In this document: piece by piece, positions 1 to 64,000 of the stretch | Layout of the letters: each line of letters opens with the position of its first letter | How positions within the stretch are numbered: position 1 is the stretch's first letter | Source of the DNA: an archaeon | GTDB lineage: Archaea; Iainarchaeota; Iainarchaeia; Iainarchaeales; CSSED10-239 | Assembly (NCBI GenBank): GCA_035390665.1 | Contig: DAOOUC010000003.1 | Coordinates: forward strand, 10,742-74,741 | DNA length: 64,000 bases | Direction of reading: 5' to 3' | Notes under the pieces: generated by a model | What the model was told of the DNA's origin: nothing | Seen by the model: the letters and a program-made list of their open reading frames with translations, nothing else | The model's database searches: none | Made by a program: the position numbers and the translations under genes

Positions 1-1
1 T

Positions 2-676
2 GTTGAATATATTACTATTCCTTTAGGAATTATGATTAACAAAGATTATATAATTACAATAAGCTTTAGAGAAAATGAAAATATAGATGTTTTAAAAACA
101 AAGAAATTTAAACATGAAAAATCATTAGTTCTTTTAAGATTGTTACTTGTTTCTTCTAAAACCTATATTAAATATCTAAAAGAAATTGATGCAAAAATAA
201 AAAGTATTGAAGAAAAGTTCGAAAGTGTTCAGAGGAATAAAGAAATTTCTGATCTTTTAGATCTTAAAAAATCTCTTGTGTATTTTAATACTTCTTTGAA
301 AAGCGATCAAATACTTCTTGAAAAGATTGCAAGAAATAAAGATTTTGTTAATTCTGAAGATGATAAAGATGTTATTGATGATGTAATTGATGAAAATAAA
401 CAAGCAATTGTTGTTACTGCAATCTATAAGAATATTATTGCAGATGCTACTGATCTTTTTAACTCTGTTACTTCAAATAATCTAAATAAAACTATGAAGT
501 TATTAACTTCAATTACTGTTGTTATTGCAATCCCTACAATGATTGCTGGAATATATGGAATGAATGTCCCTTTGCCTTTCGATAATCATCCTCATGCATT
601 TCTTGTAATCATGGGAATAGTTATGCTATTTTCATTAATTGGAGTATTCTATCTTTGGAAGAATGACATGTTCTAG
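2..676 (+). CDS. corA: CorA-family Mg2+/Co2+ transporter, 5'-truncated by window edge
   Basis: Reading frame is open from the window start (ORF track starts at the internal ATG at 32). C-terminal two TM helices with the signature YGMNVPLPF (GMN motif) and a coiled-coil cytoplasmic part. Confidence 0.8.
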   Translation, partial: VEYITIPLGIMINKDYIITISFRENENIDVLKTKKFKHEKSLVLLRLLLVSSKTYIKYLKEIDAKIKSIEEKFESVQRNKEISDLLDLKKSLVYFNTSLKSDQILLEKIARNKDFVNSEDDKDVIDDVIDENKQAIVVTAIYKNIIADATDLFNSVTSNNLNKTMKLLTSITVVIAIPTMIAGIYGMNVPLPFDNHPHAFLVIMGIVMLFSLIGVFYLWKNDMF

Positions 677-745
677 AGCCGGTTGCGGTCAGCTCGCGCC
701 CAGCCAAATAATGTATTGTTCTAGAGCCGGTTGCGGTCAGCTCCC
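674..745 (+). repeat. Two tandem copies of a GC-rich hairpin element (TAGAGCCGGTTGCGGTCAGCTC) that begins at the corA TAG stop
   Basis: 674-700 and 722-745 are near-identical. They are GC-rich in a ~25-30% GC background. The same family occurs at 20642-20671 and 23281-23311. Confidence 0.7.
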
Positions 746-750
746 AAAAT

Positions 751-1515
751 TCACAATTTTTTTCCAGCTACAAAGAATATTGTCTTCTTTTCAAAAAGAT
801 TTAAAATTTCTGATTTTTCATTTCTTATATTTTTTTGACCGAGAATTTGGATATTATTATTCTTAAACCATTTCTTTACTTCTTTTAATGTGTGATAACT
901 TTCATATGGAACACAATATCTATCATAAAGTGTAGATTTTGGAGCATTATGAAATTTTTTTGTTCTATAAAGAAAAGAAATTATCTTATCTGGATCTTTA
1001 GAAACAAATGTGTGTAATAAAAATCTTTGAAAAAAATATCTTAAACGAGAATATTTGTGATATAATCCTATAATAACAATGCCGTCACTTTTAAGTTGTC
1101 CAACAATTCGCGTAAATCCCTTTTTTGCATTTTCTGTGTGATGAAGAACACCAAGAGAAACCACAATATCAAATTTGCCCAGATCTTCGAGATTGTCTTT
1201 TAAAATATCTTTTTCTTTAAAGATAACATTGTCTATTTTTTCTTTTTTTGCTTTTTTCTTAGCTTCTTCTAATTGACTTTTTGAAAAATCAATAGCAATA
1301 ACTTCTTTTGCTCCTGCTTTTGCAAAAAAAATAGATTTTTCTCCGGTTCCGCAACCAGCATCAAGTATTCTTTTACCAATTAAATCTTTTTCTTTCAATC
1401 CTGCTGTTTCAAGAATATTAAGTATAATTTTGTTATTGGTTCTAATTTGATTAGAAGTATATTGATTTGCTTTTGGATATGGCTGTTTATTATAGAACTC
1501 TTTAACTTTTTCCAT
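751..1515 (-). CDS. Class I SAM-dependent methyltransferase
   Basis: Motif I ILDAGCGTGEKS, then acidic residue and motif II/III spacing typical of Rossmann methyltransferases. Confidence 0.7.
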   Translation of the reverse strand: MEKVKEFYNKQPYPKANQYTSNQIRTNNKIILNILETAGLKEKDLIGKRILDAGCGTGEKSIFFAKAGAKEVIAIDFSKSQLEEAKKKAKKEKIDNVIFKEKDILKDNLEDLGKFDIVVSLGVLHHTENAKKGFTRIVGQLKSDGIVIIGLYHKYSRLRYFFQRFLLHTFVSKDPDKIISFLYRTKKFHNAPKSTLYDRYCVPYESYHTLKEVKKWFKNNNIQILGQKNIRNEKSEILNLFEKKTIFFVAGKKL

Positions 1516-1517
1516 TT

Positions 1518-2192
1518 CTATTTCTTTCTTCTTAATTTAATTTTTGCTAGTAATGCAGATAGAATTAATGCGGACTTAATTGCAACTCCTGCACCTGCAC
1601 TAACACCTAATATTGTCCCATACATATTTGCTTCTCTTTGAATATATTGCAATTCTGGTGCTGGAATTGTTTTTATTATATTTTCTAATCTTTGAATTTG
1701 ATTAGGTGTTAAATCTTTATATATATCTCCTAATGGCTTTTCTAAAAAATATTTTTCCCAAACTTGCCCACCTGCTTCTTGTAAAATTTTTTCAATTTCT
1801 TTTATTTGAGATTTATATTCTAGAATATTATAAATATTTCTCATTTTAATTGGATCCAAAGTAATTTTACTTATCTTTTGAGCATAACTATCCCAAAAAT
1901 ATATTTCTCCAAGTTTAGATTTTTCATTTAGTTTTCTTAAATTTGATTTAATTGTGACTTCTTTCCCTTTTGGATAAGATACATTAGATAAATGATTTCC
2001 ATAAGCAGATGTTGTTAATCTATCTTTTTGAAAATCCATTACTGCCCCTTTAGTTATATTTCCTGCAAATAAAGAAGCTCCAACAATTGTACCTGCTGCT
2101 GCAATCTTTATTTTTGTTTTTAATGATCTATTTGGATCGGCCTTTTTTTTTGGTTTTGATTTTATAGTGGTTTTTGGTTTAAATATTCCCAT
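1518..2192 (-). CDS. Hypothetical protein, basic N-terminus, hydrophobic segments near both ends
   Basis: ORF abuts the upstream gene. No recognisable motif. Confidence 0.35.
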   Translation of the reverse strand: MGIFKPKTTIKSKPKKKADPNRSLKTKIKIAAAGTIVGASLFAGNITKGAVMDFQKDRLTTSAYGNHLSNVSYPKGKEVTIKSNLRKLNEKSKLGEIYFWDSYAQKISKITLDPIKMRNIYNILEYKSQIKEIEKILQEAGGQVWEKYFLEKPLGDIYKDLTPNQIQRLENIIKTIPAPELQYIQREANMYGTILGVSAGAGVAIKSALILSALLAKIKLRRKK

Positions 2193-2272
2193 AATTTTTC
2201 ACAATTTTTATCTCTAATAAATAAAAGATTTAACAAAACACTTTATATTTCTTTTCTTTTTTAATTCTTTTT

Positions 2273-3769
2273 ATGTCAGAAACCGGTTTTAATAATGCAA
2301 AAAAAGATTTATTATCTTTACTTGAAGCTTCCTTAGCCATACGAACAAAAGATAAATCTAAAAAATATAGTTTGTTATTTAGTGGTGGAATTGATTCTTG
2401 CCTTATAGCAATGATTCTTAAAAAACAGAAAATAAACTTTACTTGTTTTTTTGCTTATGTTAAAGATAACACAGAAGCAAAAGATTTAATTTATGCAAAA
2501 AAAGCAGCAAAAGAACTTAATCTAAAACTTGACATTATTTCTGTAGACAAAAAAGAAATATCTAAAATTGTCCCCGAGATTATAAAAATTATTGATTCTG
2601 ATAATCCAATTAAAGTTGGTGTGGCAATTCCAGGATATTTATCTTGTAAAAAAGCTAAATCTAAAAAGACAGACATTATCTTTTCTGGACTTGGCTCTGA
2701 TGAATTATTTGCAGGATATAGTAGATTTACACTAAAAAATCAAAAAAAAGAAACCAAAAAGTGTCTAGATAATATTTACAAAGATAATCTGTCAAGAGAT
2801 GAAGCAATTGCAAAACATTTTAATCTATATGTAGATTGCCCATATCTTGATAAAAAAATTGTAGATTATTCCTTACAATTAGATTCAAAATTTTTTATTT
2901 CAAAAGTTCAGAATAAAATAATTATTAGAGAAATTGCAAAAGATCTTGGATTATCTAAAGAATTAGCTGAAAGAAAAAAATTAGCTTGCCAATATGGAAG
3001 TAATAGTGACAGAATTCTTGAAAAGCTTGCAAAAGAAAATAAATTTAAAACTAAAACAGAATATCTGTCTTCTTTTTCAAAAGAAAAAATTGGTGCACTT
3101 TACTCTGGAGGTAAAGATTCTAATTTATCTTTATGGCTTGCATTCAAAGAAGGGAAAGAAATTTCTTGTTTAATTTCTTTAATTCCTGAAAATATTGATT
3201 CCTATATGTTTCAAACACCTGATATTAATTTCCTGAAATTACAAGCTCTTGCTTTAGATATTCCACTCCTTATTACAAAAACAAAAGGAGAAAAAGAGAA
3301 AGAACTCTCAGATTTAAAAAATGCAATTAAATTTGCTAAAGAAAAATACAATTTAACCGGGATTGTTGCTGGTGCTCTTTATAGTGTTTATCAAAAAGAT
3401 AGAATTGAAAAGATTTGTAAAGATCTTAATCTAAAATTAATTGCACCACTTTGGCATATGAAAGAAGAAGATGAAATTAAACTACTTTTAAAAAACAAAT
3501 TTAAATTCATTATTTGCAAAATTGCAGCATATGGTTTTTCTGAAAAATTACTTGGAAAAGTTATTGATAATAAAGATTTAGGAGAATTAAAAAGATTAAA
3601 TGAAAAATATAAAAGCAATATTGCAGGAGAAGGCGGAGAATATGAAACCCTTGTTCTTGACTCTCCAATGTTTAAACAAAAAATATCCGTAATTGATCTT
3701 GAAAAAATAATGCAAAATGAGTTTACTGGGAATTTAATTATTAAAAAAGTAAAACTAGAGAAGAAATAG
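2273..3769 (+). CDS. Tandem PP-loop ATP pyrophosphatase: N-terminal asparagine-synthetase-like domain (no glutaminase) fused to a C-terminal diphthine-ammonia ligase (Dph6/MJ0570-like) domain
   Basis: N-half: SGGIDSCLIAM ... FSGLGSDELFAGYSRF (AsnB C-domain pattern). C-half: YSGGKDSNLSLWLA, DSYMFQTP, LIAPLWHM, GEGGEYETLVLDSPMF (Dph6/DUF71 signatures). Confidence 0.7.
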   Translation: MSETGFNNAKKDLLSLLEASLAIRTKDKSKKYSLLFSGGIDSCLIAMILKKQKINFTCFFAYVKDNTEAKDLIYAKKAAKELNLKLDIISVDKKEISKIVPEIIKIIDSDNPIKVGVAIPGYLSCKKAKSKKTDIIFSGLGSDELFAGYSRFTLKNQKKETKKCLDNIYKDNLSRDEAIAKHFNLYVDCPYLDKKIVDYSLQLDSKFFISKVQNKIIIREIAKDLGLSKELAERKKLACQYGSNSDRILEKLAKENKFKTKTEYLSSFSKEKIGALYSGGKDSNLSLWLAFKEGKEISCLISLIPENIDSYMFQTPDINFLKLQALALDIPLLITKTKGEKEKELSDLKNAIKFAKEKYNLTGIVAGALYSVYQKDRIEKICKDLNLKLIAPLWHMKEEDEIKLLLKNKFKFIICKIAAYGFSEKLLGKVIDNKDLGELKRLNEKYKSNIAGEGGEYETLVLDSPMFKQKISVIDLEKIMQNEFTGNLIIKKVKLEKK

Positions 3770-3829
3770 ATTTAAAATCTATTTGGATTCCTATTTAGTT
3801 ATAGTTAAACACATAAAAAATGAAAAATT

Positions 3830-4636
3830 ATGCCTGCATTACTAGCACACATGCATTTGGTTAAAGACCTTATAAAGGAAAATCCAAAACTATTTAGTTC
3901 TGTAGATTATAAATATTTAATTCAGGGGGCTACATTTCCGGATATTTATTATATTACTGAATTAAAATCAATTACTAAAAAACCAAACTTCAGTAAATTC
4001 ATACATGAAGCAGATAATGAATATGATTTTGCAAAAACATTATTAAGAAAATCTAAAAATAAACAAGAAAGATTGTTTGCAATTGGATTTTTATCTCATA
4101 TGATATTAGATAAAAATGTGCATAATTATCTTAAGAAAAAAGGAATTTATACTGATATTAAACATATGGTTTCAGAATATTATTTAGAAACAAAATTTCA
4201 CAACAGTAAAATACCATTGCCAAGATTTCCAAGCACATTAATAAAAGAAAGCTTAAAGGACTGCTATCCTAAAGATTATGACACATATAAAAATAAAATA
4301 AAAATATCTATTAGGTCTTTAATATTTTATGAATTTGCAAATACTTTTATAATTAAAAAGATAATTAACGGAAGATATAGAAAAGAAAATAACAAAACTA
4401 GATGGTCTTTATTAAATCTTCCATTTAAACTTGCTAGGCTTTCTAAATATAAAAAAATGGGTTATGATTATACTGCTTTATTAAACCCTGATATCACTAT
4501 AAAAGAAAAATATCTTGAAGATATCTATAAAGAATATCAAAAATCTAAAAAAGAGCTAATAAATACAATAATAGAAGAAGAATTAAATGTAGTAGATTAT
4601 ACAACCCATCAAACAGAAATAAGAGATTTTGTTTAA
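3830..4636 (+). CDS. Hypothetical protein (His-rich motifs AHMHL / LSHMILD, possible metal-dependent hydrolase)
   Basis: ORF only. Weak His motifs. Confidence 0.35.
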   Translation: MPALLAHMHLVKDLIKENPKLFSSVDYKYLIQGATFPDIYYITELKSITKKPNFSKFIHEADNEYDFAKTLLRKSKNKQERLFAIGFLSHMILDKNVHNYLKKKGIYTDIKHMVSEYYLETKFHNSKIPLPRFPSTLIKESLKDCYPKDYDTYKNKIKISIRSLIFYEFANTFIIKKIINGRYRKENNKTRWSLLNLPFKLARLSKYKKMGYDYTALLNPDITIKEKYLEDIYKEYQKSKKELINTIIEEELNVVDYTTHQTEIRDFV

Positions 4637-4649
4637 TCTATAAATTTTA

Positions 4650-4883
4650 TTAATATTTATTAAAAGGCGTACTTGATACAGAATAATCATCTAATTCTGT
4701 GTATTTCATTTGCAATTCTTTTAATTCTTTCTTTAGTTCTTCTATTTGTTTTTTATCTAATTTAGATTCAGTCAATTGTTTTTTTATTTTAGATTGTAAA
4801 TTTAAAATTTCTTTTTTTAATCCTTTAACTGTTCTTACTGCTGGCCTTTTTCTTAAAATTGGTGATTTGTGTATTGTTACCAT
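4650..4883 (-). CDS. Small coiled-coil basic protein
   Basis: 77 aa, heptad-like KE-rich sequence. Abuts the next ORF (4883/4884). Confidence 0.3.
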   Translation of the reverse strand: MVTIHKSPILRKRPAVRTVKGLKKEILNLQSKIKKQLTESKLDKKQIEELKKELKELQMKYTELDDYSVSSTPFNKY

Positions 4884-5234
4884 TTAAATCATATTAATAT
4901 TTATTTTTTGTTCTGTCTTGTTATCTACGTAATTATAATCTCTTGAATGTTCCCCTACTCTTATTTTTATTGATTTTAAACCTGGATTTGACCCAATTGC
5001 AGGATATATAAAAAACTTTATTTCTTTACTTTGATTTGGTTCAAATTCTCCAAGTCTTTTATAATCTGTATTAATGGGTTTAACTTTATCAAAACTTAAA
5101 TCTTCATCTAAAACAAGATCTATACTTAACATTTTCTTTGTTATTCCGTTTGTAAGTTTAATAAATAATTCTAATGGCTCTTTGCTTTTACTATCTAATC
5201 TATAGGGATATGTTCTTGTGCTTATTCCAATCAT
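4884..5234 (-). CDS. Hypothetical protein
   Basis: ORF in an operon-like arrangement with 4650-4883. Confidence 0.35.
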   Translation of the reverse strand: MIGISTRTYPYRLDSKSKEPLELFIKLTNGITKKMLSIDLVLDEDLSFDKVKPINTDYKRLGEFEPNQSKEIKFFIYPAIGSNPGLKSIKIRVGEHSRDYNYVDNKTEQKININMI

Positions 5235-5280
5235 TTTTTATCACCATTTAAATTTATAATAATACAATAAACAAAAGAAA

Positions 5281-5757
5281 TTATAAATCTTTTCTTGCGT
5301 GTTTTGTATTAAGTAAATAACCTTTAATTAATTTAATTCTTTCTAAATATTTATCTTTATTATATAATTTATATGCAAAATCATAACAAGTAAGTAAATT
5401 TTCTAAAGTACTAATATTTACATTTGTATTTCCTAGTATTGTATCTCCATAGTCTTTATTTTTTAAAAGAACATAAGATTGCTTATCAAAAGAGTTATCT
5501 ACCCCAATAAATTCAATTTCTATATTATTTAGATTTAAATCTAAATAATTTTTTCCTTTTTTAGATACATTTATTTTAGGGTCATATATTTTTTTTAACT
5601 TTTTAAAATCTTTATAATTTACAATAAAATCAAGATCTTTTGTTTCATTTATTATTTTTTTAAAATAAAGGACCGTTCCTCCAGTTATAAAATAATCAAT
5701 TTTGTGTCTATTTAATTCTTTGACAATTTCTATTACTGTTGGTTTTATTGATTTCAT
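5281..5757 (-). CDS. Minimal nucleotidyltransferase (Pol-beta-like NTase fold)
   Basis: ITGGTVLY...x9...TKDLDFIV matches the hG[GS]...D.D pattern of the NTase superfamily. Confidence 0.5.
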   Translation of the reverse strand: MKSIKPTVIEIVKELNRHKIDYFITGGTVLYFKKIINETKDLDFIVNYKDFKKLKKIYDPKINVSKKGKNYLDLNLNNIEIEFIGVDNSFDKQSYVLLKNKDYGDTILGNTNVNISTLENLLTCYDFAYKLYNKDKYLERIKLIKGYLLNTKHARKDL

Positions 5758-5763
5758 TTTTTC

Positions 5764-6849
5764 TCATTTATAGGTAGTAGAATATTTCTCTTTGTCATCA
5801 ATTATATCGTTATTTTTCCAATCCTCGACCCAGTCAGAGACATTATATGACTTATAACTCCCATCTGGCATAGAACAAACAACTCTAGCAATTCCTGCAT
5901 TAATAATCATCTTTTTACAAATAAAACAAGGTAAAGAATTTGTAGGGGCTACTATTCCTTGATAGGTTCTTTTTCCAACAATATACATTGTACCTCCAAC
6001 AATTGAAACTCCATCTCTTGCTGCATTAATTATTGCATTCTGCTCAGCATGAACACTTGTACAAAGTTCAAATCTATGACCTGAAGGAATATTTAATTTT
6101 CTTCTAAGACAATAACCTTTTTCGAAACAATCCTTTGTTCCTCTTGGTGCTCCTACATATCCTGTAGATTTTATTACATTGTCTTTAACAATGATTGCTC
6201 CAAAATTAACACATAAACAACTTTCTCTTTTTGATATTTCGTCTGTTATTTTTATAAAATATTCATCCCAAGATGGTTTACTTCTATTCTTTATTTGTAT
6301 TTTTAAAAGTAATTCTTCTATTTGGGGGTTAAGTGCATCAAGTGGACCATCATTATTTATTCTAAACTCTGCAAGTTTTTTACAAGCCTCTAAATTTTGT
6401 GAGTTTGGATCTGTGCTAGTTAATTCTTTTTTCTCAGAAGCCATAAATTCTTCATAACTTGAGATTTGTTCTTTTTCTCTTAATCTTTCTTTTGCGCGTT
6501 TGTATCTTATTTTTGAATCAGCTTCAACTGAGACAAGATTAAAGTTTGGTAATTTCTTTAGTTCTTCTATTTCTCCTTGTGTCCTAATAGATTCAACAAC
6601 AAAGTTTTTTTCAAGACCTTTAATTGTTATTCTATCTACTAGTCTTTTTGCTAAGATGTTTGGACCAAATTTCTGTCTTAATTCATTACCCACTCTTTGA
6701 AGATTTTCTCTTGTAAGTTCAATATTGTTTTTTCTACATTCTTCTCTTATTTCATCTGAGCAAGAATAAACAATAAATCCTTTTGCTTTTAATATTTCAG
6801 ATACTGCTCCTTTTCCGCTTGCCAAAAATCCAGTTATACCAATTATCAT
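5764..6849 (-). CDS. P-loop nucleoside/nucleotide kinase domain fused to dCMP (cytidine/deoxycytidylate) deaminase
   Basis: N-term Walker A IIGITGFLASGKGAVS (dephospho-CoA/deoxynucleoside kinase-like). C-term zinc deaminase motifs HAEQNAI and PCFICKK (H-A-E ... PC-x2-C). Confidence 0.75.
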   Translation of the reverse strand: MIIGITGFLASGKGAVSEILKAKGFIVYSCSDEIREECRKNNIELTRENLQRVGNELRQKFGPNILAKRLVDRITIKGLEKNFVVESIRTQGEIEELKKLPNFNLVSVEADSKIRYKRAKERLREKEQISSYEEFMASEKKELTSTDPNSQNLEACKKLAEFRINNDGPLDALNPQIEELLLKIQIKNRSKPSWDEYFIKITDEISKRESCLCVNFGAIIVKDNVIKSTGYVGAPRGTKDCFEKGYCLRRKLNIPSGHRFELCTSVHAEQNAIINAARDGVSIVGGTMYIVGKRTYQGIVAPTNSLPCFICKKMIINAGIARVVCSMPDGSYKSYNVSDWVEDWKNNDIIDDKEKYSTTYK

Positions 6850-6862
6850 TTTTTCACCTAAT

Positions 6863-7345
6863 TTATTTTCTTAAATATGTTATAAAAGAATAGCCTTCTT
6901 TTTTTTCTTCATTAACTATTGTCCAGGTATTAGTGTTAATTTCTGGAAAGAAGGTATCTCCGTCATATTCTTTATCCAGTTGTGTTATTTCTAATTTATT
7001 TGCAAGCTCTTGTTCCATTGCTTGTCTATAAATACTAGCTCCTCCAATTATATAAACAATATCATCGAGAGTGTGAGCATAATCAATTGCTTCTTTTAAT
7101 GAATTTTTTATTGTTATATCTTCTTCTTCCCAAGAATCATCTTTAAAACAAACAACAATATTTGTTCTTTCTGGTAATGGCTTTATTGGAAGAGAAAAAT
7201 ATGTATTTTTTCCCATAATTACGGGATGCCCTTTTGTTAATCTTTTAAATCTTTTAAAATCCTCAGAAATATGCCAAGGAATTTTATTATCTTTACCAAT
7301 AGCATGATTCTTTGCAATAGCTACAATAATTATTGTTTCTTTCAT
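6863..7345 (-). CDS. folA: Dihydrofolate reductase
   Basis: IIIVAIAKNHAIGKDNKIPWH...DFKRFKRLTKGHPVIMGKNTY, the classical DHFR N-terminal signature. Start abuts the thyA stop. Confidence 0.9.
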   Translation of the reverse strand: MKETIIIVAIAKNHAIGKDNKIPWHISEDFKRFKRLTKGHPVIMGKNTYFSLPIKPLPERTNIVVCFKDDSWEEEDITIKNSLKEAIDYAHTLDDIVYIIGGASIYRQAMEQELANKLEITQLDKEYDGDTFFPEINTNTWTIVNEEKKEGYSFITYLRK

Positions 7346-8212
7346 TTATACCGCGATTTCGAATTTTATTGTTGGTTGTGCTTTATAGTCTATTACTTTT
7401 GTATCTGTGTATTTCCAATCAAAGATAGAAGTAAAGTTTTCTGTTTCTAATTTTGGAAGAGCTGTCGGAGTTCTTGATAATTGTTCTTTTAAGCCATCTA
7501 TGTGATTAACATAAATGTGTGTGTCTCCTAAAAAACCAATTAATTTCCCTTCTTTTAAATTTGCTTCTTTTGCTAGAAGATGAAGAAGTAAACCATAACT
7601 TGCAATATTAAATGGTAGCCCTAGAGCAGAATCAACAGATCTTTGATTCCATAATAGATTTAATTTATCATTAATAACTGTAACTTGAAAACCATAATGA
7701 CAAGGGGGTAAAGCCATGTGTTTGATGTCAAGTGGATTCCATGCAGAAACTATCATCCTTCTGTCTGTTGGGTTTGTTTTAAGAGTATCAACTAATTTTT
7801 TTAATTGATCAACACCATCGCCAGTTGGTGTTTTATCATGTGCTTGATAAGTTTTTCCAAAATTTCTCCATTGATAACCATAGATTGGACCAAGTTCTCT
7901 TTCTTCAAGCATTTTCTTTTTTGTGTTTTCGTCATTTCCATAAGGAATAACATCTGGAGAACACCATTCATCCCATATGTGATTATCTTTTTCTCTTAAC
8001 CAATTTTTATCTGTAATACCTTTTATGAAAAATTCTAATTCTGAAGCAACTAATCTAAATGGAACTTTCTTAGTTGTTAGAAGTGGAAACCCTTCTAACA
8101 TATCATGTTCAAACATACAACCTGCAACAGCAATTGTATCAATTCCTGTTCTATTATGTTTTAGTTCTCCTTTGTCTATAATTAATTTTATAATATCTAG
8201 ATATGCTTTCAT
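7346..8212 (-). CDS. thyA: Thymidylate synthase (ThyA type)
   Basis: RRMIVSAWNP...DIKHMALPPCH active-site cysteine motif. WNQRSVD. Confidence 0.92.
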   Translation of the reverse strand: MKAYLDIIKLIIDKGELKHNRTGIDTIAVAGCMFEHDMLEGFPLLTTKKVPFRLVASELEFFIKGITDKNWLREKDNHIWDEWCSPDVIPYGNDENTKKKMLEERELGPIYGYQWRNFGKTYQAHDKTPTGDGVDQLKKLVDTLKTNPTDRRMIVSAWNPLDIKHMALPPCHYGFQVTVINDKLNLLWNQRSVDSALGLPFNIASYGLLLHLLAKEANLKEGKLIGFLGDTHIYVNHIDGLKEQLSRTPTALPKLETENFTSIFDWKYTDTKVIDYKAQPTIKFEIAV

Positions 8213-8213
8213 T

Positions 8214-8669
8214 TCACTTCACATTTCTCCTTGTATTTACTCTAATTGCTTTTCTTTTCTTATCTTTTTTTTCCTTTATTGCTTTTTGAAAATTAGGTTC
8301 TGTTCTATATATTTCATTAATTAAATCTTCATATGCTTTTCTAATAGTTTCTATCTTTTCTGTTTGTTCTTGAATTCTTCTTTTCAATAATATTTTATCT
8401 GCAGTTTGTATTCCTGCTTTTTCAATTTTAGTCAATAAAGAATTAAATGCTGCCGTTAACATTTTCATTTCTTTTATTCTTAATAGATGTTCGTTTGGAT
8501 TTTCACAAACATAAACTTCTCTTAATTTTTTTAATATCATTTCTGAAATTGAATCAATTTTATGTTCTTGTTCTTTAATATATTGATAATATTTTTTAGA
8601 TTTATTAGATTGTGTATTTGATAAATCCAATCTTTTCTTTGCTTCTTCAAAATCAATTATTTTTGCCAT
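8214..8669 (-). CDS. Hypothetical coiled-coil protein embedded between thyA and glyA
   Basis: 151 aa, K/E-rich, no motif. Separated by 1-8 nt from neighbours. Confidence 0.35.
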   Translation of the reverse strand: MAKIIDFEEAKKRLDLSNTQSNKSKKYYQYIKEQEHKIDSISEMILKKLREVYVCENPNEHLLRIKEMKMLTAAFNSLLTKIEKAGIQTADKILLKRRIQEQTEKIETIRKAYEDLINEIYRTEPNFQKAIKEKKDKKRKAIRVNTRRNVK

Positions 8670-8677
8670 AATACCAC

Positions 8678-9895
8678 TTATATTTTATCTATTGGATAGT
8701 CTTTCAGCATTTCTATTATCTTTAGCTTTATACTTTGCTTTAATTCTTGGTTATCTGGTTCAGAGATTACTTGATTAATATAATCTGCAATTACTCTAAT
8801 TTGTTCTTCTTTAAACCCTCTTGTTGTTATTGCAGGAGTTCCAATCCTTATACCTGAAGTTATAAATGGTTTTTGAGGGTCTTTTGGTATTCCATTTTTG
8901 TTAACAGAAATATTTATTTCTTCTAAGATTTCTTGTGCTTTTTTGCCTGTAATGTTTTTGTTTCTTAAGTCTACAAGTATAAGATGGTTATCAGTTCCAT
9001 CAGTTACAAGTTTAAAACCATAATTTTGAAGTTCTTGTGCTAAAGTTTTAGAGTTTTTTAGAACTTGTTCTTGATAAGTTTTAAACTCTGGTTTTAAGGC
9101 TTCTTCAAAACAAATTGCTTTTCCTGCAATTATGTGTTCTAATGGCCCTCCTTGAAAACCAGGAAAATTATTTTTGTTTATTTTTTCTCCAATTTCGTCA
9201 TTATCTGTTAAGATTAGTCCACCTCTTGGGCCTCTTAAAGTTTTATGAGTGGTTGAAGTAACAATATCTGCATAAGGTAAAGGCGATTGGTGAAGGTTGG
9301 TTGCGACCAAACCAGCAATATGTGCCATGTCTGCCATTAGATATGCATCAACAGAATCTGCAATTTCTCTAAATCTTTTAAAATCAATCTTACGAGGATA
9401 AGCAGAAGCACCACAAACAATCATTTTTGGTTTTATTTCTTTTGAAAGCTTTTGGATTTCATCATAATCAAGATAACCATTTTCATCTGTTCCATAACTA
9501 TAACTTTCAAGAAGTCTACCTGAAAAATTAAGTTTAAAACCATGTGTCAAGTGTCCTCCACTATCAAGAGACATGCCAAGTATTTTATCTCCTTTTTCAA
9601 GTAAAGAAAAATAAGCTATTAAGTTTGCAGAAGAACCAGAGTGTGGTTGAACATTTACATATTTACATTTGAAAAGTTCTTTTGCTTTTTCTCGTGCATA
9701 ATCTTCAATCTCATCAACAACCTCACACCCAGAGTAATATCTTTTTCCAGGATATCCTTCAGCATATTTGTTTGTAAGAACAGAACCACAAGCTTCTCTA
9801 ATCTCTTTAGAACAAATATTTTCAGAAGCAATCATTTCTACAGTTTCTTGTTGTCTAATCTTTTCTTTCTCTATTAGTTCTTTTATTTTTGACAT
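8678..9895 (-). CDS. glyA: Serine hydroxymethyltransferase
   Basis: PLP-lysine region [16 protein letters not shown]. Overall SHMT length and motifs. Confidence 0.92.
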
Positions 9896-9903
9896 AATAA
9901 ATC

Positions 9904-10863
9904 CTATTTAATTATTTCATCTAATATTTTTGACATCTTTGTTTTGATTTTTTCTTTTGAATCATAGATATTAAATCTATAGATTTCTGGAAGATATTTT
10001 GAAGTATGCATTTTACATCCTTCTGTGTAAAGTTTATCAAGCCATTTACCTGCATATCTTTTATTAACAAGTAATTGATAGTCTGAATTTAATTCGTGAT
10101 CATCAAGTATTCTTCCTTCACTTCTTTTGTTCTTTAATTCTAAATATTTTTCTTTCTTCCAAGATTTTGGACCACACACAACAAAGATATGTGTTGGTGG
10201 AAACCTAAAAGCAACTTTGTGACCTGGAAGAGAAAGATATTTTTTTAGTTTTATACCTTTCTGGTTATTTTCTTTATCATAAACTTGATAACAAGCAGAT
10301 TCTTCGCTTCTGCTTCTAATAATTATTCTTTTATTATCTCTTAATATCTTTCTTATTCTATAAAATTCATCAATTCTATATGCTTGATGTACAAGAGCTG
10401 CAGAATATCCATCAATTGTTTCTTCAAAATCATAAGAACTTCTGTTCTGTTCAATCACTCTATTTACTTGGCCAGCGCCTCTTTTTGTTGGTTCTTCCAA
10501 AACCCAAACATCTGCAGAATCTGGATTAATATAAGTAGTTATTTTATTTTTCTTAAAAGAGCCAACTAAAAGGTCTGAATTTTTATTATATCCGGAAAGT
10601 AAAGAATAAATTTCTAATAATAATTTATCTTTTTTTTCTTGTGAAAAAGAATCTGAATTCAAAAAATCTCTTAAAGACATAAAATCTTTATTGTATTCTT
10701 TAAAAATCTCAGCATGAAACAAAAGATCCATTTCTGTTCCTCTAATGTCTCTAATTGTTTTTCCTTTTTCCTTAAAATAATTTATAAAATCATTAATCTG
10801 TGTGCTTGTTCCAGACATATCTGGTCCACAAATTACTATATCAAAGAATTCGGTTGTTGTCAT
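9904..10863 (-). CDS. Thymidylate-kinase-like P-loop protein with lysine-less Walker A
   Basis: [14 protein letters not shown] aligns to the Tmk GxDGSGKST motif with K replaced by [13 protein letters not shown] resembles the Tmk DRY..SSLAYQ region. Extra ~120 aa at the C-terminus. Confidence 0.45.
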
Positions 10864-10938
10864 TTTTATCCCAAATATAATAACTAGTAAAGTGTTTATA
10901 AATTGTTTCTACAAATATTTATGTATATATAAAAAATT

Positions 10939-11760
10939 ATGATTTATATGAATATTTTACTTATTTGTTCAAAAAACGATCTTGCATCTGTTAATTTTTT
11001 TGAAACTCTAACCACAGAAAGCTTTGAATTTACTACATTTTCAAAAAATCTTTGGTTTTTAAACAAAGAAAATAAAATTTATCTAACATTAACAGAAAAA
11101 ATGCATCTCTATCTTGAAGAAAAAGACATTTTAGATATTGAAAAAGAAGCCGATGTAAAATTTGAACAAATAATTTTTCTTTCAAAACATTCAACTCTTT
11201 CAGAAATAAAGCCAAGAACAATCTCTGTTCATTCAATTGGAAATTGGGGAAAAGCAGAGCTTGGTGGAATTGATGAGACTGTTGTAAAAACAGATCCAAT
11301 ATTAATTCGTTATTTGCTTTTGGATTTCTATAATAATAAACCAAAAACTTTGCCATTTGAAATAAAACAAGAAGCAACACATCATGGACCTTTCCTTTCT
11401 AAATCAACAATATTTGTGGAAATTGGCTCAAATGAAAATGCATGGAAAGATAAGGAGGCTTCTATTTTTGTTTGTAAGGAATTAATAAAAATTATTTCGG
11501 ATTATAATAAAATAAAAATTAAACAAGAAACTGATTGGAAAGAAGCAGTTGGCTTTGGTGGCTCTCATTATTGTACAAAATTTAATAGATTAACTTTTGA
11601 CCGAAACAATAAGTTTTGCTTTGGACATGTTATCCCTGATTATGCCATTACACAAATTACAGATAAACAAAAACTTAATCAAATATTAGAACAAGCAAAA
11701 GAAGAAAGTAATTCTTCTATGGTTTTAGATGAAAATTTAAAAGACATTATTTCTTTTTAA
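10939..11760 (+). CDS. dtdA: D-aminoacyl-tRNA deacylase, archaeal type (DtdA). Likely true start at Met 10948
   Basis: NILLICSKNDLASVNF, HSIGNWGKAELGG, EATHHGP, FVEIGSNENAW, GFGGSHYCTK, FGHVIPDYA. All recalled DtdA (tRNA_deacylase family) signatures. Confidence 0.65.
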   Translation: MIYMNILLICSKNDLASVNFFETLTTESFEFTTFSKNLWFLNKENKIYLTLTEKMHLYLEEKDILDIEKEADVKFEQIIFLSKHSTLSEIKPRTISVHSIGNWGKAELGGIDETVVKTDPILIRYLLLDFYNNKPKTLPFEIKQEATHHGPFLSKSTIFVEIGSNENAWKDKEASIFVCKELIKIISDYNKIKIKQETDWKEAVGFGGSHYCTKFNRLTFDRNNKFCFGHVIPDYAITQITDKQKLNQILEQAKEESNSSMVLDENLKDIISF

Positions 11761-12871
11761 TTTCTTTCTTAATTCTCTCTCTAATTTTCTCATCTAAAGC
11801 AAATATTGTTTGAATGTTTGGATTTTTAGAATAGAATGTTTTATCCTCTAATATTTTTGAAAATATTTTAACAAATGAGTCTTTAGGTAAATTATTTTTA
11901 TAAAGCTCTTCAGCACAAACATCATAAACCATTTGGAAAAGAATTGGATAACTGCCACCTTTTTTTATTGATAAATAAGCTAATTTAAGAGTTGCTATTT
12001 CTTCAAAATTTATCTTTTTAATATTTATATTGATATTATCTTCTAATTTGTTATTTTCTTTTATTTGAGAATTGTCAAGATAATATAAATTATATATTGA
12101 TTCTTTATTATTATCTGTATAATTAAAAACAGTACATCCGTTCTTTAGTTGTAATATCAAGTTTATTTTTTCTGTATTTGACTTATAGAAATCAAAATTA
12201 TCTAATTCTAAATTATATAAGTTAGACATTACAATTAAATGTCTAGACAACCACATTTTATTTTTAAAATAAAATATTTTTTTAAATTCAGATAATGTTT
12301 TAGAGGGATTTGTATAATTTGTTAAATTTTCTTTATCTTCCTTTGTATCATAATCTATAAGTATTATTTTATCAATTTCATTTAATTTTTTAGTATTTGA
12401 AAATAATGACATAGATTGAAATTGAGGGGTAATATAATTTAATTCAATTCCTTTGTTTTTTGCTTCATTAATGATTATCTTTCCAGAATATAAAATTGGT
12501 TCAAGATTAAGTAATCCAATGTCTTTATATTCTCCGATAGATGCTAATATTAATTTCACAGAATCAATTCCAGTAAAATCAGAAATTATCAAATCACAGT
12601 CTGTAATTTTTAGGAAAGAAGTATATTGAGAATAATCGTGATAACATTTAATATTAAATTCTAATTCTAATTTTTCTGCCAAATCTTTATTAGGAAAGAA
12701 AATAACAGATGGTTGTAATTCTTGAATTTGCTTTTTAAATAAATCAAATTGTTTTTCATCATTACAAAGTAGTGCTGAAATCTTATATTTTTGATTATGT
12801 CTTTTAAAAAAATCAATAATCTCTTGAGATTTTTTTCTTTGACTTCCTAAAATTAGCATTTTTTTTATCAT
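11747..12871 (-). CDS. Hypothetical protein with distant DXR (IspC)-like layout but degenerate motifs
   Basis: N-term ILGSQRKKS (vs DXR LGSTGSIG). Segment DLIISDFTGIDSVKLILASIGEYKDIGLLNLEPILYSGKII...ITPQFQSM parallels DXR ...IVGAAGL.PTLAAI.AGK.IALANKESLV...LPVDSEHSA, but the catalytic residues are not conserved. Confidence 0.35.
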   Translation of the reverse strand: MIKKMLILGSQRKKSQEIIDFFKRHNQKYKISALLCNDEKQFDLFKKQIQELQPSVIFFPNKDLAEKLELEFNIKCYHDYSQYTSFLKITDCDLIISDFTGIDSVKLILASIGEYKDIGLLNLEPILYSGKIIINEAKNKGIELNYITPQFQSMSLFSNTKKLNEIDKIILIDYDTKEDKENLTNYTNPSKTLSEFKKIFYFKNKMWLSRHLIVMSNLYNLELDNFDFYKSNTEKINLILQLKNGCTVFNYTDNNKESIYNLYYLDNSQIKENNKLEDNININIKKINFEEIATLKLAYLSIKKGGSYPILFQMVYDVCAEELYKNNLPKDSFVKIFSKILEDKTFYSKNPNIQTIFALDEKIRERIKKEIKKK

Positions 12872-12950
12872 CTTTTTCTTTCTTAGTTATAAAAAATAAA
12901 AGAAAAAAAGAGAAATAATATCTCTTAATTTCTTACTTTATCAAAAAGAT

Positions 12951-12995
12951 TTATTTTTTTGCTGGTTTTTTTGCTGCCTTTTTCTTTGCTGCCAT
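12951..12995 (-). CDS. Micro-ORF (14 codons, MAAKKKAAKKPAKK) preceded by a strong GGGGGAAGGA Shine-Dalgarno-like motif. Speculative
   Basis: ATG at 12995. A G-rich purine tract at 13001-13010 on the coding strand. TATA-like CTTTATATAT about 60 nt upstream. Confidence 0.15.
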   Translation of the reverse strand: MAAKKKAAKKPAKK

Positions 12996-13241
12996 GTTCC
13001 TTCCCCCCTATTTTTAATATGAATATTAAAAATTATCTATATATATGTATGAAAGATATATAAAGCTTATTATTTTATATTGTCCAATATTTCTCACAGG
13101 TTTTTTTGTGTGCGTTTATTAGTCCTGTCTGAGAAAATAGGTGTTTATTATTTCTATAGGCAAAAAAAAATAATTTGTCCAATTGTGTGTGTGTTGTCCA
13201 AGAAATTGTGAGATAAACAAAAAGATAAAAATATAAAAAAA

Positions 13242-14651
13242 TTAATCAAGAGGAATAACGCATCTAAACCCAATCGAATCTGATTTATAACTTGGCGCCC
13301 ATCTTAAATTCATTGCAAAAACACCTGATGCATTTTCATCAAAATGTGTTCCACCCCTTACTATTGCGTGAACATTTGAATTATATGCAAGTCCTGAATT
13401 TGCTTGTCCTGGAGCAATATAAATTTTTCCAACACCTTGTTCTGAATCATAATCATTAAATGGTTTTATTTGACTATATGTTAAAGAACCCGATCTTGCC
13501 AAATTTGTAAATTCATACCAATCTCTTTCAAATAAATCTTCAAATCCTGGAGATCCATGCTGTACACCGCCACTATCATTTCCTTTATTATTTAAATCAG
13601 GATAATCCTCGCAGGTTCCATCACAACTTTCTATAATTGTTAAATCTACCCATTCTGCTAAATTTCCAGAGAAATCCCATATTTCTTCGCCATTAGATAA
13701 AACTAACTTAGCAAGTTCATTTCTATTATCTCCATAATCAATTAAACCCTTTAAATAGGATGCAGAACTATCTATTCCTACATTTCCTTTTTTTAATGAC
13801 CCTATTCCTGTTATTCCGCTATCCCAATTAGTTGAAACTTGTTCAATATTTCTTGCAATTGTCATCCATTCATCATTTGTTATTAAATGTGCACCAGAAT
13901 TCTCACAAATTTTTTTTACTGCACATAAATTTAAAATGGTTTCTGGAGGATCAGAAATTTTGTTTTCTAAAACCGCCATTGAACCATTAATTTCATTTCC
14001 TTCTTCACACATTCCATCAGAAATATATCCATCATTTATTCTAGCTTCATATTTTTGAACACAAAATTCAGAAGTATTATAATTTGGATTCCCTGGAACT
14101 GTAATATATCCATCTGGACAGCTTGTTGTTACTATTTCAGGATTATAACTTTCACAATATCTAAAATCAAAATCTTGTGAATTAACTTTTAATTCTATAT
14201 ATTTATTCTCAATGGTATATAAATTTAAAATAAAAGAACTTGATGGAAAACAAGCAATTGGAATTATAGTCAAATCTCCGCTATTTATTTCAATTTGTGG
14301 ATTTAATGCAATTCTTTTTGTAAGATATTTAGCATCCTGCAATTGATTATCAACTATAGTATATCCTTTAATAACTAAATCTTTTGTACTTGTATTTTGA
14401 ATTAAAACAGATCTATTTATTGCTTTTTTTACAAATATAAATCCTGTTATATCATCTTTTTCTGCTATTATATCTTTAGATGAAGACAATGTTGTATTTG
14501 TAAAATTTGTTCCCCAATTTATTATTATAGTAACTATAACTACACAAATTACTACAAGTAAAATAATTGCAATAATAGGAGATATTGCTTTTTCTTTTGT
14601 TCTCATATCTTTCTTTCTTTTTTTATTTAATTTATTTTTTTTTAAATTCAT
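13242..14651 (-). CDS. Pilin-like (class III signal peptide) surface protein with C-terminal formylglycine-generating-enzyme/SUMF1-like domain
   Basis: N-term basic stretch then KAISPIIAIILLVVICVVIV (archaeal prepilin-type signal). C-term HLITNDEWMTIARN, GNLAEWVDL, VRGGTHFDEN, SIGFRCVIPLD (FGE-sulfatase domain hallmarks). Confidence 0.6.
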   Translation of the reverse strand: MNLKKNKLNKKRKKDMRTKEKAISPIIAIILLVVICVVIVTIIINWGTNFTNTTLSSSKDIIAEKDDITGFIFVKKAINRSVLIQNTSTKDLVIKGYTIVDNQLQDAKYLTKRIALNPQIEINSGDLTIIPIACFPSSSFILNLYTIENKYIELKVNSQDFDFRYCESYNPEIVTTSCPDGYITVPGNPNYNTSEFCVQKYEARINDGYISDGMCEEGNEINGSMAVLENKISDPPETILNLCAVKKICENSGAHLITNDEWMTIARNIEQVSTNWDSGITGIGSLKKGNVGIDSSASYLKGLIDYGDNRNELAKLVLSNGEEIWDFSGNLAEWVDLTIIESCDGTCEDYPDLNNKGNDSGGVQHGSPGFEDLFERDWYEFTNLARSGSLTYSQIKPFNDYDSEQGVGKIYIAPGQANSGLAYNSNVHAIVRGGTHFDENASGVFAMNLRWAPSYKSDSIGFRCVIPLD

Positions 14652-14673
14652 TTAAATTACCTTAAAATAAAAA

Positions 14674-14904
14674 ATAGAGCTGACGGGATTCGAACCCGCA
14701 AAACAAGAAATAAATTAACCATGATAACGCACCCTTTCGGAATGCACGACCAACATAAGTTAGGATCACTACCTACTCCCTACAATTACTTGCAAAGAGA
14801 ACACCCAAAGGGCTTATACTCCTTCGTTTTTTACATCATCTTCAATTTATTTCCATAAACTGGCTTCGGAGACCAGTGTTTCTTCCAACGAAACTTCAGC
14901 TCCT
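14674..14904 (-). tRNA. tRNA-Arg(CCG) interrupted by a ~155-nt intervening sequence between anticodon arm and T-arm
   Basis: 5' part (revcomp of 14862-14904) GGAGCUG-AA-GUUU-CGUUGGAAG-AAAC-A-CUGGU-CUCCGAA-GCCAG. 3' part (revcomp of 14674-14698) GCGGG-UUCGAAU-CCCGU-CAGCUCU-A. The acceptor 5'/3' strands pair 7/7 (one G-U). Confidence 0.5.
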
Positions 14905-14932
14905 ATATAAAATGTAATTAATTATCTAAAGC

Positions 14933-15265
14933 TCACCGGGGACTAATTTCTTCTATTTCATCTTCTAAAATATTTAATGATTCAAAAATATAATTGTCTT
15001 CTGTTATTTCATCAAAATAAATTGTATCATCAATTTGTAATTCATTTATTGTAATGCTATCATTTACTATTTTTGCTTTTTCAAACCTATCTGAAGAATT
15101 GTTTACAGAATTATCTGTTTTTTGATTATTTAAAACAATAGTTCTGAAATCAATATTTTTGGATAAAAATAAAAGCATAACGAGAAATAAAAAAATCACA
15201 GCAGTAATTTGCTCTTTTTTATTCTGATATTTTCTATATCTTTGTCTATTTATTTTTATATTCAT
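14933..15265 (-). CDS. Small membrane protein (single TM), hypothetical
   Basis: 110 aa, basic N-terminus then AVIFLFLVMLLFL. Confidence 0.3.
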   Translation of the reverse strand: MNIKINRQRYRKYQNKKEQITAVIFLFLVMLLFLSKNIDFRTIVLNNQKTDNSVNNSSDRFEKAKIVNDSITINELQIDDTIYFDEITEDNYIFESLNILEDEIEEISPR

Positions 15266-15360
15266 ATTCTGTCTTATTTCTCTAATTATCTAAATTAATA
15301 AGTTCAAAAGGTTTAAATATATATGTTAAAGATATATAAAAATTAATAAAAAAATAGAAA

Positions 15361-15395
15361 AGAATTATTCTTCGATTTAATCGAAGAAGAATTCT
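15361..15395 (-). terminator. 15-bp (one mismatch) hairpin with 5-nt loop containing the EF-2 TAA stop, followed by a T-rich tract on the transcribed strand
   Basis: agaattattcttcga-tttaa-tcgaagaagaattct. Downstream (minus strand) TTCTTTTCTATTTTTTT. Confidence 0.4.
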
Positions 15396-17575
15396 GCTGG
15401 CTTTGGTTCTGGTTCTAATCCTTTTCTTGTTCTTATCTCTGTTATGGTTGGCATTAATAAGGATTTTGGAAGTTTTTCATAACCTGCATATTCTGCTGTC
15501 CAGATTGCTCTTCCTTGTGTTTCTCCTCTCATTTCTTGGCTTAAACCAATTAAGGATTTAACAGGAATATTTCCTACAATAATACAAGAGTCTCCTTCCA
15601 TATCTATTCTTTCAATCTGCGCTCTTCTACTTGCAAGAACTCTATTAACTGAACCCATAAAGTCTTGTGGTACTGAAACAGATAATTTCTGTTTTGGTTC
15701 AAATAAAGTATAGTCTGATAAAAGAATACATGCCCAAATTGCTCTTGTTATTGCTGGAAGTACTTGTGCTGGTCCTCTATGGATTGCATCTTCGTGAAGT
15801 GTTGCATCTTCAAGATTAACAAGAATTCCAGAAACCTTTTCTTTAGCAACAGGTCCTTCTTTTGTTGCATCATTGAATGCATCAATTACAAGTTCTCTTG
15901 TTTCGAAAAGATTTTGTATTCCTTTAGTTCTATTAATTAAAATAGAATTATTATGGACTGCCCAAATATTTTTAGACTCATCTTTTGTAAATCCTGCTTC
16001 TTCAAATTTCTTTTGAATATCTACATCTTTGTTTAATCTTATTCTTCCATCAAACTTCATTGCTTTAATTTTTGCAAGCATTTCTGGTTCGATTGGCTCA
16101 ATCGATATCTTAAATTTGTTGTGTTTGTTTGGAGATTTTCCTTCAATTGTTGGTGATGCCTTTTGTATTGTTTCGTAGTATAATACAATTGGTGGACTTA
16201 CTGTGATTGGGATATTATTATCTTTTTCAATCTTATATTGTGTAATTTCTAAGTGTAGTTCTCCCATACCTGAAATTAAGTGTTCTCCTGTTTCTTGATT
16301 TAATTCAGCTCTAACGTTTGGATCTTCTTTTGTGATGTTGTGAACAACTTCAATTAATTTTGGAAGATCTTTACTGTTCTTTGCTTCAATAGAAACGGTC
16401 ATAACTGGTTCAACATCTGACATAAAGCTTTCAAATGGTTTAATGTCTTTATTTGATAATGTTTGACCAGCATAAACTTCTTTCATTCCGATAACACAAG
16501 CAATATTACCTGCAATAACTTCATCTAAGATAACTCTTTCAGGACCTAAATAAATTCCAACTTGTTGAACTTTTGCAGTTTTATCTGCACCAAGAACTTT
16601 TAAGTCCATTCCTTTCTTTATACTTCCTGCATAAACTCTTCCAGATGCAATATCTCCTGCATGTTTATCTAAAACAATATCTGTAACCATCATTGCAATG
16701 TTTTCTTCTGAGTGATTACATTCTGTCATTGCTTTTCCTTCTTCTGTTTCTAAATCTCCACCCCAAATTATTGGAATTCTATATTTTTGTGATTGCATTG
16801 GATTTGGAAGATGTTGTGAAACCATTTCTAAGAATACTTCACTTACTGGTATTTTTTGTGCTAATTCTTTTTGTTTTTCATTCTTACAATAATCTACAAT
16901 ATCACTAAACTTTATATTATATTTAGTCATTGCTGGAACTGATAATGCCCAATTGTGAAAACCAGAACCGAAACATACAGAACCATCTTTAATATTTACT
17001 TGCCAATCTTTTGCAAATTCTTCTGGTGCATTCTTTGCAATTAAGTTATTAATATCCATTACAACTTTTACAAATCTTTTTTGCATATCTTCTGGTGCAA
17101 CATTCATTTCTGTAATTAATCTATCAACTTTATTAATGAATAATACAGGCTTTACTCTTTCTTTTAATGCTTGTCTTAGAACTGTTTCTGTCTGAGGCAT
17201 AACTCCTTCAACAGCATCAACAACTAAAACAGCACCATCAACTGCTCTCATAGCTCTGATAACATCTCCACCAAAGTCAACGTGTCCTGGTGTATCAATA
17301 ATATTAACTAAGTATTTCTCTCCATTGATTTCACAAGGAACAGAAACATTTGAAGCATTGATTGTAATTCCTCTTTCTTGTTCTAAGATATAAGAATCCA
17401 TGAATACTTGTTGTCCTGCAAGTTCTTTAGAAATAAGTCCTGCTGTAGCAACTAAGTTATCTGTTAATGTTGATTTTCCGTGATCAATGTGAGCAATAAT
17501 TGCAATATTTCTAATATTTTTAGTATTAGCCATTAATTTTTGTGCAAGTTCTGCAACTAATTCTTTTCGTCCCAT
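15377..17575 (-). CDS. fusA: Translation elongation factor 2 (aEF-2)
   Basis: G1 AHIDHGKST, DTPGHVDF, NKVD. Diphthamide loop DAIHRGPAQV. 732 aa. Confidence 0.95.
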   Translation of the reverse strand: MGRKELVAELAQKLMANTKNIRNIAIIAHIDHGKSTLTDNLVATAGLISKELAGQQVFMDSYILEQERGITINASNVSVPCEINGEKYLVNIIDTPGHVDFGGDVIRAMRAVDGAVLVVDAVEGVMPQTETVLRQALKERVKPVLFINKVDRLITEMNVAPEDMQKRFVKVVMDINNLIAKNAPEEFAKDWQVNIKDGSVCFGSGFHNWALSVPAMTKYNIKFSDIVDYCKNEKQKELAQKIPVSEVFLEMVSQHLPNPMQSQKYRIPIIWGGDLETEEGKAMTECNHSEENIAMMVTDIVLDKHAGDIASGRVYAGSIKKGMDLKVLGADKTAKVQQVGIYLGPERVILDEVIAGNIACVIGMKEVYAGQTLSNKDIKPFESFMSDVEPVMTVSIEAKNSKDLPKLIEVVHNITKEDPNVRAELNQETGEHLISGMGELHLEITQYKIEKDNNIPITVSPPIVLYYETIQKASPTIEGKSPNKHNKFKISIEPIEPEMLAKIKAMKFDGRIRLNKDVDIQKKFEEAGFTKDESKNIWAVHNNSILINRTKGIQNLFETRELVIDAFNDATKEGPVAKEKVSGILVNLEDATLHEDAIHRGPAQVLPAITRAIWACILLSDYTLFEPKQKLSVSVPQDFMGSVNRVLASRRAQIERIDMEGDSCIIVGNIPVKSLIGLSQEMRGETQGRAIWTAEYAGYEKLPKSLLMPTITEIRTRKGLEPEPKPAEFFFD

Positions 17576-17665
17576 AATTTCTCCATTTTATTTTTATGTA
17601 AATATATATAATTGATAAATATTCTTTTTTGAAAAAAGAAAAAATAAAAAAGGTTCTTTTTTGAT

Positions 17666-18265
17666 TTATCTTGAACCTTGTGCAATTCTTTCGATTTCGT
17701 CTTTTCTTTTTACTGAAAAGCTTTTTTGGTCGTTCTTTGATGCATCAATTATTTCTTCTGCTAAAGCAATGTGTGTTTCTTTCTTACTTTTGTAAGTATT
17801 CTTGAAACAAGCAAGAGCAATATTTTTTAATGCCTCATCAAGTCTTTTGATTGGTGCAAGATCAACAGATTGTGTGTAAGTAATACTTCCTTTCTGTAAT
17901 TTAGTAATATCTTCTCTTGGTGCTGAATATTCAACAGCTGTAACTAAGACTTGTACTGGATTTTCTTTTGTTGTTTTGTGTATATAATCAAATGCATCTT
18001 CAACAGTTTTAATCATTTGCTCTTTCTTTCCACAACCCATTCTGTGTCTTACAAATTTACCTGAAAGTTTCTTCTTTCCTTGTCCAGATCTCATCATCTT
18101 ATTTACTAATCTTTCAACCAGATTAATTTTTGTTTTTCTAGATGGTTCTTTATTTGTTGCACCAAAGGTGTGTGGAATTACTTTTTCTTCTAAGTTCATG
18201 TACTTGTAAAGTCCTTGATCCTTAAAGTTTATTCCTTTTGTTTCCCATTTATCAAATAATTTCAT
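17666..18265 (-). CDS. rps7: Ribosomal protein S7 (uS7)
   Basis: Archaeal uS7 length and motifs (…NPVQVLVTAVEYSAPRED…EIERIAQGSR). Position between S12 and EF-2. Confidence 0.9.
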   Translation of the reverse strand: MKLFDKWETKGINFKDQGLYKYMNLEEKVIPHTFGATNKEPSRKTKINLVERLVNKMMRSGQGKKKLSGKFVRHRMGCGKKEQMIKTVEDAFDYIHKTTKENPVQVLVTAVEYSAPREDITKLQKGSITYTQSVDLAPIKRLDEALKNIALACFKNTYKSKKETHIALAEEIIDASKNDQKSFSVKRKDEIERIAQGSR

Positions 18266-18275
18266 ATTTTAACAC

Positions 18276-18701
18276 CTATCTCTTAGATTTTTCCTTCTTT
18301 CCTTTTCTTAGCATTTCAAGTGATTGTCCATTTACTTTAATGACTTTATATCTCACACCCCAAAGATCACCGATTGGACCGCCTTTTCTTCCACCGATAC
18401 CTTCAACAGTAACTTGATCGTGTGCATCAATAAACTTGATTGCTTTATCTTTTGGAGCAAATGCTGTAAGTTCTTTTCCATTCTTAATTAATTGAACTCT
18501 TACACATTTTCTAATACCTGAGTTTGGCTGTCTTGCAGTAATTCCTTTTTTATCAAGAACGATTCCTCTTGCTTGAGGTGCTCCTTTCATAAGTCCTGCT
18601 TTTTTATCAACCTTTAATTTTCTTTTTGTTCTTGGATCTTTTTTAGTCCATTTCTTTCTTTCTTTAATTAATTTTCTTGCTGAAAATTCTCCATTTGCCA
18701 T
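18276..18701 (-). CDS. rps12: Ribosomal protein S12 (uS12)
   Basis: [25 protein letters not shown]...VEGIGG conserved uS12 core. Confidence 0.92.
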
Positions 18702-18716
18702 TATTTTTCACCTTAA

Positions 18717-19277
18717 TTATTTTTTCTTGATTTTAATTATGTCTTTAAACATCTTGTCTTCCATTATTGGAACTTCTTCTTTTTCTTCGTCTTTTTCCTT
18801 AGCTTCTTTTGGTTTTCTTGAAGTTCTTTTCTTTGTGTTTAATTCATCTTCAGAATAATCAGCATCGGATTCAGCCTTTTTCTTCTCTCTTGTTTTCTTT
18901 GCTTCTTTTTTCTCTTCTTTCTTTGCTTTCTTTGCTGTTACTTTTACGCTTTCTTTTTTATCTGAATCTTTTTCTTCAATTACTTCAAAGATTGATGATT
19001 TTCCTTCATTTAGAATTGTTATAATTGATATACCAAATGGTTTTCCACATACAGAACCAAGTTCTATACTCCCTTCTGGATATTCAATTACTTTTATTCC
19101 TAATAATTTTGCATAATAGAAAAAAAGATCCTTATCTTGTGAATCAATTGTTGAACTAACAATTATTAATTTTGGTTCACCAACTAAACATTCTTTTTTT
19201 GCTTGATTTGCACCGTAAATTATTTTACCTGTATCTATTGTATTTCTTAATTCTTGATTGAATTTTGTCCAATTCAT
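18717..19277 (-). CDS. rpl30e: Ribosomal protein L30e with ~80-aa Lys/Glu-rich C-terminal extension
   Basis: GKIIYGANQAKKECLVGEPKLIIVSSTIDSQ...GSVCGKPFGISIITI matches the L30e fold. The tail is KKEEKKEAKKTREKKKAESD... Confidence 0.8.
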   Translation of the reverse strand: MNWTKFNQELRNTIDTGKIIYGANQAKKECLVGEPKLIIVSSTIDSQDKDLFFYYAKLLGIKVIEYPEGSIELGSVCGKPFGISIITILNEGKSSIFEVIEEKDSDKKESVKVTAKKAKKEEKKEAKKTREKKKAESDADYSEDELNTKKRTSRKPKEAKEKDEEKEEVPIMEDKMFKDIIKIKKK

Positions 19278-19377
19278 ATGATATCCCTTTTTTTAATTTT
19301 TTTTTGTTGTCTTGCACATTTTATAGTTTTATAAACTTAAATATAATATTTAGGTTACAAAAACATTATAAATTAAA

Positions 19378-20598
19378 TTATTTATCAGATTTTAATTTTT
19401 CTTGCTGTTCTTTAGCTTTTATCATCTTTTGTAGCCCTTTAGCATCAAGAGTTAATCTGACTTTTCCTGTTCCTGCTGAAATTGGCTGTCCAACAATTAT
19501 GTTTTCTGTAATTCCAACAAGGCCTTCAACTTCTCCATTAAATGCTGCATTGATTATATGTTTTACTGTTTCTTCAAATGAAGCTCTAGCAAATGGACTT
19601 TTCTTTTTACCTGTAATTCCAGTTCTTACAACTCCTTGTATTATTCCTGAAGAAGTCATCATGTCTGCTAAGATATACAAGTGTCTTGTATTAATTGCAA
19701 TACCGTTAGTATCAAATGTAAACTTTAATTCTTTAACAATTGCATCTCTTGCGGCTTCAACACCAAATGCCTTATATATTTCAAAAATATCATTTGTTAT
19801 TGTTCTGTAAGTATCAACACCTTCTACTTTTAGAACTTCTTTTAAGTTTGATCCTTTTGTTTGAATCATTTTTTCTCCGTTCTTTTCTATAACAACGGCT
19901 TTTTCAATTCCTTTAACTCCATATAATTGAATTTTATTCCATTTTAATATTGCTTTTCTAATATCATAAAGTGGAGTTTTATTTCCAAAATGTAAATTTA
20001 TTTGTTGCTTATTGTTTGTAAATCTTTTAGAATCATATACTGTTGTTTTGGCTTTAGCTTTTGATTTTGTGTCTTCTTTTTTATCATTATCAATTTTTTC
20101 ATAAATTGATTCCATTACTTCTTCTTGATCTAAACCATAAATACTTGCTTTTTCTGAATCAAATTTAAATGAAACTACTCTTTCGGTGTAATTTTCAATA
20201 AAAGTCCCTACATCTCCAATCTTAACATCGACTAAATTTTTACAAAAATTATCAACATCTTTGTCTTTTTTTATAATTTCTCTATTAAGATAAATCTTCA
20301 TGGATGGATATCTTGCTTGTGAACGAGCATCAACAATTTCAATAACTCTTTGTATTCCTTGACCAACAGAAACTTCCAAAGAACCAGCATAGTGCTTTGT
20401 TCTAAGAGTTAACTGTGTTCCTGGTTCTCCTATTGATTGAGCTGCAATTAAACCAACTGCATCTCCAGGAACAACTAGGCCATCATTATACTTTTTTGTA
20501 ACAATATCTAGAAGTTTCTTTTTCTTTTCAGTGCTTAATTTTTTTATACTTGCGTATTTTTCTATTTTTTCTACAATTGAAATTGGTAATGACTTCAT
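19378..20598 (-). CDS. rpoA2: DNA-directed RNA polymerase subunit A''
   Basis: [32 protein letters not shown] (trigger-loop region of the RpoC C-terminal half). Operon position. Confidence 0.9.
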
Positions 20599-20641
20599 TA
20601 TATCACGTTTTTTTAAATTTCATTAAATTTTTTTAAATCTT

Positions 20642-20671
20642 TGCGCGCGAGCCCGAGCGAAACCGGCTCTA
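20642..20671 (-). repeat. GC-rich hairpin element starting at the rpoA' TAG stop (transcribed strand: UAGAGCCGGUUUCGCUCGGGCUCGCGCGCAA)
   Basis: Same family as 674-745 and 23281-23311. Stem GAGCC/GGCUC. Confidence 0.65.
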
Positions 20672-23260
20672 CTCGTTGAAGAAATTTATGTTCTTTCCAA
20701 GATATGATTTATCTGGGGAAAGTCCATCTTCTCCATACATGAACTGAATTACTTGTCCATCAGCTGTTGTTACTTTTAGTTCATCATTGACTACAAGGTC
20801 TTTTAAAGCATTTGATAATCTTCTATAAAGATAACCAGATACTTTTGTAGCAACACCTGTATCGATTTCACCTTGTCTACCACCCATACAGTGACAGAAA
20901 TATTCTCTTGGATTCATTCCATCAAAGAAATTACTTTGTACAAATCCATAATCCATCATTTGATTTGTTCCTTTAGGACTTAAACTTAATAATCTATCAG
21001 AAAATCCAGCTTTTGGTCTTCCTGTTCTAACAGTAACTTGTCCCCAAAGTCCAAGCATATTAGAAACATTTAGAACTCTTCCACGAGAACCACCAACACT
21101 AGCAAGTAGTATAGAATTATTATTTGTTTTCTTGGTTTCAGAAAATAATTCATCTACTTTTATTTCTAAAATCTTATCTGTAATCTTGTCTTTCATTTCT
21201 GCAGAGATTTTTAAAAGCTCATTTTCAAATGTTTCTTCAAGATTCTTTCCTGGAGTTAATGGAAGTGTTCTATCTTCATATTTCTTAACAATTGCATTTG
21301 AACTTGCAATCATTCCTTTAACTTTTGCTTTAATTTCTTTTCTTAATTCTTCTGAAGCATTGTATTCATCTAATGCAACAGTTAATCCTTTTTTAGAAAC
21401 TGCAAAGAATACTAATTTTGAAAGTTTATAATAGAAATCAATTAATGTTTCATAACCATAGTGTCTATAGATTGTTTCAATTAATGCTCTTGGAGAACCA
21501 ATTTTTTCATCTATTACTCCTGAGATTATTTTACCTTTTTCAATTTTTAAATAACAATCATATTGACATTTTTCTTTCTTACATTTCTTACAGTCTTTTG
21601 CTTTTGAAACAATTGAACATAATTTATTCTTGTATTCTATATAGAAATCTTTTGGTAATATTTGACTAAATAATAATTTACCTGAATAGTTTCCTCTTCC
21701 TCTGTCAGCCGTTGGAAGTTCTGTGATTCCAATAGAATATAATATTTCCATTGCTTCTTTTCTATTAAATTCTGTTGATTCTCTTGTTAAAATATATGCT
21801 GCTGTAATAAGATCGTGATCTGGAGTAATAACTGGTCTTCCATTTCTAATACTTATAACGTGTTTTTCTGCAGCTAAAAGTTCTTTAACTTCAGAATAAG
21901 ATTCTTCACTTTGTGGTACATGAAGATTCATATCATCACCATCAAAGTCTGCATTGTATGGATCACAAGTTATTGGATTTAATCTAAATGTTTTTCCAGG
22001 TAATATTTTTGCATAGTGTCCCATCATAGACAATCTATGAAGTGTTGGCTGTCTGTTAAATATTACAACATCTCCGTCTTGTAATCTTCTTTTAATTGTC
22101 ATTCCTTCTACTAATAATTCTGCTAATTCTTCTTTATTTTCAGGAGTTATTATTTTTCTTGATCCTTTTTCTGTCAAGATATAACTTATATCTCCTTTTA
22201 ATAATTGTGCTTTTAATCTTTCCTTATTCCATAATGTAACTTTCTCTGGAACTGTCAAAGTGTTTGCTACTTGTTCAGGTATTCCAAGCTCATTAAATTT
22301 AATATCTATTGATGGTGTTATTGTTGAACGAGCAGAAGCATTTACTCTTTTTCCTATTAGATTATATCTAAATCTTCCTTTCTTTCCTTTCAATCTTTGA
22401 GCAATTGTTTTTAATGGTCTTCCTGATCTTTGTTTTGCTGGCGGAACTCCTGCTGTGTTATTATCAATATATGTTGTAATATTGTATTGTAACAGATCCC
22501 AAAGGTCTTCAATAATTATTTGTGGAGCACCTGCATTTATGTTTTCTTGTAATCTAATATTAATTCTTACAATATCTAGCAATTTGTAAGTTAAATCATC
22601 TTCAGAAGTAATTACATTTTCTAAAGACAAAGAAGGTCTTATTGATACAGGAGAAATTGGTAAAACAGAAAGAATAAACCATTGTGGTTTTAATTTATCT
22701 GAATATCCAAATAAAAATAAATCCTTTTCTGGAACTTTTACTAACCAATCTAATATTTCTGCAGGATATAATCTTTCTCCATTTTTAAAAAAGTTTGTTG
22801 GTTTATCTAAAGCAATTTTATTTACTGCAGCTTTACAGTGTGGACATTTCTTTGTACCCTTTACTCTATTTAATATTTCTTTTACACATTTCTCATTATC
22901 TTCTGAAATAAGCATTAATTCATTTATCTCTGTTTCATCTAATAATAATTTTCCACAATCTTGACAAGTTGATGCTAAAACATAATATAATTTCTCACCA
23001 AACTTTGGATGAACTGTTGGTCTTACTAATTCTAAAGAACCAAAGTGTCCTGGGCATGCTTTCATTGTCTGTCCACAAGTTTTACATCTAAGGCCTGGAG
23101 AGATAACACCTAAGTGAGGATCCATTAATCCTCTTTCTATAGGATAACCATCTTTATCATAAGTATCTGCTCTTGTAATTTCAACAGCAGACATCTTTCT
23201 GATCATTTCAGGACTTAAAACTCCAAATTCAATGCTTTTAATTTTCTTTGATGTGTTCAT
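20669..23260 (-). CDS. rpoA1: DNA-directed RNA polymerase subunit A'
   Basis: NADFDGDDMNLHVPQS catalytic aspartate triad. Zn-binding CxxC clusters near the N-terminus. Confidence 0.95.
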   Translation of the reverse strand: MNTSKKIKSIEFGVLSPEMIRKMSAVEITRADTYDKDGYPIERGLMDPHLGVISPGLRCKTCGQTMKACPGHFGSLELVRPTVHPKFGEKLYYVLASTCQDCGKLLLDETEINELMLISEDNEKCVKEILNRVKGTKKCPHCKAAVNKIALDKPTNFFKNGERLYPAEILDWLVKVPEKDLFLFGYSDKLKPQWFILSVLPISPVSIRPSLSLENVITSEDDLTYKLLDIVRINIRLQENINAGAPQIIIEDLWDLLQYNITTYIDNNTAGVPPAKQRSGRPLKTIAQRLKGKKGRFRYNLIGKRVNASARSTITPSIDIKFNELGIPEQVANTLTVPEKVTLWNKERLKAQLLKGDISYILTEKGSRKIITPENKEELAELLVEGMTIKRRLQDGDVVIFNRQPTLHRLSMMGHYAKILPGKTFRLNPITCDPYNADFDGDDMNLHVPQSEESYSEVKELLAAEKHVISIRNGRPVITPDHDLITAAYILTRESTEFNRKEAMEILYSIGITELPTADRGRGNYSGKLLFSQILPKDFYIEYKNKLCSIVSKAKDCKKCKKEKCQYDCYLKIEKGKIISGVIDEKIGSPRALIETIYRHYGYETLIDFYYKLSKLVFFAVSKKGLTVALDEYNASEELRKEIKAKVKGMIASSNAIVKKYEDRTLPLTPGKNLEETFENELLKISAEMKDKITDKILEIKVDELFSETKKTNNNSILLASVGGSRGRVLNVSNMLGLWGQVTVRTGRPKAGFSDRLLSLSPKGTNQMMDYGFVQSNFFDGMNPREYFCHCMGGRQGEIDTGVATKVSGYLYRRLSNALKDLVVNDELKVTTADGQVIQFMYGEDGLSPDKSYLGKNINFFNE

Positions 23261-23280
23261 CTTATCAACCTTTTAAATAT

Positions 23281-23311
23281 TGCGCGCGAGCCTCAAGCGT
23301 TGCCGGCTCTA
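23281..23311 (-). repeat. GC-rich hairpin element starting at the rpoB' TAG stop (UAGAGCCGGCAACGCUUGAGGCUCGCGCGCA)
   Basis: Same family. Lies in the 48-nt rpoB'-rpoA' spacer. Confidence 0.65.
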
Positions 23312-25135
23312 GTCAATTTTATCTCCAAGTTTTAATTTTGGATATACTCCCATTGCTTTTAGTTCGTCAAGTAATAACTTGAAACCATAACTAATCTTTA
23401 CTTGGTGTACATTTGTTCCATTACATACAGGACAAAACTTTTTGTTTCTTATCTTATCATCAACTGCTGGAATTCCACAGTCTTCACAAACCATGATATT
23501 CATTTCATCAGCATCATCCATTAATTTTTCTTGCAGAGTCATTGCAGCACCGTGAGAGACTAATGCTTCGCCTTCCATTTCACCGAATCTTAATCCTCCG
23601 CCTTTTTGCTTTCCTTCTGTTGGTTGTCTTGTTAATAATTGTACTGGTCCTTTGTCTCTTGCTTGTATTCTATTTACTACAAGGTGACTTAATAATCTTT
23701 CAAATGCAAGTGGTCCAACAAATATTGGCATCTCGATTTTCTCTCCTGTTCTTCCATCATAGAAAATTTCTTTACCATCTTGTCTAAATCCATTTGCTTT
23801 TAATAATTCAAATACTGCATCTTTATCATTTAAGAAAGGAGTTCCATCTATTTCTTTTCCACTACTTGAAACAGCTTTACCTGCAATACTTTCAAACAAG
23901 TGACCAAGAGTCATTCTTGAAGGGATTGAGTGTGGATTTAAAATAAAGTCTGGTTTTATTCCTTGACTTGTAAATGGCATATCTTCTTCTCTAATTACAG
24001 CACCAACAACTCCTTTTTGAGCATGATGACTTGTAAATTTATCTCCTACTTGTGGTTCAAGATATGTTCTTATTCTAACCTTACATAATTTTGTTCCAGA
24101 AATTGTTTCAGAAACCATTACTCTGTCAACATTTCCACTTAAGTGTTTTCTTGAACAAACAGAGGTATCTCTTCTCTCTTCTGTAACAACTCCAAACTCA
24201 GAAACTTCTTCAACAAATCTTGGAGGAGATGTCATTCCGATTAATACTCCGCCTTCATCTACTGGAGACTCTAAATTTATAATTCCATTTTCATCTAAAT
24301 GTTTATATGCATCTACCCCTCTATAACCGCTAGCTTCTTCAGTAGGCACCATAAACTTATCTGTTTGCCCTGAAGGATATCTTACTTCATTAGCAGAATA
24401 TGATCTATAATATGAAGATCTTGCAAATGCTCTTTGGATTGCTCCTTGATTAATAACATATGCATCAAGCATATTAAATCCTCTATAAGGCATAATTGCA
24501 ACAATTGCATTTTGTATCATTGGTCTTTTTTCTGTATGCATTAATTTTTCTGTTCTTGTAGTTACTAATGGCTTTTGTGGATAATACAAACAATGCATTT
24601 CTGTATCAAATCTTAAATTATAATTTGCTGAAGGAATTCCTGCTGCTTGTTTATACAATTTAGCACCGTGAATTGCTTTACCAGCCATGTTGTGTTCAAT
24701 GAATGGTATCATTGAAGAAATAATACTAAAGATTCCTGTTCCAGAAATTTCAATATGTGTGTGATCTGGTGTTAATTCATCTTCAGTTAAAGCAACATAA
24801 GCATTTTCTTCTTCTTCAGCATCTAAAAATTCAACAATTCCTTTTGAAAGTAAATCTTGCCAAGAAATTTTTTTTGCTTTTATGTCTTCTAAGATTTCTG
24901 GAGTAACTCTTGATACACCTTTGTCTGCAACAATTAATGGTCTTTGTACACGTCCTGCATCTGTGTTAATATATAATTCATTTGTAGTTTCATTATATGC
25001 AATATTAACTTGAGGATCAATTTGAAGAGCTCTTCTTTTTTTAATTAAATCTGCTCTTAATTTTTCTGGATCATCATGGAATCCAATTATTCCACCGTTT
25101 AAATAAATTTTTGCTTTACCTGTTGCTTTTGCCAT
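23309..25135 (-). CDS. rpoB1: DNA-directed RNA polymerase subunit B' (C-terminal half of split RpoB)
   Basis: GQKGVVGAV, RFGEMEGEAL, C-terminal Zn ribbon CEDCG...CPVC. Follows B''. Confidence 0.93.
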   Translation of the reverse strand: MAKATGKAKIYLNGGIIGFHDDPEKLRADLIKKRRALQIDPQVNIAYNETTNELYINTDAGRVQRPLIVADKGVSRVTPEILEDIKAKKISWQDLLSKGIVEFLDAEEEENAYVALTEDELTPDHTHIEISGTGIFSIISSMIPFIEHNMAGKAIHGAKLYKQAAGIPSANYNLRFDTEMHCLYYPQKPLVTTRTEKLMHTEKRPMIQNAIVAIMPYRGFNMLDAYVINQGAIQRAFARSSYYRSYSANEVRYPSGQTDKFMVPTEEASGYRGVDAYKHLDENGIINLESPVDEGGVLIGMTSPPRFVEEVSEFGVVTEERRDTSVCSRKHLSGNVDRVMVSETISGTKLCKVRIRTYLEPQVGDKFTSHHAQKGVVGAVIREEDMPFTSQGIKPDFILNPHSIPSRMTLGHLFESIAGKAVSSSGKEIDGTPFLNDKDAVFELLKANGFRQDGKEIFYDGRTGEKIEMPIFVGPLAFERLLSHLVVNRIQARDKGPVQLLTRQPTEGKQKGGGLRFGEMEGEALVSHGAAMTLQEKLMDDADEMNIMVCEDCGIPAVDDKIRNKKFCPVCNGTNVHQVKISYGFKLLLDELKAMGVYPKLKLGDKID

Positions 25136-25143
25136 ATTATCAC

Positions 25144-26610
25144 TTATTCTTTAGTTACATTTTCAGATTTTAAAATAGTTTTCAGATTTTCAGGATCTGT
25201 GTCTGTTGTAATCTTAGCCATCATAGCTAAGTTTTTTACAAGTCCACAGTTAGGACCATCTGGAGTTTCAATAGGACAAAGTCTTCCCCAGTGTGTTCCG
25301 TGAACATCTCTTGCTTCATATAATTCTCTTGAAGAATCTAAAGTTGATTTTACTTTTCTTAAATCTGTTATTGGTGTAATAAAATTATCTCTTGACATGT
25401 ATTTACTTACACCTGTTAATTGTCCAATCCAGTTGCCTGTACTAACTGCAAATAATATTCTTTCAGTAATTGCATCAGGTCTAATAACTGTATTGATATT
25501 TAATTTTCTATGTCTAGAAATTGTTCTATCAATCTGGAATTTTAAATCTTTTGTAAAGTGTTTAAAAGAAAATCTAAATAAGTTTTCCATTAATTTTCCA
25601 GATAATTCTAATCTCTTATTTGCATAATGGTCTTTGTCTGCTTGTGTTCTTAAGTTATATGCTTTCTCTATTATCTTAACAGCCATTGCAACCATGAAGT
25701 GAGCTTTCATTGTTCTTGCATCTGCTTCTTGACCTAAGTGAGGAAGTAAGAAAGAATCAATAACTTCTTTTGCTCTTCTAAGTCTATAGTTCTTTGTTTG
25801 ACTTGGAGCAACAGATCTTCCTATCTTATCAAGTGCTTCTTCTTCTGATTGTAATTCTATTTTATCTAAATTTAATAAAACTTCATTTTGAGAAATTTGA
25901 TCCTTTGGAAATAATTCTAAAATGTGGCTTGGTTTTAAAAAACCTAATGCATTTAATAATTCAATTAAGTATAATTTTCTTGGTGAGGATGGAAATGTTA
26001 CAGTAAATAATCCATCTGCTGTTCTTGATATTCTTACTTTTCCTTTAAATGCTCCTTTAACAGAAATTACTTGTGCATTAATTACTTCTTCTGTTTCATT
26101 AAGAAGAATTCTATCAAATGCTAAAACTTCTTGAGTGATTAATGCTTTTTCAGAACCATTAACAATAAGATATCCACCTCTATCCATTGGATCTTCTCCA
26201 TTTTCAATAAGTTCATCAGCAGTCATTCCATAAAGATTACATCTATTTGATTTTACTAAAATTGGCATTTCTCCAACATATGCTCTTTTTTCATCTTGAA
26301 GAACTCCTTTTCTATAAAGCTTAATATCAAGATAAATTGAACCAGAATAAGTAAGATTTCTAAGTCTTGCTTCCATTGGCATTAATCTAAATTTTGCTGT
26401 TCTGTCTGCTTCTACAATTTGTGGATTTGTTATTTCTACATTTGATAATGTTACATCAACATTATTACTTGAACTAATAAATCCATTCTCTTCAACAATT
26501 TCAGGAACTTTTTCATCAATAAATTGATTAAAAGAATTTATTTGTTGTTGAACAGGACTGTACATATCATAATAAGATTCAACTACTGACCACTTGTCTA
26601 GATTTTTCAT
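25144..26610 (-). CDS. rpoB2: DNA-directed RNA polymerase subunit B'' (N-terminal half of split RpoB)
   Basis: Rpb2 N-terminal lobe/protrusion/fork motifs. Gene order rpoH-B''-B'. Confidence 0.93.
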   Translation of the reverse strand: MKNLDKWSVVESYYDMYSPVQQQINSFNQFIDEKVPEIVEENGFISSSNNVDVTLSNVEITNPQIVEADRTAKFRLMPMEARLRNLTYSGSIYLDIKLYRKGVLQDEKRAYVGEMPILVKSNRCNLYGMTADELIENGEDPMDRGGYLIVNGSEKALITQEVLAFDRILLNETEEVINAQVISVKGAFKGKVRISRTADGLFTVTFPSSPRKLYLIELLNALGFLKPSHILELFPKDQISQNEVLLNLDKIELQSEEEALDKIGRSVAPSQTKNYRLRRAKEVIDSFLLPHLGQEADARTMKAHFMVAMAVKIIEKAYNLRTQADKDHYANKRLELSGKLMENLFRFSFKHFTKDLKFQIDRTISRHRKLNINTVIRPDAITERILFAVSTGNWIGQLTGVSKYMSRDNFITPITDLRKVKSTLDSSRELYEARDVHGTHWGRLCPIETPDGPNCGLVKNLAMMAKITTDTDPENLKTILKSENVTKE

Positions 26611-26669
26611 AATTTTTCACATTTTTCTAATTATAATTATAGCATTGATTTATTTTTTTTAAGAAAAAA

Positions 26670-27101
26670 TTATATAGAAACAACCTTTCTATAATAAACA
26701 ACATCTCCAATGGTTCTATTTTTTCTTGTAATCTTTATTACGTCTCCAACTTTAACTTCTAAATGAGCAATGCCAGGATCTGCAATAAAAATTAATGGTA
26801 GTTTCTCAGGATTTAGATTTTGTTCAGAAATAAGTTTATCTAATTCTTCTGAAGGAACAATTTCATGCTTAGGAATATAAGAATGTTTTATTTCTTCCTT
26901 TACTTTTCTTGCTCTCTTCTTTACTTTTCTTTTTTTTCCTTTCCCTAAATCTTCTTCATCATCATCTTCTTCAGCATAATCGAATTCTGCTTTTATTCCT
27001 GTTTCTTCAGTTTCTTCTGTTTCTTCAGGTAGTTTAATGTCAACGTCATCAATTGTAGAGTAATCATCTTCTAAACCGTAATCTGTTTTTATTCCTGGCA
27101 A
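26670..27101 (-). CDS. rpoH: RNA polymerase subunit H (Rpb5-like) with ~75-aa acidic/basic low-complexity N-terminal extension
   Basis: C-terminal HEIVPSEELDKL...LPLIFIADPGIAHLEVKVGDVIKITRKNRTIGDVVYYRKVV matches the RpoH core. N-term EETEETEETG...EEDDDEEDLGKGKKRKVKKRARK. Confidence 0.8.
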   Translation of the reverse strand: MPGIKTDYGLEDDYSTIDDVDIKLPEETEETEETGIKAEFDYAEEDDDEEDLGKGKKRKVKKRARKVKEEIKHSYIPKHEIVPSEELDKLISEQNLNPEKLPLIFIADPGIAHLEVKVGDVIKITRKNRTIGDVVYYRKVVSI

Positions 27102-27314
27102 ACTAACACCTTTTTTAATATTATGATTTTTCCTAAAATCTTAGTTTTTAACTATAATCTATGCTGATAGCAGGGTTTTAATTACACTTAAATTTGTAAA
27201 AATCGCTTAAATATAACTTAGAATTATAAAAAAACATAAATATAGCTAAACTAGATAGGAGCATAATATTATTTTTAGTTGCAAAACATTTATAAACACA
27301 TATGTTTTTACAAT

Positions 27315-28847
27315 TTATTTCTTTTTCTTTAAACTTCTTTCTTCTTTTTCGTTTAATTGTGTTAATTTCTCAAATAGTTGTTTTTCCTTATTTGCCAAGG
27401 TTTTTATGTTTTTTTCTATAACTTTCCCTTGCTTAATTAATTGCTTTTTTAATTCCTTTTCTTCTTGTTTTATGCCTTTTTCTAGTGTCTTTCCTTCTTC
27501 TCTTGTGAAATGAAGAAATTGATTTAGGCCAAAAATTATTGGTTTTTGTAATAAAATATTTTTAGGCAAATTTATTCTATTTGGATTTTGATCTCTAATT
27601 TTTCCTACAAAACCAATTGTAAATAATCTAAAAACAATGGATATTCCAAAAATTAATAATAGCCCATATTTTTCACTACCAAATAACCAGAATCTGGGAT
27701 TAGAAGAAATTATTCCGCCAAGTAAAGTTCCAAGAAGCATGGCTCCTGATTGAAATATTAAAAAGAAAGACATGTGGTGTATTAAATCACTTTTAATATT
27801 TTGATAAAAATAACCAAAGATTCCAAGAGTAAGTCCTGCCATTAATGCCCCATCTAAAACATTTAAGAAAAATAAAAGCCAAACATTACTTCCAAAAAGA
27901 ATAACTAAAAAAGGATATATTGGCAGAAATAAAATTATTGCTTTTAATACTTTAGTAGAACCATACTTATCACAAATTTTTCCCCAATAATAAAAGCTTA
28001 ATACTAAACCTAATATAGATGCAATTTCTAAAAAAACATACTGCTTATAACTAAAATTTAAAATTTCTAAAAAATAATATCTATAGTATGGTGCTGCAAC
28101 ATACATACTAAAATAAATCAATGTAACAATTAACAAAAAATATACAAATTGCTTATTTTTCAAAACAACTTCTTTGAAAACTTTAAATACTGGTTTTGAT
28201 CTTTCTTTTGATTCTTTGCATAAACAATCTTGATCTTCTGTTTGACTCATTTTTTTCATTACCATGTAAGAACCAAACCTAAATATTCCTGCAATTATAA
28301 AAATAAAGGTAAAACCTATTGTTGGATTTTTATGTATTGAGTCTAGTACAAAGCCGGCTAAAAACAAAGGAAGTATAGAAAATAAATTAAGTATAATCTG
28401 CTTTCTTGAATTATATTCTACAATTTTTGATGTATTAAATATTTTTCCAATCCACTCTCTGTATACACCTACAGGAAACTGTTCAACTAATGTTATTAAA
28501 CAATAAAATAATATTACTAACCAAATTACTAATTTATCATTAAATAAATAACCAACAATTGCTAATGGTATCCAAAAAAATGCTTGAAGAATTGTAAAAA
28601 ATAAAATAAAATGTTTTTCTGATTTAAAATATTTAAGAATACTATATGAAAACAAAACAGAAAAAGAAGCTAAAAATAATGGAAGAGTATTTAATAATCC
28701 AATCTGTAAGGTGTTTGCTTTAAGTGTAATAAGATAAGGCACTAAAAAGACTACACCTATATAATACATTACAGCCCAAGTTACTCCTTCAAGAATATAA
28801 TATTTTAAATCTCTTTGCTGTTGTTCAGGAGTTTGTTTAAATTGCAT
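27315..28847 (-). CDS. Polytopic (about 12 TM) transporter, MFS-like, with C-terminal coiled-coil tail
   Basis: Hydrophobicity pattern of two 6-TM halves. The C-terminal 70 aa are K/E-rich heptads. Confidence 0.45.
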   Translation of the reverse strand: MQFKQTPEQQQRDLKYYILEGVTWAVMYYIGVVFLVPYLITLKANTLQIGLLNTLPLFLASFSVLFSYSILKYFKSEKHFILFFTILQAFFWIPLAIVGYLFNDKLVIWLVILFYCLITLVEQFPVGVYREWIGKIFNTSKIVEYNSRKQIILNLFSILPLFLAGFVLDSIHKNPTIGFTFIFIIAGIFRFGSYMVMKKMSQTEDQDCLCKESKERSKPVFKVFKEVVLKNKQFVYFLLIVTLIYFSMYVAAPYYRYYFLEILNFSYKQYVFLEIASILGLVLSFYYWGKICDKYGSTKVLKAIILFLPIYPFLVILFGSNVWLLFFLNVLDGALMAGLTLGIFGYFYQNIKSDLIHHMSFFLIFQSGAMLLGTLLGGIISSNPRFWLFGSEKYGLLLIFGISIVFRLFTIGFVGKIRDQNPNRINLPKNILLQKPIIFGLNQFLHFTREEGKTLEKGIKQEEKELKKQLIKQGKVIEKNIKTLANKEKQLFEKLTQLNEKEERSLKKKK

Positions 28848-28901
28848 TTTTTTCTCTCTTTTGTTTATTAGAAATAGAAAGAGAAATATGTTTTTAAAGC
28901 T

Positions 28902-30317
28902 TTATATAAACAATAAAACTTCTAAACCAAGAGTACCAAGCGCTACAAGAAGGGTGATACCCGTAATCAGTACTCCATATTTTACAAAATCTAGAAAAGA
29001 TAAAGTAAAATCCTTACTTTTTAATATTCCAAGCCACATAATTCCTGCAAGAGCACCAATAGGAGTGATGTTTGCCCCAAGATTAGAACCAATTACAACA
29101 GCTAAAGCCACAAAAAATTGAAGTGCTCCAGATAATGGTGTGATTATTGAAACAAAAGCAACACTCATTGGAATATTATTTAAAATATTGGCTGATAATG
29201 CTGAACCAAAACCATAAACAAAAATATTGAGAATTATATCTGTTCCAATTAAATTCTTAATAAATAATCCAATCGCTTGTGTTATTCCATAAATGTTTAG
29301 TGCATAAACTGTAATAAAAAGAGAAAGAACAAATGGAATAACTGTCCACGGAATTTTTTGAAGAGTAGAGTTAGCTGTTGTATGTTCTAAATGTTTGTCC
29401 AAGTTTTCGTGTATTTTTTCTTTATCTTTATATTTTTTTAAAATTATTTTTATTAAGTCTCTTATTATTATAAAAAATAAAAGCATTGCAGCAAAAATTA
29501 AAGAAACTGCCCACATACTTAGTTTTAATTTCGGAGCAATTGCAAGTAAAATAATACATAAAATCAACGATATTAATCCAACGATTGCACCAAATTTATC
29601 TTTAATAGAATCTATTGGTCTACCAACATCTATTACTTCTATTTCTTTATTTATTTCTTTTTTAAAAATTAAATATAATAATATAAAGTTAGTAATTCCT
29701 GCTAATATTGTTGGGAAAAACATCCATTTTAGATAATTATCAAAACTTATATTAAATGCAGTTGCTATTAAAATATTTGTAGGATTACCAATATAAAGCA
29801 TCATACTCCATGTATTTGCTGCAAAAAATTCAGCAATCAGAAAAGGTAAAGGATTAATTTTTGCATTCTTTGCAAAGTAGTAAATAAATGGTGTAAATGT
29901 AAGAATAATAATATCATTAGAAGTAAAAATTGTAAGAATTGAAACAGTTACATATAGTGCTATAAATAATTTTGTTCCACTTTTCCCTGCAATCTTTAAT
30001 GCTAGTTTTGCACAATATTCAAAAAAGCCTGTGATGTCTAAAAATATGCTAATAAAAACCATTGATAAAAATAAAATCAATATACCTAGTGGTTGCAATT
30101 GAGCTGTGCCTTTAAGCCCAGTTCTTAAATCAGCATATGTAAGAAATTTAAATAAAACAATTAATATTGGCGCAAGCATTGCTCCAAAGAAATAACTTTC
30201 AATTTTATATTCTTTATTTGCAATTTTAAAATTAAAATGTGGTTTTTTAAGAACAAGATAAATTGTTAAAACTGTACTTAAAAGAAAAATTAGAATTAAT
30301 AATAAAATATTAACCAT
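28902..30317 (-). CDS. Ion-transporter-superfamily permease (ArsB/NhaD/CitMHS-like), 471 aa
   Basis: Two-repeat polytopic membrane architecture with re-entrant-loop-like G/S/N-rich segments (GSNLGANITPIGALAG). Confidence 0.45.
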   Translation of the reverse strand: MVNILLLILIFLLSTVLTIYLVLKKPHFNFKIANKEYKIESYFFGAMLAPILIVLFKFLTYADLRTGLKGTAQLQPLGILILFLSMVFISIFLDITGFFEYCAKLALKIAGKSGTKLFIALYVTVSILTIFTSNDIIILTFTPFIYYFAKNAKINPLPFLIAEFFAANTWSMMLYIGNPTNILIATAFNISFDNYLKWMFFPTILAGITNFILLYLIFKKEINKEIEVIDVGRPIDSIKDKFGAIVGLISLILCIILLAIAPKLKLSMWAVSLIFAAMLLFFIIIRDLIKIILKKYKDKEKIHENLDKHLEHTTANSTLQKIPWTVIPFVLSLFITVYALNIYGITQAIGLFIKNLIGTDIILNIFVYGFGSALSANILNNIPMSVAFVSIITPLSGALQFFVALAVVIGSNLGANITPIGALAGIMWLGILKSKDFTLSFLDFVKYGVLITGITLLVALGTLGLEVLLFI

Positions 30318-30341
30318 TTATAATCTTCTTTTTGTTTTTAA

Positions 30342-30416
30342 TGCTCGGAACGGGATTCGGACCCGTGTTACCAGAGTGAGAGTCTGATGTGCTTGACCGG
30401 GCTACACTATCCGAGC
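30342..30416 (-). tRNA. tRNA-Glu(CUC)
   Basis: GCUCGGA-UA-GUGU-AGCCCGGUCAA-GCAC-A-UCAGA-CUCUCAC-UCUGG-UAAC-ACGGG-UCCGAAU-CCCGU-UCCGAGC-A. Cloverleaf folds fully. Confidence 0.85.
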
Positions 30417-30427
30417 AAATTATTAAG

Positions 30428-30500
30428 TGCTTCGAGGCGGATTCGGACCGCCGATTTCCAGATTATGAGTCTGGCGTTCTAACCGCTAAACCACCGAAGC
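30428..30500 (-). tRNA. tRNA with CAU anticodon (elongator Met or Ile2; not initiator-like)
   Basis: GCUUCGG-UG-GUUU-AGCGGUUA-GAAC-G-CCAGA-CUCAUAA-UCUGG-AAAUC-GGCGG-UCCGAAU-CCGCC-UCGAAGC-A. G1-C72 and no GGG/CCC anticodon stem, hence not an initiator. Confidence 0.85.
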
Positions 30501-30559
30501 AAAAAAATAGGTTTCTCACTATAAAATTTAAGTACAAAAATATATATAAATGATTTGAT

Positions 30560-31237
30560 TTATTCCTTTATTGCAACAATTCTATAAATATCTGAATCTC
30601 TTAAATGTGTAGTGTAGAGGCTTCTAAATTCTGGAGGCATTTTGGTAATATCTACTTTTTCTTCTTTAACATATAAAAATTTACTTTTATTTATAGCTGT
30701 TTTTAAATTAAACCCAAAATAGGTATTTATTCTATTTCGATCTATAAAGTAATATGCAATAAATTTTCCTTTTGGTTTTAATTTATTATAAATTAAATTG
30801 ATAACATCAATAGTATATTTTTCTGCTTCTGTATAAACATTAACTGCGTTTACTTTGTATGCTGCCACTGCTTTTTTTTTAAGATTTCTAGTAGTTACTC
30901 TTTGATCATAATATCCAACAGCAAAATCACTTGTAATAATATCCAAATGATTATCTGGAAAATCTAATAATCCTTTCATAAAATTCTCTTGTAATTGAAT
31001 TAAATTTTTAGGTTTATCTAATTTTAGTCTTGATTCTCTTAATTTATGTATTTGTGTGTCTTCTAAAACACTTGGATGATGAACTCTTGAATTAGTTATT
31101 TTTTTCAAATCTATTCCATAAAATTGTATGTCAGGACACATATGTGCCAATCTTTTAGATCGATATGCTTTATCTTCTCCAACATTACCTAAATGAAGTA
31201 TTTTTCTTTTTGGTTTAGGTGGTTGCTTTATTGGCAT
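30560..31237 (-). CDS. Hypothetical protein
   Basis: 225 aa ORF, basic N-terminus, no firm motif. Confidence 0.35.
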   Translation of the reverse strand: MPIKQPPKPKRKILHLGNVGEDKAYRSKRLAHMCPDIQFYGIDLKKITNSRVHHPSVLEDTQIHKLRESRLKLDKPKNLIQLQENFMKGLLDFPDNHLDIITSDFAVGYYDQRVTTRNLKKKAVAAYKVNAVNVYTEAEKYTIDVINLIYNKLKPKGKFIAYYFIDRNRINTYFGFNLKTAINKSKFLYVKEEKVDITKMPPEFRSLYTTHLRDSDIYRIVAIKE

Positions 31238-31250
31238 AATTTAATCAGAA

Positions 31251-31919
31251 TTAATTTCGTCTCATTTTTATGTTGATTTCATCTTTACTATTATTTACAA
31301 AAAAAGTATCACATAGTCCTAAGAAAACTCCTGTTTCTAAAACGCCAGGTATGTTTCTTACAGAGTATTCAAAATCATCTAAACTAATATTTTTGTCTAT
31401 TGTAATTCTTGCTAAATAATGTCCTGTTTCAGTTTTAATAAAATTATCGTCTGTATCTTTAACAACTCTTGCAAGACCATAGCTTTGAAGATTTAAGATT
31501 GTTCTTTCCCAAGCAAAAGAACTTATTTCTACATATGCGTCCTTGTCTATTTTTTCTACAAAATCATAATCATTAACAACTACTATTAAATTTAAAGCAG
31601 ATTGAGCAATCATTTTATCTCTTATAAAAGATCTTGTGTCACTTTTTAAAAAATTATTAAAATTATCCGCTTGTGAACAAAACTCTATTGCCACATCTAT
31701 TTCTTTATCACTTAGAGAAATAACAGATTGACCAAGAGAATGAAGTTGAGCCGCTTGTTTTGCAGTGGTTGGTACAAAATAGACTTTTTTTTTATTAATC
31801 AATAATATTTTTATTAATTCATCAACAAACTCATTATCTTTTTCAGAAGTACCAACAGCAACAATTGCTTCATGTTTTATAAACTTCTCAAAAGCCATTG
31901 CAATTTTTGGAATATTCAT
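31251..31919 (-). CDS. rpiA: Ribose-5-phosphate isomerase A
   Basis: VAVGTSEKD (GxGTGST-like), IDVAIEFCSQAD (DGADE-like), PGVLETGVFLGL (PGVVEtGLF). Confidence 0.6.
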   Translation of the reverse strand: MNIPKIAMAFEKFIKHEAIVAVGTSEKDNEFVDELIKILLINKKKVYFVPTTAKQAAQLHSLGQSVISLSDKEIDVAIEFCSQADNFNNFLKSDTRSFIRDKMIAQSALNLIVVVNDYDFVEKIDKDAYVEISSFAWERTILNLQSYGLARVVKDTDDNFIKTETGHYLARITIDKNISLDDFEYSVRNIPGVLETGVFLGLCDTFFVNNSKDEINIKMRRN

Positions 31920-31983
31920 CTAATCACTTCAATTATATTAAACTATAATGCTCTTTATATATTTTTCCTTTCAAGTAATATTT

Positions 31984-32051
31984 AAGACAGATGATGATAA
32001 TGAACACCTGCTGAAATTCTTGTGATGACAAAATGGGCGGGCTGATGTCTT
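31984..32051 (+). ncRNA. C/D box sRNA (2'-O-methylation guide)
   Basis: AAGACAg-AUGAUGA(C)-13 nt-CUGA(D')-7 nt-GUGAUGA(C')-13 nt-CUGA(D)-UGUCUU. The terminal stem AAGACA/UGUCUU closes the k-turn. Confidence 0.75.
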
Positions 32052-32062
32052 AAATTAATTGC

Positions 32063-32383
32063 TTACTTCTTTTTCTTTCTCTTGTACTTGGTTATTGGAT
32101 ATGCTGTCTTAGATTTTGATTTTTCTTTTTTCTTAGGTATTATTTTTCTTGTTTTTTCTACAACAATTATTTCTTTTTTTGTTGTATTGTTTTCATTTTT
32201 ATTTTGTTCTAATCTACTTATTCTTTTGTTTAAAACATCAAGTTTAGAAGAAACAATTTCATTATTTGCATCTCCTAATGGCAATCTGTTTTCTTTAGTT
32301 TTTTTATCTAAAAAATACAAAAGAATATTTCCTATTGCAAATACTGCGATTGCAATTAATAATATTATTGTTAAAGTTTCCAT
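32063..32383 (-). CDS. Small membrane-anchored coiled-coil protein
   Basis: N-terminal TM ILLIAIAVFAIGNILLYFL, poly-K C-terminus. Confidence 0.3.
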   Translation of the reverse strand: METLTIILLIAIAVFAIGNILLYFLDKKTKENRLPLGDANNEIVSSKLDVLNKRISRLEQNKNENNTTKKEIIVVEKTRKIIPKKKEKSKSKTAYPITKYKRKKKK

Positions 32384-32402
32384 AATTTTTCAGTTCTCCT
32401 TA

Positions 32403-33215
32403 TTATACTAAACAATATACATTTTTTCTTTTTTCTATAATTGCTCCTTCTTCTTTTAGAAATTCTATTGTTATCTTTAAAAGCTCTGTATCTTTGTTAA
32501 GTTTCTTAGAAAGGTCTTCAATTGAGAAGTTCTTATCAAGATCACTTGAAAGTATTTGCTTTCTTGTTGTACTGTACAGAAACATATCAATGACATAGAA
32601 ATATCCATCAAATGATTTTTGCCCCTTTATTTCATCATTTTTAAATTTAGAGTAAAATTCTTTTGAAAATTTATCTGCAGTTACTACGGATTTAATAATT
32701 GTATATTTCTTTTTAAGAAAATCTTTAATTATTGTATCTGCATTTTCTTCTATTATTTTTGGTTTTTGTAAATTTTCTGATTTAATTGGTTGTTCTGTTG
32801 TTCTTTGATCATTTACTATATAAATTGCTTTCTTGTATTTCTCTGATTGTTTGAATGTAATTATTTCCTTTTCTTTTAACATTTCTTTAAATATCTCCAA
32901 ATCTTCCTTTTTTAAAAGATTTTCAAAATTTCCTTCAACTTTGTCTTTAAATGATAGTTCTTTATCTTGAAGTATATCTATTATCTTTTTTTTAATTGTG
33001 TCTTTAGAAATTGTTGACTTAATAACTTGTTTATCTTGTACAACAGAATCGGTTACACTTAATTCGCGCATATTAGTTTTAATAGAAAAAGCAATTGCTT
33101 GAGAATTAATAATTTTTATTTCAAGTTCTTTATTTGTATAATTATCTAATTCTTGAGATTCTTTATCATTATTGAAATTTAAAAAATAAGTTTGATTTTT
33201 TTTTACAATTTTCAT
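32403..33215 (-). CDS. Hypothetical protein (possible C-terminal winged-helix)
   Basis: 270 aa ORF. C-term SIEDLSKKLNKDTELLKITIEFLKEEGAIIEK is HTH-like. Confidence 0.3.
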   Translation of the reverse strand: MKIVKKNQTYFLNFNNDKESQELDNYTNKELEIKIINSQAIAFSIKTNMRELSVTDSVVQDKQVIKSTISKDTIKKKIIDILQDKELSFKDKVEGNFENLLKKEDLEIFKEMLKEKEIITFKQSEKYKKAIYIVNDQRTTEQPIKSENLQKPKIIEENADTIIKDFLKKKYTIIKSVVTADKFSKEFYSKFKNDEIKGQKSFDGYFYVIDMFLYSTTRKQILSSDLDKNFSIEDLSKKLNKDTELLKITIEFLKEEGAIIEKRKNVYCLV

Positions 33216-33294
33216 GGTGTCTCTCTGATATATTATATTATAAAATAATATAAAAATCTATTCATTTATTATTTATATTAAAATAAAGATAATT

Positions 33295-34284
33295 ATGGCT
33301 AATCTAAACTTTCATATAGTATTTGAGAAATCTAAAGATTCAAAGATTGAATTTACTTCAAATAAAACCGGAAATGTAAATTCTGTAATTATAACTGTTA
33401 GAGGAGACTTTGAATTATATAAAAAAATGGAAGTATTAAAAAGAAATTTCTTAGAACCATTATTACATAAAATATATTTAGAAGAGAATGAATTATTTTT
33501 TGCAAAACTAAGAAGTGTTTATGCACAGGACAAACCTGATGAAAACAATGAATTGCCTGGAATCGAAGAAGCAAAATATAAATTAGAATATTTTTTTGAA
33601 AATCCTAGAGTCTATGAATATCTTTCTAAAATTTCAATGATAGAAAGACAAAAAATAATTTCTAAAATAAGTAAATATAATCCTACAGAATTATTAAAAT
33701 TTTTACAAATTACTATAGCAAATGCAAATATTAAAAATCCAAGAAAGTTATCTACGCTTGTAGAAGAAATACCAAAAAAGAAATTACTTAAGACAATACA
33801 TGTTTCAAGATCTATTTCAGAAAAAGATGTTTGCCAGCAAACGTATGGTGGTTTTTTAAGAGCATTAAAAACAAACACACTATATCATATAACTGCAGAA
33901 ATAAATGGAAGACCAAAAGCATTATTTGTTAAAACGCCTATAGGCGAATTACCACAAAATAATCAATATTCTAATGATCCTTTGCTATTGGGTGGATATA
34001 ACACTCTTGCAATTGATGCAGAAAATCTTAATGTTTATTCATTTAAAACCAATGAATTAGGAAAATTAGATCAATCTAGTTTAAAATTAGTAATGGATTA
34101 TAAAAATCTAGAATCTTATCTAAAAGAAGAACGTAGATTTCTGGCTCCAAAAGTAAGAGAATTAGCTAAAAGATTTCAAAAAGAATTACATGAATTCCTA
34201 GATAGAAGATATCATCGAAATAATATTCCTGGAGTTCAAAGAATTAAAAAGACTCATGAAAGATTTAGAGTTAAACCAAAATAA
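33295..34284 (+). CDS. Hypothetical basic protein. C-terminal ~60-aa domain paralogous to ORFs 43812-44399 and 44413-44871
   Basis: Shared pattern KALFVKTP...(x20)...ENLNVYSFKTNELG. Basic tail ...RFRVKPK. Confidence 0.35.
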   Translation: MANLNFHIVFEKSKDSKIEFTSNKTGNVNSVIITVRGDFELYKKMEVLKRNFLEPLLHKIYLEENELFFAKLRSVYAQDKPDENNELPGIEEAKYKLEYFFENPRVYEYLSKISMIERQKIISKISKYNPTELLKFLQITIANANIKNPRKLSTLVEEIPKKKLLKTIHVSRSISEKDVCQQTYGGFLRALKTNTLYHITAEINGRPKALFVKTPIGELPQNNQYSNDPLLLGGYNTLAIDAENLNVYSFKTNELGKLDQSSLKLVMDYKNLESYLKEERRFLAPKVRELAKRFQKELHEFLDRRYHRNNIPGVQRIKKTHERFRVKPK

Positions 34285-34285
34285 A

Positions 34286-34957
34286 CTATTTTAATTTAAG
34301 TAAATATTCATCAATTTCTTCAAAAGAAACAGAACAACCATTAAATTTTAAAGCATATAGTGCAGATTTTAGATATTCTTTGTTCTTTATACTATTCTTT
34401 AACATTCCTCTTTCATAAGCAAAAGAAAGAAGATCAACTGACCTAATTACCGAAACGTCTCCAAGCATTGATTTAAATTTATTATATTTTTCTTTATTAA
34501 GTTCAATATCTCTACTGTGGTGTTTTCTTTTTAATATTTCTAATAAAGCATTAGGATCTTCAATTAACATCCTTGTTGTTCTTTCCTCAATTGCAAGACA
34601 GTTTGCTTTTGTTAGTGATAACAATGCCAAACATTCTGCTTCTCCAAAATCTACAATATGAAGAGGTCTTCCACTTATATAAAAAATACTATTTGTAAGA
34701 TTAAGAATTTCTTTAGTTTTATCATCTAGTTGTTTATCACTTGGTTGAATAGTAAACACAAAATCATTAAGTTGATCATTTATTCTTAAAGAGCTTAATT
34801 TAAATTTCATATTATTTCTTACTCTATCAATACATTCGTATTTTACTCCTGTTGTTATAAGAAATTCCCCTATATCTCCTTTAATTTCAGAAAATAAAGG
34901 CAATAAACAAGTTTGTGAGAATCCAATTAACACACCTGTATCAAAAACTATTTTCAT
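34286..34957 (-). CDS. PIN-domain-like protein
   Basis: N-terminal KIVFDTGVLIG plus spaced acidic residues (E in GEFLITTG, D in IVDFGEAE) resemble the PIN fold. Overlaps the upstream gene by 4 nt. Confidence 0.35.
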   Translation of the reverse strand: MKIVFDTGVLIGFSQTCLLPLFSEIKGDIGEFLITTGVKYECIDRVRNNMKFKLSSLRINDQLNDFVFTIQPSDKQLDDKTKEILNLTNSIFYISGRPLHIVDFGEAECLALLSLTKANCLAIEERTTRMLIEDPNALLEILKRKHHSRDIELNKEKYNKFKSMLGDVSVIRSVDLLSFAYERGMLKNSIKNKEYLKSALYALKFNGCSVSFEEIDEYLLKLK

Positions 34958-35787
34958 TTCTTTTGCACCTTTTTTTCTTTATTTTCAGGAATATTCTTTT
35001 TTAGAAAATCTATTCTTTCAAACATAGTTTTACTTTTTATGTCTTCATCTGAAATCTTTGTTTGACCAATTAATTCCATTACTTGATCTTTATTTGCAGA
35101 TAATAAATTTGACGCTTGAGATAAAGACAAACCATAAGCATAAGCACTAGATGCTAACTTTGTTCTTGCATTAAAAACAATATCGTGTATAAAATGTCCA
35201 AGTAATTGGTCTGTTTTTTCTATAGAATTTTCTATCTCTTTTATTTTTTTATTATATTCGTCTTTATTTTCTTTTTTACTTAATTCTATAGCTAATTGCA
35301 AATCATTTATTGTTTTTTCTCTAAATCCTTTCCAATTTGGGCTATTAAATATGTGTTTTTTAGATAATAATTTTCTAAAAGAATAAGCAATTATTGCAAG
35401 TTCTGCAATATCTGTTCTATATTCAATTATTGCTTCTTCTAAAGTTTTTTCATCAATTCTATGTAATATTTCTAAATCATTTGCTCTAAATTGTTCTAAT
35501 ATACCAGAAATTATTTTTTCTGAATTTTTAAAATCAATTTTAGAAATATAATTATCAATTTTATTTGTGTTATTATTTTGAGAAACAGCAGAATTTATGT
35601 TTCCTTTTGCCTGAACATTTAAATTTGTAAATTTATTAAACCTCTGTTTATTCGTATCATCCCATTGATGATTAAAATTTGGTTTTGTTCTTCTTGCATT
35701 AATGAAAGAAACATTTTCTCCTTGAGTATTAGAATTGTGATTTATTTTGTGTTTTCCTGCAGAAAATTTTGATTTTCTTCTATGCAT
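34954..35787 (-). CDS. Hypothetical protein, Asn/Lys-rich N-terminus
   Basis: 277 aa ORF translationally coupled (ATGA overlap) to 34286-34957. Confidence 0.3.
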   Translation of the reverse strand: MHRRKSKFSAGKHKINHNSNTQGENVSFINARRTKPNFNHQWDDTNKQRFNKFTNLNVQAKGNINSAVSQNNNTNKIDNYISKIDFKNSEKIISGILEQFRANDLEILHRIDEKTLEEAIIEYRTDIAELAIIAYSFRKLLSKKHIFNSPNWKGFREKTINDLQLAIELSKKENKDEYNKKIKEIENSIEKTDQLLGHFIHDIVFNARTKLASSAYAYGLSLSQASNLLSANKDQVMELIGQTKISDEDIKSKTMFERIDFLKKNIPENKEKKVQKK

Positions 35788-35898
35788 CTTTTCTCCATTT
35801 TAATTTGTTGTTCATAAATATATAAATCAAATAGGTTTATATATGTTTTTTTTATATAATATATTACATTATATTACATAAGAATTGAGGGATTACAA

Positions 35899-36411
35899 AT
35901 GGGACTATATGATGAAAAGATTGAAAACTTAAGCAAAATAAGAAAAGACAAATTATACATACTAATTGGATTAAGTATTTTTATTGCAATAATAATTATG
36001 GTATTTTTAATAATAGCAATAGATTGGTCAAAAATAGAATCTGGATTAAAAGGAAGTAATCTTTCTGTTAAATTTAGTAAAAATCCATTTAATGTAACTA
36101 AAGATACAGATCTAAAAATTAATATAACAATAAAAAATAATAGTGACTTTGACTCAGAAAATGCAAGTATTGCTATATATCCTGTTGAACAAATATTTTT
36201 TGTAACCTGTGATAGTTCAGAAACAGGAAATAATAAAGTAACTGTTCCAATATTTGCTAAAGATGCTTCTAGAACAATAGAATGTAATCTTAAAATATCT
36301 CCTACAATTACAGAAGCAGATATACTTGCAGGAACTTATGGTTTTGATGTAGTTTATTCCCTTAATTCAGAAGAATATGAGAAAAGAGCAATTTTAACTT
36401 TAAAAAAATAA
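35899..36411 (+). CDS. Membrane-anchored secreted beta-sandwich-like protein
   Basis: N-terminal TM LYILIGLSIFIAIIIMVFLIIAI, N-glycosylation-like NxS/T sites. Confidence 0.35.
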   Translation: MGLYDEKIENLSKIRKDKLYILIGLSIFIAIIIMVFLIIAIDWSKIESGLKGSNLSVKFSKNPFNVTKDTDLKINITIKNNSDFDSENASIAIYPVEQIFFVTCDSSETGNNKVTVPIFAKDASRTIECNLKISPTITEADILAGTYGFDVVYSLNSEEYEKRAILTLKK

Positions 36412-36424
36412 ATGAGGAAAAATA

Positions 36425-37144
36425 ATGTTAAATAATTTATTAAATGGATTTAAAGTTTTTGTAAATAAAAAAACCCCACTTATTGTTTTATTATTTGCTT
36501 TTTCTTTCTTTGGACTCAATTATCTATCTAATGTTTTATTTGAAGAATTAGCAATAGGTATTAGTCTTAAAGAATATCCTTCTTTTCTTGTAAATTACTA
36601 TAGATTTGATTTATTTTGGTTTATCTTAGCAATGATTGGTTTATTCTTTTTATCTAATTTAGGAATATATTTAATTGCAAACAGTATTACAAAATCAAAT
36701 AAAAAAATAAAGACAGATGTCTTTAATTGTTTAACATATACTATTTTAACAGCTATCTTCTTTTTATTTATTGGATTAATAGGATATTTTTCTGTTTTGC
36801 CAAGTGGCTATTTTTCTATAATAATGTTAATTATTTTAGGAATAATCGCTCTTGTTGTTTCTTTTATAACTTTCTTTGGTATTTTGTTTCTTCCAGTATC
36901 AAATACTATCAAAGATAGTTTAAGAAATTCCTGGGGATTTATTAAAAAAAGATTTTGGGCAATTGTTTTAATGATAATTATTCTTGGAATAATAAATGTA
37001 GCAATTAGTTATGCATTTGAAATTATTTATACAAGAATAAAAGATTCAGAAATAATTAGTTTAATACTATTTATATTTACAAATACTATAATAACAATGT
37101 ATACTACAAGTGTTTTTTCTTCATTTATTAAGAAGAAAAAATAA
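36425..37144 (+). CDS. Polytopic membrane protein, hypothetical
   Basis: About 6 hydrophobic helices. Confidence 0.35.
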   Translation: MLNNLLNGFKVFVNKKTPLIVLLFAFSFFGLNYLSNVLFEELAIGISLKEYPSFLVNYYRFDLFWFILAMIGLFFLSNLGIYLIANSITKSNKKIKTDVFNCLTYTILTAIFFLFIGLIGYFSVLPSGYFSIIMLIILGIIALVVSFITFFGILFLPVSNTIKDSLRNSWGFIKKRFWAIVLMIIILGIINVAISYAFEIIYTRIKDSEIISLILFIFTNTIITMYTTSVFSSFIKKKK

Positions 37145-37264
37145 TTTTCTTTTTCTGAATTAGTCTGATGACAAGAGAAAAAAATTAAAAACACAAGAAA
37201 AGTTTTCACTTTTCTTTTTTAAGAAAAAAATCCGTTTTAAAGATTTTATTACGGATAAAGAAAA

Positions 37265-37280
37265 TAGGAAATTGTGCCAT
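37265..37280 (-). other. 3'-flanking half of the 23S rRNA processing stem (perfect 16-nt inverted repeat with 40371-40386)
   Basis: TAGGAAATTGTGCCAT here, ATGGCACAATTTCCTA at 40371-40386. The flanking TTTGAAC / GTGTTCAA may form the bulge-helix-bulge. Confidence 0.7.
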
Positions 37281-37299
37281 TTTGAACTGTCTTATTTCT

Positions 37300-40330
<3,031 letters not shown>

Positions 40331-40370
40331 CTTTTCATTTAATAGTCAAATTTTATAATAAACTTGAACA

Positions 40371-40386
40371 CATGGCACAATTTCCT
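40371..40386 (-). other. 5'-flanking half of the 23S processing stem
   Basis: See 37265-37280. Confidence 0.7.
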
Positions 40387-40532
40387 ACTCTCTCATCCCG
40401 TAAATGTAATAATTGCCAAAAATGCTAAAGTAACAAATTTGGACAATGACTTTTCTAAAAGATTTAAAACGGTCGAATTCCGATGCTAAAAGAACTTAGC
40501 CGGAATAACATAATTATGTAGCGACAGGTTTA

Positions 40533-40540
40533 TAAATAGA
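40533..40540 (-). promoter_or_regulatory. Candidate TATA box (TTTATAAA) for the 23S rRNA transcript, ~150 nt upstream of the processing stem
   Basis: Only strong palindromic TATA element in the 300-nt region upstream of the rRNA. Confidence 0.3.
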
Positions 40541-40687
40541 TCGCCATTTCTCTTCAGATTTTGCCCCGATTTTAAAATAAAGGCTAATAAGTACTTATTT
40601 TGATTTTAAGGTAATTAAACCTACATTTAAGCAAAATTGCGCAATTAAATGGCAAAAATGAAGAAACTGGGCCTGAAATAACCTCCA

Positions 40688-42484
40688 TTAATTAGGAGAA
40701 TATAATAATCCTTCAACTTTTGTTGGTGTTTCAATTACTGGATCTCCTGAATCAACACCTAATTTTCCTTTGTCATTGCTTCCCCAACAATAAAGTTCTT
40801 TTATTTTTCCACTCCCTGGATCAACAATTGAACAAGTAAAATTATATCCTAAAGAAGTGTTTGTTTGATTAATCATATTTTTCATTGATTCTGGGACATT
40901 ATGTGAAAGTTCATCTTTTGATTCTAGTCCTAATTGCCCAAGGTTATTACTTCCCCAGCAACTTTGTGTAAATCCTTCTTTCCCATAAATTGCACAACTG
41001 TGAGTTTTTCCAACATCTAACATTTGAATATTTGTTAAACCAACAACAGGGACAAATACTGGAATATTTAAATCTCCTGCTCCAGAACCAAGTTTCCCGA
41101 ATTCATTATTTCCTGCACAAAATGCAGAGTTATTTTCTTGAATAAATAAACAAGAATGGTTATCTCCAACAGATACTCTCATGGATATTGGAGCATTTAT
41201 TTGTACTGGACTTAGTTGTGAAATAGTATCTTCAGTTCCTAATTGCCCAAAAGTATTATCTCCCCAACACATAACCTTCCCATCGGTTAATACTGCACAA
41301 GCATGAGTAATTCCTATATCAACACTTATAACATCTGATAAAACAAAAGTTGGAGAATCTTTATGATCTTTATCTCCAACTCCTAATTGTCCATAAGAAT
41401 TATCACCCCAACAATATAATTTATTTGCAGAATCAATAGCACAAGAAGAGTTTCCTCCAACAGCTATACTAGTCACTTCTCCAAATTCAGGAATAACTAC
41501 TGGTATTAAACTCAAACTTTCTGGAGTTTCAAAACCAAGTTGTCCATAAGAATTATCACCCCAACACATTACATCTTTTGTGTCTAATAATGCACAAGAA
41601 TGAGAAAATCCAATACTTACTTGTATTGCAGTATTAATCTCTAAAACTAAAACTGGTTTATTACTTAAGTCATTAGTTCCGTTTCCAAGTTGGCCTTTTT
41701 CATTATTTCCCCAACAATTAATTTTACCCCCCTCTAACAAAACACAAGCATGATTTTCTCCTAAGGATAACTGTAATGGTTCATCTATTAAATAATTGTA
41801 AGTAATAATATCACTATCTATATAATTTTCTTTTATTGCAATTAATTTTAAGGTAGTATCTTCTTGAATTAATATTGCACTACCATTATATTGATTACTT
41901 GTTTCAGAATCGGGGTTTGTCCCATCTGTTGTATAATAAATCATATCATTTTCATTATCTGGAGTCAAAGTAATTTCTGTATTTAATGGAAGATATCCTG
42001 AATCTAAAGAGGCGCTAGGATTTCCGACTTTTGGCTTTGTTTGTGGAGCTTTTGTAATAGTAGGTAAAGAAAAATAATTAGTTGAATTGTTTAAAACTAT
42101 AGAAACCTTTGTTCCGGTCAATACTGTATCTATTGGAATAATAACCGATGCTCCTGTTATTATCTCAATTTCAGAATCCAAAGTTATTTCTTCTGTATTT
42201 CCTTCATTGTCTGAAATTGTGTATCCTGTTATTGTTACATTATTTGGCCCTAAATTTTTAATATTTAAATTACCTGTTTTTTCTATTGTTGCAGCTACAA
42301 AAGAATTTACTACAATTTGATTTTCTATATATTTCTTAGTATCTAAAATTCCATCTGTTTTGTCTAAACTTTTATTTGTAAATTGATTTCCCCAACTTAA
42401 AATTGCAACAGTAATTATTGTTGCAACAACAACTAATAATATTACTGTTATAAGCGTTGACACAGCTTTAAATTTATTTTTCAT
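40688..42484 (-). CDS. Pilin-like (class III signal peptide) surface protein with RCC1-repeat beta-propeller
   Basis: N-term KAVSTLITVILLVVVATIIT. At least six repeats of the type CWG(D/N)N..GQLG (RCC1 signature), e.g. CWGDNSYGQLG, CWGNNEKGQLG, CWGSNNLGQLG. Confidence 0.65.
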   Translation of the reverse strand: MKNKFKAVSTLITVILLVVVATIITVAILSWGNQFTNKSLDKTDGILDTKKYIENQIVVNSFVAATIEKTGNLNIKNLGPNNVTITGYTISDNEGNTEEITLDSEIEIITGASVIIPIDTVLTGTKVSIVLNNSTNYFSLPTITKAPQTKPKVGNPSASLDSGYLPLNTEITLTPDNENDMIYYTTDGTNPDSETSNQYNGSAILIQEDTTLKLIAIKENYIDSDIITYNYLIDEPLQLSLGENHACVLLEGGKINCWGNNEKGQLGNGTNDLSNKPVLVLEINTAIQVSIGFSHSCALLDTKDVMCWGDNSYGQLGFETPESLSLIPVVIPEFGEVTSIAVGGNSSCAIDSANKLYCWGDNSYGQLGVGDKDHKDSPTFVLSDVISVDIGITHACAVLTDGKVMCWGDNTFGQLGTEDTISQLSPVQINAPISMRVSVGDNHSCLFIQENNSAFCAGNNEFGKLGSGAGDLNIPVFVPVVGLTNIQMLDVGKTHSCAIYGKEGFTQSCWGSNNLGQLGLESKDELSHNVPESMKNMINQTNTSLGYNFTCSIVDPGSGKIKELYCWGSNDKGKLGVDSGDPVIETPTKVEGLLYSPN

Positions 42485-42608
42485 ATTATTTATATCCTCT
42501 CAAACTATTCTTAAAATTAGAATCAATATTTATAAATTACCAAATTATTTAAATAGTTATTCTTTCTTTAATATATATTAACTTATTTTATAATGATGTG
42601 AATTTTTT

Positions 42609-43805
42609 ATGATTATTGGAATTGTTGGAAAACCTAATGTTGGAAAAACTACTTTTTTTAAAGCTTTAACTTTAATGGATGCTGAAGCAGCTAATTATCC
42701 ATTTACAACAATTGACCCAAACAAAGGTGTGGGTTTTGTTAGAAATAATTGTGTGGATACTTTCTTTAATACACAATGTAATCCAAGACACGGTTTTTGT
42801 AAAGAACACATTAGATTTTTACCTGTTGATATTATTGATGTTGCTGGTCTTGTTCCTGGGGCAAGCGAAGGAAGGGGTCTTGGAAATAAATTTTTGACTG
42901 ATCTTTATCAAGCACAAGTTTTAATTCAAGTAATCGATATTTCTGGAAGTACGGATGAAGAAGGTAGACCTGTTGCTCTTGGTTCTTACGACCCTGCTTT
43001 AGAAATTGCATTCCTATTGACAGAGATTGAAACTTGGTTATTTGGAATTTTTAAAAAAAATTTTGAAAAACTTGGTAGAGAACAACAAGTAAGAAAAATT
43101 AAAACACTTAAAACTCTTTTATCTTTTATGAGTGGTATGGGAATCTCTGAAGAAGTACTAGATCATTGTCTTAAATCTTTAAACTTACATGAAAAAGAAA
43201 TAATCTCTTGGTCTGATGAAGAATTAATGTTTTTTACAAAAAAGATAAGAGAAACAACTAAACCAATAGTTATTGCAGCAAATAAAATAGATATGCCTGG
43301 TTCTAAAGAAAGATTAGAAAAATTAAAAGAAAGATTTCCAAATCTTTTAATTGTTGGTTGTTCTGCAGAATCTGAACTGGCTTTAAAGACAGCAGATAAA
43401 AACAAAGTTGTTGATTATATTCCTGGTAATAATAATTTTAAAATATTAAAAGAAGACATTCCTGAAAAACAAAAAAAAGGATTAGAATTTGTTCAAAAAC
43501 AAATACTTGGTAATTTCGGTTCTACTGGCGTCCAAGAAATAATAGATAATTGCGCGTTTAATGTTTTAAAATATATAGCAATATATCCTGGTGGAACAAA
43601 AAGTCTAAAAGACAAAGATGGAAATGTTTTACCGGATTGTTTTTTAATGCCTCCTGGCACAACAACACTTGACTTTGCTTATAAACTTCATACAGACTTT
43701 GGGGATAACTTTATCAAAGCCATTGATGTAAAGACAAAGATGCTTCTTGGAAGAGAACATATTCTAAAGAATAACGATGTTATAGAAATAGTAAGTGGAA
43801 AATAA
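42609..43805 (+). CDS. Obg-like ATPase family GTPase with C-terminal TGS domain (YchF/Ola1- or Drg-like)
   Basis: MIIGIVGKPNVGKTTFF (G1), DVAGLV (G3), NKID (G4). C-terminal TGS-like ...IEIVSGK. Confidence 0.65.
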   Translation: MIIGIVGKPNVGKTTFFKALTLMDAEAANYPFTTIDPNKGVGFVRNNCVDTFFNTQCNPRHGFCKEHIRFLPVDIIDVAGLVPGASEGRGLGNKFLTDLYQAQVLIQVIDISGSTDEEGRPVALGSYDPALEIAFLLTEIETWLFGIFKKNFEKLGREQQVRKIKTLKTLLSFMSGMGISEEVLDHCLKSLNLHEKEIISWSDEELMFFTKKIRETTKPIVIAANKIDMPGSKERLEKLKERFPNLLIVGCSAESELALKTADKNKVVDYIPGNNNFKILKEDIPEKQKKGLEFVQKQILGNFGSTGVQEIIDNCAFNVLKYIAIYPGGTKSLKDKDGNVLPDCFLMPPGTTTLDFAYKLHTDFGDNFIKAIDVKTKMLLGREHILKNNDVIEIVSGK

Positions 43806-43811
43806 AAAAAA

Positions 43812-44399
43812 TTATTTAGCCACAGATCTTTTTGTTTTTGATATTATTGGTTTTATTTTCTTTTTTTCTATTTTTTGTCTTGGTTTTAATCCTACAAGTC
43901 TTTTTACCTTTCTTTGTAGTCTTTCTTTAGTATATGGTATTAATTTTTCTTTAAATTCTTGAATTATTTTATTTATATTTTCTATGTTTTTTCTTTGTAT
44001 ATTGTCATTAACATATCTATTCCAATCTTTATTAAATTCAGAAAGATTAGTTGAAAGAACTTTATTGTAAATACCAATTTCTCCGGTTTTAGTAGGAATA
44101 AAAGAATAAATATTCAAGTCTTTAGGATTAATAAAAAAATCCGCATCTCTTCCTATCGCATAATCTTTCTTAAGAACAAGAACTGGTGCTTTTTTTTCTT
44201 TAAAATTAGTTATTTTAACTTCTAATCTATTCTCTCTAATTGCTTCATAAAAATCTGCATAAAGCATATAATTACCTTTATATAATTCTAGATCTCTGTG
44301 TGTTGTGCCTTCTAGTTCTTTCCTTCTTATTCCTTCTTTTGATCTTCTTAATGAAGTTAATATTGATCCATTTAATAATCCACTTTTAATTTCTACCAT
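43812..44399 (-). CDS. Hypothetical basic protein, member of a 3-paralog family in this window
   Basis: EKKAPVLVLKKDYAIGRDADFFINPKDLNIYSFIPTKTGEIG. Tail ...SKTKRSVAK. Confidence 0.35.
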   Translation of the reverse strand: MVEIKSGLLNGSILTSLRRSKEGIRRKELEGTTHRDLELYKGNYMLYADFYEAIRENRLEVKITNFKEKKAPVLVLKKDYAIGRDADFFINPKDLNIYSFIPTKTGEIGIYNKVLSTNLSEFNKDWNRYVNDNIQRKNIENINKIIQEFKEKLIPYTKERLQRKVKRLVGLKPRQKIEKKKIKPIISKTKRSVAK

Positions 44400-44412
44400 T
44401 TTTTATCACGTT

Positions 44413-44871
44413 TTATTTTGCCATTGATCTTACTCTTCTTACCATTGGCCTTTTTGGTTTTATCTTGTGTTTTAATTCTCTGTGGGGTTTAAATTCTCTT
44501 GATTTAATTTTTTCTAGTTTTTTTGCTTTTAATCTTTCAATTATTTTACTTTTTGCATCTTCTGAAATTTTTTGAGAAATTTTATTTAATTCTTCTTTCA
44601 ATTTATCATTTTGAGTATTTTGTGTTTGATTAATATCTAAAACTTTTTCTACACTAATTATTTGTCCTAAAAAAGTTTTAACTTGATAAATAGAAAGATC
44701 ATTTAAAACAATAACTAATTTTCTATTAAAAGGATTTTTTTTAAGAACAAACACAGCTTTTTTTTCTCCATCTATTCTTAATACTCTTACAGCCCCTTCC
44801 TTATTTTTTAAAGCATTAAAAAAAGTCTCATAAATTTCTTGAGAGGCCATATTTTCAAACCTTAACGTCAT
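44413..44871 (-). CDS. Hypothetical basic protein, paralog of 43812-44399
   Basis: EKKAVFVLKKNPFNRKLVIVLNDLSIYQVKTFLGQI. Tail ...RRVRSMAK. Confidence 0.35.
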   Translation of the reverse strand: MTLRFENMASQEIYETFFNALKNKEGAVRVLRIDGEKKAVFVLKKNPFNRKLVIVLNDLSIYQVKTFLGQIISVEKVLDINQTQNTQNDKLKEELNKISQKISEDAKSKIIERLKAKKLEKIKSREFKPHRELKHKIKPKRPMVRRVRSMAK

Positions 44872-44882
44872 ATATTCTCTAT

Positions 44883-45575
44883 TTATTTCTTAAGACTTAA
44901 TCTTTCCCTTATTGTTTTTGGTCTAAAATCTCTTGTTTGTGGATCAATTGTATATCCTGGCATTGTTAAGTGTTTAACTTGGAATCCTAAAAACTCTCTT
45001 AAATTTTCTTCATATCTTATTTCTGCATTTTCTCCGGTTGGAATTATTTTTTCTGAAAGTGATCTAAATGATTGTTCTCCTGATTTTGAATCAAAATCGA
45101 TTTTCTTAAATTGACCAGTTATAAAATCTTGTGCCATTTTTGATAATCTAATTACTGTATACCCCATAACTTTGCCTGTTTTAATGTCTGTTACAGCAAT
45201 CGCAAAGTTAGTTAATCCATTTTTCTTATATGCATTTATTATACCCATTAAACTACTTCTTCTAGGTAGAGAATTTGGAATGTCTTTTGCTAATGGATCT
45301 CTTAAATTATCTTTAATTTGAACTAATGTTGAATTTCCAAATCTTTTTTTTGCATCTTCTTTTATTTTTTGATTAATTTTATCAATTTCTAAAAAATCTG
45401 TTTTAGATTTAAATCTATTAACTTCTTTTGAAACTTCATGCATTCTTTCCATCTTGCTTTTTGGAACTTTTAAGAATACGGCTGGATTATTATCTCCTAT
45501 TTTTCTTTTTTCTTTTACAATTTTTTCAATTCTTTTCTTAAATGTTACTGGTTTTGGTTTTGGCATTTTTATCAC
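44883..45575 (-). CDS. Hypothetical protein, first gene of the three-gene hypothetical operon downstream of leuS
   Basis: 230 aa ORF. Proline/lysine-rich N-terminus. Confidence 0.3.
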   Translation of the reverse strand: MIKMPKPKPVTFKKRIEKIVKEKRKIGDNNPAVFLKVPKSKMERMHEVSKEVNRFKSKTDFLEIDKINQKIKEDAKKRFGNSTLVQIKDNLRDPLAKDIPNSLPRRSSLMGIINAYKKNGLTNFAIAVTDIKTGKVMGYTVIRLSKMAQDFITGQFKKIDFDSKSGEQSFRSLSEKIIPTGENAEIRYEENLREFLGFQVKHLTMPGYTIDPQTRDFRPKTIRERLSLKK

Positions 45576-45641
45576 TTTTTTTAATTTTTTATCCTTTGAT
45601 TAATAATTATATTGCTAATAATTATGTTTATAAACTCTACT

Positions 45642-48500
45642 TTATTCTACTAAAATTCCTACTTTTCCTGGAAGTGCTGTTTTTGCTTTTGGATGGCCAC
45701 TGCTTTCTGCTTTTATAATCTCAACATTACATTCTAAAGTTTTTGAGAAGAAATCTCTTGCAAACATATACATTGTAAATTCCTTGTTTTGATTTTCAGG
45801 AACAGATAGCATTGCGGGATTTTTGATTGCTGAAGTTATTGTTTTATTTACAAGTTCTTTATTGTCTTTGTATTTGTCCAAGAAATAATGCATTAGTTCT
45901 TTTACATTTCTGTTTTGTTTAATTTCAATTTCTTCTTTTAGTTCTTTAAATAGTAAATAATTACTTTCTGGAGATATAAACAATGTTACTTTGTTTGGTT
46001 TTTCAACACCAGACATCTTTATTATATTTCTTATATCCCCTACCATTTTTTCAATTCTTTTTTCGTCTTCTATTATTTCTGTGTTAATCTTTTTAAGATT
46101 TATTTTTGGAAAAGAGGATACAGAAACTAATTCTTTAACACTTATTTTTTCATTTAATTCTTCTGATAAATGTGGAGTAAATAGCCCCATAGTCAATATC
46201 CATTCTTTAAGAACAGAAATTAAAATTTCTTTATTATTTCCTCCTCTATTTCTATACCAAGAGATATCGTTATAGAAATTAAAATAAATCTCATCTGTTG
46301 CATTCTTGAATTCAATTATTTCCATATTCTCTGTAATTGACTTTAATCTTGTTTGCCACATTGATTCTAACCAAGAGTCAAGTCTTGTGTCTTTGTTGTT
46401 TTCTTTTTCTTCTATTATTTCTTCTATTAAGTTATAAATCTTATCAAGTCTTTGCTTATAATTAATAAGGTCTTCTTTTTCAAAAGAAATATCTACAAAA
46501 GGATTAGCAATATTAGCATAGAAAAGTCTCATGGCATCCACTGAATAAGTCTTTGCTTCATCTCCTAGACTTCTAACTCCCCCTTTAGATTTAGATATTT
46601 TTCCTGATTTAGAAACAACCCACCAGTTTACAAATATTCCTTTAGGGTAATATTTTTCAGGCAAGATTCCAACGTGGTTCATTAAAAAAACAGGGAAGTG
46701 AACTGTTTGGTGTTCTTTTCCTCCGAGATTAATATCTAGAGGATACCAATATTCAACATCTTTTCTTATTCTTTCTACAATTGTTTTTTCAATTCCTGTG
46801 TCTTCTGCTTTTCCTTTTCCTAAATAAACATAGTCAAAGAATTGTTCTGTTAGTTGTTCTGTTTTTATTGTTCCGTCATTAACATATTTACTTACTAAGT
46901 AATAGATTGGATAAAGTGTGCTATCTGCAATAGGTTCAATTGTATAACTTTTATCAAATGGTAATTTTGTTCCAAGCCATCTCCCTTGTCTTGCACAAGC
47001 ACGTTTACCAAACCAATCAAGAATTCCTGGTAGATTTTGTTTGAATTGTTCAGGTAGAAGAGTCATTGTTTCTATATGCTTTTTTGTTTTCTCTGTTAAT
47101 TCTTTATTATCATAATCTATGAACCATTGATCTGGAACTTTTTTTATTACTACTTTTCCTCCACACCTACATACAACTTCTTCTGATAAGTCATAAAATA
47201 TATCTGCTTGCCCTTTAGAAATTAAATCTTCTTTCATTTTGTTTTTTGCATCTTCTACTTTCATTCCTTTGAATGCACCGCAACTATCCAAAAGAACACC
47301 TGTATGAAATCCTTTCTTGTAAACTTCTTTTTTTGCAAGTTCTAATTTTTCAATATCTGCTTGTGATTTAATACTATATTTCTCACAAATCTCAATTGCT
47401 GCAAATTCTCCAAAGTCTTTTGATTTAATTATTGGTATTGGTTTTATTTCTTTTATTCTTTCCCAATCTAAATTATACTTTTTACATTCACTTTCAGAAA
47501 CTTGAAGATCATGAAGCCCAATCCAATCTGCTGGAGCATCAGATGGAACAGAAGTAACAATTCCGGTACCCACTGTTGGGTCACAGAATTTTGATGGTAA
47601 TATTATTATCTCTCTATTAACATAAGGTGCAAGACAATATTTTCCAACTAATTCTTTTCCACTAATCTGTCCAACAATTTCAGATTTTTCTTCTTTTTGC
47701 CAAGCAATCTTTTCTGCAAATTCTTTACTAGCAACCCAAGTTTCTTCTCCAACTTTTATCTTAACATATTCTTGATTATAATCTAACCAAACATTTGTTT
47801 GTCCAAACATTGTTTCTGGCCTTAAAGTTGCAACAACAATATATTGTCCTGGTTTTTCATATTGTAATTTTATAATTGTATATTCGTTCTTTTCTGCCTT
47901 TCCACCTTTACTTAAATCCATTTCTGAAGGGTCGACTGCTACTGGCCCACAATTAACACAAACTGTTGCATAATATGGTGCTTGAATCAAAAGTCCTAAA
48001 TCTTTTAATTTCTTAAACTGCCATTCTATAAATTTATTATAATCTGGATAAGTAGTTACAGTAAATCTTTGCCAATCTCCGATAAAACCAAAATCTTTAT
48101 AGTCTTCTACATATTTTTTAGAAAAGAAATCAACAAAACCTTCTGGTGTTGATATTGTTTTTATGTCTTTGTCTGTTAAACCCATTTCTTTATAATAATT
48201 AATAGTTTCTGTGTCGTTTTCAGAAATCTTTTTTGCTTTTGCTACAGCTGAGTTTCCTGAAGCATGCCCTCCAGCAGGAAGTAAAACATTAAAACCATTC
48301 ATTCTTTTAAATCTTGCAATTGCATCAGCATAAGAAAAACCTCTCATATGTCCTACGTGATGAAATCCAGAAACAGTTAAGTATGCCCAGATAATAAAAT
48401 ATTTAGGTTTATTCTCAATAGGGTTTACTACACCAATTTTTTTTTCTTCCCATTTATTTTGCCATTTCTTCTCGGCTTTAGAAAAATCATAAGTACTCAT
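45642..48500 (-). CDS. leuS: Leucyl-tRNA synthetase, archaeal type
   Basis: HVGHMRGFSYADAIARFKRMNGFNV (HIGH region), KISKSKG (KMSKS), 952 aa, editing-domain insertion. Confidence 0.85.
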   Translation of the reverse strand: MSTYDFSKAEKKWQNKWEEKKIGVVNPIENKPKYFIIWAYLTVSGFHHVGHMRGFSYADAIARFKRMNGFNVLLPAGGHASGNSAVAKAKKISENDTETINYYKEMGLTDKDIKTISTPEGFVDFFSKKYVEDYKDFGFIGDWQRFTVTTYPDYNKFIEWQFKKLKDLGLLIQAPYYATVCVNCGPVAVDPSEMDLSKGGKAEKNEYTIIKLQYEKPGQYIVVATLRPETMFGQTNVWLDYNQEYVKIKVGEETWVASKEFAEKIAWQKEEKSEIVGQISGKELVGKYCLAPYVNREIIILPSKFCDPTVGTGIVTSVPSDAPADWIGLHDLQVSESECKKYNLDWERIKEIKPIPIIKSKDFGEFAAIEICEKYSIKSQADIEKLELAKKEVYKKGFHTGVLLDSCGAFKGMKVEDAKNKMKEDLISKGQADIFYDLSEEVVCRCGGKVVIKKVPDQWFIDYDNKELTEKTKKHIETMTLLPEQFKQNLPGILDWFGKRACARQGRWLGTKLPFDKSYTIEPIADSTLYPIYYLVSKYVNDGTIKTEQLTEQFFDYVYLGKGKAEDTGIEKTIVERIRKDVEYWYPLDINLGGKEHQTVHFPVFLMNHVGILPEKYYPKGIFVNWWVVSKSGKISKSKGGVRSLGDEAKTYSVDAMRLFYANIANPFVDISFEKEDLINYKQRLDKIYNLIEEIIEEKENNKDTRLDSWLESMWQTRLKSITENMEIIEFKNATDEIYFNFYNDISWYRNRGGNNKEILISVLKEWILTMGLFTPHLSEELNEKISVKELVSVSSFPKINLKKINTEIIEDEKRIEKMVGDIRNIIKMSGVEKPNKVTLFISPESNYLLFKELKEEIEIKQNRNVKELMHYFLDKYKDNKELVNKTITSAIKNPAMLSVPENQNKEFTMYMFARDFFSKTLECNVEIIKAESSGHPKAKTALPGKVGILVE

Positions 48501-48590
48501 TAGTAATCACTCTAAAATATAATATATAAATAAAGAGTAAAAATATATAAAAAGAAATTGTTTAGAAGAAAGAAAAGAAAAAATGTAACA

Positions 48591-49598
48591 TTAATGTACA
48601 TCAGAAAGATCTTTGTCTTTTCTACTGTATACAAATAATGCAAGAGCAACTATTGCTAATACTCCAAAAACAAGTATTCCCCATTTTGTTGGAGTCATTG
48701 TAATTAATGCGGTTGCTTTGCTTTTTAATATTCCTGCATCTTCTTTAAATTTTTGAGTTGATGTTAGATTGGAATCTCTTGATTCTTGTTCAGGGGTGCC
48801 AATTACTTCTTTTGTTTTTGGAATTGATGTATTAAAATTTGGATTTACTTTAACATATTCTTCTTGATTATTATATGCTTCTAATTCTTTTAATTCCTCA
48901 GAGTTTTCTGTATTTGATGTAGATATAGGCCCAAAGGTTTTTGATTGTTCTGTGTTTTCATTATTGAAAAATTCAGTATCTGTACTGTTCTTTAATTTTA
49001 TTGAATCTTTAAAAGAAAAAGTTGAATCAACTAAGGAAAAGGTTGGTGTTGTTACAAATAAAAAATATTTTGTGTTTGTTCCTGGAACTAAAACCATATC
49101 TAAAACTAATTTGTCTTTGTCTATATAATAATCCATTGTTTTTGTTCCTGAACATAAATTTAGTGTTTTTTCAGAATCAATTATTTCTATTCTGTTATTA
49201 TTATATTTCAATAACTCTCCATTTTCCTTAACACAATCAATATCTGTTAAGCCCTCTGAAATATATATTCCTAAATTTTTCATTTGTGTTAAATCTTCTA
49301 TTCCTAAACTTAATTCATATCTTCCTACAACAGAATAATCTAATTTATTTTCAAAATCATATCTATAAATAAAAGATTGCCCACTAACTATCTCTAAATT
49401 TGATTTGTCTCTGATTTGTATAGACTCTGGATTAATCTTAAAATCCGGATTTAATTTCATAGTAACAGGAGAATTAATACCAATTTCATATTCTTGTGAT
49501 TTTATGGTTAAATAATCGTCTGAATCTTCTGCAAAAACAAATCCGAATAATAATATTATTGAGAAAATAATTGTAATTTTTTTTATCATATTTATCAC
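48591..49598 (-). CDS. Secreted protein with N-terminal signal and C-terminal TM anchor plus basic tail
   Basis: N-term IIFSIILLFGFVFA. C-term Thr-rich linker ...TPTKWGILVFGVLAIVALALFVYSRKDKD. Confidence 0.4.
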   Translation of the reverse strand: MINMIKKITIIFSIILLFGFVFAEDSDDYLTIKSQEYEIGINSPVTMKLNPDFKINPESIQIRDKSNLEIVSGQSFIYRYDFENKLDYSVVGRYELSLGIEDLTQMKNLGIYISEGLTDIDCVKENGELLKYNNNRIEIIDSEKTLNLCSGTKTMDYYIDKDKLVLDMVLVPGTNTKYFLFVTTPTFSLVDSTFSFKDSIKLKNSTDTEFFNNENTEQSKTFGPISTSNTENSEELKELEAYNNQEEYVKVNPNFNTSIPKTKEVIGTPEQESRDSNLTSTQKFKEDAGILKSKATALITMTPTKWGILVFGVLAIVALALFVYSRKDKDLSDVH

Positions 49599-49673
49599 TT
49601 TTTACCTATTAATAATGTATACATATATATTACATATAGATATTTAAAACTAACTTTTAAGAAAAGCAAACAT

Positions 49674-50306
49674 TTAGCATTTATTCTTAAGAATTAAGAA
49701 AAATTTCTGTTTCTTAGGATTATCTTTATTATAGATGTATTCTTTAACAAAAAATCCAATTCTTTCAAAACTAGAGTTTAATATTTCTGTTGTGTTCTTT
49801 TCTGGAGGGTAATATTGAATTATTATTATTCCATTTTCTTTCAAAATAGATTTAATTGATTTTCCTATTTTTTTAATAAGATTTTTTATTTCTATTTCTT
49901 GCTTATTTGTAAGAATCCATTGTAGTGCTGAAATAGAAATAATTAAATCAAATTTTTTATTTATTATTTCTTTTGGAAGATTTTCGAAATCTCCAAGATA
50001 ACATTCAAATTTTTTGTATTTACAAATCTTTAACATTTCTTTTGCTGGATCTATTCCAATTAAGTTAATATAATGCCCTTGATTTTTTAAAAACTCTAAA
50101 GAAAAACCTGTTCCACAACCAATATCAAGTATAGAAATCTCTTTCGTTTTATTTTTAGTTTCTTCAAAATATAGTTGTAGAATAATATTTGTTAATTCTG
50201 TTTGTGTTTTTTTCATTCCAGAATTATTCTCGTATCTTTTTGTTTCTTCAAAAGTATAGAAATCATTAGGATTTTCATAATTTTGTTCTGGTTTTAATTC
50301 AGACAT
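49674..50306 (-). CDS. Class I SAM-dependent methyltransferase
   Basis: ILDIGCGTGFSLEFL motif I, then IGIDP acidic loop. Confidence 0.7.
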   Translation of the reverse strand: MSELKPEQNYENPNDFYTFEETKRYENNSGMKKTQTELTNIILQLYFEETKNKTKEISILDIGCGTGFSLEFLKNQGHYINLIGIDPAKEMLKICKYKKFECYLGDFENLPKEIINKKFDLIISISALQWILTNKQEIEIKNLIKKIGKSIKSILKENGIIIIQYYPPEKNTTEILNSSFERIGFFVKEYIYNKDNPKKQKFFLILKNKC

Positions 50307-50317
50307 ATTTATCCTAT

Positions 50318-51394
50318 TTAAGCAGATGCTAAAGGAATTGCAAGTTCTATTTTTGCTTTATCTAATTCTTTTTTTATTTCTTTGTTAATGGAGTCTTTTA
50401 TTTCCATTTGATCCCAATAGTCTATATTTTTGTTTATCCAGTAAATATAGGTTATATCTAAAGAAAATGTAGAAAATTTATCAAAAAATATATGATATTC
50501 TTCTAAAAGTTCATTTTTCTTTCTTTTACTATTAATAGCATCAAGTATTATTTTTTCAGCTTTAGATACTTGCTCAGATGTAGATTTAGATGATAAAGAT
50601 AATGTTGCAACCACTCTTCTTGCAGGCATTGATTCCATATTTTCTAAACTTCTTCCTGATAGAAAACTATTAGGAACCACGTGAATGGTGCCATCAAATG
50701 ATTTAATTTTTGTTGTTCTTATTCCTATTTCTATTACTGTACCAGATATAAGCCCGTCATTTGCTTTTACCCATTCTCCAACCTTAAATGGTCTTTCTGT
50801 GTAAATTATTAAACCACTAAAAAAGTTTTCAAGTAGTTCTTTAGATGCAAATGCAAGAGCAATACCTCCAATTCCAAGACCTGCAATTAAACCACTAATA
50901 TTAAATCCAAGATTTGAGATAATTAATAATGCCGCAATAATAAAAATAAATATTTTAATTAACATCTTTATTAAAGGCCTTAAATATTCATACCTTTTTA
51001 TTTCTTCATTCTCTTCTGAATATTTCCCTAAATATTTCTCTATAATTACAATTAAGATCTTAATTATAAACCACGCTGCAAGTAACACATACAAACTAAA
51101 TGCTAATTTATCAATTATTATTGCTAATGTCGTGGATGTTCTAAAAACTCTCGCAGCTCCTTTTAATACACCTACAAATATAATGAATAATATTGGTTCT
51201 GGCTTTCTTAAAATTTTAAATAATATCTCATATTTTGTACTTTTTTCTTCTAATTTTTTAAAAATAAAATTAAAAAATGAAGAAATAAGTTTTATGAATA
51301 TAAATCCCAGAACTATGTATATCGAAAACAAAAGATAAGACGCGATAGTATTTCCTAAAAACATATGATCTAAAATTGCAAAACCAGTTATCAT
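50318..51394 (-). CDS. mscS: Small-conductance mechanosensitive channel
   Basis: Three N-terminal TMs then PFKVGEWVKANDGLISGTVIEIGIRTTKIKSFDGTIHVVPNS (MscS beta domain signature). Confidence 0.8.
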   Translation of the reverse strand: MITGFAILDHMFLGNTIASYLLFSIYIVLGFIFIKLISSFFNFIFKKLEEKSTKYEILFKILRKPEPILFIIFVGVLKGAARVFRTSTTLAIIIDKLAFSLYVLLAAWFIIKILIVIIEKYLGKYSEENEEIKRYEYLRPLIKMLIKIFIFIIAALLIISNLGFNISGLIAGLGIGGIALAFASKELLENFFSGLIIYTERPFKVGEWVKANDGLISGTVIEIGIRTTKIKSFDGTIHVVPNSFLSGRSLENMESMPARRVVATLSLSSKSTSEQVSKAEKIILDAINSKRKKNELLEEYHIFFDKFSTFSLDITYIYWINKNIDYWDQMEIKDSINKEIKKELDKAKIELAIPLASA

Positions 51395-51467
51395 ATCTTA
51401 TTCCTCAAATTATATTTATTAAGTATAATATTTTAAATCTATTTAAAATTAGAAAAACATTAAAGAC

Positions 51468-51540
51468 CGCCCCAGGTAGGATTTGAACCTACGACCTATC
51501 GATTAACAGTCGATTGCTCCAACCACTGAGCTACTGAGGC
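51468..51540 (-). tRNA. tRNA-Asn(GUU)
   Basis: GCCUCAG-UA-GCUC-AGUGGUUG-GAGC-A-AUCGA-CUGUUAA-UCGAU-AGGUC-GUAGG-UUCAAAU-CCUAC-CUGGGGC-G. Confidence 0.85.
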
Positions 51541-51644
51541 TTAAATTTACTTATCTATAGAAAATTTATGAAATTGGCTCTATAATATATTTCTGCACAA
51601 AAATGTTTATAAATGATTTGCTTTAAAAGAAAAAAAGTAATAAG

Positions 51645-51672
51645 CCTATGCTACTAATATAGGCTTTTTTGG
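51645..51672 (-). terminator. Perfect 8-bp hairpin (AAGCCUAU/AUAGGCUU) enclosing the TAG stop of ORF 51646-52206, followed by a U-run
   Basis: aagcctat-gctactaat-ataggctt. Transcribed strand continues AUUACUUUUUUUC. Confidence 0.4.
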
Positions 51673-52206
51673 TTTTTGTGGGGTTGTTGTTTCTTCTATA
51701 ATTTTTTGTTTAACTAATGTAACTTCTTTAACCCCTTCTGGTGTAATTATTGCACCCACAGGCATATCTGCAATAACTTTAAAAGTAATCTTTACTTCAC
51801 CATCAGCTACACCTTTTATTAAAACACCACTAACGGCATGTATTTCGTCTCTTGCTATAGAAATATGGAAATCTCCCATATATTCATTGTCTCTTATTTT
51901 TGTAAAATCTCCAGAAACGCTTTTTATTATACAACTTTCATCATATTCTCTTTGTTTAAGTGTTCCTGTTCTTGTTGTTGCAACTTTTACATTTCTTAAT
52001 TTTCCAGAAGCATCAACTAAACTTGCTTTTTTTATATTATTTTGCAAGAATGCTTTCTCAACACAATCAACTACTTCGTCTCCATCATCTAAGATAACAT
52101 CTAACATAGTATTGTTTGTTTCTGCAGTATCTGCAACTCTACTTTTTATCATAATTTTATCACATTTTTTATTTAGAACTATTGATATAAATATATATAC
52201 CAACAA
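51646..52206 (-). CDS. PPC/DUF296-like small protein (probable start at an internal Met)
   Basis: REYDESCIIKSVSGDF...GDFHISIARDEIHAVSGVLIKGVADGEVKI resembles the PCC/DUF296 beta-barrel motif (...EI.SLSG....HLH.s...G...GGHL). Confidence 0.35.
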   Translation of the reverse strand: MLVYIFISIVLNKKCDKIMIKSRVADTAETNNTMLDVILDDGDEVVDCVEKAFLQNNIKKASLVDASGKLRNVKVATTRTGTLKQREYDESCIIKSVSGDFTKIRDNEYMGDFHISIARDEIHAVSGVLIKGVADGEVKITFKVIADMPVGAIITPEGVKEVTLVKQKIIEETTTPQKPKKPILVA

Positions 52207-53130
52207 TTAATTTATAAAGCTAATTATATTCTTTTTTTCTGTTATTCTTGTAATAATTTCTTTATATATCGGGGCATATGGTACGACTTTAATTTTGTTG
52301 GATATCTTGCTTTTAGGAGATGAAAAGATATATATTTCTTTTATTATTGAATCATTTAATCTTTCCACCGCTCCTTCGCTTAATAATCCATGAGTGGCTA
52401 TGACATATATATTCTTTGCTCCTTTTAATGCCAAGAAATTTGAAAATCTAACAATTAATTCTCCGCTTGCTATTCTATTCCCAACTAATAAAATATCCTT
52501 CTCGTTAACAGATTTATTTATTTCAAATCCATTATCATTATTTTCATCAATTTTTGTGGTGTATACAAAATCACAACCAATTACTTTTGATATATCAACG
52601 GCTCTATCTCGCAATTCATAATCTAATGTTGTAACTACTAAATTTTTATTAGATTTAAATTTTTGTTCCAAAATATATGAAAATACTTTCTTTATATTAA
52701 TATTATATACTGGAATTTTAAATGCATTAATCAATTGAGGAGAATAAATATCAAAAGTATAAATTGATGTTACTCCTGCTATTTGAAATTGTCTAACAAT
52801 TAAATTAAAATTAATTTTATTTACCTGATCATCTAAAATTCTAGTATAGGGCAAATACGGTAAAATCAAATGTACTCCTCGTGCTCCATTTTTTATTAAA
52901 GTGTCAGATATCAAATAAATTTCCATAAGTGAATCATTTACTGGCGTAGTAATATTATATATCAAGAAAGCATCTTTATTCTGTACATGGCTTTTTATAT
53001 CCACTAATGTTTCAGAATCATTTATTTTTTTAACATCCATGTGCCCTAATAAAATGTTGGTTTCAGAAGAAATGGTATTTGCCAAAGATAAGTCTTTATT
53101 TGGCGCAAATATTATATATTCTTCATTCAT
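52207..53130 (-). CDS. prs: Ribose-phosphate pyrophosphokinase (PRPP synthetase)
   Basis: NDSETLVDIKSHVQNKDAFLIYNITTPVNDSLMEIYLISDTLIKNGARGVHLILPYLPYTRILD parallels Prs ...DGEI.V.I.ESVRGKDVFIIQST.PVND.LMELL...DA.KRASA.RITAVIPYFGYARQD. Confidence 0.7.
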   Translation of the reverse strand: MNEEYIIFAPNKDLSLANTISSETNILLGHMDVKKINDSETLVDIKSHVQNKDAFLIYNITTPVNDSLMEIYLISDTLIKNGARGVHLILPYLPYTRILDDQVNKINFNLIVRQFQIAGVTSIYTFDIYSPQLINAFKIPVYNINIKKVFSYILEQKFKSNKNLVVTTLDYELRDRAVDISKVIGCDFVYTTKIDENNDNGFEINKSVNEKDILLVGNRIASGELIVRFSNFLALKGAKNIYVIATHGLLSEGAVERLNDSIIKEIYIFSSPKSKISNKIKVVPYAPIYKEIITRITEKKNIISFIN

Positions 53131-53235
53131 AACTAATGTAGATATTAATATTTTAAAAAATAATGTTTTTTTCTCAAATTCACAAAAAAAATACCCCTTT
53201 GTTTTTATATTCTTGTTTTTTCTTAAAATATTATA

Positions 53236-54966
53236 ATGTATTTAAAACTTAAAGAAAATAGTATAGACAAAGATTTATTTTATAACTGTTATAAAAATTT
53301 TGATAAAAAAGAGTTAGTTGTATTTAATTGTAAAAACTGTAATGATGCCCCTTGTATTTTAGCTTGCCCGCAAAAAGCTATATCTAAACAAAAAAATGGA
53401 ATTGTTTTTATTGATTCAAAAAAATGTATTGGCTGTAAAAGTTGTGTGTTTGCTTGTCCAGAAAATGCAATTATTTTTAAGAATAATAAAGCTACAAAAT
53501 GTGATTTATGTTTAAATAATTCATTTATCATGCCATGTTATTATGCTAATAGAGATGTATTAGAATTCTGTGAAAATTTAGATTCTGAAACACACACAAT
53601 AATCTTAGAAAAATATTTAGGATATATAATTACAAAGGAAAAAATAATCCAAACCCTATCGTTAGATGGAAAGGTTATAAAAACAGATAATAAAACAATG
53701 TATTTACTTAAATATCAACAGTTATCCAATGATGAAATAAAAGTTATTAATGAAATACTTGATTCTTATAAATTCAAAACCGAAGAATATAATCAAAATA
53801 TTAAATTAAATCTAGAAACAGAACTAATAGAATATTGTTATAAAAACAATATAGAATTAGATAAAGACCAATTCTCTTATTTAATTGATCTTGCCATAAA
53901 TAATTTATTTGAATTCGGGCCATTAACACATTTACTTAATGATTTTAATCTGGAAGAAATTGCAATAATTGGGATAAATCTCCCTGTATTTGTATATCAT
54001 AGAATTTATGGCTGGCTAGAAACTAATTTAAAATATATTTCTGAACAAAAATTAAAGGATATAATAAATAAATTAGGTTGGAATACAAACAAATATATTA
54101 CATTGAAGAATCCAATAATGGATGCAACTTTAAAAGATCACACTCGACTTAATGCTATAATTTCTCCAATAACAGAAAGTGTTTGTTTAACCATTAGAAA
54201 ATTTTCAGAAAGACCAATATCTATTTTTGATTTATTAAAATATAAAACTATCTCATCTAAAGCTCTTGCTTTTCTTAAATTAGCATTTTTAACTGACGCT
54301 AATATTTTTGTTGTTGGTAATACTGGTTCTGGTAAAACTACTACTTTAAATGCATTATTGGATTTTATACCAAAAGAGGAGCGCCTTATTCTTGTTGAAG
54401 AAGTTCAGGAAATTAATGTTACACATCCACACAAGGTGTCAATTTTAGTAAATAAAGAATTGGGAATTACTATGGAAAATCTAATAATAAATACACTTAG
54501 AATGAGACCAGATAAGGTCGTGATTGGAGAAGTAAGATCTAGAGAAGAATCAAATGCATTAATTGATTCTTTACTTTGTGGTCAAGCTAAAGGGACATAT
54601 ACAACTTTTCATGCACAATCTGCAAAAGATGCAACCTTGAGGTTTCTTTCTTATGGGATTTTAGAAAATGATATTACTGCAATAGATCTAATCATAACTC
54701 AAAGAAGATATAACGAATATATTAATGACAGCAATTTTAAGGATAAAAGAAAAATATTTGAAATCTCTGAAATATTTTATGAGAATAATAAACTAAAAAT
54801 CAATAAAATATTTGAATATTGCCCAGATAAAAAAGAATTATTATTTAAAAACTACCCAAATAAACTAATGCAAAAATTTCAACTTGCTTTTGGGATAAAA
54901 ACCAAAAAACAATTATTGGAATTAATAGATATAGAAGAAAAGAGAATTCTATCTAAAAAAATTTGA
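53236..54966 (+). CDS. Type II/IV secretion-family ATPase (TadA/CpaF/VirB11-like) with N-terminal di-cluster [4Fe-4S] ferredoxin domain
   Basis: N-term CKNCNDAPCILACP and CIGCKSCVFACP. Walker A VVGNTGSGKTTTLNALL. Asp/His boxes RMRPDKVVIGEVRSREE...GQAKGTYTTFHAQSAKDA. Confidence 0.75.
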   Translation: MYLKLKENSIDKDLFYNCYKNFDKKELVVFNCKNCNDAPCILACPQKAISKQKNGIVFIDSKKCIGCKSCVFACPENAIIFKNNKATKCDLCLNNSFIMPCYYANRDVLEFCENLDSETHTIILEKYLGYIITKEKIIQTLSLDGKVIKTDNKTMYLLKYQQLSNDEIKVINEILDSYKFKTEEYNQNIKLNLETELIEYCYKNNIELDKDQFSYLIDLAINNLFEFGPLTHLLNDFNLEEIAIIGINLPVFVYHRIYGWLETNLKYISEQKLKDIINKLGWNTNKYITLKNPIMDATLKDHTRLNAIISPITESVCLTIRKFSERPISIFDLLKYKTISSKALAFLKLAFLTDANIFVVGNTGSGKTTTLNALLDFIPKEERLILVEEVQEINVTHPHKVSILVNKELGITMENLIINTLRMRPDKVVIGEVRSREESNALIDSLLCGQAKGTYTTFHAQSAKDATLRFLSYGILENDITAIDLIITQRRYNEYINDSNFKDKRKIFEISEIFYENNKLKINKIFEYCPDKKELLFKNYPNKLMQKFQLAFGIKTKKQLLELIDIEEKRILSKKI

Positions 54967-54972
54967 ATAATT

Positions 54973-55686
54973 ATGTTGTCTAATAACATTAAAATGCTTT
55001 TGATTTTAGGGTTAGTAATAACTATATTATTTTTATTATTAAATTTCATATATCCTTTAGATTTAATATTCTTAATTTATATTGAATTCATTTTTGTTGT
55101 TATTTATTATTCGGTTTGGTTTTTTATAAAACGGATAAAAGAACAAGATGAGAAAACAAGATTGTTAAGAGAACTTCCTTTTTTTCTTAATAGTCTTGCT
55201 AGTGATCTAGATAAAAATATACCTTTAAAATTATCTTTAGAAAATCAAGCTAAAAGAAATACTTTGATTGGAACAAAAGTCAGTTTAGCACTGTTTCTTG
55301 TTTCAAATAAAGGATATACTTTACAATCAGCATTAGAAAATATATCTAAAAATAATATTGAATTAGAGCGAGTAATTTATCAAATAATAGACATTTTACA
55401 TAGTGGGACTAAAAATAAATCAGAAGTTTTTAGAATATTAGCTAATAATTTTCTAGAGCAACAAAGCACGGCCACGAAAAATTATTCCACCAAATTAAGT
55501 TTCTTATCTTTAGTCTTTGTTGTTGTGTCCGCAATTGTCCCCGCTTTATTTTTAATGTTTTTCTTAGTTGGCAGTAATTTTTTTGAGATTGAAATTTCGG
55601 TGGTTGGCATTATTTTAATAACAATAATTTTATTTCCAATCATTGATATGTTCATATTATTATTTATGAGAGCAAATCTTGTTTAG
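54973..55686 (+). CDS. TadB/TadC-like (T2SS-F domain) pilus platform membrane protein, first of a split pair
   Basis: N-terminal TMs, cytoplasmic helical domain RELPFFLNSLASDLDKNIPLKLSLE..., two C-terminal TMs. Confidence 0.55.
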   Translation: MLSNNIKMLLILGLVITILFLLLNFIYPLDLIFLIYIEFIFVVIYYSVWFFIKRIKEQDEKTRLLRELPFFLNSLASDLDKNIPLKLSLENQAKRNTLIGTKVSLALFLVSNKGYTLQSALENISKNNIELERVIYQIIDILHSGTKNKSEVFRILANNFLEQQSTATKNYSTKLSFLSLVFVVVSAIVPALFLMFFLVGSNFFEIEISVVGIILITIILFPIIDMFILLFMRANLV

Positions 55687-55698
55687 GGGCAATAAACA

Positions 55699-56517
55699 AT
55701 GAAAAAATATTTAATTATTATTTTTAATATTTTATCTATCTTTGTTTTTATTATCTATAAAATTAATATTTTCCTTTCTTTAATTTTTTTAATTGTTGGT
55801 AATATTATAATTATTTTATTAAATAAATTATATTGTAAATATATTATAGATCTTGAGCGAAAAAAAATAGAATATGCACTTTTAGATGAAATTTTAGTAT
55901 TATCAAGTCAACCAAGAATTAATGACCTTAATCAATTACTTACAAAATTGTCTCATTCCAATAACAAACTAATATCTAAAGAATTTAGAATAATTCTTCA
56001 TAAAATTGAAGAAGGACATAGTGTTAAAGATGTACTTTTTGTATTTTCAAAAAAATATAACTCTGAAATATTAGATCGCTTTCTTGATTTATTATATGGA
56101 TCTATTACCACTGGTACTACATCTGTTGTTGATTATCGTTCTTTTGCCAATAATTTTTTAAAGTCTAAGCAATTAATTGACGAAAGAAATTCAGTTCTTT
56201 TAATTCAAAAATATACTATTATTTTTGCAGGGTGTTTTATTGTACCAGGAATATTAGGAATTGTAATTTCTTTAGTTAACAAATTAATTGGAAACTTAGA
56301 TTTTTCATTAATTGATGCCTCAACCAAATTAGCAAGTAATACAATGTTATTTTCTACTTGTTATTATTGTTCTATTATTTATATTATAGAATATGTATTC
56401 ATTTCTTCAATTTATTTAAGCATGTTAGAATCAGATATTAAAAAAACTATAATTTATATTATTTTCTTAATGCCAATTTCTATAATTATATTTTTTTTAA
56501 GTTCTATTCTTATTTAA
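55699..56517 (+). CDS. TadC-like (T2SS-F domain) pilus platform membrane protein, second of the pair
   Basis: Same architecture: ALLDEILVLSSQPR...FRIILHKIEEGHSVKDVL... then TMs. Confidence 0.55.
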   Translation: MKKYLIIIFNILSIFVFIIYKINIFLSLIFLIVGNIIIILLNKLYCKYIIDLERKKIEYALLDEILVLSSQPRINDLNQLLTKLSHSNNKLISKEFRIILHKIEEGHSVKDVLFVFSKKYNSEILDRFLDLLYGSITTGTTSVVDYRSFANNFLKSKQLIDERNSVLLIQKYTIIFAGCFIVPGILGIVISLVNKLIGNLDFSLIDASTKLASNTMLFSTCYYCSIIYIIEYVFISSIYLSMLESDIKKTIIYIIFLMPISIIIFFLSSILI

Positions 56518-56556
56518 AAGCATTTTGTTATATAATTTTTTAAATAGGAACTTGAA

Positions 56557-57156
56557 ATGATTGAGAATATATTTGCATATTTTTTAAATAATTTAAATTA
56601 TTTTACAATTGCTTTATTAATGACAATAGAAAGTTCATTTATTCCTTTTCCTTCAGAAGTTGTTATGATTCCTGCAGGGTTTTTAGCTTATCAAGGTAAA
56701 TTAAATATATTTCTAGCAATTTTTTCAGGGATTATTGGTTCTTTACTTGGCGCACTTATTAATTACTATATTGGATTGAAATTAGGGCGTAAATTAATTA
56801 CCAAAAATAAGAAATTTCTTTTTATTAATATTAAACATCTTGACTGGTCTGAAAAATATTTCAAGAAACACGGGGGTAAAACTACTTTTTTTTGTAGATT
56901 GATTCCTGCTGTAAGGCAATATATTTCAATACCTGCGGGTTTTGCAAAGATGGATATTAAACAATTTATTATTTTTACATCTCTAGGCGCAGGAATTTGG
57001 GTTATTTTCTTAACTTTTTTAGGATATTTTCTTGGATTGTCTGTTGCTCAAAATGTTGCACATATTTTTAATTATATAATGTATGGTCTATTAGGGATAA
57101 TTGTTTTAGTGTTTGGTATTATAATAGCCTATAAGTTCATAATTAGAAAACATTAA
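56557..57156 (+). CDS. DedA-family membrane protein
   Basis: ESSFIPFPSEVVMIPAGFLA and the GxxxV/RLIPAVR re-entrant motif typical of DedA/Tvp38. Confidence 0.7.
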   Translation: MIENIFAYFLNNLNYFTIALLMTIESSFIPFPSEVVMIPAGFLAYQGKLNIFLAIFSGIIGSLLGALINYYIGLKLGRKLITKNKKFLFINIKHLDWSEKYFKKHGGKTTFFCRLIPAVRQYISIPAGFAKMDIKQFIIFTSLGAGIWVIFLTFLGYFLGLSVAQNVAHIFNYIMYGLLGIIVLVFGIIIAYKFIIRKH

Positions 57157-57206
57157 GATATATAAACATTTTGTAGATTAATTATAATATAGTTTAATCG
57201 ATTTTT

Positions 57207-57278
57207 GCCCTAGTAGTCTATCGGTTAGGATGCAACCCTGTCGAGGTTGCGGGACGGGTCCGACTCCCGTCTAGGGCG
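57207..57278 (+). tRNA. tRNA-Asp(GUC)
   Basis: GCCCUAG-UA-GUCU-AUCGGUUA-GGAU-G-CAACC-CUGUCGA-GGUUG-CGGG-ACGGG-UCCGACU-CCCGU-CUAGGGC-G. Confidence 0.88.
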
Positions 57279-57296
57279 TTTTATTCTATTTTTAAT

Positions 57297-58115
57297 TTAT
57301 AACAAACTAATTGTTAATAAGTCCCTTAGTCCTGTTAAGAAACCTAAGATTATTATCAATAGTTTAATATAAACCCTTTCTTCTGATTCTTTAATTAATC
57401 TGTCAACAACAATTATAAATACTAAAATAAAAAATATTTTTATAATAGGGTATAGAATTGGAAAAAAACTAATAACTACTCGCGAAATCGGATGTTGCTC
57501 ATAAAGTAAATTACTAAAAAAGAACATCCCAGACAAAGTTGCTGAAAAATCAGTTATTTGGCTTAAAAATAATAATTTATTTTCTAATTGATTAAATATC
57601 TTTATGTTTAATCTATTAAAAATCCACGAAAAGATAAAAAATATTATAATTATTGTAAAAATCGTAATCGTTAAAACGAAAATATTTTTAATATGTATAA
57701 TCTCATAAATAAACAAGGGTAAACACAAAAAAATCCCAAAAAAAATTAACCAATTATAATATTTTGACTTATTTTTTGATAAATAAATAGACAACATAAA
57801 GAAAAAAATAAATAAAAAAGCAACAAGTAATAACCATCCTGGTGTGTGGAAATAGAAACCTAAATCTAAAGGGGAATTAGATGGAGTTATTAACCACACA
57901 CCTGTGTATTCTTGTTCAAGTATTCTTAAAAGAGAACCTAAACAAACAAATGGAATAACTGAATAAACAAAATGCTTATTTATTACAATAAATGGAAATT
58001 TCCATTTAATTATTTTATAAAACCAAAAATATCCTATACAAACCACTAGTGTATAAATTGTTGAATTAATTAAATTATATCCATTTAAAAAAACACTATT
58101 TAAAATATGCTCCAT
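57297..58115 (-). CDS. Polytopic membrane protein, hypothetical
   Basis: About 8 hydrophobic helices. No A24 prepilin-peptidase GxGD motif seen. Confidence 0.3.
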   Translation of the reverse strand: MEHILNSVFLNGYNLINSTIYTLVVCIGYFWFYKIIKWKFPFIVINKHFVYSVIPFVCLGSLLRILEQEYTGVWLITPSNSPLDLGFYFHTPGWLLLVAFLFIFFFMLSIYLSKNKSKYYNWLIFFGIFLCLPLFIYEIIHIKNIFVLTITIFTIIIIFFIFSWIFNRLNIKIFNQLENKLLFLSQITDFSATLSGMFFFSNLLYEQHPISRVVISFFPILYPIIKIFFILVFIIVVDRLIKESEERVYIKLLIIILGFLTGLRDLLTISLL

Positions 58116-58179
58116 TTAAATTAATTTATATTTTTAATTATATATAAAATTAGAGTATAATATTTTTTGTGAAATTGTT

Positions 58180-59208
58180 ATGTTTGCTATAAAAATTGAA
58201 AAAAGTAAGGCACAAGAGATTATTGCTAAGCTTAAAGAAGAAAAAAATATAGATAACAATTATAAGATTAAAAGAGATGAATCTTCTGTAATTCTGCCTG
58301 TATTAAAGATTACTCCAGACATTAAAATATTTGAGACACAAGAAGAAAAACTTGAAATCCAAAAACAAGTAAAAAAAGGATATAAAGATATATTACTTGA
58401 GAAAGGATTAGATAAAGACATAGTTTCTAAAATAAATAGTGCTTATGATATTGTTGGAGATATAATTGTTATTGGTATAGATAAAGAATATACTTCTTAT
58501 TATCCTGAAATTGGAGAAGCACTCTTAGAATTGCATCCTAATATTAAAACCGTTCTTAATAAAATTGGAGAACATAAAGGCATATATAGAACACAAGATA
58601 TGGAACTTGTGTTTGGAAAAGATACAAGAGAAACTATAATTAAAGAAAATGGTTGTAGAATTAAGATTGATGTGGAAAAAGTATTTTGTTCCACAAGGCT
58701 TTCAGAAGAAAGAAGAAGAATTGTGGATTTAGTTGAACCCGAAGAAACAATTGGTGTTTTCTTTGCAGGTGCTGGTCCTTTTGCCCTTGCTATTGCTAAA
58801 AATAAAGAAGTTAAAGAAATAATTGCTATTGAACTTAATGATTTAGCAGTTAAATATTTAATTGAAAATATTAAATTAAATCATACAGAAGAAAAGATAA
58901 AACCAATCTTAGGCAATGTAAAGATTGAGGCTAAAAAATATCCTAATTATTTTGATAGAGTAATAATGCCACTTCCTAAATCTGCAGAATTATTTTTAGA
59001 TTCGGCTATTTTTTCTTGTAAATCTGGAGGATATATCCATCTTTATAAATTTGTAAGTAAAGATGATCCATATACAGAAACAGAAAAAGAAATTGAAGAG
59101 ATTGCAAAAACAAATAGAGTTAATCTAGAAATAGTAGGAAAAAGAATAATTAGAAGTTATTCTCCTTCTATTGTTCAAATTGTTGTTGATTTAAGAGTTA
59201 GAAAATAA
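58180..59208 (+). CDS. trm5: tRNA (m1G37) methyltransferase Trm5 / Taw2-like
   Basis: VGVFFAGAGPFALAIAK (Trm5 SAM motif DLFAGIGPFAI), PLP/PKS region MPLPKSAELF. Confidence 0.6.
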   Translation: MFAIKIEKSKAQEIIAKLKEEKNIDNNYKIKRDESSVILPVLKITPDIKIFETQEEKLEIQKQVKKGYKDILLEKGLDKDIVSKINSAYDIVGDIIVIGIDKEYTSYYPEIGEALLELHPNIKTVLNKIGEHKGIYRTQDMELVFGKDTRETIIKENGCRIKIDVEKVFCSTRLSEERRRIVDLVEPEETIGVFFAGAGPFALAIAKNKEVKEIIAIELNDLAVKYLIENIKLNHTEEKIKPILGNVKIEAKKYPNYFDRVIMPLPKSAELFLDSAIFSCKSGGYIHLYKFVSKDDPYTETEKEIEEIAKTNRVNLEIVGKRIIRSYSPSIVQIVVDLRVRK

Positions 59209-59212
59209 AAAA

Positions 59213-60862
59213 TCATTCAGGCAAAGGATCTTGAGTATTATTTCTTAGATAAGGATATGTTATTCCTTCTTCTATTCCCCAGATATCTGTAAAATTCCAA
59301 TCAGTAAACGTATCTTGTGTTTTCATTTCTGTGGTTGTTTTTGGAACTCCTCTCCCATCATTATCTGATTGCCCAGAAGTATTTGTATCATATATAATAT
59401 AATATATTCGAGAAATATCTCCGCCGCCCAATAAGCCCCCATAATTTTCATTACCGATAACTGATCCTGCAGAATAAGAACTAAAAATAATTCCTTCAGG
59501 TAATCGTATAGGAGGAGGTGTTAACTCCCCATTATACCCCACAAGTCCACCTACATAATTATTACCACTAACATTACAAAAGGAATAAGAATCAGTTATT
59601 CCCCCCCTATTATATCCAACTAACCCACCAATATCATTTCCTTCAGAACTAACAATTTCACCAATAGAATAACTATTGATAATATCCCCCCTCTTATATC
59701 CAACTATCCCACCAACATCGCTCTCTGAACTAATTATTTTAATATTAGAATAACTATTTTCTATATTTCCATAACCTAATCCAACTAATCCACCACAATC
59801 ACTTCCACAATAAATATTCCCATTAAAACTACTGGAATTTATATCTCCACCATCTGAATTAAATCCCGCTCTATTATTTATTCCTATTAATCCTCCAATA
59901 GCAGAATTACCTGATATAGTTCCAGAAGAATGTACATTAGAAAGTATTGAAAACCACATAAAGTTTCCAACAATACTACCTACATTATTTGACCCTATAA
60001 TATTTACATCAGTCAAAATTAAATTTTTTATTTCAATCATTTTACTTTCTGTATATTTAATATATCCAAATAAACCAATATTATCGTTCTCTGGTAAATT
60101 AATATATAAATTACTTATTGTGTAATTATTTCCATTAAAACTTCCTTCAAAACCACTATCATCAGAACCTATTGGTTCAAAGCCCTCTCCTTCATTGTAT
60201 GGACTAACACCAAGATCTAGGTTTTTTCCAAGTTTATAGTGCTTGCCAAGCCCATTTCTAACATTATTAAGATCATCAACACTACAGATTACAAATGGAT
60301 CTTCTTCAATTTTTCCACTTCCATTATCTGTTATTCCTAAACAAACAGGATCTGGTATTTCTGTATTATTAAAACAAGAATTGGATTGATAATTACTATT
60401 GTTAATTGGAACAGTAATATATTTCCCATCACTAGTTATTAAATTTACTTTAAAAGATTCATCTGGATTACAAATAATTGGAACAGAAACCATTGATCCA
60501 GAATTTAAATTGACGGGGTCATCTAAAGTTATTGGCTTATTTAATATTTCGCTATCTTGTGGTGCAACAATTTCATATTTTGTAATTATTACATCTTTAT
60601 CGGATAGATTTTTTACAATATAGCTTTCTGGTTGAGGATTACTAGTATATATATACCCTGTTAATGTTGGATCTTCTTTATAAATTTCTTGAGATTTATC
60701 TAATGAATTACTAGTGGTTATTAATCCCCAAGAAAGAATAGAACCTACAATTATAACTGCAATTACAAGTAAAAGAATTACAGAAATGATTGGAGAAAAC
60801 GATTTCTTATTTAAATCTCTCAAATCTTTTATTCGTTTAGATTTAAATTTATGTTTTCTCAA
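59213..60862 (-). CDS. Pilin-like (class III signal peptide) surface protein with GLUG-motif beta-helix repeats
   Basis: N-term KKSFSPIISVILLLVIAVIIV. Repeats AIGGLIGINNR, CGGLVGLGYGNI, DVGGIVGYKRGDI, DIGGLVGYNRGGI, NYVGGLVGYNGEL, ENYGGLLGGGD. Confidence 0.6.
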   Translation of the reverse strand: MRKHKFKSKRIKDLRDLNKKSFSPIISVILLLVIAVIIVGSILSWGLITTSNSLDKSQEIYKEDPTLTGYIYTSNPQPESYIVKNLSDKDVIITKYEIVAPQDSEILNKPITLDDPVNLNSGSMVSVPIICNPDESFKVNLITSDGKYITVPINNSNYQSNSCFNNTEIPDPVCLGITDNGSGKIEEDPFVICSVDDLNNVRNGLGKHYKLGKNLDLGVSPYNEGEGFEPIGSDDSGFEGSFNGNNYTISNLYINLPENDNIGLFGYIKYTESKMIEIKNLILTDVNIIGSNNVGSIVGNFMWFSILSNVHSSGTISGNSAIGGLIGINNRAGFNSDGGDINSSSFNGNIYCGSDCGGLVGLGYGNIENSYSNIKIISSESDVGGIVGYKRGDIINSYSIGEIVSSEGNDIGGLVGYNRGGITDSYSFCNVSGNNYVGGLVGYNGELTPPPIRLPEGIIFSSYSAGSVIGNENYGGLLGGGDISRIYYIIYDTNTSGQSDNDGRGVPKTTTEMKTQDTFTDWNFTDIWGIEEGITYPYLRNNTQDPLPE

Positions 60863-60868
60863 ATAATT

Positions 60869-63088
60869 TCACTTCCCTACTTTTTTTTTAAGATCTTTCT
60901 TTGGCTTTTCTATTTTTGGTTTTATTTCATTATTCTTTTTTTGTTCTGAAATTACGATGTTTTCTTTTGTGTGTCTTCTATACTCTTTTTCTTCTATTTC
61001 TCTTAATTCTTTTAAATAACTTTTTTTCATGTCTTCATATGTAAATTTACTAATTTGCCCGTTTGTTAATTTATGTTCTAGTTCTAATATATTTCTTTGT
61101 ATTTTAGATTTCTTGTTGTTGTGTTTTTCTAATTCTATAACAATTGAAATTATCATTAAGAATAATCCCCCAATAATTACATACATTATCGTATTGTTCT
61201 TAGAAGAATCTTCCTTTTTATAAACAATTACATTTTGTTTATCTTCTACTTTTGAGATAATTTCATCAGAATCATTTATATCTATGATTATTTGATTATT
61301 GCCTTCTGGAACAACTACATCAATTATTCCTGCATCATTATAATACGAATGTACAATTGATTCAATAATATACAATTCTTTAGAAATATTAACAATAGAA
61401 TTTGCTGTTTTTATGTTTGTCTCTGCTTTTGTTGTATTTTTTGATTTATAGAATTGATATTGCTTATAGTGATACAAGGAATGATCAAAAAACATTTTTG
61501 ACCAAACGTTTGTATTTAATTTGATTTCTTGTGGTGATCTTAATTCAGATAATTTGTTGTATTTATCTAAGAATACATTCTCATCGAACGACTCTTTAGA
61601 ATTTTCTTTTCTAGAGATTAATACTGCTTTTGCAGATGCTGAATCATATAAAGAAGTAACATACCATCCCATTTCAAAATCTTTTTTTGCAGCAGTAATT
61701 CTTCTTTGAATATCTTCGTCTGATAATGCCTCTTCATCAGATAATACTAATTCATTTTCTACATCAACAATATACTTTTGGGCTAAATCCTTAAATTGTT
61801 CACTTTCTACAAAATTTGGACCATTATTTGTTATTCCAATATCTAAGAAATCATTAGCAATTTCAATCCATGCTAATGCATAACTATAATTCATTATCTT
61901 ATCTATTCCTGTACTGGAGGTATATTTATTTGATTTTATATCTGCAATTTTATTTTTTGCCCAAACAATTCTTTGTTTAGCTCCAATACACCATTCTAAT
62001 TTATCTAAAGAACAAAGCTTAGATCTATTCTCAGTTAATGCAATTTTTTTCTCTATTTCTTCTATTCTTAAATTATAAATTGTAGAATCTGTAGATATAA
62101 TGGATGGATTTTTTACAATTTCATCTATTGTTATTAAATAGATTTTTGCTAAAAATGCATCATTTGCAGAAGTGTATAGGTAATTATTTTTAGAATTTTC
62201 TTCTGCAGACACAATTGCTTCTTTAGAATAATCAACTAATGATAAAAGTCCTTGAACAATAGAACTATCTTTAATTGTACTTGAGTTAATATTATTTTCT
62301 GTTCTTAATAAAATACTTTTTGCATCTATTACATATTTATCAACTACTGCTCTCATAGGCACTAATGCCTCAGAATATTGTATTTTTTCTGGATAATATT
62401 CTGCTTCTTTTTTTTCTACTATGCTATTAATATCTATTTCATCTATATTCATTTTTGAATATTCTAAAATATCGTCAATTGTCTCAACTTCAACTACTTT
62501 AAGTCCCCAATTAGAATAAGCATAATCAACAATGTCAACGACTTGTGATTGTCCAGATTCAGTTGTAATTGCTTGTTTTCTTGTGCCTATTGGAATCATA
62601 AATAATTTAATTCCAACATCTGCTGCTTTTTTTGCTTTTGCTGAAATTCCCCCAACATCTCCAACATACCCGTCAGAAGTAATTGTTCCGGTAATACTAA
62701 CTTTGCCTGATAAATCAGTATCATTTAACATAGAAACAATAAGTAAAGCCATTGCAGCTCCTGCAGAAGGCCCATCAATACTACTTGCATTTGATTGAAT
62801 TTCAAAAAAATAATCATATTTACCTTTAGCTTGTGATGTTATTTTTTCTGCAGCATTAACTGCATTTCTTTCTGATTCTTGTGTTAAAGAACCAACTTGA
62901 GAATTAACATTAGAAAAAATCTTTCCTGTTCCTGGTTTTATTTCAATAATAAGATTAGCATCCATTCCAATATTAGAAGAAGTTACAGCAAAAATTTTCA
63001 TTTCTTCTTTAGGGATATATGCAAATATATTTGCAGATATAAGAAGTATAAACATTAATATTAATAATCTTTTATTCATTTTTTTCAC
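60869..63088 (-). CDS. Secreted, C-terminally membrane-anchored S16 (Lon-like) peptidase-domain protein without AAA+ module
   Basis: Signal peptide LLILMFILLISANIFA. DGPSAGAAMALLIVSMLND...ITGTITSDGYVGDVGGISAKAKKAADVGIKLFMIPIG (Lon catalytic Ser/Lys region). TM MYVIIGGLFLMIISIVI near the C-terminus. Confidence 0.55.
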   Translation of the reverse strand: MKKMNKRLLILMFILLISANIFAYIPKEEMKIFAVTSSNIGMDANLIIEIKPGTGKIFSNVNSQVGSLTQESERNAVNAAEKITSQAKGKYDYFFEIQSNASSIDGPSAGAAMALLIVSMLNDTDLSGKVSITGTITSDGYVGDVGGISAKAKKAADVGIKLFMIPIGTRKQAITTESGQSQVVDIVDYAYSNWGLKVVEVETIDDILEYSKMNIDEIDINSIVEKKEAEYYPEKIQYSEALVPMRAVVDKYVIDAKSILLRTENNINSSTIKDSSIVQGLLSLVDYSKEAIVSAEENSKNNYLYTSANDAFLAKIYLITIDEIVKNPSIISTDSTIYNLRIEEIEKKIALTENRSKLCSLDKLEWCIGAKQRIVWAKNKIADIKSNKYTSSTGIDKIMNYSYALAWIEIANDFLDIGITNNGPNFVESEQFKDLAQKYIVDVENELVLSDEEALSDEDIQRRITAAKKDFEMGWYVTSLYDSASAKAVLISRKENSKESFDENVFLDKYNKLSELRSPQEIKLNTNVWSKMFFDHSLYHYKQYQFYKSKNTTKAETNIKTANSIVNISKELYIIESIVHSYYNDAGIIDVVVPEGNNQIIIDINDSDEIISKVEDKQNVIVYKKEDSSKNNTIMYVIIGGLFLMIISIVIELEKHNNKKSKIQRNILELEHKLTNGQISKFTYEDMKKSYLKELREIEEKEYRRHTKENIVISEQKKNNEIKPKIEKPKKDLKKKVGK

Positions 63089-63581
63089 TCACTATTTTTT
63101 TTTGTTCAAAACTTGGTTTTGCTTTCTTATTATATAACACTTCAAATTTCTTTGTGGTTTCTAAAATATTTCTTCTTCCTTTTTTTGTAACCTGTATTAA
63201 ACCTAATTCTTTTAAAGTTGGAAGATGATCATTTGGTCTTCTTTTTGTAATCTTATATTGCTCAACAGGACTGTTTAGAGCAATTAATGCTAAAGTCTTT
63301 AGTTCTGATTTTGTCAATTGTTTACCAACAGCAAACAAACTATATTTTGCATATTCTGGTTTAAGTAACATCTCTACATTATCATTTTCTTGAACAATTC
63401 TTACTGCTGAGTTTCTATTTTCATATTCTATTATTAAATCTGAAAGAATAATCTTTATTACTTCCTTATCTGCTTCTGGAAAAGACTTTTCTATTTTTTT
63501 TATAGGAACTGATCTTGGGCTCATAAATAATATTGCTTCAATTGAATTTTTTATCTCTGACATGTCTTTTTGTTTTTCCAT
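63072..63581 (-). CDS. scpB: Segregation and condensation protein B
   Basis: IEAILFMSPRSVPIKKI and second wHTH ALIALNSPV. 169 aa. Follows the scpA-like gene with a 17-nt overlap. Confidence 0.55.
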   Translation of the reverse strand: MEKQKDMSEIKNSIEAILFMSPRSVPIKKIEKSFPEADKEVIKIILSDLIIEYENRNSAVRIVQENDNVEMLLKPEYAKYSLFAVGKQLTKSELKTLALIALNSPVEQYKITKRRPNDHLPTLKELGLIQVTKKGRRNILETTKKFEVLYNKKAKPSFEQKKIVSEKNE

Positions 63582-63592
63582 AATTGTTCACA

Positions 63593-64000
63593 TTATAAAA
63601 CTTTAATAAATATTTCTGAGAAGAATTCTTCTTGCCAAGCATCTACCTTCTTATCTTGAACAAGAAACAAAAGAGGGATAAAGTAATTTTCTACAATCAA
63701 ATAAGAATCTTTTTCTTTTTTTGTAAATTTAGAGAATAAAACCATATTATAATTGTCTGCGTTTTGTTTTATTTCTTCAAATAAACTTTCGCTTCTTTTT
63801 GAAAAATCAACTGTTTTTTTTGGAAGAATAAATTCTAGTTCTTTCTTTTCTTTAATTCTCTTTTCTAAACTTTTTTTATTAGTTGATGTGTTCATCATAA
63901 CATCAATAACATCAATTAGTTCATCAAGGCTTACTTGTCCTTCTTTTAATCTCATAGGTGTATTTAAATCTATAGAATTACTTAAAACATAATTATCGTC
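63593..64000 (-). CDS. scpA: ScpA-like kleisin, C-terminal portion (5' end beyond window)
   Basis: Frame open to the window edge. C-term ...FIPLLFLVQDKKVDAWQEEFFSEIFIKVL matches the ScpA C-terminal winged helix (..ALLEL.k.g.v...Q...FgeI.i). Confidence 0.5.
   Translation of the reverse strand, partial: DDNYVLSNSIDLNTPMRLKEGQVSLDELIDVIDVMMNTSTNKKSLEKRIKEKKELEFILPKKTVDFSKRSESLFEEIKQNADNYNMVLFSKFTKKEKDSYLIVENYFIPLLFLVQDKKVDAWQEEFFSEIFIKVL

Follow-up and report, generated by a model that had tools for sequence, protein, structure and literature searches.

The Locus and Its Surroundings

The window analyzed here, a stretch of archaeal DNA of 64 kb, carries on its minus strand a gene for a 598-aa protein in which a pilin-like N-terminal module is followed by an Ig-like domain and a beta-propeller (Table 1). 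As the initial annotation had stated, the gene sits just upstream of the 23S rRNA promoter region, with 373 nt between its stop codon and the 5' end of the 23S rRNA gene, which follows on the same strand; no 16S or 5S rRNA gene is present in the 64-kb window. On its other side, the gene shares a divergent intergenic region with a gene for a YchF/Ygr210-like GTPase, and the AT-rich boxes in this region may represent the promoters. Full-length syntenic orthologues of the protein are encoded in related genomes (P0002 and P0003).

Two sequence features had been noted originally, a KAVS followed by a hydrophobic stretch at the N-terminus, and at least six CWG(D/N)N..GQLG repeats, and both are present: the protein starts with MKNKFKA|VSTLITVILLVVVATIITVAILSW, containing approximately 24 hydrophobic residues, and a CxGxNxxG(Q/K)LG motif is found seven times (six with CWG and one with CAG). 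The CHB_HEX_C_1/Fn3_assoc domain between the module and the propeller, overlooked originally, is read here as a stalk or a spacer. Most of the family-wide conservation of the pilin module falls in the hydrophobic segment, which would be the segment forming a filament core or a membrane anchor. The protein is not significantly enriched in N-glycosylation sequons (12, versus 8.8 +/- 2.6 in shuffled sequences).

Table 1. Features of the locus and related features elsewhere in the window (aa, residues of the 598-aa protein).
Feature	Coordinates	Strand	Basis
Pilin module with FGE-sulfatase-like (C-type-lectin-fold) C-terminus (paralogue 1)	13242..14651	-	Local HMM, E 4e-52
Archaeal 23S rRNA gene	37334..40314	-	Rfam RF02540, 2469 bits, model positions 1-2987
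Conserved 23S rRNA leader and promoter region	40315..40607	-	L004 8665..12081 versus window 40607..37196, 98%
Strain-variable island (second half of pilin head, stalk, propeller, ~115 nt 3' untranslated)	40573..42160	.	
Gene for modular pilin-like protein (pilin module, CHB_HEX_C stalk, RCC1 propeller)	40688..42484	-	ORF, 598 aa, ATG start
Seven-bladed RCC1-like beta-propeller, aa 236-590 (355 aa)	40715..41779	-	Pfam, AF2, Foldseek; two Cys per blade
CHB_HEX_C_1/Fn3_assoc Ig-like domain, aa 162-231	41792..42001	-	Pfam, E 3.8e-13 and 3.2e-13
Complete pilin module, aa 1-150 (helix and seven-strand beta-sandwich head)	42035..42484	-	Family profile, AF2, Foldseek
Hydrophobic N-terminal helix, aa 8-31, VSTLITVILLVVVATIITVAILSW	42392..42463	-	AF2 helix aa 7-43, pLDDT 95-97
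Predicted class III leader MKNKFKA, aa 1-7	42464..42484	-	Sequence; predicted prepilin-peptidase site A7/V8 (KA|VS)
Divergent intergenic region, shared with YchF/Ygr210-like GTPase gene	42485..42608	.	AT-rich TATA-like boxes; GAGG ~11 nt before ATG
Type IV filament assembly ATPase (FlaI/PilB/BasE-like) with N-terminal 4Fe-4S dicluster domain	53236..54966	+	T2SSE, E 8e-36; Fer4 families
Two T2SSF-like (TadC/FlaJ/PilC) platform genes	54973..55686, 55699..56517	+	PF00482
Pilin module with GLUG repeats (paralogue 2)	59213..60862	-	Glug, E 3.7e-12

The RCC1-Like Propeller

The C-terminal part of the protein belongs with the RCC1-like beta-propellers. The seven motifs are located at aa 257, 307, 358, 406, 456, 509, and 566, and in a Pfam scan the tandem repeats matched RCC1 (PF00415, E 7.4e-58, 193.4 bits versus a cut-off of 21.7, in seven stretches), RCC1_2 (PF13540, E 7.9e-52, 172.3 bits), and WD40_RLD (PF25390, E 5.1e-73, 246.9 bits versus a cut-off of 150), all of these scores being far over the curated cut-offs and well beyond chance. 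Structure prediction, the second check that had been proposed along with the search for RCC1 domains, agrees with the latter: the AF2 model of the propeller has 28 strands in seven blades of four, with pLDDT mostly above 90, and is predicted to close into a seven-bladed ring. Its best fold match in Foldseek is UVR8 (4dnw_A, E 5.9e-33, TM(target) 0.88, rmsd 1.9 A over 378 columns), followed by RPGR, HERC2, and RCC1. Two cysteines occur in each blade (14 positions). A recent duplication of blades is rejected, as the DNA repeats between them are just 64-70% identical. By sequence, the propeller is closest to bacterial RCC1 proteins, of which thousands, with N-termini unlike that of the target, show 30-40% identity to it.

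BLIP-II (3qi0_A) is also among the Foldseek matches (rank 50, E 1.5e-15), in favor of an alternative in which the protein would be a secreted inhibitor or an enzyme-like RCC1 protein, such as a BLIP-II-type inhibitor of a protease or a beta-lactamase or a cell-wall-targeting factor, with a role in antagonism and not in adhesion. Giant proteins of predatory bacteria reportedly contain RCC1 repeats, which would be in line with such a role. However, generic RCC1-like domains are matched far more strongly than BLIP-II, and no catalytic domain was found in the protein in the Pfam scan. Binding or recognition also agrees better with the presence of a pilin carrier, with the variable length of the stalk, and with the diversity of alleles described below, making a role in antagonism very improbable.

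The Pilin Module

The nature of the N-terminal part is less obvious, as neither the full protein nor its isolated N-terminal 155 aa matched PF07790 (Pilin_N) or TIGR02537 at E<=10. Membership in the pilins is therefore argued via a family profile. A word-indexed search with the N-module alone retrieved just two proteins, and an exhaustive profile search was required to reach the family, which comprises at least 329 protein clusters at E<=0.001. The Pilin_N model recognizes few of these, 11 of the 101 scanned at E<=1e-3. The family consensus, KK[AS]ISPLIATILLIVVAVIL..WGK.FT, has the canonical form of class III signals in archaea, with a [KRN][GAS]|[ILVFM][SETA]x motif present in 127 of 137 members and K[AGS]|[ILV]S[PT] maintained in a fixed register across approximately 130. 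By its sequence, the target protein has the hallmarks of such a signal too: its leader is short and basic, the residues at -2/-1 fit [KR][GAS], and about 20 hydrophobic residues come directly after (mean Kyte-Doolittle value of 2.86 over the 22 residues following the predicted KA|VS site), while having Thr at position +3 where the family consensus has Pro. The predicted site resembles the sites of the adhesion pilins of Haloferax volcanii, RAVS/DAVS, RAVS being the processing site of PilA4-6 (PMC4371748).

The similarity to pilins continues past the hydrophobic helix. When compared to the PDB, the family profile (A6) matched a solved archaeal type IV pilus subunit, 8fk7_A, with an E value of 9.7e-8 over profile positions 4-118, which cover both the helix and the head, followed by 8rey_M (E 7e-5, positions 9-124), and it also matched 9myg_A, 8fj5_A, 8gi2_A, and 5kyh_A, pointing at the profile level to homology with bona fide filament subunits. 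The structural models are consistent with this. The module modeled in isolation (AF2, alignment of 37 sequences, pLDDT 78.8) has a helix at aa 7-43 followed by seven strands between aa 57 and 139, the predicted lollipop fold of a long N-terminal alpha-helix carrying a beta-sandwich head, while in the full-length AF2 model the module and the stalk are of low confidence, with pLDDT below 50 for aa 31-168. The top fold match of the isolated module is again 8fk7_A (E 2.3e-5, rmsd 6.8 A), with a modest TM of 0.46/0.51, and the archaellin 5tfy and the Aap pilus 8q30 are within the top seven matches. Related archaea have many stand-alone homologues of approximately 150-165 aa, potentially their major pilins, and short members of the family have been named "flagellin-like protein" by JGI. 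The comparison with known archaeal pilins, suggested by the initial annotation, thus returned solved pilus subunits, and the N-terminus turned out to open a module of approximately 150 aa matching such subunits, instead of being the mere signal anchor that would have spoken against the original proposal.

These data bear directly on another alternative, that of an ordinary surface protein, N-anchored or Sec-secreted, whose propeller functions independently of any type IV filament machinery. The missing Pilin_N and TIGR02537 matches would be expected of such a protein, as would a distance of 11 kb to the genes for filament assembly and a propeller whose nearest relatives are bacterial RCC1 proteins with different N-termini. 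On the other hand, an ordinary anchor would not account for homology to pilus subunits that reaches into the head, nor for a helix-plus-sandwich model that retrieves archaeal pilus and archaellum subunits first, nor for a cleavage motif in a fixed register in so many family members, and two paralogues in the window score near the thresholds of the very two models that the target does not match (see below). We therefore consider an ordinary surface protein improbable.

Filament Assembly Machinery

The genome does encode an assembly ATPase and platform protein. The ATPase, 11 kb from the target gene and so not adjacent to it, matches the NCBIfam models for FlaI (E 3e-59) and BasE (E 3.5e-30), both under curated cut-offs, and the two platform genes following it match PF00482 with E values of 1.3e-3 (19.1 bits, under the cut-off) and 1.4e-5 (25.5 bits, with a cut-off of 25.2). 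A layout with two platform genes has been reported for "system 1" of the archaeal TFF and in some of the 4A loci of DPANN (bioRxiv 10.64898/2026.04.22.720090). No class III signal peptidase (PibD/FlaK/EppA; Peptidase_A24-like) was recognized when the ORFs of the 64-kb window with multiple TM segments were considered. The candidates considered were identified as MFS, CitMHS, MscS, VTT, DUF63, and the two T2SSF-like proteins, with no match to Peptidase_A24; neither did an unassigned 239-aa protein with six TM segments match this family, and the GxGD motif was absent from all the multi-TM ORFs scanned. Likewise, no short gene for a major pilin is found in the 64-kb window.

The same signal and the same machinery would also fit a bindosome-like display, in which the protein would be processed at the class III site and handled by the ATPase and the platform proteins, to be kept in a short membrane-proximal pseudopilus or in an envelope array, with the propeller shown as a surface receptor or a substrate- or glycan-binding protein. 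Large Sulfolobus proteins with class III signals, the bindosome subunits, act in this way, and 4364 candidate class III binding proteins have been reported across archaea (PMC4371748; bioRxiv 10.64898/2026.04.22.720090). BasE, matched by the ATPase in the window, is the bindosome ATPase, and the lack of a major pilin gene in the window also agrees with such a display. However, while the bindosome subunits have gained only a signal peptide, the target possesses a full pilin head homologous to filament subunits; in addition, no ABC-transporter partner adjoins the target gene, and the stand-alone homologues, as potential major pilins, are plentiful in related archaea. On balance, a bindosome-like display appears to us rather unlikely, if the strongest of the alternatives to a modular pilin.

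Paralogues and the Diversity of Cargo

The original observation of three pilin fusions within the 64 kb is borne out: a common module is present in the target and in two further proteins, all encoded on the minus strand, and the suggestion of a diversified repertoire holds as well, as each has a different cargo, FGE-sulfatase-like, RCC1, or GLUG. The paralogues are nearer to the existing pilin models than the target is. The FGE-sulfatase-like paralogue matches Pilin_N with an E value of 0.01 and FGE-sulfatase with 1.2e-4, both under curated cut-offs; the GLUG paralogue scores 19.7 bits with TIGR02537, for which the cut-off is 20; and the PF07790 scores of the two are 17.1 and 14.6 bits, versus a cut-off of 25.2. 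For the target itself, location at a tip, incorporation into a filament, processing, and adhesion are what we infer.

The wider family follows the same pattern. In a census of 101 members, the cargo included lectin, GLUG, RCC1, Kelch, NHL, and PKD domains, the commonest being the ConA-like Laminin_G_3 (21 of 101), and at least eight further clusters have RCC1 fused to the pilin module. In proteins that range from 78 to 1271 aa, the module invariably occupies the N-terminus, and the carrier also occurs alone, one example being the 164-aa P0121. With a pilin module, a linker, and an independently folding domain that is not pilus-specific, the target has the makeup of a modular pilin in the sense of Raynaud et al. 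(2021).

Strain Variation at the Locus

The locus varies strongly between strains. When the window is compared to the related locus L002, an island of 1.6 kb shows 52-89% nucleotide identity, with 97-100% on both sides of it, the conserved 23S leader and promoter region forming its right-hand border. The propeller alleles of these near-identical strains share 48% amino acid identity, and dS is 0.65 in the propeller versus 0.016 in the adjacent GTPase gene. The raised dS of the island points to import of divergent alleles and provides no direct evidence of positive selection; dN/dS is 0.54-0.76, below 1. The pilin module is 95% identical between strains, with a dN/dS of 0.12-0.18. The stalk domain varies in number, from none (P0152) to one (the window, L002), two (P0003, P0212), or three copies (L009), and in some relatives the cargo is cleanly deleted, while others are without the gene. 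The pilin module is a conserved carrier, and its cargo is exchangeable.

Conservation of the locus in related genomes, another check proposed in the initial annotation, is only partial: the syntenic orthologues mentioned above do exist, but among 41 loci of GTDB representatives found via the neighboring GTPase just one (L009) has a gene with the pilin module beside it, and so the locus is lineage-restricted. In two of the loci, L008 and L010, the 23S rRNA gene directly adjoins the GTPase gene. A 239-aa gene that adjoins the pilin gene in L004-L007 was considered as a paralogue of the membrane protein encoded at 36425..37144, but the alignment proved the two unrelated, and the shared length coincidental.

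One potential source of hypervariability is a diversity-generating retroelement (DGR), an idea considered because of the FGE-sulfatase/C-type-lectin-like C-terminus of the first paralogue. It is rejected for the window, in which no template/variable repeat pair is found: direct repeats of at least 50 nt are at most 77% identical, and none pairs the 3' end of a gene with a template. No reverse transcriptase was recognized among the scanned subset of window ORFs. DGR activity is expected to leave an adenine-specific substitution pattern, and the divergence between the alleles does not follow such a pattern, affecting all codon positions.

A Probable Modular Pilin in a DPANN Archaeon

Overall, we favor, with a probability of approximately 0.6, the reading that the target is an archaeal type IV pilin of modular build, by which a tiny and probably host-dependent DPANN (Iainarchaeota-like) archaeon presents a variable module for binding. 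A class III signal peptidase would cut the 7-residue basic leader off at KA|VS. The helix and the beta-sandwich head (aa 8-150) would then be inserted into a type IV filament, for whose assembly the ATPase and the two platform proteins would be responsible. Because the C-terminal part, the stalk plus the 355-aa propeller, is bulky, its place would probably be the tip of the filament or else a short pseudopilus, and there the propeller may bind a ligand on a host cell or on a surface. As the propeller differs strongly between near-identical strains, recognition of the partner or the surface can well be ascribed to it as a candidate role.

Among the closest known systems is PilX2 of Nanosynbacter lyticus TM7x (Saccharibacteria/CPR), an ultrasmall host-dependent episymbiont. 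PilX2 is a T4P-2 minor pilin with a heptabladed RCC1 propeller; cells reportedly require it to bind the host efficiently, though not to extrude the filament, and it has been proposed to be a filament adhesin (PMC11623550). The target thus shares the architecture of an experimentally supported host-binding pilin. The two differ in their pilin part: the signal of the bacterial PilX2 is non-canonical and has no predicted PilD site, while the module of the target is of the archaeal Pilin_N/archaellin type, its predicted class III site being K-A|V-S and its predicted head a beta-sandwich.

Another example is presented by the bacterial modular pilins, tip-located adhesins by prediction, such as PilB (vWA) and PilC (ConA-like lectin) of Streptococcus sanguinis (PMC8179133). 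These share with the target a small N-terminal carrier, a linker, and a bulky effector, with the effectors being very diverse, and the ConA-like cargo commonest in the archaeal family parallels the lectin module of S. sanguinis PilC. However, the bacterial survey is defined by the IPR012902 N-methylation motif and does not mention archaea (PMC8179133), whereas the carrier of the target is an archaeal pilin with a class III signal, and strain-level replacement of effector alleles, as observed at the target locus, is absent from the bacterial description (PMC8179133). A third example is PilY1/PilC of Pseudomonas and Neisseria, a seven-bladed propeller adhesin at the tip of the type IV pilus (PMC8179133, PMC11623550). 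PilY1 is not a pilin and docks via minor pilins, and its propeller belongs to the family IPR008707, while the target has an RCC1-type propeller and a pilin module of its own, and no PilY1/PilC family match was found in it in the Pfam scan.

Among archaeal systems, the solved subunits, of the flagellar-like T4P of Pyrobaculum calidifontis (8fk7), 8rey, 9myg, 8fj5, Natrinema PilA2 (8gi2), and Iho670 (5kyh), are like the target module in having a class III-type N-terminus, a hydrophobic helix, and a beta-sandwich head. These subunits are of 135-300 aa, with no extra domains, while the target adds approximately 450 aa of stalk and propeller, which are unlikely to fit into the body of a filament. 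The Sulfolobus bindosome subunits are similar to the target in having large functional domains behind a class III signal peptide, but they bind substrates for ABC transporters and lack a pilin head, in contrast to the complete pilin module and the propeller cargo of the target. The bindosome and similar class III displays depend on a dedicated PilB/PilC-like pair (PMC4371748; bioRxiv 10.64898/2026.04.22.720090).

A wider scenario, which we put forward only tentatively, as possible but not favored, would have the conserved pilin carrier of this DPANN lineage serve as a plug-in platform on which modules (RCC1, lectins, GLUG, Kelch, NHL) are swapped by recombination, with strain-level replacement of propeller alleles at this locus determining attachment to a host or a surface, or evasion of viruses that use the pilus tip, an arrangement that would be independent of PilX2 of Saccharibacteria and convergent on it. 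To our knowledge, partner recognition and attachment in DPANN are largely unknown, with most of the lineages, including Iainarchaeota, remaining uncultivated. The locus described here is a concrete and testable candidate for such attachment, a pilin-borne propeller that is sharply different between otherwise identical strains. As few of the clusters in the family are recognized by the current Pfam pilin model, the profile of the N-module could help in compiling a catalogue of candidate adhesins from DPANN genomes and in tying allele types to co-occurring hosts.

A probable DPANN member of the modular type IV pilins

The initial observation is confirmed, and the 598-aa protein encoded next to the 23S rRNA gene, at exactly the position of the initial annotation, is best read as an archaeal (DPANN) newcomer to a known class, the modular type IV pilins. 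Its architecture, established computationally, comprises an N-terminal pilin module (aa 1-150), a CHB_HEX_C_1/Fn3_assoc domain missed at first (aa 162-231, E 3.8e-13; the stalk), and an RCC1 propeller. This matches the concept developed for bacteria, of a pilin carrier with a grafted effector module, placed at the tip since its bulk cannot fit the filament body, with Streptococcus sanguinis PilB (vWA) and PilC (ConA-like lectin) as experimental examples (PMC8179133). A very close analogue comes from the other ultrasmall-episymbiont radiation: in TM7x, the minor pilin PilX2 bears a heptabladed RCC1 propeller, and efficient host binding depends on it whereas extrusion of the filament does not (PMC11623550). 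Earlier surveys had also noted predicted adhesins or minor pilins (PMC4858521), and nothing in our incomplete literature library ties RCC1 to archaeal or DPANN pilins. The protein is no surprise in kind but gives a tangible entry point to partner recognition in DPANN archaea; what it adds is a cargo cassette whose hypervariability is well documented, together with a profile of the family that uncovers many pilin-cargo fusions. Leader cleavage, incorporation into a filament, a location at its tip and ligand binding would be expected of it, and the variable cargo may be linked to host specificity or virus evasion.

Coordinates of features in the window
Feature	Position	Strand	Details
FGE-sulfatase-like paralogue	13242..14651	-	N-terminal pilin module
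239-aa protein	36425-37144	+	~6 TM segments; conserved just downstream of 23S rRNA in window, L004, L008
Archaeal 23S rRNA	37334..40314	-	complete; Rfam
Conserved 5' region	40315..40607		~290 nt
Propeller pilin (target)	40688..42484	-	598 aa; ATG start
Divergent island	~42160..40573		window versus L002
195-aa Lys-rich protein	43812..44399	-	no Pfam family
Milder divergent patch	43862-44361		window versus L002; 81-93% nt
Three basic ORFs in a row	43812..45575		no family in precomputed table
FlaI/PilB/BasE-like secretion ATPase	53236..54966	+	T2SSE E 8e-36; NCBIfam FlaI E 3e-59
T2SSF-like platform gene	54973..55686		directly after ATPase gene
T2SSF-like platform gene	55699..56517		directly after first platform gene
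GLUG paralogue	59213..60862	-	N-terminal pilin module
739-aa protein	60869-63088	-	Lon_C/S16 protease domain, E 1.5e-12

The repeats, initially counted as at least six, number seven, with the motif CxGxNxxG(Q/K)LG at aa 257, 307, 358, 406, 456, 509, and 566, and Pfam recognizes RCC1 (E 7.4e-58, seven stretches), RCC1_2 (E 7.9e-52), and WD40_RLD, the whole RCC1-like domain (E 5.1e-73), all far above the curated cut-offs. The seven-bladed propeller proposed from the sequence is borne out by an AlphaFold2 model (57-sequence alignment; pLDDT mostly >90 over aa 236-590), in which 28 strands form seven four-stranded blades. The top Foldseek match in the PDB is UVR8 (E 5.9e-33, target-relative TM 0.88, rmsd 1.9 Å, 378 columns), followed by RPGR, HERC2, HERC1, and RCC1. 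Fourteen Cys, two per blade, occupy positions common to the consensus of bacterial homologues, a pattern that would be compatible with an extracellular protein in which each blade has its own disulfide. By sequence, the propeller alone is closest to bacterial RCC1 proteins, thousands of which share 30-40% identity with it while covering only 57-61% of the query.

The carrier module and its family

As to the pilin-like N-terminus, the initial interpretation is supported. The target fails a strict HMM test of pilin membership, matching neither Pilin_N (PF07790) nor TIGR02537 even in permissive scans of the isolated module, but five other lines of evidence (paralogues, family, structures, fold, and site) assign it to the superfamily of archaeal type IV pilins. 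First, a homologous N-terminal module of ~150 aa begins two more ORFs, confirming three pilin-type fusions in 64 kb, and both paralogues fall just under the PF07790 and TIGR02537 thresholds (one at 19.7 bits, with the cut-off at 20). Second, an exhaustive search of 1.84 billion representatives with the module profile recovers 329 clusters at E<=1e-3, of which 151 reach E<=1e-10, and in these proteins of 78-1271 aa it is always N-terminal; the family consensus reads KK[AS]ISPLIATILLIVVAVIL..WGK.FT, and the motif [KRN][GAS]|[ILVFM][SETA]x is in register in 127 of 137 members; many short members are named 'flagellin-like protein' by JGI, and the current Pfam pilin model recognizes few of the pilin-cargo fusions (PF07790 at E<=1e-3 in 11 of the 101 members scanned). 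Third, among solved structures the profile matches 8fk7_A (E 9.7e-8) over profile positions 4-118, therefore covering both helix and head, as well as the archaeal filament subunits 8rey_M (E 7e-5), 9myg_A, and 8fj5_A, Natrinema PilA2 (8gi2_A), and Iho670 (5kyh_A). Fourth, the AlphaFold2 model of the module (37-sequence alignment; pLDDT 78.8) consists of a helix (aa 7-43) and a seven-strand sandwich; Foldseek again ranks 8fk7_A, from the flagellar-like type IV pilus of Pyrobaculum calidifontis, best (E 2.3e-5, with modest TM-scores of 0.46-0.51), with Methanospirillum archaellin (5tfy) second and the S. acidocaldarius Aap filament (8q30) seventh. Computation shows that the module is homologous, at the level of the family, to archaeal pilus subunits and resembles them in its predicted fold. 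Fifth, the target begins with MKNKFKA|VSTLITVILLVVVATIITVAILSW, and its KAVS is a processing site of the kind seen in the Haloferax volcanii adhesion pilins PilA1-6, for which RAVS/DAVS are listed (PMC4371748).

In the alignment of family modules (A6), most members, including both window paralogues, possess two conserved Cys, one in a CxP motif of the head and one at the module end, which are probably joined as a disulfide. Neither Cys is present in the target or in its closest relatives (P0121, P0147-type), the aligned positions in the target being aa ~120 and ~150.

The diversified repertoire proposed for the three window proteins extends to the family, whose modularity is evident from Pfam scans of 101 members: Laminin_G_3 (ConA-like lectin) is present in 21, GLUG in 15, RCC1 in 10, DUF5122 propellers in six, and Lcl_C and PKD in five each, with Kelch, NHL, and DUF285 among further cargo. 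RCC1 motifs follow the module in at least eight more clusters; Pfam scans of four of them give no CHB_HEX_C domain for P0152 and P0175 and two for P0212. The C-terminus of the FGE-sulfatase-like paralogue matches the last ~45 positions of the FGE-sulfatase profile, of C-type-lectin fold (E 1.2e-4, just below the cut-off). Such C-termini are the usual place of DGR variable regions.

Strain-level variation at the locus

Beyond the initial observation, full-length syntenic orthologues exist on two loci (P0002 on L002, P0003 on L003). On L008 and L010 the GTPase gene directly adjoins the 23S rRNA gene, with no pilin gene. One stalk domain precedes the propeller in the window and L002, two in L003, and three in L009 (GTPase 86% identical), where the contig end cuts the propeller after its start. 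L004-L007 carry a module-only gene of 164 aa.

Between the window and L002, the neighboring GTPase is 100% identical as protein (dS 0.016), and the pilin gene matches at 99% of nucleotides over its first 45 codons. Beyond them, nucleotide identity drops to 91% for the head, 85% for the stalk, and 62% for the propeller (48% aa; dS 0.65, dN/dS 0.76). A 100-nt sliding comparison delimits a sharp-edged island, 52-89% identical inside and 97-100% on both flanks. The three propeller alleles (pairwise identities 48%, 48%, and 60%) keep the framework motifs HxCA and CWGxNxxGQLG and vary in the segments between. As dS is raised along with dN, the simplest reading is replacement by a divergent allele via recombination, and hypermutation in situ is less likely. 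The window contains no DGR-type repeat pair, and none of its scanned ORFs was recognized as a reverse transcriptase.

The cargo-less pilin (L004 8001-8725; also L005-L007), present on seven contigs, is a clean internal deletion of ~1.43 kb from an L003-like allele, with the two ends overlapping by ~10 nt where they join and the final ~110 nt of the RCC1 reading frame persisting untranslated 3' of the new stop. Its module (dN/dS 0.12) is still under purifying selection. P0122, a 132-aa protein on a 10-kb ENA contig, is identical to the L003/P0003 type in its first half and to the window type in its second, stopping early after ...KPKVEILAPR; it looks like a mosaic, which suggests that the carrier, too, has recombined internally.

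The window and L002 also differ, more mildly, in a second patch within the gene for a Lys-rich protein, which adjoins the 100%-identical GTPase gene and belongs to a run of three basic ORFs (see table).

Gene neighborhood and assembly genes

The source organism (window G+C ~27%) is a DPANN archaeon, because the best GTDB matches of the GTPase gene come from genomes titled 'archaeon' (86%), 'Candidatus ainarchaeum sp.' (81%), and 'Candidatus Iainarchaeum archaeon' (69%), and Iainarchaeum belongs in the NCBI taxonomy to Iainarchaeota, kingdom Nanobdellati. As first described, the target has just downstream of it, 373 nt away on the same strand, the 23S rRNA gene. It is the only rRNA gene of the 64 kb, which contain neither a 16S nor a 5S gene. 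The region immediately 5' of the 23S rRNA gene is 98% conserved between relatives, equal to the rRNA itself, and the 239-aa protein on its other side matches no Pfam or NCBIfam family.

Filament assembly genes are identified by computation in the window (see table). According to a recent survey, an ATPase with two platform genes is the hallmark of archaeal TFF 'system 1' (methanogens, Thermococcales, DPANN), and the two-platform layout also occurs in some DPANN 4A loci (bioRxiv 10.64898/2026.04.22.720090). Neither a class III signal peptidase nor a short pilin gene was found in the 64-kb window. The ATPase has an N-terminal 4Fe-4S dicluster (ferredoxin-like) domain (aa ~24-96) that appears fused to the T2SSE core, while in the Sulfolobales Aap system the Fe-S cluster protein is encoded by a separate accessory gene (bioRxiv 10.64898/2026.04.22.720090).

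The 739-aa protein has a signal-peptide-like N-terminus, no detected ATPase domain, and a weak match to SepM-type pheromone-processing proteases. Its gene ends 6 nt before that of the GLUG paralogue on the same strand, and the two therefore probably form an operon.

Follow-up and report, generated by a model that had tools for sequence, protein, structure and literature searches.

A predicted polyferredoxin domain fused to the ATPase of a probable type IV filament assembly module in DPANN archaea

Within a 64-kb window of archaeal DNA (the whole stretch of 64,000 nucleotides analysed here), we identified a three-gene operon that, by sequence, profile, fold and synteny, very probably encodes the minimal core of a Tad/Epd-like archaeal type IV filament assembly machine, and whose motor ATPase carries an N-terminal Fe-S domain. 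Judged from its sequence, this domain is a HycB/DmsB-type polyferredoxin with three predicted clusters, four in its ancestral form. The fusion is conserved in many relatives and apparently undescribed. Few prokaryotic nanomachines are as widespread as type IV filament motors, which are known to be regulated by nucleotides (c-di-GMP) and by partner proteins; no Fe-S clusters have so far been reported on a motor ATPase of this family. The best explanation of the data as a whole, a filament-assembly core whose ATPase receives a redox input through its Fe-S domain, has in our estimate about an even chance of being right.

Table 1. Features of the module and of its candidate substrates, in window coordinates
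Feature	Coordinates	Strand	Description
Fe-S-fused type IV filament assembly ATPase gene	53236-54966	+	576 aa, ORF; protein = NCBI HOW29410.1
N-terminal polyferredoxin domain, aa 1-112	53236-53571	+	Fer4_11, 12 Cys, three predicted clusters
Linker helix, aa 113-126	53572-53613	+	joins Fe-S domain to ATPase proper; helix 117-126 in AF2 models
ATPase proper, aa 127-576	53614-54966	+	three-helix + PAS-like N-domain, RecA-like C-domain
Walker A	54316-54339	+	GNTGSGKT, aa 361-368
Platform protein half 1 gene	54973-55686	+	237 aa, ORF; TadB/TadC-like, single T2SSF domain
Platform protein half 2 gene	55699-56517	+	272 aa, ORF; single T2SSF domain
Candidate substrate in trans	59213-60862	-	class-III-signal pilin-like N-domain + GLUG repeats; link inferred
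Candidate substrate in trans	40688-42484	-	pilin-like N-domain + CHB_HEX_C + RCC1 beta-propeller; link inferred
Candidate substrate in trans	13242-14651	-	pilin-like N-domain + Cys-rich FGE-sulfatase-like C-terminal domain; link inferred

A preliminary description of this DNA had placed three co-directional genes at 53236-56517; ORFs lie exactly there, all on the + strand, separated by gaps of 6 nt and then 12 nt. It had also recognized VirB11/CpaF/FlaI-family boxes in the first gene product, and all are present: the Walker A motif GNTGSGKT (aa 361-368), RMRPDKVVIGE (aa 422-432; Walker B with the catalytic Glu) and the His box TFHA (aa 457-460). These catalytic motifs are intact, and they are invariant or near-invariant in an 84-sequence alignment. 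Where a T2SSE domain had been expected at residues ~300-560, the Pfam T2SSE profile (PF00437) matches aa 266-490 with 123.9 bits against a cutoff of 24.9 (E=8e-36), and phmmer matches the ATPase to afGspE (2OAP; 171 bits, aa 154-562) as well as to FlaI (123 bits) and CpaF. These matches bear out its assignment to the T2SSE class rather than to KaiC/RecA-type ATPases. The AF2 model (pLDDT 92.9, confident across the domain junction) and Foldseek, whose top folds are 2OAP, 4II7 and 8RKD (CpaF) at E values of 1e-27 to 1e-34 (about 1e-33 to 1e-34 for afGspE and FlaI), both give the two-domain secretion-ATPase fold, with a PAS-like N-domain and a RecA-like C-domain. From these comparisons we predict a hexameric-class ATPase of the FlaI/GspE2/CpaF type. 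The Fe-S-fused protein is small, soluble and confidently modelled.

Among NCBIfam models, FlaI ranks best for the ATPase, followed by TadA and VirB11. The protein scores 201 bits against the archaellum motor FlaI/ArlI equivalog (NF058587; cutoff 550) and 146 bits against the bacterial TadA/CpaF equivalog (TIGR03819; cutoff 373), and so falls short of both. Its genomic context likewise differs from that of an archaellum operon: two half-size T2SSF genes are present among what are otherwise housekeeping neighbours, with no archaellins, FlaF/G, FlaH or two-domain FlaJ. On this evidence, the module is Tad-like in its working, and its ATPase is not a TadA orthologue.

The two downstream genes had been described as half-size T2SS-F (TadB/TadC-like) membrane proteins, a reading that our profile comparisons support for each half by a different route. 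Half 2 scores 25.5 bits against T2SSF, just above the cutoff of 25.2. Half 1 is sub-threshold at 19.1 bits, yet all six of six orthologues match T2SSF (best E=3.5e-12), and the two halves are paralogues (hhalign probability 96.7%, E=4e-10). Half 1 has an N-terminal TM segment, a cytoplasmic helical domain and two C-terminal TM segments. In all related loci examined, the ATPase is directly followed by two single-domain T2SSF genes, with half 2 in the same position. We envisage that the two paralogues would together replace one FlaJ/PilC, and that the motor would pull class-III-signal pilins out of the membrane and polymerize them.

The N-terminus of the ATPase had been described as a two-cluster ferredoxin. 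The Fe-S domain and both of its Cys motifs, C32-x2-C35-x4-C40-x3-C44-P and C64-x2-C67-x2-C70-x3-C74-P, are genuine; the number of clusters needs revision, because C18, C89, C92 and C101 are conserved as a third ligand set. We therefore predict three [4Fe-4S] clusters rather than two, with the putative ligand sets [C32, C35, C40 + C74], [C64, C67, C70 + C44] and [C89, C92, C101 + C18]. The Pfam Fer4_11 profile (PF13247) matches aa 31-94, close to the ~25-90 anticipated for a Fer4 domain, with 38.4 bits against a curated cutoff of 26.2; several other Fer4 models also score above their own cutoffs, and NCBIfam gives partial matches to DsrO, DmsB and TtrB. The domain adopts a two-lobed polyferredoxin fold. 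A minimal 2x[4Fe-4S] ferredoxin of ~55 aa would account for the two motifs; the third ligand set and the ~112-aa fold exclude it. A zinc ribbon or Zn-finger is disfavoured by the CP-terminated ferredoxin motifs, the multiple Fer4 HMMs, the polyferredoxin fold and the loss of Cys as whole clusters described below.

Conservation across homologues supports cluster binding. The Cys are retained in orthologues: across 30 diverse homologues all 12 are invariant except C32, which is still conserved at 90% or more. In 31 more distant fusion homologues all 16 canonical positions are Cys (four clusters), against 12 of 16 in the ATPase studied here, which gives three complete sets. Among 93 homologues, nearly all patterns of Cys loss take out a single canonical ligand set, neither more nor less: {I C1-3 + IV C4} is missing from 46, {II C1-3 + III C4} from four and {III C1-3 + II C4} from two. 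That Cys go missing mainly as whole four-ligand sets is strong evolutionary evidence for cluster binding, and the cluster probably lost from our ATPase is the one formed by group I C1-3 and group IV C4. In the 84-sequence alignment, conservation is higher in the Fe-S domain than in the helical NTD, the C-tail or the linker, which is the least conserved region of all; non-Cys positions of the domain show moderate conservation (29-60%). Fer4-less homologues start at the LGW/LGY motif (aa 127-130), and the polyferredoxin would have been appended straight onto an ordinary ATPase N-terminus, its three [4Fe-4S] clusters (four in the ancestral form) lying in a row.

That faulty assembly, a frameshift or a wrongly called start merely joined a ferredoxin gene to an ATPase gene has a negligible probability, and we found nothing in favour of it. 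The ATPase is encoded by a single uninterrupted ORF, its conserved N-terminus reads MYLK..., and confidence in the AF2 model does not drop at the junction. The same architecture is also found, across independent assemblies from NCBI, JGI, ENA and Logan, in no fewer than 88 protein clusters (90% identity) and no fewer than 23 representatives (50% identity), a recurrence that effectively refutes an artefact. The exact 576-aa sequence is itself present in public collections. One public contig copy has odd substitutions; these lie in the Walker A site and not at the domain junction. Carriers of the fusion are DPANN archaea of the Iainarchaeota/Diapherotrites and Micrarchaeota, and in the related loci examined the fused ATPase is always followed by two platform genes. 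The earlier view that such fusions are not a described feature of these motors is borne out: we found no account of an Fe-S-fused pilus ATPase in the searchable literature, including two surveys of archaeal pili, one from 2016 (Makarova; PMC4858521) and one from 2026 (bioRxiv 10.64898/2026.04.22.720090). Databases annotate the architecture automatically.

The distribution of the domain bears on its role. At an orthologous locus (L066) the neighbourhood is shared (DUF192, two T2SSF genes, PAC2) and the ATPase lacks the Fe-S domain, with no separate ferredoxin gene at that locus standing in for it, which indicates that the domain is an accessory module. Fer4+ and Fer4- ATPases are interleaved in a tree of the ATPase core, none of the loci examined shares a redox partner gene close to the module, and some lineages (P0101/P0156 and P0041/P0043) lack an internal cluster. 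Together with L066, these observations argue for an accessory or regulatory character, as does the N-terminal position of the domain, given that a recent survey assigns subsystem-specific interaction and adaptation domains to the N-terminus of archaeal TFF ATPases (bioRxiv 10.64898/2026.04.22.720090).

As its likeliest role we tentatively propose, at slightly less than even chances, an input module through which redox, O2 or Fe-S status would act on pilus assembly. The oxidation state or integrity of the clusters would be set by O2/ROS, by the reduced-ferredoxin pool or by Fe-S supply, and would control hexamer formation, platform docking or ATPase turnover. In these archaea, which are anaerobic and metabolically reduced, redox conditions could then switch pilus or adhesin display, in parallel to the N-terminal MshEN domains that pass c-di-GMP signals to bacterial MshE/PilB-type ATPases. 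Counting against a sensor, a chain of three to four clusters exceeds what sensors usually need and typifies electron-transfer subunits. All of the nearest relatives of the Fe-S domain with solved structures are subunits that conduct electrons.

Several of the same observations are also consistent with a structural or docking domain comparable to that of ABCE1/Rli1, in which the clusters would chiefly stiffen a compact N-terminal module for protein contact (to the split platform, a partner resembling KaiC or adjacent subunits, for example), without redox signalling and with O2 sensitivity as a side-effect. The domain is dispensable at L066, one or two clusters, including the internal one, are lost in some lineages, and no redox partner is conserved near the module in the loci examined. 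ABCE1, an ATPase whose N-terminal 2x[4Fe-4S] domain combines a mechanical role with sensitivity to ROS, sets a precedent, and variable N-terminal domains of archaeal TFF ATPases have been proposed as interaction interfaces (bioRxiv 10.64898/2026.04.22.720090). We nevertheless regard this role as unlikely, since keeping 8-16 ligands and an oxygen-labile cofactor in reduced genomes would be costly for structure alone, and the 29-60% conservation of non-Cys positions leaves no strongly conserved docking surface evident.

Another alternative is that electron transport along the chain of three or four clusters belongs to the working of the machine, linking the cytoplasmic ferredoxin pool to a partner oxidoreductase, the platform or the filament, or running between hexamer subunits, perhaps coupled to ATP hydrolysis. 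The fold and the best sequence matches of the domain point exclusively to electron-transfer subunits: HycB3/HycB4 of the HDCR filament, AOR/WOR5 small subunits, PsrB, ArrB and FdnH. In most members neither the number of clusters nor the canonical spacing has changed. Moreover, the order of clusters in FdnH-type subunits is reportedly I-IV-II-III (attributed to Jormakka, 2002), which, combined with the {I C1-3 + IV C4} loss pattern, makes the cluster lost in this clade a terminal one and leaves a contiguous three-cluster chain. Such a wire would be broken, however, in P0101/P0156 and P0041/P0043, the orthologous L066 works without the Fe-S domain, and no donor or acceptor gene is conserved beside the module in the loci examined. 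The organisms are apparently metabolically minimal DPANN archaea, and we know of no type IV filament motor that needs electrons. Electron conduction of this kind therefore seems improbable. The most far-reaching proposal, to which we give only a slim chance, is that the domains ring the hexamer (18 clusters; 24 ancestrally) either as an electron pathway coupled to the filament machine or as a true redox switch for host attachment and release. The former could be an ATP-gated relay connecting the ferredoxin pool of the cytoplasm with the platform, with the filament or with an attached host; with the latter, the redox or O2 state of the host would decide whether a DPANN symbiont attaches to it or lets go.

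We next consider what the module might assemble. The three proteins previously noted for class III signal peptides, at 13242, 40688 and 59213, were all found as class-III-signal-like ORFs, all on the - strand; they have in common an ~150-aa N-terminal domain and are the sole such ORFs in the 64-kb window, just as the module is its only T2SSE/T2SSF set. Since it is common for ATPase/TadC modules to rely on pilins encoded in trans (PMC4858521), it is plausible, on the basis of co-occurrence on one contig, that these pilin-adhesin fusions are the likely substrates of the filament-assembly core. Weighing against this link, the relatives examined all lack pilin genes on either side of the module, and the 64-kb window contains no A24/GxGD prepilin peptidase candidate. 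The absence of adjoining pilin and peptidase genes, here or in relatives, would also suit a bindosome-like display, DNA-uptake or protein-export device, with another ATPase serving the three pilin-like adhesins. Also in favour of such a device are a weak NCBIfam match to the bindosome ATPase BasE (105 bits against a cutoff of 1000) and the second T2SSE/T2SSF locus, its ATPase Fer4-less, in the genome of at least one relative (L058). Such devices all polymerize class-III-signal proteins with the same core, however, which would make this mostly a renaming, and the sole T2SSE/T2SSF set and the sole three class-III-signal proteins lie in the same 64 kb; we consider a non-pilus device very improbable. 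The earlier suggestion that the assembly core would be the host-attachment apparatus of an episymbiont is speculation; homologue names and shared synteny point to a DPANN (Iainarchaeota-like) affinity and no further.

If the redox-input role of the Fe-S domain is true, it would provide a direct route from redox, oxygen or iron status to filament or adhesin display in DPANN archaea, whose biology is thought to centre on cell-cell attachment. Either the electron-pathway or the redox-switch version of the hexamer ring, if true, would add a new functional class to the type IV filament motors.

Comparison with known systems places the ATPase among familiar motors and sets its N-terminus apart. Its best sequence and fold matches, afGspE of A. 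fulgidus (2OAP) and FlaI/ArlI of S. acidocaldarius (4II7/4IHQ), have the same N-domain and RecA-like C-domain with Walker A/B and His boxes but, unlike our ATPase, no Fe-S domain; FlaI also has one two-domain FlaJ as its partner, together with FlaH/FlaX/archaellins, and all of these are absent from the module. The ATPase followed by two half-size T2SSF genes is likewise the arrangement of the bacterial Tad core (CpaF/TadA-TadB-TadC), the archaeal 'system 1' (Epd) and the DPANN '4A' system. Archaeal clades 1/2 (PMC4858521) and DPANN systems 1/4A (bioRxiv 10.64898/2026.04.22.720090) have two tadC-like genes per locus, and Cuniculiplasma has a split platform, CdiPFa/b (PMC12448462). None of the Tad, Epd or 4A ATPases is reported with a ferredoxin domain, in contrast to the one described here, and unlike Tad loci the module has no adjacent Flp-type pilin, TadZ or dedicated peptidase.

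The Fe-S domain itself resembles HycB/DmsB-type four-cluster ferredoxins: HycB3/4 (HDCR, 7QV7), the AOR/WOR5 small subunits (9MQX_E/6X6U_B/8C0Z_F), PsrB (2VPW_B), ArrB (6CZ7_B) and FdnH (1KQF_B). Whereas those subunits stand alone within oxidoreductases, the present domain is fused to a motor ATPase, has one cluster fewer and has no oxidoreductase partner nearby. ABCE1/Rli1, the archaeal and eukaryotic ribosome-recycling factor with an N-terminal 2x[4Fe-4S] domain on an ABC ATPase, similarly has a ferredoxin-like Fe-S domain fused N-terminally to an ATP-driven machine; it differs in its unrelated ATPase class, in having two clusters against three or four, and in its ribosome-recycling role. 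Its sensitivity to ROS is described in PMC3442406. Within the secretion ATPases, sensory input through an N-terminal extension is described for the MshEN c-di-GMP domain of MshE-type ATPases (PMC5013675, PMC4624772), and a Cys-bound metal in the T2SSE family for the tetracysteine Zn site of EpsE/GspE (PMC5061722). Their ligands are c-di-GMP or Zn rather than Fe-S clusters, Zn is bound in the C-domain, and these folds bear no relation to the one described here.

There is some precedent for an Fe-S link to archaeal pili. AapX, annotated as an oxidoreductase with Fe-S clusters, is indispensable to the Aap pilus of Sulfolobus (PMC11178785); it is encoded in the operon aapX-aapE-aapF, adjoining a T4P ATPase/platform pair (PMC11178785; PMC11178815; bioRxiv 10.64898/2026.04.22.720090), and is the sole described link of this kind that we found. 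Compared by description only, AapX is, like the Fe-S domain here, an annotated Fe-S protein tied to a pilus machine; it differs in being a separate membrane-anchored protein, with homologues that have a FAD-binding domain, and is not fused to the ATPase. A redox input to the filament motor, if true, would offer a handle on why AapX is essential for Aap pilus assembly, and the electron-pathway or redox-switch reading, if true, might explain that requirement in Sulfolobus.

The first gene of the module encodes a T2SSE-superfamily ATPase (Pfam T2SSE match over aa 266-490, E=8e-36). Its top NCBIfam models are FlaI (201 bits), TadA-family (146 bits) and VirB11 (146 bits), all scoring so far under their equivalog cutoffs that we regard the protein as a superfamily member and the orthologue of no named machine. 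Its nearest solved sequence is A. fulgidus GspE (2OAP, 171 bits, aa 154-562), followed by FlaI (4II7/4IHQ) and CpaF (8RKD); Foldseek again returned GspE, FlaI and CpaF (E = 1e-31 to 1e-34) when queried with a confident AlphaFold2 model built from 84 homologues (pLDDT 92.9, pTM 0.78). On the strength of these matches and the T2SSE profile, we rejected a KaiC/RecA-type assignment. Walker A (GNTGSGKT, aa 361-368), the Walker B/Glu segment (RMRPDKVVIGE, aa 422-432) and the His box (TFHA, aa 457-460) are intact and invariant or near-invariant across the family, bearing out the VirB11/CpaF/FlaI-family boxes recognized in a preliminary description of this DNA.

Two side observations concern the catalytic core. 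Over 21.7 kb, a public JGI copy of the contig (3300010429 Ga0116241_10000770, encoding protein P0001) departs from the window at only 4 nt. G-to-T changes account for three of these and convert the Walker A sequence from GNTGSGKTT to VNTGSFKTT (G361V, G366F); the canonical motif is kept in the window and in the five other cluster members spanning the site. P0001 is either a dead-motor strain variant or the product of a G-to-T assembly or sequencing artefact. The representative search also returned proteins (P0121, 1156 aa; P0132, 1605 aa; P0122, P0172, P0173 and P0213) in which two to three complete T2SSE units, with as many Walker A motifs, stand in tandem on a single polypeptide that has no Fe-S motif. 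These could be motor oligomers joined covalently, or else fusions created by gene calling.

The N-terminus of the ATPase scores 38.4 bits against Fer4_11 over aa 31-94 (cutoff 26.2) and also passes the cutoffs of further Fer4 models, several in number, so that both domains anticipated by the preliminary description, T2SSE and Fer4, are present. That description proposed a di-cluster ferredoxin. Its two Cys motifs, C32xxC35xxxxC40xxxC44P and C64xxC67xxC70xxxC74P, are indeed there and are conserved among the 88-93 aligned homologues, but the count of two clusters is wrong, as a third ligand set exists. The same alignment conserves four more Cys (C18, C89, C92 and C101), with an invariant K-C-D-L-C motif reported for the last three.

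Distant homologues (35-43% identity) carry 16 Cys in the four-group pattern (I-IV) of HycB/DmsB-type subunits. We tallied Cys losses over 93 fusion proteins: all 16 are retained in 31; the first three Cys of group I and the fourth of group IV are missing from 46, the window protein among them; four lack the first three of group II and the fourth of group III; and two lack the first three of group III and the fourth of group II. The remaining 10 are irregular in pattern or truncated at the N-terminus. As the FdnH and NarH structures establish for ferredoxin folds, a cluster takes three of its Cys ligands from one group and its last from the fourth position of a partner group. By this rule, the main loss patterns each delete exactly one cluster's ligand set, which would be difficult to account for if these Cys were not true [4Fe-4S] ligands. 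A zinc-ribbon reading was rejected on the basis of this behavior and the Fer4 profile matches. The N-terminal domain is thus a predicted three-cluster derivative of a four-cluster polyferredoxin. The clusters of FdnH follow the order I-IV-II-III; if this order holds here, the cluster lost in the window's clade would be terminal, leaving a contiguous three-cluster chain.

Homologues without the ferredoxin domain (Fer4-) start at a conserved LGW/LGY motif (aa 127-130 of the window protein), some as 'MLGW', so the Fe-S module (aa 1-112) and one linker helix (aa 117-126) have been grafted straight onto the usual N-terminus. The Fe-S domain retains 37-64% identity across divergence bands, making it better conserved than the linker, helical N-domain and C-tail, and less so than the catalytic core. 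PF27713 'UCP018868' also appears in precomputed annotations of homologues. In a search of 5.8 billion clustered proteins, the Cys-rich N-domain occurs in 88 of the best 120 matches and, among the top 150 representatives at 50% identity, in at least 23; because the same fusion recurs across many homologues, we rejected a gene-fusion artefact. Source names are Ca. Iainarchaeum, Diapherotrites, Micrarchaeota or plain 'archaeon', and JGI auto-annotation labels several of these proteins 'CpaF family ATPase/ferredoxin'. The window ATPase itself is identical to NCBI HOW29410.1. Scanning GTDB genomes with the single protein gave just 4 closely related loci, along with 50 matches that were Fer4-less Bathyarchaeia ATPases or unrelated proteins found via one conserved peptide.

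Fusion and non-fusion forms coexist among related loci. The orthologous locus L066 has matching neighbours and no Fe-S domain, and two Micrarchaeota loci (L064, L065) also lack it. No stand-alone ferredoxin gene was found just upstream of the ATPase in these three loci, which led us to reject a split-gene counterpart of the fusion. In a crude neighbor-joining tree of the ATPase core, built without support values, Fer4+ and Fer4- proteins interleave, from which we conclude only that the fusion is patchily distributed. Together with its absence from L064-L066, this marks the Fe-S domain as an accessory module, apparently gained or lost repeatedly.

The preliminary description placed three co-directional genes here, and we find their ORFs at precisely the positions listed in the table. 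With intergenic gaps of just 6 and 12 nt, they almost certainly form a single transcription unit. It is flanked by housekeeping genes, with PRPP synthetase and PCC-domain protein genes upstream on the opposite strand and a VTT/DedA-family protein, a tRNA, DUF63 and Trm5 downstream. In all fusion loci examined (the window, L001-3, L056/57, L058 and L060-63), a pair of half-size T2SSF genes lies downstream of the ATPase. PRPP-synthase/PCC/VTT flanks are common to the window and close relatives, and DUF192, prenyltransferase and PAC2 are the neighbours in more distant fusion loci.

Features of the window and of homologous loci (L0xx) in other assemblies
Feature	Sequence	Coordinates	Strand	Size or location
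Fe-S-fused ATPase ORF	window	53236-54966	+	576 aa
First platform ORF	window	54973-55686	+	237 aa
Second platform ORF	window	55699-56517	+	272 aa
VTT/DedA-family membrane protein gene	window	56557-57156	+	39-nt gap after module
Pilin-like N-domain + Cys-rich FGE-sulfatase-like domain	window	13242-14651	-	38.6 kb from module
Pilin-like N-domain + CHB_HEX_C + seven-blade RCC1 propeller	window	40688-42484	-	10.8 kb from module
Pilin-like N-domain + GLUG repeats	window	59213-60862	-	2.7 kb from module
Unannotated 7-TM ORF	window	36425-37144
Archaeal 23S rRNA, complete	window	37334-40314	-	isolated
Differences in JGI copy, Walker A codons	window	54317, 54331-54332
Same Walker A sites	L055	11082, 11096-11097
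Difference in JGI copy, remaining site	window	59937
KaiC/ArlH-family gene (PF06745)	L055	21139-21731		~0.4 kb past window 3' end
KaiC/ArlH-family gene (PF06745)	L060	5037-5951		1 kb upstream of fusion ATPase
Inserted gene between ATPase and platform genes	L056/L057	11889-12872		327 aa
Unsplit T2SSF platform gene	L064	6404-8080		558-562 aa (both loci)
Unsplit T2SSF platform gene	L065	6477-8165		558-562 aa (both loci)

Several features of these surroundings merit separate mention. The VTT/DedA gene, whose position is kept in close relatives (L002, L003, L056, L063) and not in distant loci, may be co-transcribed with the module. The order (prenyltransferase)-DUF192-ATPase-T2SSF-T2SSF-PAC2 recurs in distant DPANN loci (L058, L060, L062, L066) with or without the Fe-S domain, and the DUF192 and PAC2 (proteasome-assembly-chaperone-like) proteins may be unrecognised accessory components. 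On the parent contig, the module is followed at ~8 kb downstream by a KaiC/ArlH-family ATPase gene; a role in modulating T4P has been proposed for KaiC-like ATPases (PMC4858521). The window has ~26% GC, and its 23S rRNA gene is accompanied by no detectable 16S or 5S rRNA throughout the 64 kb, indicating unlinked rRNA genes.

The two downstream proteins had been described as half-size T2SSF proteins, an assignment borne out by profiles, orthologues and paralogy. The second matches T2SSF at 25.5 bits, barely over the threshold of 25.2, and the first falls below it at 19.1 bits; orthologues of the first from related loci match in 6/6 cases (best E=3.5e-12). Profile-profile comparison identifies the two as paralogues, their cytoplasmic domains matching at 96.7% probability (E=4e-10), and both have a single-domain topology of an N-terminal TM, a ~120-aa helical domain and C-terminal TMs. 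The gene inserted in the Ca. Iainarchaeum MAGs L056 and L057 has no Pfam match and is missing from the window. The platform is unsplit in the Fer4-less Micrarchaeota loci, whereas a pair of half-size genes is found in most others; platform split and Fe-S domain thus both vary in this lineage of ATPases.

Class-III-signal-like N-termini occur on exactly three ORFs of the window. These are paralogues sharing a ~150-aa pilin-like N-domain (31-38% identity, conserved SWG), and with their differing adhesin-like C-termini they resemble a modular 'pilin-adhesin' family. Documented ATPase/TadC modules include ones served by pilins encoded in trans (PMC4858521); by analogy, the preliminary description's view of the three proteins as candidate substrates that the module would assemble is reasonable. 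In five related loci, the 8-10 kb on each side of the module contained no class-III-signal ORF matching a strict regex, which divergent pilins may escape. No GxGD/A24-type multi-TM prepilin peptidase was found within the 64-kb window; the unannotated 7-TM ORF has no Pfam match.

As to what the Fe-S module does, we infer, tentatively, that it may act as a redox, O2 or Fe-S-status input gating motor assembly or activity. We favor such an input because an orthologous locus does without the domain, because it occupies the N-terminus, the site of subsystem-specific adaptation domains, and has no redox partner conserved nearby, and because the loss of an internal cluster in some lineages would interrupt any wire. 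An electron conduit would fit the fold and all of the closest solved relatives, which are electron-transfer subunits, two of them filament-forming; we consider this role improbable. The main rival to a sensory input is a function in structure or docking alone, as in ABCE1, to which we give a smaller though real chance.

The preliminary description held the fusion to be undescribed in archaeal pilus ATPases, and the searchable literature, subscription-only papers aside, likewise offered us no account of a T2SSE ATPase with a fused Fe-S domain; '4Fe-4S' and 'T2SSE' are not mentioned together in searchable paper texts. A 2016 census of archaeal T4P nowhere mentions ferredoxin or Fe-S (PMC4858521), and a 2026 survey by Sivabalasarma and Albers, which emphasizes the variable N-terminal domains of TFF ATPases, reports an Fe-S domain on none of them (bioRxiv 10.64898/2026.04.22.720090). 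The domain architecture is real, conserved and apparently undescribed, on an already known kind of machine, and such a motor should surprise specialists in pili or archaeal cell surfaces. Split platforms also occur in bacterial TadB/TadC, archaeal clades 1/2 (PMC4858521), DPANN 'system 1/4A' loci (bioRxiv 10.64898/2026.04.22.720090) and Cuniculiplasma CdiPFa/b (PMC12448462). The nearest precedent for Fe-S on an archaeal pilus machine is AapX, an annotated Fe-S oxidoreductase of unknown function whose gene adjoins aapE/aapF and without which Aap pili are not assembled (PMC11178785, PMC11178815).

Follow-up and report, generated by a model that had tools for sequence, protein, structure and literature searches.

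The gene at 59213-60862 on the minus strand of the 64-kb stretch of DNA analyzed here (the window) encodes a protein with a pilin-like N terminus and a body of GLUG repeats, and it lies beside a gene for a Lon-type protease. These features raise the questions of what kind of surface protein it is and whether the two neighbors act together. We conclude that this gene, here called the GLUG-pilin, probably encodes a modular archaeal type IV pilin that serves as a variable, pilus-displayed adhesin, a counterpart of the modular pilins of bacteria.

The GLUG-pilin gene and its setting

The GLUG-pilin open reading frame specifies 549 amino acids, and its assignment draws on a Pfam GLUG match above the cutoff, an AlphaFold (AF2) model, and a conserved family of the same architecture. 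The gene starts at a TTG codon at 60862, with a Shine-Dalgarno-like sequence (GGAAGTGA) just upstream. A second in-frame TTG lies 14 codons into the gene. Since the relative L008 has TTA at that position, the upstream start and the basic leader of 21 residues are probably real. The neighboring genes encode Trm5, DUF63, LonC, and ScpAB. The window is AT-rich (GC of ~27%), and an archaeal 23S rRNA identifies the host as an archaeon. It is probably a small member of DPANN, an affiliation suggested by the GC content and by the names given to the MAGs of relatives. A bacterial promoter and terminator scan returned counts equal to the shuffled expectation, its model being bacterial and inapplicable to archaea.

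A predicted archaeal pilin module at the N terminus

Residues 1-21 (MRKHKFKSKRIKDLRDLNKKS; 60800-60862, minus strand) form the basic leader of a class III signal, with cleavage predicted after Ser21. The sole hydrophobic segment of the protein follows (...NKKS↓FSPIISVILLLVIAVIIVG), and the GLUG-pilin thus shows the complete class III pattern of a basic leader, G, A, or S at position -1, and ~20 uncharged hydrophobic residues. The signature [K/R]-[S/A/G]↓[I/L/V/F]-[S/T]-P-[L/I]-[I/V] is present in 120 of 150 family representatives, in which position -1 is S in 66, A in 40, and G in 13. TIGR02537 (archaellin/type IV pilin N-terminal domain, arch_flag_Nterm) scores 19.7 on the whole protein against a cutoff of 20 and 21.5 on the N-terminal module alone, where the match spans residues 18-45. 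Two observations count against the pilin reading: the leader is long for this family, in which the median is 8 residues, and the Pfam Pilin_N score (PF07790) is 14.6, below the cutoff of 25.2. Pilin_N is matched at E < 1e-3 by 10 of 99 family members. The initial annotation described this N terminus as the closest match in the window to the archaeal prepilin consensus. A class III signal is indeed present, and the GLUG-pilin ranks highest by TIGR02537, but the signal is not unique: the genes at 13242-14651 and 40688-42484 (both minus strand) have equivalents, and the former scores higher with Pilin_N (17.1).

Downstream of the signal, the hydrophobic alpha-1 helix of the pilin module comprises residues 22-57 (60692-60799, minus strand), as judged from the modeled helix at 24-57, the TIGR02537 match, and hydrophobicity. 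It leads into an Ig-like beta-sandwich at residues 58-153 (60404-60691, minus strand), which has seven strands in both structural models. The AF2 model of the full-length protein has a pLDDT of 88.3 and a pTM of 0.80, while a model of the N-terminal module alone, built from three sequences, is of low confidence (pLDDT of 62.5) and served as corroboration only. Foldseek divides the full-length model in two, with the N-terminal module matching archaeal type IV pilus subunits and the body matching 3n6z and the N-terminal beta-helix of IgA1 protease. The module matches comprise 8fk7_A (E of 6e-5 and 4e-6), 8fj5, 8q30, 8tib, 6nav, 6w8x, and 6w8u; those to solved archaeal pilins have probabilities of 0.95-1.0 and TMt values of 0.35-0.50 at a sequence identity of 12-20%. 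Residues 22-153 are thus predicted to make up a complete archaeal type IV pilin module of helix and beta-sandwich.

A predicted GLUG beta-helix body with a conserved cap

A cysteine-containing linker or neck (residues 154-189; 60296-60403, minus strand), modeled as lacking regular secondary structure, connects the pilin module to the body. C174 and C193 are conserved. The body itself is a predicted GLUG right-handed beta-helix of ~320 residues (190-507; 59342-60295, minus strand), supported by Pfam, motif positions 295-475, Foldseek, and DNA repeats. PF07581 matches with an E of 3.7e-12 and 46.2 bits, well above the cutoff of 20.5, and the AF2 model shows a right-handed parallel beta-helix with pLDDT mostly above 90 over residues 190-500; both the GLUG assignment and the beta-helix of the initial annotation are borne out. 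Its count of at least seven GG(L/I)(V/L)G repeats needs adjustment, as the strict pattern occurs five times, the relaxed GG[LIVF][LIVF]G six times, and eight motifs are reached with degenerate G[GS]xxG included. Seven of these eight are spaced 26-34 residues apart (shuffled-sequence mean, 0.08). The best structural matches of the body are 3n6z (E of 1.5e-7, TMt of 0.60), 7uvk, 6xjb, and 6xja, ranging to an E of 1e-4. At the DNA level the body contains repeats of 81-84 nt; with just 64-79% identity between units, slipped-strand variation is unlikely. A conserved C-terminal cap (residues 508-549; 59216-59341, minus strand) with the aligned pattern KTTTEMK..TF.DWNF..IW.I.EG..YPYL closes the protein, and its residues T510, W522, F524, W528, Y536, and P537 are almost invariant in archaeal and bacterial GLUG proteins.

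We considered two further identities for the protein. An M26 IgA1 metalloendopeptidase is opposed by the lack of an HExxH motif and of any M26 C-terminal family, by a Peptidase_M26_N score of 12.8 against 27.7 bits, and by the comparison with ZmpA (19 bits against 3000). A type V autotransporter is opposed by the archaeal host, by the 42-amino-acid cap at the C terminus, and by the lack of any autotransporter family match. Archaea do not have the outer membrane needed for autotransport. The repeats had initially been called typical of adhesins and IgA-protease-like autotransporters; the adhesin-like appearance holds, but the autotransporter parallel is imprecise. GLUG is found in Gram-positive M26 IgA1 metalloproteases and is absent from the autotransporters of the serine IgA1-protease type, whose structure is unrelated (PMC7695701). 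The N-terminal beta-helix of the former is a non-catalytic domain that binds the Fab of IgA1 (PMC7695701).

Distribution of the module among archaeal proteins

The window encodes three modular pilins with a common N-terminal module, the GLUG-pilin included. Domain searches show that one paralog (40688-42484, minus strand) carries the same module followed by CHB_HEX_C_1/Fn3_assoc and an RCC1 beta-propeller, while the other (13242-14651, minus strand) has an N-terminal module 40% identical to that of the GLUG-pilin and a sulfatase-like (FGE-sulfatase-like) C-terminal domain. We identified 18 full-length homologs of the GLUG-pilin, all with the signal, pilin module, GLUG body, and cap. A profile search with the N-terminal module retrieved ~325 clusters, in which the module is nearly always N-terminal and lengths range from 79 to 1271 amino acids. 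Among the best 150 representatives, 18 are no longer than 230 amino acids and are mainly plain pilins with a few fragments. The cargoes tallied in 99 representatives include Laminin_G_3 (23), RCC1 (9), GLUG (6), Lcl_C (6), DUF5122 (6), and PKD (5), along with Kelch and NHL. In the P0007 lineage, a pilin with the same module lies directly downstream, giving tandem pilin genes. In its range of cargoes, this archaeal family follows the same pattern as the modular pilins of bacteria (PMC8179133). A family of ~325 clusters can now be defined and systematically annotated, most of its members currently being nameless, and the modular pilin design, so far documented for bacteria, would extend to a definable archaeal pilin family.

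Cassette replacement between near-identical contigs

We assessed sequence variation of the GLUG-pilin between related contigs from different samples, and the variation described here is between such contigs rather than within one cell line. Sliding nucleotide identity to L088 is 98-100% up to codon 163, falls to 70-90% at codons 164-263 and to at most 48% at codons 264-500, and returns to 92-100% from codon ~519. Blastn breakpoints bound the resulting cassette (codons ~164-518; 59309-60373, minus strand), and the segment identities are those of a mosaic. The flanks are 95-100% identical among the window, L088, and L006, while the cassette is unalignable, and these three contigs carry three alleles of the GLUG body. 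A fourth version occurs in a more distant relative (L008, the same as L093) with flanks of ~78-82% identity. Probing metagenomes for additional alleles recovered nothing beyond the L006 contig and one duplicate of the L008 allele. These comparisons indicate that the middle part of the GLUG-pilin is replaced by recombination between near-identical strains or population members.

Candidate assembly machinery and proposed function

A candidate assembly motor is encoded at 53236-54966 on the plus strand. It is a type IV pilus/archaellum-type ATPase (T2SSE PF00437, E of 8e-36; FlaI-like, 201 bits) with an N-terminal 4Fe-4S ferredoxin-like domain, supported by Fer4 families on residues 31-94 and a CxxCxxCxxxC motif. 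Two T2SSF/TadC-like platform protein genes follow on the plus strand (54973-55686 and 55699-56517, together 54973-56517), with PF00482 scores of 19.1 and 25.5 bits. The three genes (53236-56517) lie 2.7 kb from the GLUG-pilin, and the split platform fits "system 1" of the archaeal type IV filament (TFF) systems of DPANN (10.64898/2026.04.22.720090). The linkage between the GLUG-pilin and the ATPase cluster is kept in L006 and L007 and missing in L001, L003-5, L010, L013, and L026, which counts against the pilin reading. So does the result of a screen for a prepilin peptidase, which consisted of a motif scan (G.GD.K/GGGD) and Pfam searches on selected multi-TM proteins and found none in the 64-kb window; the multi-TM open reading frames were only MFS, CitMHS, and proteins with no assigned family.

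We infer the following course of events for a modular pilin. The GLUG-pilin would be cleaved after Ser21 by a prepilin peptidase whose gene lies elsewhere in the genome, beyond the window, and the pilin module would then enter a type IV filament made by the Fer4-ATPase and split-platform machinery nearby. Because the GLUG-pilin is bulky, it would most likely be a low-abundance or tip subunit; a beta-helix of 320 residues may clash sterically inside the filament body, which we count against the pilin reading. The beta-helix would be displayed as a ligand-binding, adhesin-type module, and exchange of codons ~164-518 would alter the displayed surface while the assembly module and cap are kept. 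For an episymbiotic DPANN-type archaeon, the likely ligand would be a host-cell surface.

We tentatively suggest, as a possibility well short of probable, that DPANN-type archaea have a dedicated modular pilin family in which one carrier with interchangeable lectin, propeller, or GLUG heads serves as a host-recognition device, the head being recombined between strains at this locus. If this is true, pilin cassette swapping would determine or change the host range or allow escape from viruses that target pili, comparable to the swapping of phage tail fibers. The locus offers a concrete, testable candidate for how ultrasmall DPANN archaea recognize and hold their host cells, combining a pilin with an adhesin-type helix, two sibling pilins, adjacent machinery, and alleles that differ only in the head. 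Saccharibacteria, their bacterial counterpart, are reported to need type IV pili for episymbiosis (PMC9894109).

Alternative explanations

The GLUG-pilin could instead be an anchored surface protein resembling those of the bindosome, with its class III signal and helix used only for export and for anchoring in the membrane or a pseudopilus. The GLUG helix would then lie on the surface of the cell and not on an extended pilus, in parallel with the sugar-binding proteins of Sulfolobales. Class III proteins with diverse and even long beta-helical C termini have been reported not as classical pilins but as functionalized substrates of TFF machineries (10.64898/2026.04.22.720090). Many family members are located away from any ATPase cluster. 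No plain major pilin of this module was found in the 64-kb window, which also counts against the pilin reading, and no E+5-type pilin was found there either. What makes this alternative doubtful, in our estimation, is that the whole pilin globular domain matches polymerizing pilins, unlike in bindosome proteins, that the family includes plain pilin-sized members and tandem pilin genes, and that Pfam and NCBIfam give no solute-binding family match and no ABC transporter is nearby. We regard it as improbable that the displayed beta-helix is an enzyme, a polysaccharide lyase or hydrolase degrading host or environmental polymers. Many right-handed beta-helices are such enzymes, the sibling pilins bear enzyme-like or carbohydrate-related modules (FGE-sulfatase-like, CHB_HEX_C), and Foldseek returns weak matches to fucoidan lyase FdlA's N-terminal domain and to DFA-IIIase (probability of 0.1-0.3). 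The strong matches (probability of 1.0), however, are to the non-catalytic GLUG helices of 3n6z and the IgA1-protease N-terminal domain, conservation falls on structural positions (Gly, Leu, and aromatic), no HExxH motif or enzyme family in Pfam or NCBIfam is found, and alleles exchange the body freely, as would be unusual for an active site.

The adjacent gene at 60869-63088 (minus strand), considered here as context only, encodes a Lon_C (S16) protease (PF05362, E of 1.5e-12), and alignment places its DGPSAG serine and a lysine at the catalytic dyad of Escherichia coli Lon. It was initially taken for a secreted S16 peptidase; the family and the export stand, but the protein appears membrane-anchored rather than freely secreted, since residues 4-22 form a signal or anchor at its N terminus and residues 633-651 a transmembrane segment near its C terminus, where a charged tail is also present. 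The same annotation suggested that protease and GLUG-pilin may form a surface pair for processing or adhesion; in such a model the protease would process or release the adhesin, or both proteins would contribute to adhesion together. The genes are on the same strand, 6 nt apart, and probably cotranscribed, both products are predicted to be extracytoplasmic, and the Ser-Lys dyad is retained. ScpA and ScpB are in the same apparent operon, so cotranscription says little about function. Among at least 15 related loci, adjacency was confined to the window, L006, L008/L093, and L088, whose local gene order is the same throughout (LonC identity of ~97% in L006 and 72% in L008, the most divergent), and it is not conserved across lineages. 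The order ScpA-ScpB-LonC-slot-Trm5 is itself conserved, but four relatives (L016, L089, L090, and L091) keep the ScpB-LonC-Trm5 backbone with the slot empty or occupied by an unrelated open reading frame. The slot proteins of L089 and L090 (237-247 amino acids) were considered as hidden pilins and are basic soluble proteins instead. No Lon_C gene lies within the 5.4- to 10-kb flanks of the pilin-type GLUG genes in six other lineages (L001/2, L003-5, L007, L010, L013, and L026), and in the genome to which L089 and L007 both belong the GLUG-pilin is ~12 kb from LonC. Class III signals, moreover, are cut by aspartic A24 peptidases and not by Lon-type proteases. Synteny largely refutes the surface pair, to which we give almost no credence; the adjacency is best read as a lineage-specific accident of gene order, and annotations should not pair the Lon_C neighbor with the GLUG-pilin.

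Comparison with known systems

As a modular pilin, the GLUG-pilin resembles bacterial proteins such as Streptococcus sanguinis PilB (vWA) and PilC (ConA-like lectin) described by Raynaud et al. in 2021 (PMC8179133). Both combine a small pilin module, a short linker, and a bulky module not specific to pilus biology, draw on a broad range of grafted modules (the ConA-like lectin, PF13385, is also the commonest archaeal cargo), and have a predicted role in adhesion, probably at the pilus tip. Adhesion has been demonstrated for S. sanguinis PilB, whereas we infer it for the GLUG-pilin. The GLUG-pilin also differs in its archaeal [S/A/G]↓[I/L]-S-P-[I/L]-I signal without the IPR012902 N-methylation motif, in an Ig-like sandwich resembling that of Pyrobaculum, Sulfolobus, and Haloferax pilins, and in its GLUG cargo, which is not among the bacterial modules described in the available part of that study (PMC8179133). 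It carries an extra domain as the bacterial set does, but its N terminus is archaeal and matches no bacterial pilin family. Judged from sequence, it would work like a modular pilin but fall outside the bacterial set.

The solved pilins of Pyrobaculum calidifontis (8fk7), Haloferax volcanii (8fj5), Sulfolobus acidocaldarius (Aap, 8q30), S. islandicus (6nav and 8tib), and S. solfataricus (6w8x) share the class III signal and the N-terminal hydrophobic helix with a beta-sandwich. They are 130-140 amino acids long and end after the sandwich, whereas the GLUG-pilin runs ~400 residues further. The repeat family PF07581 and the predicted fold of that extension are shared with BACOVA_03286 (3n6z) and the M26 IgA1-protease N-terminal domain (6xjb, 6xja, and 7uvk). 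In contrast to the M26 proteases, the GLUG-pilin has neither M26 catalytic domains nor HExxH and comes from an archaeal host, and it would be attached through a pilin module rather than in an LPXTG or signal-peptide context. The Sulfolobales bindosome proteins GlcS, AraS, and TreS likewise combine a class III signal with a variable C-terminal domain and a shared ATPase and platform, and beta-helical C-terminal domains have been noted among archaeal TFF substrates (10.64898/2026.04.22.720090). Bindosome proteins bind solutes, lie beside ABC transporters, and have no pilin globular domain, whereas the GLUG-pilin joins a complete pilin module to an adhesin-type cargo and shows cassette replacement at the strain level.

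The pattern of variation in the GLUG-pilin recalls, by analogy only, the Neisseria PilE/pilS system in having a fixed N-terminal part and an exchanged exposed part. In Neisseria, gene conversion keeps a conserved, assembly-competent N-terminal part of PilE while the hypervariable exposed part is exchanged by recombination. The two differ in that the window holds no silent cassettes, with no open reading frame other than the GLUG-pilin containing at least two GGxxG motifs, and in that the unit exchanged here is the whole beta-helix body.

Pilin-type N terminus and GLUG beta-helix

The GLUG-pilin gene (59213-60862, minus strand) is an open reading frame of 549 aa with a TTG start codon and GGAAGTGA upstream of it. 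Another in-frame TTG reads TTA in the relative L008; translation therefore probably includes the 21-residue basic leader. The only hydrophobic segment of the protein is FSPIISVILLLVIAVIIVG (residues 22-40). The archaellin/type IV pilin N-terminal domain model TIGR02537 (cutoff 20) scores 19.7 on the whole protein and 21.5 on its first 176 residues, and Pfam Pilin_N remains subthreshold at 14.6 bits. Pfam GLUG lies well above its cutoff (46.2 versus 20.5 bits). The strict motif GG[LI][VL]G occurs five times and a relaxed form six times; counting degenerate motifs gives eight, seven of them at 26-34-residue spacing, compared with a mean of 0.08 in shuffled sequences. The pilin-like N terminus and GLUG repeats described in the initial annotation are therefore real, but its count of at least seven motifs was slightly generous.

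An AlphaFold2 model built on 34 homologs (pLDDT 88.3, pTM 0.80) comprises a helix (residues 24-57), a seven-stranded beta-domain (61-153), an unstructured neck containing Cys, an all-beta solenoid (190 to ~500), and a small cap. Foldseek searches against the PDB divide this model cleanly into two parts. The body resembles the GLUG beta-helix 3n6z (E 1.5e-7, TMt 0.60), in agreement with the beta-helix anticipated from the repeats, as well as M26 IgA1 protease N-terminal domains (7uvk, 6xjb, and 6xja). Over its first ~140 residues, the model resembles archaeal type IV pilin subunits of known structure, namely, 8fk7 (E 6e-5), 8q30, 8tib, 6nav, 6w8x, and 6w8u. A lower-confidence model of this N-terminal pilin module (N-module) alone (pLDDT 62.5) again matches 8fk7 best (E 4e-6), followed by the Haloferax pilin 8fj5. 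These matches to solved pilins indicate that the predicted N terminus is a complete pilin module, more than a signal peptide. In IgA1 protease, the beta-helix corresponding to the GLUG body is noncatalytic and binds the IgA1 Fab (PMC7695701); the catalytic HExxH of the M26 enzymes sits in other domains, and this motif is absent from the GLUG-pilin sequence.

A family of modular pilins

A protein search with GLUG-pilin returned 1568 matches. Eighteen full-length relatives (38-60% identity) keep the four-part plan, with a common signature, [K/R]-[S/A/G]|[I/L/F]-S-P-[I/L]-I, and conserved Cys131, Cys174, and Cys193. Two further proteins in the window carry the same N-module (33-40% identity): one (13242-14651, minus strand) has an FGE-sulfatase-like end (Pfam, 22.3 bits, slightly short of the cutoff), and the other (40688-42484, minus strand) has CHB_HEX_C_1/Fn3_assoc and a seven-repeat RCC1 beta-propeller. 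We built a profile from the three N-modules and searched 1.84 billion representatives, which identified 325 clusters with E<=1e-3, 160 of them reaching E<=1e-10. In nearly every case the module is N-terminal, and the proteins span 79-1271 aa. Among the 150 best family members, 120 have the cleavage signature (median leader, 8 residues) and 18 are of 230 aa or less, mostly plain pilins with a few fragments. Pfam cargoes grafted C-terminal to the module in 99 representatives include Laminin_G_3 (23), RCC1 (9), GLUG (6), Lcl_C (6), DUF5122 (6), PKD (5), CHB_HEX_C (4), Kelch, NHL, and DUF285.

In the lineage of the homolog P0007, a pilin with the same N-module directly follows GLUG-pilin. At L003 (11619-12179), the pilin encoded downstream of GLUG-pilin has 186 aa; in the near-identical genome of L010 (11574-12377), it has 267 aa, including a CHB_HEX_C-like insert, a further example of a module gained or lost within the family. 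The related MAG SO_2017_LW1_34 (L016, 9236-13947) encodes a 1118-aa protein that combines the signal KG|QVSIEILI with two GLUG beta-helices and with CHB_HEX_C domains, followed by a 443-aa protein with a signal of the same type. This class III signal is of a different type from that of GLUG-pilin, so GLUG heads are joined to no fewer than two distinct kinds of archaeal pilin-type N termini.

Variation of the GLUG head

Over 9 kb, contig L006 shares 95-97% identity with the window, but window positions 60061-59209 have no blastn match. L088 is ~100% identical to the window in both flanks and codons 1-163, 70-90% identical over codons 164-263, unalignable over 264-500, and 92-100% identical from ~519; it is identical to L006 up to ~codon 283 and diverges thereafter. 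At the protein level, the window N-module is 98% identical to P0002/P0003 and only 32-38% identical to P0007, P0013, and P0016, while the GLUG body is 54-60% identical to the latter three and only 40-43% identical to P0002, P0003, and P0004. A frameshift near position 2425 interrupts the L006 allele (1296-3031) and could stem from phase variation, pseudogene formation, or misassembly; with read-through, the allele would encode the GLUG body and C-cap plus an additional CHB_HEX_C domain at the C terminus. No additional alleles were recovered in a metagenome probe, and the window contains no silent GLUG cassettes. Slippage is an unlikely source of the variation because the GLUG repeat units are too diverged.

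Linkage to pilus machinery

The GLUG-pilin gene lies 2.7 kb from three genes (53236-56517) that encode a T2SSE-type ATPase, with a 4Fe-4S domain at its N terminus, and two T2SSF-like platform proteins. This linkage is kept in L006 and L007 and is absent from more distant lineages. A split platform is the defining trait of archaeal TFF "system 1," which is reported from methanogens and DPANN (10.64898/2026.04.22.720090). The ATPase (53236-54966, plus strand), of the type IV pilus/archaellum type, has a ferredoxin-like 4Fe-4S domain at residues ~24-96 (CxxCxxCxxxC), and relatives with 68-99% identity keep this fusion (L006, 7274-9004; L007, 3113-4900; L089, 13316-end). The same preprint mentions that the N-terminal domains of these ATPases vary and that Aap systems have a separate Fe-S protein; a term search of it did not find the fusion.

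We consider GLUG-pilin most likely to be a modular archaeal type IV pilin that displays a variable GLUG adhesin head. Its class III signal would be cleaved, the nearby ATPase/platform machinery would build the protein into a filament, and the head may mediate adhesion. The main alternative is a bindosome-like display, in which the protein would be exposed outside a filament. The modular pilin reading has precedent: modular pilins are already known in bacteria, where a pilin carrier displays an effector fused to it, probably at the tip of the pilus (PMC8179133), the same carrier-and-module design as in the archaeal family. Archaeal class III signal proteins with variable, even beta-helical, C-terminal domains also appear in the 2026 preprint 10.64898/2026.04.22.720090. 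The term "modular pilin" referred to bacteria in every case in the literature searched, and our search for GLUG, pilin, and archaea together found no published combination.

The Lon_C neighbor and genomic context

The adjoining ORF (60869-63088, minus strand; LonC) has a Lon_C domain whose catalytic Ser and Lys align with those of E. coli Lon. Its sequence begins with a signal or anchor and ends with a transmembrane segment and a charged tail, and the protein is thus predicted to be exported but membrane anchored; the initial annotation had called it secreted. A conserved backbone, ScpA-ScpB-LonC-[slot]-Trm5-DUF63, surrounds it. The slot holds GLUG-pilin in the window, L006, L008 (=L093), and L088; it is empty in L016 and L091, and in L089 and L090 an unrelated ORF, basic and soluble, occupies it. 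L089 and L007 come from one 130-kb contig, on which GLUG-pilin lies ~12 kb from LonC, past the pilus cluster, and no Lon_C gene occurs within the 5.4- to 10-kb flanks of the pilin-type GLUG genes of L001/2, L003-5, L010, L013, and L026. The proposed surface pair of GLUG-pilin and the S16 peptidase therefore fails the synteny test set for it in the initial annotation, and we reject it. The slot ORF (L089, 8199-8942; L090, 8268-8981) is conserved, very basic, and 237-247 aa long, without a Pfam match.

The window also contains a complete archaeal 23S rRNA gene, isolated at 37334-40314 (minus strand); no 16S or 5S gene was detected across the 64 kb, and the rRNA genes thus appear unlinked. The rRNA gene excepted, the window is AT rich (GC mostly 0.23-0.33). 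GC content and the names of the relatives' MAGs suggest that the source organism is probably an episymbiotic DPANN archaeon. LonC relatives (720-860 aa) form a conserved family named "S16 family serine protease" in MAGs labeled Diapherotrites, Micrarchaeota, or simply archaeon; among the named matches listed, almost all MAGs are labeled as DPANN lineages or simply archaeon. This uncharacterized family combines an exported Lon_C domain lacking an AAA+ module with a ~450-aa middle region, a C-terminal transmembrane segment, and a charged tail. The ScpA-ScpB-LonC order (window 60869-63955, minus strand; L016, L089, L090, and L091) persists in relatives with as little as 48% LonC identity; in the window, the ScpB and LonC genes overlap by 17 nt.
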